A stretch of DNA of 32,000 bases from Vibrio vulnificus CMCP6 (GCF_000039765.1 NC_004459.3:2151127-2183126); one strand, 5' to 3'. Numbered from the stretch's first letter, positions 1 to 32,000 are shown. Numbers and translations are program-made. Notes: generated from the sequence alone by a model not told the origin.

Positions 1-1106
1 ATCAGCCGAAAGGCGTGGTAGGCATTATCTGCCCTTGGAACTTCCCGTTGTATCTCTCGATAGGCCCGATGATCACGGCGTTAGCCGCAGGCAATCGCTG
101 TATGATCAAGATGCCACCCAATTGCCCGCAAACCACGCGACAGCTCCGTCGCATGCTTGCCGAGATCTACCCAACAAATCTAGTTCGTATCGTAGAAGGT
201 ACGCATCCAGAAGCTATGGACATTTCACATTTGCCTTTTGATCATTTGGTGTTTACTGGGTCCCCCACGAGCGGAAAGATCATCATGGCAAACGCTGCCG
301 CCAATCTCACGCCGGTGACTTTAGAGCTGGGGGGCAAGTCGCCAGTGGTGGTGTTTGATGATTATGAGATAGAAAAAGCAGCGCAGCGAATTGCGCATGG
401 TAAAGGGTTCAACTCTGGGCAAATCTGTATCGCTCCCGATTACGCGTTTGTGCCTGAAGGTAAGCAGGAAGCCTTTATTGATGCGTTGAAATCTGCCCAT
501 CAAAGTATGTACGGTGATATCAAGGCCAATCAAGATTACACCGCGCTAGTTGACGACGCGCAGTACCAGCGATTCCATAGCTTGCTTGAGGATGCGCGAA
601 GTAAAGGAGCGACGATTACCCAATGTCTTGAACCTGGAGAAGGGCGAAAAACGCCGCTGTATATTGCGACCAATCTGACGCCAGATATGCGTATCTGCCA
701 AGAAGAGATCTTTGGGCCTCTGTTACCTGTTCACACCTTTCAGGCCATCGAAGAGGTCATCGACTATATCAACCAACGGCCAAGGCCTCTGGCGTGTTAC
801 TTGTTCAGCCATCATCCAAAACAACGTGAAACCTTGCTCACTCAAACCCACAGTGGCGGTGTCACCATCAATGGCTGGGGCTGGCATGTGCTCAACCATT
901 CTGTGCCGTTTGGCGGCGTCGGCAATTCCGGCATCGGCAACTACCATGGCGAAGAGGGCTTTCGTGAACTTAGCCACGCACGCACCGTTTTGAAAATGCG
1001 TGATTGGTTTCCGATTCAGTTGTTTGCGCCACCCTATGGCAATTGGGTGCAAAAACTGGTGGTACGCGTGTTTGCTGGCAAACCTGATCCCACGCTGAAA
1101 GAGTGA
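1..1106 (+). CDS. NAD(P)-dependent aldehyde dehydrogenase (coniferyl-aldehyde dehydrogenase-like), 5' end cut by window edge
   Basis: The ORF is open from the window start, in the frame of track ORF 15..1106. ALDH hallmarks are visible: 'LELGGKSP' (catalytic Glu region), 'FNSGQICIAPDY' (catalytic Cys) and 'EEIFGPLLPV'. Stop TGA at 1104-1106. Confidence 0.9.
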   Translation, partial: QPKGVVGIICPWNFPLYLSIGPMITALAAGNRCMIKMPPNCPQTTRQLRRMLAEIYPTNLVRIVEGTHPEAMDISHLPFDHLVFTGSPTSGKIIMANAAANLTPVTLELGGKSPVVVFDDYEIEKAAQRIAHGKGFNSGQICIAPDYAFVPEGKQEAFIDALKSAHQSMYGDIKANQDYTALVDDAQYQRFHSLLEDARSKGATITQCLEPGEGRKTPLYIATNLTPDMRICQEEIFGPLLPVHTFQAIEEVIDYINQRPRPLACYLFSHHPKQRETLLTQTHSGGVTINGWGWHVLNHSVPFGGVGNSGIGNYHGEEGFRELSHARTVLKMRDWFPIQLFAPPYGNWVQKLVVRVFAGKPDPTLKE

Positions 1107-1187
1107 TTTTTAAAACAGCTTCAACCGTACTGATGGCGTTGAAAACGTCATAAAGCAGAAATACCCAGTCGAGGTAGAGGAGAGAGC

Positions 1188-2827
1188 ATGAAGGAATATG
1201 ATTTTATTGTTGTCGGTGGCGGCTCTGCCGGTTGTGTGTTGGCGTCTCGATTGACGGAAGATCCTGACGTCACCGTCTGTTTGCTGGAAGCGGGGGCAAA
1301 GATAGCAGCCCTCTCATTCATACACCTGTTGGCATGGTGGCGATGATGCCCACCAAAATAAACAATTGGGGGTTTGAAACCATCCCACAAGCAGGTTTGA
1401 ATGGTAGAAAAGGGTATCAACCGCGGGGCAAAACGTTAGGCGGTTCCAGTTCTATCAATGCCATGATGTACGCCAGAGGGCATCGATACGACTACGACTT
1501 ATGGGCGAGTTTGGGAAACGTCGGTTGGAGTTATGACGACTGCTTACCCTATTTCAAAAAAGCGGAGAACAACGAGATTCATCGTGATGAATTTCATGGC
1601 CAAGGTGGCCCTTTGAATGTCACGAATTTACGCTCACCGAGTGACGTGTTGGAACGTTATTTAGCCGCTTGCGAGTCGATAGGCGTCCCACGCAATCCCG
1701 ATATCAATGGTGCGCAACAGTTGGGAGCGATGGCCACTCAAGTAACACAAATCAATGGTGAAAGGTGCAGTGCCGCCAAAGCGTATCTTACTCCTCATTT
1801 GGACAGGCCAAATTTAACGGTGTTAACTCAAGCGACCACCCATAAAATTCTCTTTGACGGCAAGAGAGCGGTTGGCGTCGAATATGGCCAAAAAGGCCAC
1901 ACGTTTCAGATCCGCTGTAAGCGAGAAGTGATTTTATCTGCTGGCGCGTTTGGCTCTCCACAACTGCTTTTGCTTTCGGGCGTCGGGGCGAAGAAGGATT
2001 TACAGCCATATGGTATTCAGCAAGTTCACTCATTACCCGGGGTAGGGGAGAACTTGCAAGACCACATTGACTTAGTTCATACCTATCGTTGCAGTGCCAA
2101 GCGCGATACCTTTGGTGTCTCACTTCGTATGGCGTCGGAATTGACCAAAGCGTTGCCACAATGGATCACGCAACGGACGGGTAAAATGAGCAGCAATTTT
2201 GCTGAGGGGATCGGCTTCTTATGCTCTGATGACAGCGTAGAGATCCCCGATCTGGAGTTTGTTTTTGTCGTGGCGGTAGTGGACGATCATGCGCGGAAAA
2301 TTCATGCAAGCCACGGCTTTAGTAGCCATGTGACTTTATTACGACCCAAAAGTGTTGGCCGCGTCAAACTGAACAGCGCCAACCCTTACGATGTTCCCCA
2401 CATTGACCCGGCGTTTTTTACGCATCCAGAAGATATGGAAATCATGATCAAAGGCTGGAAAAAACAGCAGCAAATGTTAGAGAGCTCGGCGTTTGATGAC
2501 ATTCGAGGGGAGAGCTTTTATCCCGTTGATGCCTCGGATGACAAAGCGATAGAGCAAGACATTCGTAACCGTGCTGATACACAATATCATCCGGTTGGCA
2601 CGTGCAAAATGGGCGTGGCAAGTGATCCGCTGGCCGTGGTTGATCATCAGCTCAGAGTTCATGGCTTAGCGGGGCTAAGGGTGGTGGATGCCTCCATTAT
2701 GCCGACCTTGATTGGTGCAAACACCAACGCGCCAACCATCATGATTGCGGAGAAAATCGCCGATGCGATTAAAGCGCACTATGCGGGTTTGGTTTGCGAG
2801 GAGAAGGAAACAATGCCAGCGGTTTAA
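1188..2827 (+). pseudogene. GMC-family FAD oxidoreductase (choline/alcohol dehydrogenase-like) interrupted by a 1-nt frameshift
   Basis: ATG 1188, preceded by GAGGAG at 1177-1182, opens a 52-codon ORF '[36 protein letters not shown]...'. This is the GMC N-terminal FAD-binding motif, and it ends at TGA 1344-1346. The rest of the enzyme is track ORF 1334..2827, with 'GGSSSINAMMYARG' and 'HPVGTCKMG'. It lies in the next frame, where 1292-1333 reads [14 protein letters not shown]. The two frames join at the G5 run 1292-1296. Confidence 0.85.
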
Positions 2828-2900
2828 CTGTTATTAAGAGTGCTATTGTCGACGTTTTAGGATAAAAATACGCCACTGCGCTCAAATGGCCAACAAGAAA

Positions 2901-2925
2901 ACGCCCGCAATCATCGCGGGCGTTT
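2901..2925. terminator. GC-rich hairpin between convergent genes (possible bidirectional terminator)
   Basis: Arms ACGCCCGC (2901-2908) and GCGGGCGT (2916-2923) with a 7-nt loop. A/T-rich runs flank it on both sides. It sits between the stop of the GMC gene (+) and the stop of the ATP-grasp gene (-). Confidence 0.5.
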
Positions 2926-2951
2926 ATCGTATAAGTGACGCAAGAATTGAT

Positions 2952-3944
2952 CTAGCTTGCGCTGCTATCAAAATCTTGTTTTGCGCCAAATTGACGCATT
3001 GAATACGCGACGCGCTCTTCTGCTGAGGGATAGACCAGTGGTGCGCCCAAGTTCTCAATATGGTGTAAGCGTGGTAAAAGCCCGGCACCGTTGGCAATTT
3101 GAATCGCTAGACCAGGGCGAGCGTTGAGTTCCAATACCATTGGTCCTTCTTCTTTATCCAACACCATATCGGTACCGAGATAACCCAGTCCGGTCATTTC
3201 CCACGCACTGGCTGCCAAGGTCAACAAACGTTGCCAATGAGGCACTTGTAAAGTAGCAAGATCTTTTCCTGTGTCTGGATGGTGAGTGACAGGTTGGTTG
3301 AACTGCACGGCACGAATCGCTTTCCCCGTCGCAATATCAATACCTACCCCAACCGCACCTTGGTGCAAGTTGGCTTTTCCATCCGACGCGGCCGTTGAGC
3401 AACGCATCATCGCCATCACAGGGTAGCCTTTGAATACGATGATCCGCACATCGGGCACCCCTTCGAAGCTGAATCCGTCAAAGCAGTTATCAAACTTAAT
3501 TAAGTTCTCAACCACGGCGACATCGTTCTTACCACCAAGAGAGAATAACCCCGCTAGAGCATTAGAAATATGGCGTTCGATCTCTTCTTTGTTGATGGTG
3601 GAACCCGAAGGTTTGGTGTAAACGCCCTCTTTGTGCGAGGTCACCACAAGAATGCCTTTACCGCCACTACCACGAGCGGGTTTGATCACAAACCCGGGCC
3701 AATCTTTGACCATTTCGTGAATGCGTTTCACATCGGCCTGATTGCTGATCACACCAATCAACTGCGGCACTGTACAGCCCGCACGTTGCGCGATGATCTT
3801 GGTTTTGAGCTTGTCATCCACCAAAGGGTATTTGGAACGGTCGTTGTAGCGACCAATATAAGCGTGGTTACGCTTATTCATCCCCATGATCCCTTTGCGT
3901 CGCAGCTTCATCGGTGATGTGTACTTAGACAAAAAGGAGAACAT
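2952..3944 (-). CDS. alpha-L-glutamate ligase-related protein (RimK-like ATP-grasp)
   Basis: 330-aa ORF with no signal peptide. ATP-grasp features: 'FVIKPARGSGGKGILVV' (P-loop-like Gly-rich segment) and 'LELNARPGLAIQ' (C-terminal Mg/ATP motif). The N-terminus 'GIMGMNKRNHAYIGRYN' is typical of the RimK-related family found next to 7TM-transglutaminase genes (from memory). Confidence 0.85.
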   Translation of the reverse strand: MFSFLSKYTSPMKLRRKGIMGMNKRNHAYIGRYNDRSKYPLVDDKLKTKIIAQRAGCTVPQLIGVISNQADVKRIHEMVKDWPGFVIKPARGSGGKGILVVTSHKEGVYTKPSGSTINKEEIERHISNALAGLFSLGGKNDVAVVENLIKFDNCFDGFSFEGVPDVRIIVFKGYPVMAMMRCSTAASDGKANLHQGAVGVGIDIATGKAIRAVQFNQPVTHHPDTGKDLATLQVPHWQRLLTLAASAWEMTGLGYLGTDMVLDKEEGPMVLELNARPGLAIQIANGAGLLPRLHHIENLGAPLVYPSAEERVAYSMRQFGAKQDFDSSAS

Positions 3945-3947
3945 AGA

Positions 3948-5453
3948 TTAATCCTCCACCAATGGCTTAAAGCGGCGCAGTTCTGTAATGCGGTATCCAG
4001 TGTAAGTACCCAATAGCAGAATTGCCGCCAGTACCACAAGCTGAAGACCAATGAAGTTAAAGGTTAGGTGCTGGATGTATGGGTTAGTCATGCCAAGGTA
4101 AACCAATACTGCGGTAAATAATGAACCACCGCCTTGCAGTACCACCTCTTTCGCGCCTTCTTCTTCCCACAAGATGGACATACGTTCGATGGTCCATGAC
4201 AAGATGATCATTGGGAAGAAGGTGATAGAAAGGCCTTCGGTTAGACCAATCTTGAATGCCACGACGGTGAACACGGAAATAATCAGAATAACGGTAATAA
4301 TGACCGCAGATATCCGCGCAACCAACAGCAAGTTCAGCTTGGAGAGGTAGCTACGAATGATCAAACCCGTACCCACAATCAATAAGAAACCGACAATCCC
4401 CGTAACCAGTTGCGTCTGTACAAACGCCACGGCAATCAGTACGGGCATAAAGGTGCCGGATGTTTTCAAACCAATGATGACGCGCAAGAACACCACAATG
4501 AGTGCGCCAATCGGCACCAACATGATGGTCTTAAACATCGCTTGTTCTTCGAGAGGTAAGCTGTGAATCGAGAGGTTCAGTAGGCCATCGGCTTCCACTT
4601 TGTTGTTGGTTGCCGCTTGCGGTGAAATGTCTTGCGCAATCATGGAGAAATGCACTTGGCTATTTTGACCACCGACCAAATCCAGTAGCGATACGTTAGA
4701 ATCATCCCATACCAGCAAGTTGCCTTGGTCAGCGTGTTGCTCAGAGTTTGGCGAGAATAGAACCCAAGATTGCCCATCCCACACTTGAATCATTGATTCA
4801 ATAGTTTGGCGACGACGACCATCTTCCAAAGCGATGACTCCGACCATTTTGCTTTGAACATCGGCAGTCGAAAGCAGTTTGTAGATGGTGGTGGCACGGT
4901 CAGCGTTGTTAAGCAGTAGCGCTGCGTTTTGGCTGTCGGGATCGTTGAGTGTCTTGATCAACTCGCGCGTGAACGTGATGTTATCAGATGAGCGAGCCAT
5001 CGCGCGCTCAATTAAGGCTTTCGCGGCTGTTTGTTCCGGATTAGAGTAGGTCGGTTTGTTGATCGGCTCAGTGGGCGGTTGTACGGTCACTTTTGCCTGT
5101 GGGTCCACTAGAAACTGTGTTTTGTAGTAAATCGTTTGTGGGCCACTCGCCTGACGGATCGACCACTCGGCGCGACGACCCGATGCGGTATTAACGTAAG
5201 AGACGCCATAGCCTGGAGACGATGCTGTCTCATTGATCAAGGTGAAGCCATTTTGAGTATGAGGTGCTGCAAGTGAGGCTTTCACCTCTTGACCGCTGGC
5301 GTTAAATTCAATGCGCGCTTCAATATCCCAGATCTGGCGGCTTTCGCCGGGTGTCCATGGCACGCCATAGGTTTGATGGCGAAACACGCTGAGTGTTATC
5401 CCTGCGACAATCAGCAGGATGATAGAAAGATAAAAGGGAACTCGGGAAGTCAT
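3948..5453 (-). CDS. membrane protein: N-terminal TM, ~300-aa extracytoplasmic transglutaminase-like (inactive) domain, C-terminal ~7-TM bundle
   Basis: 501-aa ORF. It has a hydrophobic N-terminal helix 'FYLSIILLIVAGITLSVF', then a long hydrophilic region, then about seven hydrophobic segments from 'TIMLVPIGALIVVFL' onward. The whole protein contains no cysteine. Gaps of 3 nt and 7 nt to its neighbours. Confidence 0.75.
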   Translation of the reverse strand: MTSRVPFYLSIILLIVAGITLSVFRHQTYGVPWTPGESRQIWDIEARIEFNASGQEVKASLAAPHTQNGFTLINETASSPGYGVSYVNTASGRRAEWSIRQASGPQTIYYKTQFLVDPQAKVTVQPPTEPINKPTYSNPEQTAAKALIERAMARSSDNITFTRELIKTLNDPDSQNAALLLNNADRATTIYKLLSTADVQSKMVGVIALEDGRRRQTIESMIQVWDGQSWVLFSPNSEQHADQGNLLVWDDSNVSLLDLVGGQNSQVHFSMIAQDISPQAATNNKVEADGLLNLSIHSLPLEEQAMFKTIMLVPIGALIVVFLRVIIGLKTSGTFMPVLIAVAFVQTQLVTGIVGFLLIVGTGLIIRSYLSKLNLLLVARISAVIITVILIISVFTVVAFKIGLTEGLSITFFPMIILSWTIERMSILWEEEGAKEVVLQGGGSLFTAVLVYLGMTNPYIQHLTFNFIGLQLVVLAAILLLGTYTGYRITELRRFKPLVED

Positions 5454-5460
5454 AGCCTAC

Positions 5461-6207
5461 CTATTTTTTCTTTTGTCCGGTTTGAATGTAACTGCGACTA
5501 ACGTCAACAAGAGCAATATCGCGAATAAACTCACGACCTAAAAGAACGGGATGGCTCATTTGTGAGCGGTCTGCCAATGTAAATTGCGCCTTTTCTTTGA
5601 TTTCGCCCACTTTGACCCACAGCTCGACGACTGCGCGGCGTTCGGTATCGTCGTTGGTCGACTGACGAATCTTCACATAACGAATCACGGGTGCTTCAAT
5701 CCAGTTTTGGTCAGTGCCAGGTTGTTCTGGATCTGAGAGGTGGAAGCGAACCCAATCTTTACCATTGCGCTCGAACATTTCGATGTCAACGGCATTCAGT
5801 GATGATGTGGTTGCCCCGGTATCAACACGTGCATCAAAAGACTGATTGATCGACTCAATGGTCACTTTTTCAATCGCACCCAAGATGATTTGATTTTTGG
5901 CTGGTGCTGGTGGCGCGGCAATGACTTTAGGTTCAGGTTTTTTCTCTTCAGACGACGCCAAACTTTGCTGTTGAGTCAACTGAAGATGTTCAACTTGTTT
6001 TTGTAACTCGGTAATTTGAGTCTCAAGGCTCTCGATGTAATCGACTTGGTTTGAGGATTGCAGAGTGAGATTCTCTATCTTATTCGTAATACGAGTCTCA
6101 GAGTCTTGGAGGGCGGTCAGGGTTTTCTGATGATATTGCTCACCATTGGTTAAAGTACAGCCAGATAACAAAACGAGAGCGAGTACTGGCGTCAATCTTA
6201 TAAACAT
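5461..6207 (-). CDS. lipoprotein with C-terminal retropepsin-like aspartic protease domain (family usually labelled 'putative ATP-dependent zinc protease')
   Basis: 248-aa ORF. It has a signal peptide plus lipobox 'LVLLSGC', and a heptad-rich region 'IESLETQITELQKQVEHLQL'. A Pro-rich linker 'KKPEPKVIAAPPAPAK' follows, then 'ARVDTGATTSSLNA' (the D-T-G-A aspartic protease signature). AAGG lies 6 nt upstream of the ATG. Confidence 0.75.
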   Translation of the reverse strand: MFIRLTPVLALVLLSGCTLTNGEQYHQKTLTALQDSETRITNKIENLTLQSSNQVDYIESLETQITELQKQVEHLQLTQQQSLASSEEKKPEPKVIAAPPAPAKNQIILGAIEKVTIESINQSFDARVDTGATTSSLNAVDIEMFERNGKDWVRFHLSDPEQPGTDQNWIEAPVIRYVKIRQSTNDDTERRAVVELWVKVGEIKEKAQFTLADRSQMSHPVLLGREFIRDIALVDVSRSYIQTGQKKK

Positions 6208-6263
6208 TGAATGCCTTAAAAAGTGAATTAGGGGAATAAGTTATTGTAAAGAGGAGTGTAGCG

Positions 6264-6290
6264 TATAAAAAAGGATGCGTGAAGCATCCT
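6264..6290 (-). terminator. rho-independent terminator downstream of cmoB
   Basis: On the minus strand: AGGATGC-TTCAC-GCATCCT followed by TTTTTAT (arms 6284-6290 and 6272-6278). About 50 nt past the cmoB stop. Confidence 0.65.
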
Positions 6291-6339
6291 CTTGTTAGGG
6301 TTTAGTGATACTCAAATTATTGAGTCAAAACCGTGTCAA

Positions 6340-7311
6340 TTATGGCTTTTTCGCCACCAAAATTGCGCGGCGAGGTGCTGGATAACCTTCCACCGTTTTG
6401 CTCGGGTCATTCTGATCGAGATAATCAGGCAGTGAATTGTGAGTCATCCAATTGGTGGTGCGTTGCTCGTCGACAGAGGTGACGTTTTCGTCCACGATGC
6501 GCACGTCTTCAAAGCCAACCAATTCTAACCACACTTTTAAAGCGCGAGCTGAAGGGAAGAAATACACATTGCGCATTTGAGCGTAGCGTTCCTTGGGAAC
6601 CAAAACTGCCGTTTCATCCCCTTCAATCACCAAGGTTTCCAGAATCAATTCACCGCCGGAGACAAGCTGATCTTTCAGTTGAATTAAGTGATCAAGCGGA
6701 GAGCGACGGTGGTACAACACCCCCATGCTGAAAACAGTATCGAACGCTTCAAGCTTTGGTAGCTGTTCAATGCCCAATGGCAGCAGGTGTGCACGTTGAT
6801 CGCCACCCATTAACTTACGGATCGCTTCAAACTGAATTAAAAACAGGTGTGATGGATCAATACCCACGCACAGACGTGCGCCTTCACCTAACATGCGCCA
6901 CATGTGATAACCGTTACCACAACCGACATCCAGCACGCTGCGATTTTTCAATGGTGAAATATGAGGCAGAACACGGTCCCATTTCCAGTCACTGCGCCAT
7001 TCGGTGTCAATATGAATGCCGTGAACGGTATAAGGGCCTTTGCGCCAAGGGTGGAAAGTACGCAGCAAGCTTTCAAGCTTCTTCAACTCGCCTTGATGGA
7101 ACGGGGTGTCATTGCTAATGGTGACAGAGTGCTTAATGTCTATCTGATCGGGTGCGCCTTCTGGGATCTTATTGAGTGCTTTTAACCAGCGAGGGAAATC
7201 ACCATGCTCAGCATTTTGCCAATCTGTTAGCTGTTGAGGTAGAACGTTGAGCCATGGCTGAAGACGAGTGTCTTGAGCGATTAACTGGTAAAAATTAGCA
7301 AAATTAAACAT
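6340..7311 (-). CDS. cmoB: tRNA U34 carboxymethyltransferase CmoB
   Basis: 323-aa ORF with full-length resemblance to CmoB. SAM-methyltransferase motif '[11 protein letters not shown]'. Adjacent to cmoA, as in E. coli. Confidence 0.93.
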
Positions 7312-7367
7312 CGTTTTTCACTGAGTAATAAATTAAAAATTGACACTAAATGCGAAACGTTAAGACT

Positions 7368-7464
7368 TTCTCGCTTCTCGCTTCTCGCTTCTCGCTTCTC
7401 GCTTCTCGCTTCTCGCTTCTCGCTTCTCGCTTCTCGCTTCTCGCTTCTCGCTTCTCGCTTCTCG

Positions 7465-7465
<1 letters not shown>
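7368..7465. repeat. perfect tandem heptanucleotide array, (TTCTCGC)14 on + strand = (GCGAGAA)14 on the gene strand
   Basis: Counted directly: 14 units starting at 7368+7k (k=0..13) with no mismatch. The last base (7465) is part of the cmoA stop codon TAG (complement of 7465-7467). Confidence 0.97.
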
Positions 7466-8214
<749 letters not shown>

Positions 8215-8303
8215 CTAACAAACTGCCTGTTTTCACATAGGCGGTAAAAAGGCGCGTATTTTAGGGGAATTTCCTCAAGCTGTCATGCATTGCAAGACAA
8301 GGC

Positions 8304-9185
8304 TTAGAACATCTGTATTTGGCTATTGCCACTATTGGCAGGAAAATCAGACAGATTGGGTAGTTTCACTTGTTGCTGTAATTGTTGGTAAAGTCGTTTG
8401 GCTAACTGGGGGCCTTCTACGTTATCTGGTGTGTGGATCATTAAATAAGGTTGCTTACCCTCGGTAATCCAAAGGGGTAATTTGCTCAGCCAAGGGGCAA
8501 AGAAGGGCAGGTTGCTCTCTAAATCGGGATGACCAATAAAGCGAATCATTGGATGCTCTCCCGTCGCGATGGCGTGAACGGGCACCTTTGGTTTTTTCTG
8601 GTGCGCATCGATAACGGCCTCCGTTGTTGCTGGGGCTGCGAAAACCGGACGGCTATCCATGATGATGCGATCAATCTTTGTTTCCATTAACCATTGATTC
8701 AAGCGTTTCTCATCCTCTCCTTTCGCAAAAAAAGCCAAATGACGCACTTCGATTCCCAGCGGAAACCCTTCGGGAAAGTAAGAGCAGAAACGTTGTAGCA
8801 GCGGTAAATGCTCTGGTGAGAAAGCCGCAGGAAGTTGGATTGTCCATTGGCCAATACGCGGGTGCAGCGGTTCCATGACACTCAAAAACTCGCGTAACAA
8901 ACCCTGAGAGCCTTTAAGCATCTGCTGGTGGGTAATCTGCTTTGGCAACTTAAAGGTGAAACGAAAATCGTCATGCGTCGCCGCGCGCCAGTTGAGTACG
9001 GTTGGTGTATTTGGCGTTGCGTAGAAGGTCGTATTGCCTTCGACAGTGTGAAAGACCTGTGCGTACTTTTCCAGTCGCTCTGCGGGTTTGGTCCCCGAGC
9101 CATAAAAGTCTTGTTGCCACTGATTGTGTGACCACATGGTCAGACCCAATCGAAGAGGAAGCGTGTTCATGGTTTCTCGCTGCAT
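8304..9185 (-). CDS. yecE: DUF72 family protein (YecE-like)
   Basis: 293-aa ORF. 'LGLTMWSHNQW...YAQVFHTVEGNTTFYA' is typical of DUF72/YecE. It sits between cmoA and aspS, as in E. coli. The start could be the internal Met at 9170. Confidence 0.85.
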   Translation of the reverse strand: MQRETMNTLPLRLGLTMWSHNQWQQDFYGSGTKPAERLEKYAQVFHTVEGNTTFYATPNTPTVLNWRAATHDDFRFTFKLPKQITHQQMLKGSQGLLREFLSVMEPLHPRIGQWTIQLPAAFSPEHLPLLQRFCSYFPEGFPLGIEVRHLAFFAKGEDEKRLNQWLMETKIDRIIMDSRPVFAAPATTEAVIDAHQKKPKVPVHAIATGEHPMIRFIGHPDLESNLPFFAPWLSKLPLWITEGKQPYLMIHTPDNVEGPQLAKRLYQQLQQQVKLPNLSDFPANSGNSQIQMF

Positions 9186-9213
9186 TTATTCCTAGCCTCA
9201 CTGTACGAGAGTT

Positions 9214-9243
9214 TTGCCGAAATCGGTAGTTTCGCGTTATAAT
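9214..9243 (+). promoter_or_regulatory. candidate sigma70 promoter upstream of aspS
   Basis: TTGCCG (9214-9219), an 18-nt spacer, then TATAAT (9238-9243). It would give a leader of about 190 nt. Pattern match only. Confidence 0.35.
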
Positions 9244-9441
9244 CCCGACCAATTTTTCACATTTGATGTGCTTTTGAGCAGTTGCTGTATCAAAAAGCAT
9301 CAATGCATGATAAAACGCAATAAATTGTATTCTGACTAGTCGATTTTCACCGACATTCAGCGTATAAATGGACCTTTGCTCTGTTGAGAAAATGACCGAC
9401 AGAGAGTAGTTAACAATTTTAGAGAGATTGGGAATTTCATT

Positions 9442-11220
9442 ATGCGTACCCATTACTGTGGTCACCTGAACAAGTCCCTTGCAGGACAAACTGTAGAACT
9501 TTGCGGCTGGGTTAACCGTCGTCGTGATTTAGGCGGTCTTATTTTTATTGATATGCGAGATCGTGAAGGTATCGTTCAGGTAGTTGTTGATCCAGATATG
9601 GCTGATGCGTATGCAGTGGCAAGCCAACTGCGTAATGAGTTCTGTATCAAGCTAACGGGTGAAGTTCGCACTCGTCCTGAAAGCCAAGTGAATAAAGAAA
9701 TGGCAACGGGTGAAGTAGAGATCTTGGCTAAAGGTCTTGAAATCATCAACCGTTCTGACGTGCTGCCTCTCGACTTCAACCAGAAGAACTCGGAAGAGCA
9801 ACGTCTGAAGTATCGCTACCTAGACCTACGTCGTCCAGAAATGAGCGACCGCATCAAGCTACGTGCAAAAGCGTCTAGCTTTGTTCGTCGTTTCCTAGAT
9901 GACAACGGCTTCCTAGACATCGAAACGCCAGTACTAACCAAAGCGACACCAGAAGGCGCGCGTGACTACCTAGTACCAAGCCGTGTTCACAAAGGCAGCT
10001 TCTACGCACTTCCTCAATCTCCACAGTTGTTCAAACAGCTGCTTATGATGTCTGGCTTTGACCGTTACTACCAAATCGTTAAGTGTTTCCGTGACGAAGA
10101 CTTACGTGCTGACCGTCAGCCAGAATTCACCCAGATCGATATTGAAACGTCATTCATGACGTCTGATCAAGTACGTGCAGTGACGGAAAAAATGGTTCGC
10201 GAAATGTGGCTAGAGCTACTGAACGTTGACCTAGGTGAGTTCCCTGTTATGCCGTTTAGCGAAGCGATTCGTCGTTTCGGCTCGGACAAGCCAGATCTGC
10301 GTAACCCACTAGAGCTAGTAGACGTTGCTGACCTAGTAAAAGACGTGGATTTCAAAGTGTTCTCTGGCCCTGCTAACGATGAGAAAGGTCGTGTGGCAGT
10401 TATCCGTGTTCCTGGTGGTGCAGAGCTTACTCGTAAGCAAATCGATGAGTACACTGGCTTTGTGAACATCTACGGCGCGAAAGGTCTAGCATGGATGAAG
10501 GTTAACGACCGTGCAGCTGGCATGGAGGGTATCCAATCTCCAGTCGCTAAATTCCTAAGCGAAGATGTGATCAACGGTATTCTAGAGCGCACTCAAGCAG
10601 AATCGGGTGACATCATCCTATTTGGCGCAGACAAAGCTAACATCGTTGCTGAAGCACTAGGTGCACTTCGTCTTAAACTTGGCAAAGACCTGGGTCTAAC
10701 CAAAGAAGGCACTTGGGCTCCACTATGGGTTGTTGACTTCCCAATGTTTGAAGAAGACGACGAAGGCAACCTACACGCGATGCACCACCCATTCACATCG
10801 CCTCTAGGTCTGACTGCTGAAGAGCTCAAAGCAAACCCAGCGCCAGCGATTTCAAATGCGTACGACATGGTTCTCAACGGCTACGAAGTGGGCGGTGGTT
10901 CTGTACGTATTCACAACGCAGAAATGCAGGCAGCGGTATTCGATATTCTTGGTATCGATGCTGACGAGCAAAAACTGAAATTTGGCTTCCTATTGGACGC
11001 ACTGAAATTCGGTACGCCTCCACACGCAGGTCTTGCATTCGGTCTAGACCGTCTTGTCATGCTGCTATGTGGTACTGAGAACATTCGTGACGTTATCGCG
11101 TTTCCGAAAACAACAGCAGCCGCGTGTCTGATGACGGATGCGCCAAGTGTGGCTAACCCAGCAGCACTTGAAGAGCTTGCGATTGCCGTGACGGTTGCAA
11201 AAGAAAAAAGCGCAGAATAA
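9442..11220 (+). CDS. aspS: aspartate--tRNA ligase
   Basis: 592-aa ORF with class II aaRS motifs: '[18 protein letters not shown]', 'GGGSVRIH' and '[12 protein letters not shown]'. Strong codon bias. Confidence 0.97.
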
Positions 11221-11238
11221 GCAATAAGCGTTAAAAAA

Positions 11239-11262
11239 CTCCCGCAAACGCGGGAGTTTTTG
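11239..11262 (+). terminator. rho-independent terminator after aspS
   Basis: CTCCCGC (11239-11245), loop AAAC, GCGGGAG (11250-11256), then a T5 run. Confidence 0.8.
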
Positions 11263-11286
11263 TTTAAGGAACAGATAGGAAGTGTC

Positions 11287-11808
11287 ATGTCGATTATTCT
11301 AGGAATTGACCCAGGCTCTCGCGTTACTGGCTATGGTGTGATTCGCCAAAATGGCCGACACCTGCAATATCTTGGCAGTGGTTGTATTCGTACATCAGAA
11401 AAAGATTTACCTGGTCGTTTAAAGCAAATTTATGCGGGTGTAACGGAGATTATTACTCAGTTTCAGCCGGATGCGTTTGCCATCGAACAGGTCTTCATGG
11501 CGAAAAATGCCGACTCAGCACTCAAACTTGGCCAAGCGCGTGGTGCGGCAATCGTTTCTGCCGTGAATCACGATTTGCCAGTTTACGAATACGCCGCTCG
11601 TTTGATTAAGCAAGCCGTGGTAGGCACGGGTGGGGCTGATAAAGCACAGGTGCAACACATGGTGCAACATATGCTCAAGTTACCCGCTAAACCCCAGGCG
11701 GACGCGGCCGATGCGTTAGGTGTTGCCATTTGTCACGCCAATACCAATAAAACCCTCATTGCCTTAGCCGGGCAGGCGACCAGTGCTAAACGAGGCCGTT
11801 ATCGCTAA
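11287..11808 (+). CDS. ruvC: crossover junction endodeoxyribonuclease RuvC
   Basis: '[19 protein letters not shown]' and '[12 protein letters not shown]' are RuvC catalytic-acid motifs. ATG 11287 is preceded by AGGAAG (11276-11281) and is preferred over the track start 11260. Confidence 0.93.
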
Positions 11809-11922
11809 TTGGCTTAAAAATGAGACATCTCAAGCAGAATAAATAATCTAATTTGTTATTTAATTGTTAAGAAATTAGTCTGGTCGGAGGTCTAGTTATA
11901 TTTCAGTCAAGGAAGATTGAAG

Positions 11923-13383
11923 ATGAATCCCGCCCATCTCTGGCACCGCTTTTGTGTGCCTTCACAAGCCCAATGGACGAGCGCTCAGCAAAGACAAGCG
12001 GCGATTCTGTCGCTGTTTACCTTTATCGCGTTCCTCGTTGGCCTATACAGTTTGTTCAAATGGTCGCGTCACGGCCATGAAAGTCTGATCACTACCTCAA
12101 TCGCTCTGATTCTGTGCGAACTCGCCGCCGCGGCAGTGTTACGATGGAGTCGAAAACCGATATTGGCCCTTAACATTGGTTTTGTTGGAATGGTGACACA
12201 TGCGCTCAACATCATTTATCAAAGTGGCGGCGTGGTGGAGTCTACCCAAACGTATTGGATCCCGCTGTTGATCGTGGCATTTTTTCTTTCCGCGACTCGC
12301 ATCATGGCGCTGATATGGAGTGGTTCAGTGATCATGATTGCCGCACTGATGACTTACTTTCATCTTTCTGGAGTGGCTTTCCCTCAGCTCGAGCTCGCAT
12401 CGTCAGCACTTCGCGTGGAAATATGGTCAGGCACCGTATTGCCCTTGGTGGTGATCTGCATTGCTCAAGCCTACACGGCAGGACAGCGTGATAAAGCTAT
12501 CTCAGGTGCGGAACGGGCAACCGCACAAAGTGAAGAAGCGGCGTTGAATGCCAAACAAGGGGCTGCAAATCTTACTCAGGTACTGCAACAGGCGACGGTA
12601 AGTTCGACCGAACTCAATCAGGTTTCTTTAGCGTTGGATTCACAATCGCAAACCCTAGATGCTCAAGTCAGTCAGCTTAATTTGAACTGTCAAAGTCAAG
12701 CGAGCGCGGCGGAAGAAATAAGTCAGCAGATCCACCATATTGCGGAAGGGTTGAATGAGTCTGGCCGATTTGTCAGTGAACTTCAGCAACGCAGTGAAAC
12801 AGTCCATCAGCAAGCGGCGGAAAGTTCAAGGTTGCTTGTTGACTCCACTCAAGCTATTACACAAATACTCACCAGTCATGAGCAGATCATGCGAGTGGCA
12901 GATTTGATTACCTCCGTTGCAGAACAAACCAACTTATTGGCATTGAACGCAGCGATTGAAGCGGCCAGAGCAGGAGAGCAAGGCCGAGGTTTTGCGGTGG
13001 TCGCAGAGCAGGTACGCGAGCTTTCGTCAAAGAGTAGCTACTCCGCGTTGGAAATTCGCCAGTTATTGGACAGAAGTGAACAAGAAGTTCGTCACGGACA
13101 GCAAGTGGTGCACCTGAGTGCCGAGCGAATGGAGAACATCATCGCACAAATCAATACAATTCATGTCGATGTGCAAGCATTGGCTGATATCGTAGGGCAA
13201 CAAAACCAAGCCGTCAAAGAGTTGGATGACGCCAGTAGCGAAGTGGCATTGAATGTGGCCAATACTAAGTGCGTTGCCGATGTGGTGGCAGACAATGGTA
13301 GTGAGTTACGACAGCACGTGAATAAAGTCCGGTTGCTCAGTAACCAACTCGATCAAGTGATCTCAAAAAACGCCACTCATTAA
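11923..13383 (+). CDS. methyl-accepting chemotaxis protein with a multi-TM N-terminal domain, no periplasmic sensor
   Basis: It carries the highly conserved MCP hairpin '[35 protein letters not shown]' (about 12920-13030). The N-terminal ~190 aa hold five to six hydrophobic segments joined by short loops. ATG 11923 is preceded by AAGGAAG (11909-11915); the track start is TTG 11917. Confidence 0.87.
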
Positions 13384-13384
13384 G

Positions 13385-13416
13385 ATAAAGAACTGGATGT
13401 CTATCCAGTTCTTTAT
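13385..13416 (+). terminator. perfect 14-bp-stem hairpin after the MCP gene (terminator or attenuator)
   Basis: ATAAAGAACTGGAT (13385-13398), loop GTCT, ATCCAGTTCTTTAT (13403-13416). The stem base is T-rich, with no separate long T tract. Confidence 0.5.
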
Positions 13417-13453
13417 TATCCTGTCGCAAATTCATTTCTAAAGAGTATTGAAC

Positions 13454-14068
13454 GTGATCGGACGTCTTCGCGGCATTCTGCTGGAAAAACAACCCCCTGA
13501 ATTGTTGATTGAAGTTAATGGCATTGGCTATGAAGTTCAGATGCCAATGAGTTGTTTCTACGAGCTTCCTAACATTGGGGAAGAAGCCATTATCTATACT
13601 CATTTTGTGGTGCGTGAAGATGCTCAGTTACTTTATGGATTCAATACCGTGAAAGAACGAGCGCTGTTTAGAGAGGTCATCAAAGCCAATGGGGTTGGAC
13701 CAAAACTGGGTTTGGCCATTTTATCAGGCATGACGGCAAGCCAGTTTGTGGCGTCGGTAGAAAGAGAAGACATTTCCACGCTGGTGAAATTACCGGGCGT
13801 TGGCAAGAAGACCGCAGAACGTCTTGTGGTTGAGATGAAAGATCGTTTGAAAGGTTGGAGCGCTGGCGATCTGTTCACGCCGTTTACCGATGCGGCGCCA
13901 GTCGATTCAGGCAGCACAAGCAGTAACAGTGCAGAAGAAGAAGCGGTCAGTGCACTCTTGGCGTTGGGATATAAGCCTGTTCAGGCATCAAAAGTAGTAT
14001 CGCAGATTGCTAAACCGGATATGACCAGCGAACAGTTGATCCGTGAAGCGCTCAAGTCCATGGTCTAA
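13454..14068 (+). CDS. ruvA: Holliday junction branch migration complex subunit RuvA
   Basis: From GTG 13454 the protein begins '[15 protein letters not shown]', the canonical RuvA N-terminus. The HhH motif '[15 protein letters not shown]' is present. The track start TTG 13448 would add 2 aa. Confidence 0.93.
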
Positions 14069-14089
14069 TCGCGCAAAATAGGTATTGAT

Positions 14090-15094
14090 ATGATTGAAGC
14101 AGATCGCTTAATTGCTCCGGACAATCCCGCTTTTCGTGATGAAGATGTGATTGACCGCGCGATACGACCAAAGAAACTCGCCGATTACCAAGGCCAAGAT
14201 CACGTACGTGATCAAATGGAAATTTTTATTAAAGCCGCGCAATTGCGTAACGAAGCGCTCGACCATTTATTGATTTTTGGCCCTCCAGGTTTGGGTAAAA
14301 CCACCTTAGCGAACATTGTTGCAAACGAGATGGGCGTAAATATTCGCACCACGTCAGGGCCGGTGTTAGAAAAAGCGGGAGATTTAGCGGCCTTGCTGAC
14401 CAATCTTGAAGAAAACGACGTGCTCTTCATTGATGAAATACACCGACTCAGCCCGATGGTGGAAGAAGTGTTGTATCCAGCCATGGAAGATTACCAATTG
14501 GATATTATGATTGGTGAAGGCCCTGCTGCACGTTCAATCAAAATCGATTTGCCGCCCTTTACGCTAATTGGTGCAACCACTCGTGCCGGCTCACTGACTT
14601 CCCCTTTGCGTGATCGTTTTGGTATTACCCAGCGTTTGGAGTATTACAAAATTCCTGATCTGCAGAATATTGTGCAACGCAGTGCTGACTGCTTGGGGCT
14701 TTCCATGGAAGCGGAAGGGGCATTAGAGGTGGCGCGTCGTGCGCGTGGTACACCGCGTATTGCCAATCGCTTGTTGCGCCGCGTACGCGATTTTGCTGAA
14801 GTAAAAGGCAATGGTCACATCTGTGCAGACACCGCAGACAAAGCGCTCAACATGCTAGATGTGGACTCGAAAGGCTTTGATTACATGGACCGCAAGTTGC
14901 TGTTGGCCATCATGGAGAAATTTGGTGGTGGTCCGGTAGGCTTGGATAACATGGCAGCCGCGATCGGTGAAGAGAAAGACACGATTGAAGATGTGTTAGA
15001 GCCCTATTTGATTCAGCAGGGTTATTTACAACGCACGCCTCGAGGGCGAATCGCAACCGATCGGGCGTATCTTCATTTCGGAATTGAAAAGTAA
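14090..15094 (+). CDS. ruvB: Holliday junction branch migration DNA helicase RuvB
   Basis: Walker A 'GPPGLGKTT', Walker B '[10 protein letters not shown]', sensor/arginine region '[15 protein letters not shown]'. Confidence 0.97.
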
Positions 15095-15100
15095 GTTTGC

Positions 15101-15134
15101 AAGGCTAGGCATTAAATTTCCTAGCCTTTTCTTT
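15101..15134 (+). terminator. rho-independent terminator after ruvB
   Basis: AAGGCTAGG (15101-15109), a 10-nt loop, CCTAGCCTT (15120-15128), running into TTTTCTTT. Confidence 0.6.
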
Positions 15135-15277
15135 AATGTGAGCAAAATCACAATAAAGAAAATCCAACTACCTCTAAATAGGTAATGCAAAATCGCGCAT
15201 TGTAAACATCTCGTAGCCATAATGAGGCGTGCATTTCCTTCTGATTACCTGGCGTTAACAAACTGTCTTGCATTTGC

Positions 15278-15291
15278 TTGATTTAGATCAA
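15278..15291. promoter_or_regulatory. FNR-type box 1 (TTGAT-N4-ATCAA, perfect)
   Basis: The sequence TTGATTTAGATCAA read directly. It lies upstream of cydA, and cydAB is FNR/ArcA-controlled in E. coli. Confidence 0.6.
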
Positions 15292-15327
15292 GTTGATTGT
15301 TTTTTAGACAGAAATGCCGCATGTTTC

Positions 15328-15341
15328 TTGATTCAAATCAA
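15328..15341. promoter_or_regulatory. FNR-type box 2 (TTGAT-N4-ATCAA, perfect)
   Basis: The sequence TTGATTCAAATCAA read directly. Its centre is 50 bp from box 1. Confidence 0.6.
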
Positions 15342-15419
15342 AGCGCTTTGCGTTTATAAAACTTTTGAAACCCTCAGTTTTTAGCAGTAGTATTAGCCGC
15401 AGCTATATTAGCTGATGCT

Positions 15420-15434
15420 TAACAATTAACTAAC
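15420..15434 (-). promoter_or_regulatory. ArcA-like direct-repeat box
   Basis: The minus strand reads GTTAGTTAATTGTTA, with two GTTA elements 11 bp apart. This resembles the remembered ArcA consensus GTTAATTAAATGTTA. Pattern match only, in AT-rich DNA. Confidence 0.3.
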
Positions 15435-15556
15435 CAATGCGGTACATTTTTGCAACAATATGTTGGTTTAATTCAACATTATTCAAGAAAGTTCAACTCT
15501 TGATGATGATTTGTAAAATGTAGAGAGTGTCATTCAGCCGACACATAGGAGTTACC

Positions 15557-17143
15557 ATGATTGACGTAGTTGATCTGTCGCGGTTGCAGTTTGCACTGAC
15601 AGCGATGTATCACTTCCTATTCGTACCTTTGACTCTAGGCATGGCTTTCCTTTTAGCCATCATGGAATCGCTGTACGTAATGACCGATAAGCAAATCTAC
15701 AAGGACATGACTAAGTTCTGGGGTAAGCTTTTTGGTATTAACTTTGCCCTAGGTGTGGCCACAGGCCTTACCATGGAATTCCAGTTTGGTACGAACTGGT
15801 CTTACTATTCCCATTATGTCGGTGACATTTTCGGTGCCCCTCTTGCTATTGAGGCACTCGTCGCATTCTTCTTAGAGTCCACCTTCGTCGGTCTATTCTT
15901 CTTCGGATGGGAGAGATTATCTAAACGTCAACACTTGGCCGTTACATGGTTAGTGGCATTAGGTTCTAACTTCTCTGCGTTGTGGATTCTTGTCGCGAAT
16001 GGCTGGATGCAAAACCCAGTGGGCGCTGAGTTCAACTTCGAAACCATGCGTATGGAGATGGTGAGCTTTGCCGAAGTGGTACTTAACCCTGTTGCTCAGG
16101 TGAAATTTGTTCACACAGTTGCGTCTGGTTATACAACGGGTGCCATGTTTATCCTTGGCATCAGCTCATACTATCTATTGAAAGGCCGTGACGTCGCATT
16201 TGCGCGTCGTTCGTTTGCTATTGCGGCTTCGTTCGGTATGGCATCGATCTTATCCGTTATCGTTCTTGGTGATGAATCAGGTTACGAGCTTGGCGAAGTA
16301 CAAAAAGTAAAACTTGCGGCGGTAGAAGCGGAGTGGCACACAGAACCTGCTCCAGCAGCGTTTACTCTGTTTGGTTTACCGAATCAGGAAACCATGCACA
16401 CCGACTACGCGATCAAGATCCCTTACGTTATGGGTATCATTGCGACGCGCTCTTTTGACGAGCAAGTAACGGGCCTTCGTGACCTACGTGATCAGCACGT
16501 TGATCGTATCCGTAACGGTATGTATGCCTACGAGTTGCTAGAAAAACTTCGTGCTGGCGATCGCTCTGAAGCGAACAAAGCGGCATTTGATGAAGTGAAA
16601 GGTGACCTTGGTTACGGCTTGCTACTTAAGCGTTATACCGACAAGGTGACCGATGCAACGGAAGAGCAAATTCAAGCCGCCGCGGATGACTCCATTCCAA
16701 CCGTATGGCCACTATTTATGTCGTTCCGCATCATGGTTGGCTGTGGCTTCATCATGCTGTTTGTCTTTGGTGCAGCATTCGTTCAAACGTGCCGTCAAAA
16801 GATCGAGCAAAAACCTTGGATTCTGAAAGCGGCGCTATTTAGCATCCCACTTCCTTGGATTGCGATCGAAGCAGGTTGGTTCGTCGCTGAGTACGGTCGT
16901 CAACCTTGGGCGGTGGGTGAAATTCTCCCAACCCACGTTGCCGCTTCGGCACTGACGATTGGCGAGCTATGGACCTCTCTATTCGCTATTTTGGCACTGT
17001 ACACCGTGTTCCTGATTGCAGAGGTGTACCTCATGTTGAAGTTCGCTCGCAAAGGACCAAGTAGCCTTAAAACAGGTCGTTACCACTTCGAACAAAATGG
17101 CGAGTCTATTGAAGACAAAGTTAATCGCCAAGTAGAAGCGTAA
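15557..17143 (+). CDS. cydA: cytochrome bd-I ubiquinol oxidase subunit I
   Basis: '[28 protein letters not shown]' is the canonical CydA N-terminus. ATG 15557 is preceded by AGGAG (15547-15551) and is preferred over the track start 15527. Confidence 0.95.
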
Positions 17144-17159
17144 GGCAAGGAGACAGAAA

Positions 17160-18296
17160 ATGTTTGATTATGAAATCTTACGACTGATTTGGTGGGTTCT
17201 GATCGGTGTTCTACTGGTTGGTTTCGCCGTCACCGATGGTTTCGATATGGGGGTGGGTGCGCTCGTTCCTGTTATCGGTAAAAACGACACTGAGCGTCGT
17301 ATAATGATTAACACCATCGCACCGCACTGGGATGGTAACCAAGTTTGGCTAATCACCGCTGGTGGTGCACTGTTTGCCGCTTGGCCTCTGGTTTATGCAA
17401 CGTCGTTCTCTGGCTTCTATCTAGCGATGTATGTCACGTTAGCGGCACTTTGGCTACGTCCACTTGGCTTAGACTACCGTTCTAAAATCGAAAACCCAAA
17501 ATGGCGTAATGCATGGGATGGCGCGATCTGTTTTAGTGGCGCGGTACCGCCAGTGATATTCGGTGTTGCTTTTGGTAACTTACTGCAAGGCGTACCATTT
17601 GAGTTGAACAACCTGCTAATGTCAGAGTACAAAGGTTCATTCTTTGCACTATTGAATCCATTTGCATTACTTTGTGGCGTTCTCAGCTTAATGTTGTTTG
17701 TTCTCCAAGGTGCAACTTGGCTACAAATGAAGACAACAGAAGCGCTGCATACCCGCGCACGTAACGTTGCTCAAATTGCGGGCCTTGTGGTTGTGGCATT
17801 GTTCGTGATTGGTGGTTTCTGGGTTCAATCGATCGAAGGCTACGTGATTACGAGCACCATCGATACATTTGCAGATTCCAACCCGCTGAATAAAGAGGTT
17901 GTCCAACAAGCGGGCGCTTGGATGGCGAACTTTGAAACCTATCCAGCCATGTGGGCTGCGCCAGTATTGGGCGTGTTCATGCCATTGCTTGCGGTGATTG
18001 CCTCTCGTTTTGAGCGTGGTGGTTTCGCTTTCCTATTCTCAAGCTTGGCAAACGCCGGTGTGATTTTGACGGCTGGCTTCGCAATGTTCCCATTCGTGAT
18101 GCCTTCAAGCCTTGTTCCTGCACACAGCTTGACTATGTGGGATTCAACAGCAAGTGAACTGACCCTTGGTTTGATGACGGCTGTCGCGGCGGTTATGGTA
18201 CCTGTGATTCTTGGCTACACAACTTGGACTTACTACAAGATGTTTGGTCGTCTAGATAAGAAACACATCGAAGACAACGACGTTTCAGCTTACTAA
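17160..18296 (+). CDS. cydB: cytochrome bd-I ubiquinol oxidase subunit II
   Basis: 378-aa polytopic protein. 'LIWWVLIGVLLVGFAVTDGFDMGVG' is the CydB N-terminal signature. It follows cydA by 16 nt. Confidence 0.96.
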   Translation: MFDYEILRLIWWVLIGVLLVGFAVTDGFDMGVGALVPVIGKNDTERRIMINTIAPHWDGNQVWLITAGGALFAAWPLVYATSFSGFYLAMYVTLAALWLRPLGLDYRSKIENPKWRNAWDGAICFSGAVPPVIFGVAFGNLLQGVPFELNNLLMSEYKGSFFALLNPFALLCGVLSLMLFVLQGATWLQMKTTEALHTRARNVAQIAGLVVVALFVIGGFWVQSIEGYVITSTIDTFADSNPLNKEVVQQAGAWMANFETYPAMWAAPVLGVFMPLLAVIASRFERGGFAFLFSSLANAGVILTAGFAMFPFVMPSSLVPAHSLTMWDSTASELTLGLMTAVAAVMVPVILGYTTWTYYKMFGRLDKKHIEDNDVSAY

Positions 18297-18308
18297 GGAG
18301 TAATTACT

Positions 18309-18416
18309 ATGTGGTATTTCGCATGGATTCTGGGTGTACTATTAGCGTGTGCATTCGGCATTATTAATGCTCTTTGGTTAGAGCACAGTGAAATGATGGA
18401 TAAAGACAGTGAGTAA
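18309..18416 (+). CDS. cydX: cytochrome bd-I oxidase small subunit CydX (YbgT)
   Basis: Not in the ORF track because it is under 60 aa. ATG 18309 is preceded by AAGGAG (18295-18300). The 35-aa single-TM peptide is 'MWYFAWILGVLLACAFGIINALWLEHSEMMDKDSE', with stop TAA at 18414-18416. Its position after cydB matches cydX. Confidence 0.85.
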   Translation: MWYFAWILGVLLACAFGIINALWLEHSEMMDKDSE

Positions 18417-18711
18417 CTTGGATGCGCGAATCGCTTCGTTGCATGAGCCGCTAGACAAAACAATCTTAAAAGTGATTGCGTTGTTGCTTGGTTTCTTGCA
18501 CGTGGGATTAGTGATGTGGGACCCAGAAGCATACGCAACTGCGATTGGCGGATTCAATGCGCTAATCGGTCCTGCTCTAATCTGGGCGGTTTGCTCCAGC
18601 ATGGTTTATGGCGTTGGATTTAAGCCGAAGAAATGGGTGTGGCAACTCTTGTTTAGCCCATACTTCTCGCTGTCTATATTGCTGTTTCTCACCGCTTTAT
18701 ACATTTTGTAA
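18409..18711 (+). CDS. ybgE: cyd operon protein YbgE
   Basis: 100-aa hydrophobic protein directly after cydX, the conserved position of ybgE. The start is uncertain: GTG 18409 overlaps cydX by 8 nt, and TTG 18418 is an alternative. Confidence 0.8.
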   Translation: MSNLDARIASLHEPLDKTILKVIALLLGFLHVGLVMWDPEAYATAIGGFNALIGPALIWAVCSSMVYGVGFKPKKWVWQLLFSPYFSLSILLFLTALYIL

Positions 18712-18730
18712 CCGAAAAGGTTAATAATTG

Positions 18731-18760
18731 AGCCAGGCATCTTGCCTGGCTTTTTATTTT
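18731..18760 (+). terminator. rho-independent terminator after the cyd operon
   Basis: AGCCAGGCA (18731-18739), loop TCT, TGCCTGGCT (18743-18751), then TTTTTATTTT. Confidence 0.78.
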
Positions 18761-18855
18761 CCCCACGCAACTCAAAAAAAGTCTGAACTGCGGTACCAAT
18801 TTATGCCGCTTACGTTATAGTAATTGCCTTTAAACGCGAATGAATTGGTAGAATT

Positions 18856-19275
18856 TTGAACGGAATACGTCAGCCTTTTACTTGGCCAGTTACAGTGTAT
18901 TACGAAGACACCGATGCAGGTGGGGTGGTCTATCACTCCAATTATCTGAAGTTTTTTGAGCGAGCAAGGACCGAATTATTACGCTCAGTCGGTATTTCGC
19001 AGAATGTCTTGCTGGAACAAAACATCGGCTTTGTTGTCCGACACATGGATATCGATTTTATTCAGGGTGCTCGCCTTGACCAACACCTCACCATATTGAC
19101 TAAAATTGGCGAAATTAAACGCGCTTCGCTGCTTTTCTGTCAGGAATTAGTCAATGATGACGGCAAGTTATTGTGTAAAGCAACAGTTAAGGTAGCATGT
19201 ATCGACAATGTAAAAATGAAGCCAATTGCAATACCCACTTCTATTATTTCGGAGCTGACAAATAGTGACTGCTGA
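18856..19275 (+). CDS. ybgC: tol-pal-associated acyl-CoA thioesterase YbgC
   Basis: '[31 protein letters not shown]' is a hotdog-fold 4HBT motif almost identical to E. coli YbgC. The TTG start is inferred from homologue length, since no in-frame ATG lies nearby. Confidence 0.88.
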
Positions 19276-19948
19276 TATTTCTATTCTTGACCTGTTTTTA
19301 CAAGCAAGCCTACTGGTAAAACTGGTAATGTTGACTTTGCTTGGTATGTCAGTTGTGTCATGGGCCATGATCATCAAACGCAGTAAAGTGCTTTCAAAAG
19401 CAGCAAAAGATGCAGAAGAGTTTGAAGATAAATTTTGGTCAGGTATTGATCTCTCTCAGTTGTACCAACAAATCAAAGCTCGAAAAGATGAGCTTTCTGG
19501 CACCGAAGAAATTTTCTACGCGGGCTTCACCGAATTCGCGCGTTTACGCAAAACCAACCCAACATCGCCGGACTTCGTGATGGAAGGCACTGGTCGCGCC
19601 ATGCGAGTCGCGGTGTCTCGTGAAGTTGACGAGCTGGAAACGAGTTTACCATTCCTTGCTACCGTAGGTTCCATTACGCCATATATCGGTCTATTTGGTA
19701 CTGTGTGGGGTATCATGCATGCTTTCATCGCGCTTGGCGAAGTGAAACAAGCAACATTATCAATGGTGGCTCCGGGTATCGCAGAAGCGCTTATTGCGAC
19801 AGCAATGGGTCTTTTTGCCGCGATCCCTGCGGTTATGGCTTACAACCGATTTGCCAGCAAAGTGGGCAAGCTAGAGCACAACTACTCAACGTTTTCGGAA
19901 GAGTTTCATAGCATTCTGCACCGTCAGGCGATGGCAGGTAGTCAGTAA
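19265..19948 (+). CDS. tolQ: Tol-Pal system protein TolQ
   Basis: '[33 protein letters not shown]' matches the TolQ N-terminus (MotA/TolQ/ExbB family). GTG start, overlapping ybgC by 11 nt. Confidence 0.95.
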
Positions 19949-20388
19949 TGGCCGGGTATCAACCAAAAAAACGTAAGATGACCGCAGAGATTAACGTCGT
20001 GCCTTATATCGACGTTATGTTAGTACTGTTGATCATCTTTATGGCAACAGCCCCGTTTGTTTCTCAGGGGGTTGACGTTGAGTTGCCAAAAACCAGTAAC
20101 GCTAAAACCATGTCGGATTTAGCGGGTGAAAGTGACAGCAGCTTTATCATCATTGAGGTCGACAGCGAGGGCAACCTAGGTCTGAGTGTAAACAATGATG
20201 AAGTGCAGCGTGGACTCTCTTTAGAAGATGTGATTGTGCGTGTGAAAGCCGAACTTTCACTAAAGCCAAATTCTCCCGTGGCAGTGGGTGGTGACGCGGC
20301 GACACCTTATGCGGAAGTCGTTTTGTTGCTAGATGAGCTGAGTAAGGCTGGCATCGAGAAAGTCGGCCTACTGACGGATATCAAATAG
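19948..20388 (+). CDS. tolR: Tol-Pal system protein TolR
   Basis: 'AEINVVPYIDVMLVLLIIFM' is the ExbD/TolR TM segment with the conserved Asp. TAATG overlap with tolQ (19946-19950). Confidence 0.95.
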   Translation: MAGYQPKKRKMTAEINVVPYIDVMLVLLIIFMATAPFVSQGVDVELPKTSNAKTMSDLAGESDSSFIIIEVDSEGNLGLSVNNDEVQRGLSLEDVIVRVKAELSLKPNSPVAVGGDAATPYAEVVLLLDELSKAGIEKVGLLTDIK

Positions 20389-20402
20389 AACCAGACGCGA
20401 TC

Positions 20403-21470
20403 ATGAGAGAAAAGAAAAGCAAACGGAATGATTACGTAGTACCGATAGCAGTATCGGCGGCTCTGCACGTTGTTTTAGTTATCGCACTTTTGTGGGGCGC
20501 GGACTTTACCATGTCTAAACCACAGCCGAGTGGGCAGATGGTCCAGGCAGTCGTCATTGACCCTAACTTAGTAAAACAGCAAGCCAATCAAATTCGTCAG
20601 CAGCGCGAATCGGCAGCAAAAAAAGAGCAAGAAAGATTAGATAAACTGCGTCGTGAAGCGGAGCAACTGGAGAAGAATCGCAAAGCGGAAGAAGATCAGT
20701 TGCGCAAGCTAAAGGAGCAACAAGCGCGTGATGCCAAAGCGGCGCGAGAAGCCGAAGAAGCGCGTAAACAGAAAGAACAAGAGAAGAAAGTCGCAGAAGA
20801 AAAAGCACGCAAAGAGAAAGAGCGTGTTGCAAAGCTTGAAGCTGAGCGAAAAACAAAAGAAGAAGCGATTAAAAAAGCGGAACAAGAACGTTTAGCGAAA
20901 GAAGCAGCCATCGCGAAAGCAGAGCAAGAACGCATCGCGAAGGAAAAAGCGGCAAAAGAGGCAGAAGAAAAAGCTCGCCGTGAAAAAGAAGCCGCCGCTA
21001 AGGCAGAGCAAGAGCGCATAGCGAAGGAAAAAGCCGCCAAAGAGGCCGCAGAAAAGGCGCGTAAGGAAAAAGAACGTTTAGAGCGTCTTGAGCGTGAACG
21101 TAAAGAACAAGAAGCCGCACTGAACGACATTTTTGCTGGGCTTGAAACTGAATCTAGCCAAAACAGCGCAGCGAGAAGCCAGCATGTTCTGGATGAAAAA
21201 AATCGTTATGGTGCTATTTACACACAACTTATTCAGCAACGCCTTCTTAAGGATGAATATTTGTTGGGAAAGTCGTGTAAGGTGAACATTAAATTGATAC
21301 CAACAGGTGTCGATGCAATCGTCAATTCGGTGAGTATTTTGGAAGGGGATACCCGAGTCTGTAACGCGGCTAAGAGCGCTATTTTGCAGGTTGGTTCCTT
21401 CCCAATGCCAGCGGATGATGCAGTGAGACAAGAGCTGCGTAATATCAATTTAACTGTTGATTTCGAATAA
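20403..21470 (+). CDS. tolA: Tol-Pal system protein TolA
   Basis: An N-terminal TM 'VPIAVSAALHVVLVIALLW', a long K/E/A-rich helical domain II, and a C-terminal globular domain. It occupies the tolA position between tolR and tolB. Confidence 0.92.
   Translation: MREKKSKRNDYVVPIAVSAALHVVLVIALLWGADFTMSKPQPSGQMVQAVVIDPNLVKQQANQIRQQRESAAKKEQERLDKLRREAEQLEKNRKAEEDQLRKLKEQQARDAKAAREAEEARKQKEQEKKVAEEKARKEKERVAKLEAERKTKEEAIKKAEQERLAKEAAIAKAEQERIAKEKAAKEAEEKARREKEAAAKAEQERIAKEKAAKEAAEKARKEKERLERLERERKEQEAALNDIFAGLETESSQNSAARSQHVLDEKNRYGAIYTQLIQQRLLKDEYLLGKSCKVNIKLIPTGVDAIVNSVSILEGDTRVCNAAKSAILQVGSFPMPADDAVRQELRNINLTVDFE
20919..21080 (+). repeat. imperfect 84-bp (28-aa) tandem duplication inside TolA domain II
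   Basis: Copy 1 starts at 20919 with GCAGAGCAAGAACGCATCGCGAAGGAAAAAGC. Copy 2 starts at 21003 with GCAGAGCAAGAGCGCATAGCGAAGGAAAAAGC. The peptide 'AKAEQERIAKEKAAKEA.EKAR.EKE' occurs twice. Confidence 0.6.
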
Positions 21471-21482
21471 AAGGACTAAGAC

Positions 21483-22832
21483 GTGAAAAAACGCCTTTTG
21501 ATGGGATTACTAGTGCTGCTAAGCAGCGTCACGAATGTAGCCAATGCGGCTTTGGAATTGATCATCACCGATGGTATCGATTCAGCAAGACCAATTGCGA
21601 TTGTTCCTTTTAAATGGCAAGGAACAAAAGCACTGCCTGTTGATATTTCGTCTGTTGTCGCGTCGGATCTTCAACGAAGTGGTAAATTCAGCCCAGTTCC
21701 TACCAGCAAGATGCCTCAAACACCTTACAACGAGTCGGAAATTAACTTCGACGCATGGACTAACTTAGGTGTGGATACCTTGCTAACGGGTTCTGTGACA
21801 CAAAATGAAAAAGGCGAATACGTCATCAACTACCAACTGGTGGATGTGGTGAGAGGCCAACTGACTAGTGGTCAAAGCCGAGCGCTGGAAGATGGCCAAT
21901 TAGTGCTGTCGAAAGATCACGTATTGTTCAATAAAGTGGCGACGATTACCGCTCCAAGAATGCGTGAGTATGCTCACCGCATTTCCGATCTGATCTACGA
22001 GCAGCTCACTGGTGAACGTGGTGCGTTTCTCACTCGCATTGCTTATGTGGTGGTGAATGATAAAGACAAATTCCCATATCAGTTACGAGTGGCAGACTAC
22101 GATGGTTTTAACGAGCGTTTAGTGCTGCGCTCAAAGCAGCCTCTCATGTCTCCTGCTTGGTCTCCTGATGGTCGTCGGCTTGCTTATGTGAGTTTCCAAA
22201 ATGGCCAAGCGGAAATCTTTGTACTGAATATTTATACCGGTGAGCATGAGAAGCTAACGTCATTCCCTCGCCACAATGGTGCGCCAAGATTCTCTCCAGA
22301 TGGCAAGAAATTAGCCATCGTATTGTCAAAAACTGGTTCGCTTCAGATCTACACTCTTGATCTGCAAACGCGTCAGCTAACACAAATAACGAGGGATAGA
22401 TCAAATAATACGGAGCCATTTTGGCATCCTGATGGCAAATCACTCATCTTTACATCGGATCGGGGTGGTAAACCCCAGATATATAGAGTAAATTTGAGCG
22501 ACGGGTCGACTAGCCGTCTTACTTGGCAAGGCAGCCAAAACCTAGGTGGGCAGATAACGCCAGATGGACGATTCTTGATTATGGTCAATCGAAGCGATTC
22601 AGGTTTTAATTTGGCTAAGCAAGATCTCGAAACCGGCGCCGTTCAGGTATTAACCAAAACGTTGTTGGACGAGTCTCCGAGTATCGCCCCGAATGGAGGT
22701 ATGGTGATTTATAGCTCCATTTACGATAAAAAAAATGTGTTGTCGATGGTTTCTATCGATGGCCGCTTTAAAGCTAGATTACCGGCAACAAATGGGCGTG
22801 TAAGAGCTCCCGCATGGTCTCCGTTTTTGTAG
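21483..22832 (+). CDS. tolB: Tol-Pal system beta-propeller protein TolB
   Basis: Signal peptide '...VTNVANA'. Repeated propeller motifs 'PAWSPDG', 'PRFSPDG', 'PFWHPDG' and 'GQITPDG'. GTG start preceded by AAGGA. Confidence 0.95.
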
Positions 22833-22863
22833 CAACTAAGTTTGATAAACAAAGGAAAATAAG

Positions 22864-23409
22864 ATGCAACTTAATAAGGTTCTTAAAGGGCTTCTAATCG
22901 CACTACCAGTGATGGCTGTTACCGCGTGTAGCTCTAGTGATGACGCTGCGTCTAACGCAGGCACCAGCACTGAAACAAACCAAACTACTTCTGGTTCTGC
23001 GAACACAACTGACACAACAGTTGTAACGCCAATCGATCAGAATGGTCAGCTTTCTGAGCAAGAACTGAAAGAGCAAGCTCTTCGTGAAACTCAGACAATC
23101 TACTTCGCGTTTGACAATGCAACTATCTCTAGCGATTACGAAGAGATGCTAGCAGCTCACGCAGCTTACCTAAGCAAAAACGTAAACCTAAAAGTGACTA
23201 TCGAAGGTCACGCTGACGAGCGTGGTACTCCTGAGTACAACATCGCACTAGGTGAGCGTCGTGCGCAAGCTGTTGCTAAATACCTACAAGCGCTAGGTGT
23301 TCAGGCAGACCAAATTGCTATCGTAAGCTACGGTGAAGAGAAGCCTCTACTACTAGGCCAGACTGAAGAAGTCTACGCGAAAAACCGTCGCGCAGTTCTA
23401 GTATACTAA
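22864..23409 (+). CDS. pal: peptidoglycan-associated lipoprotein Pal
   Basis: Lipobox 'AVTAC'. OmpA-like C-terminal domain with '[21 protein letters not shown]' and 'NRRAVLVY'. Confidence 0.96.
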
Positions 23410-23424
23410 TTGAGGAATTGCCTC

Positions 23425-24207
23425 ATGTTCAGTAACACTAAGCGAGCTGTTACGCTTACGTTACTGGCAAGTGCAGCGAACCTAGCGTTCGCTGCACCAG
23501 CTCCAGTATCCGATCTCAACAGCGATTCAACGAACACTTCGGTAGCTTCCGCTACGTCCTCCTCTGCTCCGGAAACGGATGTACAGCGTCTTGAACGTTT
23601 ATTGCAAAACCGTAATCGCGTGCAATTGCAAATGCAGCAGCAAATTGATCAAATGTCGCAAGAAATTGCCGAACTTCGTGGTCAACTTGAGCGCAATAGT
23701 TACGATATGCAGCAAATGCTGGAAAGACAAAGAGAACTCTTTATTGAGCTTGATCGTGTCCGCAATGAAATCAAGACGGTAGGAACGCCAACCCAAGCAA
23801 CGGCCGTGGAAGAAGGCGGTGAGCAGGGCGTGTTTAGCTCTAATGTCGATGAGCAAACGGCCTATCAAAATGCCGTAGACCTAATTTTGAAGAAGCGGGA
23901 TTACGCTGGTGCAATTGCTGCGTTTAAGCAGTTCCAGAAAGATTTTCCCGATTCCAATTTCGCCCCTAACTCTCATTACTGGTTAGGCCAGCTTTATTTT
24001 GCTCAAAAACAAGATAAAGAAGCGGCGAAAAGTTTTGCTGCTGTCGTCTCTTATAAGGATTCAAACAAACGCGCTGATGCCCTAGTGAAACTGGGTGACA
24101 TCGCTGCACGTAATAACAATCCTGAACAGGCGAAAAAATATTATCAGCAAGCGATAGATGAACACCCAGGCAGCGCCTCTGCCAAAGTGGCAAAATCAAA
24201 ACTGTAA
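23425..24207 (+). CDS. cpoB: cell division coordinator CpoB (YbgF)
   Basis: Signal peptide 'LLASAANLAFA', a coiled-coil 'QIDQMSQEIAELRGQLERN', and a TPR-like C-terminus 'HYWLGQLYFAQK'. ATG 23425 is preceded by GAGGA (23412-23416) and is preferred over TTG 23410. Confidence 0.9.
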   Translation: MFSNTKRAVTLTLLASAANLAFAAPAPVSDLNSDSTNTSVASATSSSAPETDVQRLERLLQNRNRVQLQMQQQIDQMSQEIAELRGQLERNSYDMQQMLERQRELFIELDRVRNEIKTVGTPTQATAVEEGGEQGVFSSNVDEQTAYQNAVDLILKKRDYAGAIAAFKQFQKDFPDSNFAPNSHYWLGQLYFAQKQDKEAAKSFAAVVSYKDSNKRADALVKLGDIAARNNNPEQAKKYYQQAIDEHPGSASAKVAKSKL

Positions 24208-24210
24208 AAT

Positions 24211-24236
24211 AGGGAGCGAAAGCTCCTTATTTTTTG
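24211..24236 (+). terminator. rho-independent terminator after cpoB
   Basis: AGGGAGC (24211-24217), loop GAAA, GCTCCTT (24222-24228), then ATTTTTTG. Confidence 0.75.
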
Positions 24237-24269
24237 CTTCTCGCCTGCTGGAAACAATGCGTGCGGCTT

Positions 24270-24299
24270 TTGCATCTTACATAATCTTAAGGTTACAAT
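24270..24299 (+). promoter_or_regulatory. candidate sigma70 promoter for nadA
   Basis: TTGCAT (24270-24275), an 18-nt spacer, TACAAT (24294-24299), about 35 nt upstream of the nadA ATG. Pattern match only. Confidence 0.4.
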
Positions 24300-24334
24300 A
24301 CGCGGATTAAAGGAAGTTGCGTAGAGCAAGAGCA

Positions 24335-25396
24335 ATGAGCCACATACTAGATAAAATTGACACCGTTTACCCTTTCCCGCCGAAGCCAATTCCCCTGACT
24401 CAGGACGAGAAAGCGGCGTATATCGCCAGTATCAAACAGCTACTTAACGAGAAAGACGCGGTCTTGATCGCCCACTATTACACCGATCCTGAGATCCAAG
24501 CGCTGGCTGAAGAAACCGGTGGTTTTGTTGGTGATTCTCTTGAAATGGCTAAATTTGGTAACCGTCATCCAGCAGGTACCCTGATTATTGCGGGTGTACG
24601 CTTTATGGGTGAATCGGCAAAAATTCTAACGCCAGAAAAACGCATTCTTATGCCGACACTGGAAGCCGAATGTTCACTGGATCTTGGTTGTCCGGCAGAT
24701 AAATTCACTGAATTCTGTGATGCCCATCCTGACCACACTGTGGTGGTTTATGCCAATACTTCTGCGGCAGTAAAAGCAAGAGCGGATTGGGTTGTGACCT
24801 CAAGTATTGCTCTGGAAATTGTTGAGCATCTGGATGCTGAAGACAAACCGATCATTTGGGGGCCAGATCGCCATCTTGGTTCTTACATCGCGAACAAAAC
24901 GGGCGCAGACATGTTGCTTTGGCAAGGTGAGTGCGTTGTTCATGATGAGTTTTCTGCTGACGCCTTGCGCAAAATGAAAGCTGTGTATCCGGATGCTGCA
25001 ATCCTTGTTCATCCAGAATCTCCGGCAAGTGTTGTAGAGCTCGCCGATGCGGTGGGATCAACAAGTCAGTTGATCAAAGCGGCAAAAGAGCTGCCACAGC
25101 AGAAAATGATTGTTGCAACTGACAAAGGCATTTTCTTTAAAATGCAGCAGTTGGTACCTGAGAAAGAGCTGATAGAAGCACCAACAGCAGGTGCTGGTGC
25201 CACATGTCGCAGCTGTGCACATTGTCCGTGGATGGCAATGAATGGGTTGAAAGCGATTGAAACCGCTTTGCGCGAAGGTGGCGAACAGCACGAGATTTTC
25301 GTTGATGAAGCTCTTCGTGTTAAGTCCTTGATTCCATTAAACCGTATGTTGGACTTTGCGGAAAAGTTAAATATGCAAGTGAAAGGCAATGCATAA
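24335..25396 (+). CDS. nadA: quinolinate synthase NadA
   Basis: '[29 protein letters not shown]' is typical of NadA. The three Fe-S cluster cysteine regions are present: '[10 protein letters not shown]', 'GECVVHDEF' and '[10 protein letters not shown]'. ATG 24335 is preferred over the track start 24317. Confidence 0.95.
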
Positions 25397-25423
25397 ATTT
25401 GAGTGTTTGCTCACAAAATTTTG

Positions 25424-25450
25424 AACCAGCCACCATGGCTGGTTTTTTTG
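25424..25450 (+). terminator. rho-independent terminator after nadA
   Basis: AACCAGCCA (25424-25432), loop CCA, TGGCTGGTT (25436-25444), running into a T7 tract. Confidence 0.82.
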
Positions 25451-25501
25451 TATCAAATAATTGCTTTATATTCAGCCTCTTGATGAATAAGGACGTCGAT
25501 T

Positions 25502-26542
25502 ATGTCGGTTTGGTTTCTACTCAAAAAGTGGTTTCAAGCGCATGTATTTAGCTTGAGTAATCGCAATCTGTTCATTTTGTTGGTGTGCTATGTCGCGCTG
25601 TGCTGGCTCTTGCTTGCGTGGGCAGGGGAGCAAGCACTCACTGAAAATGTCACGACATTTGTCTATTACCTGATGGTGACGGCGTCGACCGTGGGCTACG
25701 GTGATTTATCTCCGGCAACGCCACTGGGCCGTTGGGTTGTGATTCTTGTGGTGATCCCAGGTGGGTTAAGTCTGTTTGCGGCTTTGTTGGGGCGTGTGGC
25801 AAGTTCAGTGATTGATTACTGGCGAGCAGGTGTATTGGGAAAAAGGAGAGTGCGCGTGAATAACCATATTCTTTTGCTAGGTTGGAATGGACAAAGGACC
25901 GTCCACCTGATTCGTATGTTGCAACATGAAGAGGTGGGTAAGCGACCCATTGTGCTCTGTTCCCGCTCGGATATTGAAAATCCTCTCCCCGGAGAAATTG
26001 GCTTTGTGAAGGTAACCAGCTATACCGACGCGTTGGAAATGGCGAACGCGAATGTGGCGGATGCAAGCTGTATTATTGTTGATAATCAGCAAGACGATAT
26101 CACGCTTTCGGCTGCGCTTTACTGTGCCAACATTAACCCTAATGCTCATTTGTTAGCGTATTTTAAGGATGATGCACTAGGGCAACTCTTGAGTCAGCAC
26201 TGCCCTAAAGCGGAGTGCATCCCCGCCGTGGGCGCGGAAATGTTGGCCAAGGCGGCCGTTGACCCAGGGTCAAGCGCGCTTCACCAAGAGTTGCTCGCCT
26301 CTACTCGCGGCATGACGCAATACTCTGTTGAGTATCCCAAACATTTAGCGCAAACCAATGTCGACGCGCTATTTTCATTTCTAAAAAAGCATCACCAAGC
26401 AACGTTGATTGCGGTGGACGTGGGCCAAGGTATTGAGCTCAATCCGCATCTCGATCGCAAAGTGCCAAGTGGGGCAAAACTGTTTTACATTGCAGATGAA
26501 CGTATCCATTCATTCGAATGGGAAGCTATAAAGGAAAATTAA
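25502..26542 (+). CDS. 2TM potassium channel with a C-terminal RCK/TrkA-like domain
   Basis: Two hydrophobic helices flank the pore sequence 'MVTASTVGYGDLSP'. The canonical K+ selectivity filter TVGYGD is encoded at 25688-25705. A Rossmann-like segment 'HILLLGWNGQRTVHLIRML' follows, with a degenerate GxGxxG. Confidence 0.82.
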   Translation: MSVWFLLKKWFQAHVFSLSNRNLFILLVCYVALCWLLLAWAGEQALTENVTTFVYYLMVTASTVGYGDLSPATPLGRWVVILVVIPGGLSLFAALLGRVASSVIDYWRAGVLGKRRVRVNNHILLLGWNGQRTVHLIRMLQHEEVGKRPIVLCSRSDIENPLPGEIGFVKVTSYTDALEMANANVADASCIIVDNQQDDITLSAALYCANINPNAHLLAYFKDDALGQLLSQHCPKAECIPAVGAEMLAKAAVDPGSSALHQELLASTRGMTQYSVEYPKHLAQTNVDALFSFLKKHHQATLIAVDVGQGIELNPHLDRKVPSGAKLFYIADERIHSFEWEAIKEN

Positions 26543-26958
26543 TGTCTGTTTTATCAGGTCTGTTGGCGGGCTTTACCAACTTTTTACTCTATTTTTCACT
26601 CTCGATTGCTTTTGTGCTCGCATTCAAGTTCATCTATGTTCGTTTAACGCCGTACGATGAATGGAAGTTAATCAAAGAGCACAGCAATACCGCGGCAGCC
26701 ATTGCACTCAGCGGCGCTTTTTTAGGCTACTGCATTGCCATTTCAGGTGCAGCAAAAAACGCCATCAGTCTCGTGGATTTCGCTGTTTGGGGTGTCGTTG
26801 CAATGTGCGCGCAGGTGATCGCTTTTGCTATCGTTCGCTTTGTTTTAGTGCCTCGAATCACCGAACGCATCGAACGTGATGAGATCCCTGCAGGTATTAT
26901 TTCTGCGACCGTATCGATTTCCGTTGGCGTGCTGAACGCTGCGTGCATGTCTTACTAG
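26542..26958 (+). CDS. yjfL: DUF350 inner-membrane protein (YjfL-like)
   Basis: 138-aa protein with four hydrophobic segments. ATG 26542 overlaps the channel stop (TAATG) and is preceded by AAGGAAAA (26531-26538). Resemblance to E. coli YjfL is from memory. The track start 26518 was rejected. Confidence 0.78.
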   Translation: MSVLSGLLAGFTNFLLYFSLSIAFVLAFKFIYVRLTPYDEWKLIKEHSNTAAAIALSGAFLGYCIAISGAAKNAISLVDFAVWGVVAMCAQVIAFAIVRFVLVPRITERIERDEIPAGIISATVSISVGVLNAACMSY

Positions 26959-26966
26959 GAGCTGAG

Positions 26967-27524
26967 ATGAAACGCAGCTCGAATGTCAAAAAATCTTCCT
27001 TTGAGAAGATCATGCCAGCGATCCCTTATGTTCTATTCGGCGGCTTCTTTGCCTATACCGTTTACGAACCCGAGACGGAAGGGTACATCTTCAAAGATGC
27101 CGACTATTGTAAGCGCAATAACCCAGAGCTTGGTGCACAGTGTGATCTTGCTTATCAAGAAGCTCTCGCCAGAGCGGAGTATAGCGCGCCTAAATACAGC
27201 TCGTCGCAAGCTTGTCGTAGTGAGTTTAGTGACGATGAGTGCCATTACAGCTCGGTTTATCATTCGTACATCCCACGCATGAATAGTTTTTTCTACACTT
27301 CCGACACCAGTGGTTTAAAGAACAGCAGCAAATCCTTCTTTTCTGAGCCTCTTTATCGCTACAAGCATGGCTACTATTCCGGTTCTGGCGTTTCTTATGG
27401 CAGTACGTTAGGCAAAGCGGTGAACATCAATACCAGTTCACTCAAATCAAGCGGAGGAACGATTGGTAAAGTGATGTCACGTGGTGGCTTTGGCCATTCT
27501 GTATCGGTTAGTCGAGGCGGATAA
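26967..27524 (+). CDS. yjfM: DUF1190 protein (YjfM-like), N-terminal membrane anchor, C-terminus ...SRGG
   Basis: ATG 26967 is preceded by AGGAG (26957-26961). The protein begins 'MKRSSNVKKSSF...' and has an anchor 'IPYVLFGGFFAYTV'. The conserved-looking segments 'C..AYQEAL..AE..APKY.S...C' and 'RGGFG.S' resemble E. coli YjfM (from memory). Confidence 0.72.
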   Translation: MKRSSNVKKSSFEKIMPAIPYVLFGGFFAYTVYEPETEGYIFKDADYCKRNNPELGAQCDLAYQEALARAEYSAPKYSSSQACRSEFSDDECHYSSVYHSYIPRMNSFFYTSDTSGLKNSSKSFFSEPLYRYKHGYYSGSGVSYGSTLGKAVNINTSSLKSSGGTIGKVMSRGGFGHSVSVSRGG

Positions 27525-27525
27525 G

Positions 27526-28689
27526 TTGTTTCGTCGTGAGATAGAAGAGCGCGCTCACTGGCGCGCATTGGCAAAGCGGTATGGCTTTGGTTTTCATACC
27601 ATGTATGGGCAACCTTATTGGGATGAATCGGCTTACTACCAATTTAATCTTCAGCAAATCGAACAAGATCTCGAAGCCCCGACAGAAGAGATCCATCAAA
27701 TGTGTCTCTCCATCGTAGATAAAGTGGTTCACAATGAGCAACTCTTAGCTCGTTTTGGCATCCCGCAGCCAATGTGGGAGCAAGTGCGCCTTTCGTGGAT
27801 GATGAATGAGCCTTCACTCTATTCTCGATTGGACTTTGCCTACGCGGGTAACGGGCCTGCAAAGCTCTATGAGAACAACGCTGACACCCCGACATCGCTA
27901 TTTGAAACCGCGTTTTGGCAATGGTTGTGGCTAGAGGATGTGGTGAATCAAGGCTGTGTGAGTCGCCGCGCGGATCAATTCAATATACTTCAAGATTTTT
28001 TGATTGAACGTTTTCGACAAATTGCCCGCTTTCAGCCGGGGCAAACACTGCATTTCAGTTGCTGTAAAGAGACAGAAGAAGATCGAGCCACGGTGCAATA
28101 CCTTGAAGATTGTGCCAAGGAAGCTGGTTTGCAAACGGCGTTTGTCTTTATTGAAGACATTGGTATCGACAGCCGATCTTGTTTTGTAGACGCTGAAAAC
28201 CGCGTTATTCGCTGGATGTTTAAACTGTACCCTTGGGAAGAGATGTTTTCTGATGAATACAGCCGTTTTCTTTCTGAGGCAAAAGTGAACTGGCTGGAGC
28301 CAATGTGGAAGTCCGTATTGTCAAACAAAGCGTTACTGCCTTTGCTATGGCAAGAGTTCGAGGGGCATCCCAACCTGCTGCCTGCCTATTTTAGCGATGA
28401 TCCAAAAGCAAGCTCGCTGAAAGATTTCGTCATCAAGCCATTGTTTTCTCGTGAAGGCGCGAATATTGAAATTGTCCGCAATGGTAAAACCCATCACAAG
28501 ACAGAAGGGCCGTATGGTGAAGGACGTTTCATCGTTCAACAGTATTGCCCGCTTCCGAAATTTGGCAATAGCCACACATTGATCGGCAGTTGGTTGGTGA
28601 ATGATAAAGCTGCTGGTATTTCCATTCGTGAGGATTCCAGCATCATTACTCAAGATCTTGCTCGTTACTTGCCACATGTGATCTTATGA
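27526..28689 (+). CDS. yjfC: glutathionylspermidine synthase-family ATP-grasp amidoligase (YjfC-like)
   Basis: 'YWDESAYYQF', 'LYSRLDFAYAGNGPAKLYENNADTPTSLFE', 'WLEPMWKSVLSNKALLPLLW' and 'SREGANIEI' match the GSP-synthetase pre-ATP-grasp/ATP-grasp family. TTG 27526 has GAGG 8 nt upstream and gives 387 aa. GTG 27481 is an alternative start that would overlap yjfM. Confidence 0.85.
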   Translation: MFRREIEERAHWRALAKRYGFGFHTMYGQPYWDESAYYQFNLQQIEQDLEAPTEEIHQMCLSIVDKVVHNEQLLARFGIPQPMWEQVRLSWMMNEPSLYSRLDFAYAGNGPAKLYENNADTPTSLFETAFWQWLWLEDVVNQGCVSRRADQFNILQDFLIERFRQIARFQPGQTLHFSCCKETEEDRATVQYLEDCAKEAGLQTAFVFIEDIGIDSRSCFVDAENRVIRWMFKLYPWEEMFSDEYSRFLSEAKVNWLEPMWKSVLSNKALLPLLWQEFEGHPNLLPAYFSDDPKASSLKDFVIKPLFSREGANIEIVRNGKTHHKTEGPYGEGRFIVQQYCPLPKFGNSHTLIGSWLVNDKAAGISIREDSSIITQDLARYLPHVIL

Positions 28690-28717
28690 GCATTGGAAAG
28701 GCGTAATTTTTCAGCCG

Positions 28718-28757
28718 AAAACAAAGACCCCAGCTTATTGACTGGGGTCTTTGTTTT
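28718..28757. terminator. bidirectional rho-independent terminator (perfect 16-bp stem)
   Basis: AAAACAAAGACCCCAG (28718-28733), an 8-nt loop, CTGGGGTCTTTGTTTT (28742-28757). A-run and T-run arms allow termination for both convergent genes. Confidence 0.85.
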
Positions 28758-28774
28758 ATAGGGTATTGATGGCG

Positions 28775-29344
28775 TTACTGTTCGTCTGCCAGCATCACGC
28801 CACGCTGAGTCAGTCCACACAGCATCATTGGCATGGCATTGAAGATCTCAGCAAATTGATCCAACCCGTCAAAACCTTGCTCGCTTAATGTTGCGATGGT
28901 GGTCTCTGGATCGTACAGCATGGTCAGAGACAGCAGCACACCGCCGAGCAAGGCGTTTTCTTCGCTGTGTTCCGGCATCAGCGTTTCCCAATCATCACGG
29001 GCTAATTGCCAGCCTTGCAACAGGCCTTCGCAGAAATCGCGCGTTGCTTCGTTAACAATCTCTGCTTCGTCTAGCGCGCACTCTTCTGGCCATTGCCAAG
29101 TGCCCTCAATCAACGCTGGGCGAGCTTGATTCCAAAGATTCACGATGGCATCAATATAGCTTTCGAGTTGTTCACCATCGAGGAAAGGAGCCGTTTCTTC
29201 ACCACCCCAAAGGAACGGAAGCCATTCGTTTGGAGGAAGAATGTTTGGCGCAGCGGCCATTGAGGTCACGAAACCTTGAGTTTTTGCGTGATTGAGCAGT
29301 TTGCCTTCAAGTTCAGGGAGAGCGATTATGTTGTGTAAATTCAA
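28775..29344 (-). CDS. UPF0149 (YgfB/YecA N-terminal domain) family protein
   Basis: 189-aa acidic protein. 'GFVTSMAAAPNILPPNEWLPFLWGG' and 'FCEGLLQGW' are typical of the UPF0149 family (from memory). There is no C-terminal SEC-C Cys motif. It uses a TTG start with no clear SD, so the 5' end is uncertain. Confidence 0.7.
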   Translation of the reverse strand: MNLHNIIALPELEGKLLNHAKTQGFVTSMAAAPNILPPNEWLPFLWGGEETAPFLDGEQLESYIDAIVNLWNQARPALIEGTWQWPEECALDEAEIVNEATRDFCEGLLQGWQLARDDWETLMPEHSEENALLGGVLLSLTMLYDPETTIATLSEQGFDGLDQFAEIFNAMPMMLCGLTQRGVMLADEQ

Positions 29345-29390
29345 AATAGAATACCGTCTGATCTAATAAATGCGCGTGATGCGCCATCTT

Positions 29391-29416
29391 ACCAAGCAAA
29401 ACCTGACCAAGCAAAA
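29391..29416. repeat. direct repeat ACCAAGCAAAA x2 with 15-bp period
   Basis: Identical 11-mers at 29391-29401 and 29406-29416. A degenerate third copy, GCCAAGCGAGAAAA, lies at 29431-29444. All sit in the divergent intergenic region upstream of the hybrid kinase. Confidence 0.6.
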
Positions 29417-29571
29417 TGTAGAGACAAAAGGCCAAGCGAGAAAATCCTCACGAGAGCGATCACGATAATGGCACTTTCTTGATCCAGTTAGCGCTAAGGA
29501 ATAACAGTATGCATTTTGCTGAAAATTGGGTATACACTTAAGCGAGACAACAGGGAAAGTATTGATAAATT

Positions 29572-31989
29572 ATGAGAATACGCTCGTCACTTCGGAAAAA
29601 AAGCATCTATGCACTGAGTCTCTATTTGTGCTTTTTCATCGCCACAATAGGCAGTGTTGCTTATTTGGTGGTGGAACCGCCGGTGCGCAGCAATATCGAG
29701 AGAAATCTCGATCTCAGGACAGAGTTGCTTGCCTCACAAATCAAATCTCCGTTTAATCGCGCCGTGGGCGTGCTTAACAGCCTGGTCGGCGTGGCCCAAA
29801 GCCAGCAAAAGGGCACGAACCAACCACAAATCCTCGGAAGAATTATTGCCAGTAGCGATCAAGTCATCGCCAGTGGTGGCGTATGGCCGGAGCCGCAGCA
29901 AATTGACGGCTCACTGCGCTATGTCAGTCTGTTTTTCAATAAAGGAGAGGATGGTCGCATCGAGCAGATCCACTCTTACAACAATCCTGAATCTAGCGGC
30001 TATCACACGGAAAGTTGGTATTTATCGGTCGTCAATTTGCCAGAAAACAGCGTCGCTTGGTCAAACGTATACACCGACCCTTACACGCAAGTTCAGATGA
30101 TCACTGCCTCTCAGCCTTATTTTATTGATGGTGAGTTTGCAGGTGTGGCAACCGTTGATATCTCACTAGAAACGCTTTTCGATTTCGTTAAAGGTCATAC
30201 TGAGAAATATCAACTTGGTGTGTCAATTTCTGACCCTGGTGGTAAGTTGTTGCTTGAGCATGCTTTTCATCTCACACGCGATCGCTATATCAGTGAAATT
30301 GAAGTGGCCGATATTGGTTGGCGTGTCCGCGTTATCAACTCGCAATTGACCGTGTCTGATGAAGTGTTTGGCCAAGTGATGAGGGTAGAAGCAGGTATTC
30401 TTCCTTTCCTTCTGATTTGTGTTTTGGTGGGCTATTACACACTGAATCGATACGTGATTAAGCCCATCATCTCGATTGCGAAGAAAGTGGATGTGTCTAA
30501 AACGGGCGGTATTATCGACATTCACTATGACAGTGAAGACGAAATCAAACACCTAATCGAAACCATCAATGAGAAAACCGTCTATTTGGAAGCCGAGAAA
30601 GTCAAAGCCCAAGCCTCAACCAACGCTAAAACGGCCTTTTTGGCCACGCTCTCCCATGAAATTCGTACCCCGATGAACGGTGTGCTTGGTACGGCACAGA
30701 TCTTACTAAAAACGCCATTAAACGAAGAACAACGTAAGCATCTCAAAACCCTCTATGATTCCGGTGATCACATGATGACGTTGCTCAACGAAATTCTCGA
30801 TTACTCGAAAATAGAGCAGGGGCATATGGAGTTTGATAACAATCCTTTCCCATTTGACTCCATCATTGGCAGTGTTAACAGCGTTTACTACACCTTATGT
30901 GCCGAGAAAGGCCTGCAGTTTAAAGTGTACACAACGGTACCAACGGGCCGCTGGTATTGCGCAGACAAAGCACGCCTGCGCCAAGTGTTATTCAATCTGC
31001 TCAATAACGCCGTGAAGTTTACCGCAAGAGGCTTGGTGGAAGTGTATTTTGAAGAGCACACAAGGGAGCAAGCCAACTATCTATCAATCAAAGTAAAAGA
31101 CACCGGCATCGGGATCCCTGAGTCGGCGCAAAAACGCATCTTCCGACCTTTTGAGCAGGCTGAATCGTCAACCACTCGCCGTTTTGGTGGTACAGGGCTT
31201 GGCCTCGCCATCGTCAAACAAATTGCTGAACAGATGGGCGGCAGTGTTGCTGTGTCTAGCCAAGTAGGATTAGGAACCTGTTTTACGGTTGAGCTGGCTT
31301 TGGAATGCACCTCACCAGAAACGGAGAGCCCTGAGCCAAGATACAAGCTCAACTATCAGGGGTTACGAGCACTGATTGTTGAAGATAACCGGACCAACGC
31401 CATCATCATCGAAACCTTCTTAAGGAATAAAGGCTTCAGCTGTGAACGTGTGGAGAATGGAGAGCAGGCGATAGCGTGCGTAACACAGCACCCGTTTGAT
31501 CTGATACTGATGGACAACCATATGCCCGTTATGGATGGTATTGAAGCGATTACCGCGATTCGTGCCATGGACTCACCTTGTCGACATACCTTGATTTTTG
31601 GCTGTACCGCCGACGTGTTTAAAGAAACCCGAGAGCGCATGTTAGGGGTAGGGGCGGATCATATTATCGCCAAGCCAATAGTAGAAGCCGAACTGGATGA
31701 TGCTTTATTCCAACACGCGAAACTTTTGTACCAGTTTCGAGCAGAAGATGTGCAAGCACAAGTTGAAGAGCAATCGATAGAATCACTTCTCGTCGGTTTC
31801 TATATCGCGATAGAAAACGGGGAACTTACTCAAGCGCACAACGCGATCAGCCAAATTCGCGGCCAGCACAAAGACGCGATCGAGCCTGCATTGGCACAAT
31901 CACTCGCCAGAATTGAACAGCAACTGAGCGAGAATAAACAACCAGATCAAGAAGAAATCAACCTGCTGACCGTGTTGTTGGCGGATTGA
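29572..31989 (+). CDS. hybrid sensor histidine kinase/response regulator with a periplasmic Cache-type domain
   Basis: 805 aa. TM1 is 'IYALSLYLCFFIATIGSVAYLVV'. The ~250-aa periplasmic region carries the Cache-like 'VYTDPYTQVQMITASQPYF'. TM2 is 'ILPFLLICVLVGYYTL'. The kinase core has HisKA 'FLATLSHEIRTPMNG' and HATPase 'NLLNNAVKF', 'DTGIGI', 'GGTGLGLAIV'. The receiver domain has 'ALIVEDN...DLILMDNHMPVMDG...IIAKP'. A ~90-aa helical tail follows, with no obvious HPt HxxKG motif. Confidence 0.92.
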   Translation: MRIRSSLRKKSIYALSLYLCFFIATIGSVAYLVVEPPVRSNIERNLDLRTELLASQIKSPFNRAVGVLNSLVGVAQSQQKGTNQPQILGRIIASSDQVIASGGVWPEPQQIDGSLRYVSLFFNKGEDGRIEQIHSYNNPESSGYHTESWYLSVVNLPENSVAWSNVYTDPYTQVQMITASQPYFIDGEFAGVATVDISLETLFDFVKGHTEKYQLGVSISDPGGKLLLEHAFHLTRDRYISEIEVADIGWRVRVINSQLTVSDEVFGQVMRVEAGILPFLLICVLVGYYTLNRYVIKPIISIAKKVDVSKTGGIIDIHYDSEDEIKHLIETINEKTVYLEAEKVKAQASTNAKTAFLATLSHEIRTPMNGVLGTAQILLKTPLNEEQRKHLKTLYDSGDHMMTLLNEILDYSKIEQGHMEFDNNPFPFDSIIGSVNSVYYTLCAEKGLQFKVYTTVPTGRWYCADKARLRQVLFNLLNNAVKFTARGLVEVYFEEHTREQANYLSIKVKDTGIGIPESAQKRIFRPFEQAESSTTRRFGGTGLGLAIVKQIAEQMGGSVAVSSQVGLGTCFTVELALECTSPETESPEPRYKLNYQGLRALIVEDNRTNAIIIETFLRNKGFSCERVENGEQAIACVTQHPFDLILMDNHMPVMDGIEAITAIRAMDSPCRHTLIFGCTADVFKETRERMLGVGADHIIAKPIVEAELDDALFQHAKLLYQFRAEDVQAQVEEQSIESLLVGFYIAIENGELTQAHNAISQIRGQHKDAIEPALAQSLARIEQQLSENKQPDQEEINLLTVLLAD

Positions 31990-32000
31990 GTTATTTAATG

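Follow-up and report, generated by a model that had tools for sequence, protein, structure and literature searches.

The rloABC cell-envelope operon of Vibrio vulnificus

Three minus-strand genes in a 32,000-nt window of the Vibrio vulnificus CMCP6 genome (NC_004459.3:2151127-2183126; positions are counted from its first letter) are this species' rloABC operon. They form a cell-envelope module of three parts and are orthologous to the operon that Lormand et al. named and studied genetically in Pseudomonas aeruginosa (mBio 2025, PMC12239564). The locus belongs to a known system and is not a discovery. An earlier note on this DNA was right about the protein domains, the transcription unit and the co-conservation of the genes, but took the triad to be uncharacterised, with no defined substrate, product or phenotype. 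That premise is outdated, as phenotypes, protease specificity and epistasis have been published for the rlo operon (PMC12239564). Our full explanation joins this orthology to a glutamate-rich product that would be built, passed out of the cytoplasm and cleaved, under control of the VxrAB system; taken whole, we give it slightly better than an even chance.

Operon structure and gene order

Coordinates, strand and lengths of the three ORFs were all reproduced:
5461..6207, minus strand: rloA, 248-aa ORF, lipoprotein retropepsin-like aspartic peptidase
3948..5453, minus strand: rloB, 501-aa ORF, Cys-free inner-membrane protein
2952..3944, minus strand: rloC, 330-aa ORF, cytoplasmic ATP-grasp, alpha-L-glutamate-ligase-like protein
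2899..2925, minus strand: terminator-like hairpin ending the operon, 12-bp stem with 7 GC pairs (-20.9 kcal/mol, z -3.8)
6267..6293, minus strand: cmoB intrinsic terminator, stem 6269-6293, U-tract to 6267 (-13 kcal/mol, z -6.0)

The genes are tightly packed, as had been noted. The 7-nt rloA/rloB gap (5454-5460) holds the Shine-Dalgarno-like TAGGTAGG, and a GGAGGA lies inside the 3' end of rloB, ahead of the 3-nt rloB/rloC gap (3945-3947). Stable folds at 2899-2925 and 6267-6293 agree with the proposal of a self-contained unit between two hairpins. The cmoB terminator insulates rloA from cmoB, and its hairpin is kept in Vibrionaceae cmoB-rloA spacers. The identities of the neighbours cmoB and cmoA were confirmed.

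Related loci from several gammaproteobacterial families were compared, with Vibrionaceae, Aeromonadaceae, Halomonadaceae, Methylophaga and Cellvibrionaceae among the groups covered. rloA was directly upstream of rloB in all 79 loci, and rloC directly downstream of rloB in all 80, so the arrangement is not due to chance and the expected co-conservation across gammaproteobacteria holds. The flanking genes are lineage-specific; among these loci no glycosyltransferase or peptidoglycan gene is conserved beside the triad. The anticipated profile matches were likewise all found: Zn_protease, Transglut_i_TM with 7TM_transglut, and rimK_rel_E_lig.

The three proteins

RloA divides into these parts:
6157..6207, minus strand: signal peptide with lipobox L-S-G-C (Cys17, Thr at +2; from regular expression and hydropathy)
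5953..6135, minus strand: coiled-coil stalk (about aa 25-85), next to a Pro-rich disordered linker (aa 87-105)
5479..5892, minus strand: retropepsin domain (aa 106-243), DTGA at aa 129-132 (nt 5812-5823)

The protein is 99% identical to V. vulnificus proteins and matches Pfam Zn_protease (PF05618, E 8e-49) and PDB entries 9g58 and 9g59 (E 6e-18 and 3e-17). Its matches to NCBIfam RloA3, RloA2, RloA and RimB are all under their cutoffs. The lipobox and aspartic protease motif first read from the sequence are both present (LSGC with Cys17; DTGA at 129-132). The N-terminus, MFIRLTPVLALVLLSGC, conforms to the lipoprotein pattern [LVI][ASTVI][GAS]C, with a basic n-region and a hydrophobic h-region; having a lipobox, the signal is lipoprotein-type and not plain secretory. 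Cys17 is the sole Cys of RloA; if the E. coli rule applies, the Thr at +2 would direct the protein to the outer membrane. Among 76 operon-linked RloA orthologues having the active-site motif, 72 have a lipobox. In the stalk, one heptad register places LIVMF at 12 of 22 a/d positions, against 1-7 in the other registers, and AF2 predicts a continuous helix at 6-85 (pLDDT 68-83 at 21-80, <50 at 87-112). The spacing from the Cys to the catalytic Asp is 103-130 aa (IQR 113-118) over 72 loci, a conserved stalk length.

The motifs R-x-D-[TS]-G-A, F-T-L-x-D-R and L-L-G-R are conserved over 79 loci. In vitro, the RloA proteases of P. aeruginosa cleave stretches of 8 or more consecutive Glu; RloA-type retropepsins form dimers whose substrate channel is basic, and in P. 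aeruginosa RloA the poly-Glu contacts are K46, R92, K95, K97, R114 and R137, around catalytic D48 (PMC12239564). Their equivalents were read off the alignment to 9g58, on the assumption that the P. aeruginosa and P. fluorescens RloA proteins differ by no indel. These are R127, R176, K179, R181, R191 and R214, around D129. All are basic, so poly-Glu specificity is likely retained. Among 40 Vibrio sequences no variation occurs at R127, R181, R191 or R214, and conservation of R176 is 90% or more. The window contains no further RloA paralogue.

RloC scores 563 bits against TIGR02291 (rimK_rel_E_lig; cutoff 314), and we found neither a TM segment nor a signal peptide in it, in keeping with its first description as a cytoplasmic RimK-related ATP-grasp protein. 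Its best Pfam match is ATPgrasp_ST (PF14397, E 7e-102), the 'sugar-transfer associated ATP-grasp'. RimK itself is distant: RloC scores 49 bits against TIGR00768 (cutoff 143) and 20.5 bits against PRK10446 (cutoff 331), and matches the Pseudomonas RimK structure 7qyr weakly and locally. It is without the RimK N-terminal domain, with RimK profile position 2 aligning at residue 43 and TIGR00768 position 84 at residue 41, which fits the idea of a partner supplying part of the acceptor site. Because RloC is distant from RimK and filed under ATPgrasp_ST, we infer glutamate as its substrate solely from the protease specificity and the TIGR02291 naming.

The earlier note was correct that pseudomonad RimK is partnered with a protease of the RloA family, RimB (PMC12239564). 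If the genes were a second RimK/RimB system with ribosomal protein S6 as its cytoplasmic target, that would account for the homology of RloA to RimB, for the distant homology of RloC to RimK and for the in vitro cutting of poly-glutamylated RpsF by RloA (PMC12239564). This identity is already contradicted, however, by the lipoprotein signal peptide of RloA, by the sub-cutoff scores (those of RloC for RimK, with its missing N-terminal domain, and 70.7 bits for RloA against the RimB model NF052261, cutoff 200) and by genetics, in that rimB deletion in P. aeruginosa showed no genetic interaction with rloA mutants (PMC12239564). We consider its probability close to negligible.

RloB divides as follows:
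4554..5366, minus strand: periplasmic domain (aa 30-300), beta-sandwich and inactive transglutaminase-like core (AF2)
4008..4553, minus strand: seven-helix membrane domain (aa 301-482), with invariant GxxTxGTFMP, R367, R380 and ERMSxxWEExG
3951..4007, minus strand: cytoplasmic C-terminal tail (aa 483-501), YxGYRxxELxRF, AF2 helix 489-500

RloB is 99% identical to a V. vulnificus protein and matches Pfam Transglut_i_TM (PF14400, 24-183, E 1e-59) and 7TM_transglut (PF14402, 255-498, E 1e-107). Residues 10-501 align to positions 11-508 of NF052267 at 342 bits, under the cutoff of 900; as this is a narrow Pseudomonas 'exception' cutoff, we treat RloB as an orthologue-level relative and not as a match to that model. 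AF2 (pLDDT 80) places a TM helix at 4-29 and seven helices at 301-482, with the beta-sandwich and transglutaminase-like core between them at 39-276. The arrangement proposed earlier, of one TM segment, an external domain, about seven TM helices and no Cys, is thus matched by AF2, Pfam and composition alike. Foldseek matched the periplasmic domain to 3isr (E 1e-8); for the membrane domain, structure searches including Foldseek returned no solved structural relative.

We rejected RloB as an active transglutaminase-like cysteine peptidase. The fold is present, but there is no Cys in the protein and therefore no Cys-His-Asp triad. Of 39 diverse homologues, 34 have no Cys in the periplasmic domain, and their periplasmic alignment has no conserved Cys or His column.

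Conservation in RloB is concentrated elsewhere, with mean top-residue frequencies of 0.62 in the 7TM domain and 0.65 in the C-terminal tail against 0.40 in the periplasmic domain. The invariant charged motifs fall in predicted cytoplasmic loops (positive-inside rule and AF2 helices), and in the tail Y484, G486, R494 and F495 are invariant, as are R488 and E491 in A2. An external domain, seven helices and a conserved cytoplasmic face are formally receptor-like, and the earlier note put forward signalling as an alternative. In a full version of this reading, RloB would be a seven-helix receptor binding a ligand through its transglutaminase-like periplasmic domain, RloA would make or destroy that ligand, and RloC would be the cytoplasmic output. 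We found no evidence for this. Within RloB the would-be sensor domain shows the lowest conservation, profile searches (Pfam/NCBIfam) gave no known signalling output domain in the three proteins, and an ATP-grasp ligase is a biosynthetic enzyme. The suppression of protease-null cells by rloB or rloC loss is also more simply explained by a product and its degrader. A signalling device is, in our view, quite improbable.

Regulation, mechanism and significance

Two elements were noted in the cmoB-rloA spacer:
6324..6339, minus strand: direct repeat TTGACAcggttTTGAC, candidate VxrB (OmpR-family) site resembling the published Vxr box
6255..6265, minus strand: element TACGCTACACT (consensus TACGCTAAACT), just 3' of the terminator and kept in most Vibrionaceae spacers

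The published Vxr box is TTGACAAAA-N2-TTGAC (bioRxiv 10.1101/777375). Of the 14 bases that it specifies, the repeat TTGACAcggttTTGAC shares 11, and both TTGAC half-sites match perfectly. An exact TTGACA-N5-TTGAC occurs once in the window (0.04 expected), and its relaxed form in 14 of 25 Vibrionaceae cmoB-rloA spacers (0.09 in shuffles). The candidate box lies upstream of the terminator hairpin, and the spacing between box and putative -10 differs among species; the TACGCTACACT element may be this -10 of the rloA promoter. In V. cholerae the rloABC orthologues are among the most VxrB-upregulated loci (PMC12239564) and belong to the VxrAB (WigKR) cell-wall-damage regulon (PMC12239564; bioRxiv 10.1101/777375).

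In P. aeruginosa PA14, rloB is PA14_41710 and rloC is PA14_41730. A triple protease mutant does not survive in low-salt medium, and protease-null cells also have cell-shape, biofilm and beta-lactam defects; deletion of rloB or rloC rescues such cells from the lethality and from these other defects. The rlo phenotypes comprise hypo-osmotic lethality, beta-lactam sensitivity, and biofilm and cell-shape defects (PMC12239564). The earlier suggestion of a membrane-spanning ligation/processing device fits this epistasis. Single rloB and rloC mutants have defects of their own (PMC12239564), so the product is not merely toxic waste.

We propose that RloC binds RloB on its cytoplasmic face, which is highly conserved, and uses ATP to make an anionic product rich in glutamate. 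This could be poly-alpha-glutamate in free form or a carrier that has been polyglutamylated. Through its seven-helix domain RloB would pass or present the product to the periplasm, where a lipid-anchored RloA dimer, on a coiled-coil stalk of fixed length, would cleave it. Uncleaved product would be harmful, most of all in dilute medium. In vibrios the VxrAB cell-wall-damage system probably drives expression through the Vxr-box-like upstream repeat.

The ligase and RloB might instead add an amide-linked group, other than poly-glutamate, to an existing building block of the envelope (for instance a lipid-linked precursor of peptidoglycan, or else a stem peptide, polysaccharide or lipoprotein), with RloA acting on a different or secondary substrate, for example to regulate peptidoglycan synthases or hydrolases. 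The ATPgrasp_ST match of RloC would suit this, as would the V. cholerae regulon membership, the membrane-vesicle overproduction of a Shewanella RloB-homologue mutant and the centring of P. aeruginosa phenotypes on cell shape and beta-lactams; the Pseudomonas authors themselves raise a link to peptidoglycan, equally favouring an indirect effect on its enzymes (PMC12239564). Yet the RloA residues required for poly-Glu cutting in vitro are also needed for complementation in vivo (PMC12239564) and are conserved here, TIGR02291 places RloC among glutamate-ligase relatives, and the gene neighbourhoods offer no conserved glycosyltransferase or peptidoglycan gene. We regard this alternative as somewhat unlikely.

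A more specific form of the glutamate-product reading, which we consider unlikely, is that RloB-RloC is a new coupled synthase-exporter of a periplasmic poly-alpha-glutamate polyanion, and lipoprotein RloA its spatially restricted depolymerase. If true, the polymer would be the peptide counterpart of osmoregulated periplasmic glucans, and stalked RloA would set its amount or length near the peptidoglycan layer. A periplasmic polyanion would explain why uncleaved product kills specifically in dilute medium.

The locus places a clinically relevant Vibrio in a family which, when out of balance, makes Pseudomonas die under hypo-osmotic conditions, sensitises it to beta-lactams and impairs its biofilms, and the candidate Vxr box would tie rloABC to the vibrio response to cell-wall damage. 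In its common form RloA is predicted to be a stalked lipoprotein, unlike the soluble protein of Pseudomonas. This, the conservation of RloB on its cytoplasmic face and the lack of the RimK acceptor-side domain in RloC make the biochemical question easier to attack; together they predict that RloB and RloC form a complex and that the protease is tethered to the membrane. None of the words lipoprotein, lipobox and coiled appears in the main text of PMC12239564, and we did not find in its text the stalked-lipoprotein form, the missing RloA disulfide, the RloB cytoplasmic-face motifs or the Vxr-box-like repeat.

Comparison with known systems

The closest system is rloABC of P. aeruginosa, which has the same three families in the same order, an RloB that aligns from end to end, an RloC in TIGR02291 and an exported RloA with DTGA and basic poly-Glu-contact residues. 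Scores of V. vulnificus RloA and RloB fall under the Pseudomonas-specific NCBIfam cutoffs. V. vulnificus RloA has its catalytic Asp at position 129, P. aeruginosa RloA at position 48; the approximately 81 extra residues are the lipobox, coiled-coil stalk and Pro-rich linker, whereas the Pseudomonas protein is a signal peptide and the domain. A disulfide-forming Cys pair, reported as conserved in periplasmic RloA orthologues (PMC12239564), is absent from V. vulnificus RloA, and most Vibrionaceae orthologues also have a single Cys.

The RimK-RimB(-RimA) system for S6 likewise joins an ATP-grasp glutamate ligase relative to a poly-Glu-trimming retropepsin-like peptidase. Its components are all cytoplasmic, however, with no membrane component and no signal peptide on RimB, in contrast to membrane RloB and exported RloA, and the Rim and Rlo systems are genetically independent in P. 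aeruginosa.

The poly-gamma-glutamate systems pgsBCA/capBCA with pgdS/capD, and cyanophycin synthetase with cyanophycinase, resemble the proposed Rlo pathway in their logic alone: a polymer of amino acids is made by an ATP-dependent amide ligase whose gene lies beside that of a dedicated depolymerase, with membrane export partners in the pgs case. Their families are unrelated to Rlo, except for the ATP-grasp module of cyanophycin synthetase (weak matches), and the pgs/cap polymer is gamma-linked where the proposed Rlo product is presumed to be alpha-linked. Finally, the Cytophaga hutchinsonii transglutaminase-like cysteine protease fold of 3isr shares its beta-sandwich and core with the periplasmic part of RloB, but RloB differs from that fold family in having no Cys-His-Asp triad and in being fused to a seven-helix membrane domain.

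Anatomy and conservation of the cluster

The three minus-strand ORFs that the earlier note had read as one transcription unit, bracketed by two hairpins, were all recovered in ORF analysis of the window:

5461–6207, minus strand: rloA (ORF1), 248 aa, lipoprotein retropepsin-like peptidase
3948–5453, minus strand: rloB (ORF2), 501 aa, transglutaminase-like/7TM protein
2952–3944, minus strand: rloC (ORF3), 330 aa, ATP-grasp protein
6267–6293: cmoB terminator, hairpin and U-tract, -13 kcal/mol, z -6.0
2899–2925: GC-rich 12-bp hairpin 3′ of rloC, -20.9 kcal/mol, z -3.8

Gaps are 7 nt between ORF1 and ORF2 and 3 nt between ORF2 and ORF3. A Shine-Dalgarno-like TAGGTAGG precedes the ATG of ORF2, and the Shine-Dalgarno-like GGAGGA for ORF3 is located within the 3′ end of ORF2. 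The upstream gene is cmoB (NCBIfam PRK15068, 504 bits). ORF, gap, hairpin and motif checks all agreed, so every factual item of the earlier note was confirmed.

An exhaustive HMMER search yielded 357 RloB clusters at 50% identity (E < 1e-30); nearly all RloB proteins among the matches listed were 500–530 aa long. An alignment of 39 diverse RloB proteins served to scan one genome per species, and 80 loci were kept, spanning Vibrionaceae, Aeromonadaceae, Halomonadaceae, Methylophaga, Cellvibrionaceae and others. The co-occurrence and gene order expected of a real unit held throughout: a retropepsin gene was directly 5′ of rloB in 79 of the 79 loci with upstream DNA included, and an RloC gene directly 3′ in all 80. 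Identity across loci ranked RloC (53–88%) over RloB (51–85%) over the RloA domain (32–83%). Flanking families were lineage-specific (cmoA-cmoB in Vibrionaceae and Aeromonadaceae, other genes in Halomonadaceae), and a search of the flanks of related loci found no universal fourth partner gene. What is conserved is therefore the triad on its own. In 20 Halomonadaceae loci (within L045–L080 of our numbered set), rloC is followed after ~72 nt by a same-strand ORF of ~159 aa, a possible lineage-specific fourth operon member.

Most of the spacer from the cmoA stop (7465) to the cmoB start (7311) is occupied by a heptanucleotide microsatellite (TTCTCGC x 14.1, 100% match, 7368–7466; GCGAGAA on the coding strand), which could vary in copy number or serve as a slipped-strand site; an ORF at 7281–7532 that reads it as (SEKREAR)n is spurious. 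A GMC-family (choline-dehydrogenase-like) oxidoreductase gene at 1188–2827 (plus strand) is seemingly frameshifted. Its FAD-binding N-terminus starts at ATG 1188 and the remainder, 1334–2827, is in another frame; the switch falls at a G5 run (1292–1296), where one extra G would restore the reading frame. The gene has either decayed to a pseudogene or been misread in sequencing at the homopolymer. Imperfect 42/84-nt tandem repeats at 20722–21074 encode a Lys/Ala/Glu-rich helical region, as would be ordinary for TolA domain II, inside an ORF (20403–21470) that we take to be tolA from gene order and these repeats. Neighbouring tol-pal genes are presumably in the window too, judging by ORF order and size.

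Published identity and candidate upstream regulation

NCBIfam model names matched by the triad proteins led us to a report in which exactly this triad is named the rlo operon in P. aeruginosa and described as widespread in Gammaproteobacteria (Lormand et al., mBio 2025, PMC12239564). P. aeruginosa RloA and its two paralogues are secreted, dimeric, retropepsin-like enzymes whose substrate channel is positively charged. In purified form, RloA cleaves reporters with 8 or 10 consecutive Glu, not 6, and also poly-glutamylated RpsF (PMC12239564). The triple protease mutant does not grow in salt-free LB and is also defective in cell shape, biofilm and beta-lactam response; loss of rloB, rloC or both rescues the osmotic defect fully and the others partly (PMC12239564). 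What RloA cleaves in vivo, and what RloB and RloC do, is unknown by the authors' own account (PMC12239564). In a Shewanella vesiculosa transposon screen, disruption of an RloB-type gene gave more membrane vesicles (PMC12096838).

We found no later mechanistic work on rloC, rloABC or the PA14 locus tags in the literature, and no papers at all under "UUP1 family membrane protein", the NCBI name of some RloB homologues. The neighbourhood is said, plausibly, to have been flagged in an amidoligase survey by Iyer et al. in 2009, which the 2025 papers cite. Nearest database proteins to the triad products are from V. vulnificus (99% identity), and the triad is almost certainly orthologous to the P. 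aeruginosa rlo system. The earlier note, which had named an existing functional characterisation as decisive against its reading, held that no phenotype or substrate was known; with rlo phenotypes and poly-Glu cleavage by RloA published (PMC12239564), that claim is outdated by its own yardstick. The observation stands and the unit exists as read; what it represents, however, is an orthologue of the rlo system, which received its name and its genetic characterisation in 2025.

Two conserved elements were noted upstream of rloA:

6324–6339: repeat TTGACAcggttTTGAC, directly after the cmoB stop codon, Vxr-box-like candidate
6255–6265: second conserved element TACGCTAAACT (here TACGCTACACT), 3′ of the cmoB terminator

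The Vxr box of genes activated by VxrB, regulator of the VxrAB cell-wall-damage system, is TTGACAAAA-N2-TTGAC (bioRxiv 10.1101/777375). Exact TTGACA-N5-TTGAC is expected 0.04 times in the window, and 14 of the 25 Vibrionaceae cmoB-rloA spacers contained a relaxed form of the repeat, versus 0.09 in shuffles. A scan upstream of rloA found no sigma-70 consensus promoter; the element at 6255–6265 may contain the -10 hexamer. Its distance from the repeat differs by species (~73 nt to ~160 nt), so the repeat is only a candidate for acting at the rloA promoter. By gene order, VC1160-1162 would be rloABC of V. cholerae. Those three genes are given as a single operon (PMC9201469), and the V. cholerae rlo orthologues rank, according to Lormand et al., with the loci that VxrB up-regulates most strongly (PMC12239564). 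A 2013 Vibrio campbellii transcriptome table (pigmented hmgA mutant vs wild type) lists M892_05165 and M892_05170 as differentially expressed, with ratios of 7.8 and 3.5; they encode a "gonadoliberin III-related protein", as RloB is commonly misannotated, and its neighbour. The table also contains tolB, a beta-lactamase gene and bolA (PMC3858670), which would fit co-regulation under envelope stress.

The three proteins

All profile matches that had been predicted were obtained. RloC matched ATPgrasp_ST and passed TIGR02291 rimK_rel_E_lig (563 bits vs 314), stayed under the cutoff of TIGR00768, the model for the RimK family (49 bits vs 143), and has no hydrophobic segment. Its alignment to RimK begins only at the ATP-grasp core (RimK profile position 2 at residue 43; TIGR00768 position 84 at residue 41), so the N-terminal domain of RimK is missing from RloC. 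Judged by coordinates, RloC also has two insertions of ~30 residues. RloA matched PF05618 (E 8e-49), a retropepsin-like aspartic peptidase family despite its name, Zn_protease. Its best NCBIfam matches were RloA3, RloA2, RloA and RimB, all under their narrow cutoffs. Such kinship could describe a second cytoplasmic RimK/RimB system, but the failed family cutoffs, the RloA signal peptide and P. aeruginosa genetics, in which rimB and rloA mutants show no genetic interaction (PMC12239564), make this extremely improbable.

RloB matched Pfam Transglut_i_TM and 7TM_transglut and aligned end-to-end with NCBIfam NF052267 "osmotic stress tolerance membrane protein RloB" (342 bits vs a cutoff of 900, which belongs to a Pseudomonas-specific model). 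Its translated sequence has zero Cys, as claimed, and the claimed layout of one TM helix, an external domain and about seven TM helices was reproduced in the AF2 model (pLDDT 80, pTM 0.60):

aa 4–29: TM helix
aa 39–116: beta-sandwich
aa 138–276: transglutaminase-like core
aa 301–482: seven helices
aa 489–500: C-terminal helix

Foldseek matched the periplasmic part only, to the Cytophaga transglutaminase-like protein 3isr (E 1e-8), and structure searches found no solved relative of the membrane domain. Mean conservation was 0.40 in the periplasmic domain, 0.62 in the 7TM domain and 0.65 in the C-tail, a pattern that is the reverse of that expected for a sensor. That the triad is a receptor-type signalling device is thus quite improbable, the external domain of RloB being poorly conserved and an output domain absent from the triad. 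Invariant polar residues in the membrane domain are R324, G328-x-x-T-x-G-T-F-M-P337, R367, R380 and E423-R424...W429-E430-E431-x-G433, and the tail carries Y484-x-G-Y-R-x-x-E-L-x-R-F495; by the positive-inside rule and AF2 helix boundaries, all these segments would be on the cytoplasmic side. We rejected the RloB C-terminus as a RimK-like acceptor because tail ends are variable, often non-acidic, cytoplasmic and away from RloA.

The RloA N-terminus is hydrophobic and ends in the lipobox L-S-G-C, whose Cys17 is the only Cys, and the catalytic DTGA is at residues 129–132; the lipobox and the DTGA motif agree with the earlier note. Nearest solved structures are 9g58 (E 6e-18), 9g59 (E 3e-17) and Legionella 2pma. 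The catalytic Asp is residue 129 here versus 48 in P. aeruginosa RloA (PMC12239564); the extra N-terminal segment comprises the lipobox, a heptad-repeat helix (~25–85) and a Pro-rich linker. In one register 12 of 22 a/d positions are LIVMF, versus 1–7 in others. The full-length AF2 model was poor (pLDDT 56) and was used only for the stalk, a single continuous helix over 6–85 (pLDDT 68–83 over 21–80), and the disordered linker (87–112). A lipobox is present in 72 operon-linked RloA proteins of the related loci, with 103–130 residues from its Cys to the catalytic Asp (interquartile range 113–118). Stalk sequence was undetectable by tblastn outside Vibrionaceae; heptad periodicity is retained in related loci (median 0.69 hydrophobic at a/d vs 0.36 background). 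In 67 of 71 cases the +2 position holds Ala, Thr, Val or Ser, which under the E. coli sorting rule suggests outer-membrane anchoring.

Using the 9g58 alignment and counting from the catalytic Asp, we matched the poly-Glu-contact residues of P. aeruginosa RloA to basic R127, R176, K179, R181, R191 and R214. Across 40 Vibrio sequences there is no variation at R127, R181, R191 or R214, and conservation at R176 is 90% or higher; motifs conserved over the 79 loci are R-x-D-[TS]-G-A, F-T-L-x-D-R and L-L-G-R. Two Cellvibrionaceae loci (L048 and L055) have degenerate active sites in the operon-linked RloA (DDEA and DTAL vs D[TS]GA), so in these loci the protease may have lost activity although rloB and rloC are intact.

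Proposed mechanism and comparison with Pseudomonas

Two points are established here, the anatomy of the cluster and its orthology to a system with known genetics. Beyond these we propose, as a possible reading that falls short of probable, that RloC, bound to RloB on the conserved cytoplasmic face, would synthesise an anionic product rich in glutamate, that RloB would hand it over or present it to the periplasm, and that a stalked, lipid-anchored RloA dimer would cut it there. Suppression of protease loss by loss of rloB or rloC fits this producer-and-degrader relation, as does the in-vivo need for the poly-Glu-binding arginines. Against it, no product has ever been seen, RloC is only a remote relative of RimK, and loss of rloB or rloC alone causes defects as well. 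Alternatively, RloB and RloC might amide-modify a peptidoglycan or glycan precursor, RloA acting elsewhere, which we consider unlikely.

The stalked lipoprotein appears to be the common form of RloA outside Pseudomonas; the words lipoprotein, lipobox and coiled are absent from the main text of PMC12239564. Halomonadaceae stalks (e.g. L049, L057, L058) have a conserved Cys inside the coiled coil, in the motif R-C-D/E; in a dimeric stalk, a disulfide between the two chains could form at this Cys. No equivalent Cys is present in Vibrio stalks. The remaining interest of the V. vulnificus rlo locus lies in its unsolved chemistry and in this stalked-lipoprotein form of the protease. A disulfide is reported as conserved in periplasmic RloA orthologues (PMC12239564); Vibrio RloA lacks it, its lipobox Cys being the sole cysteine.
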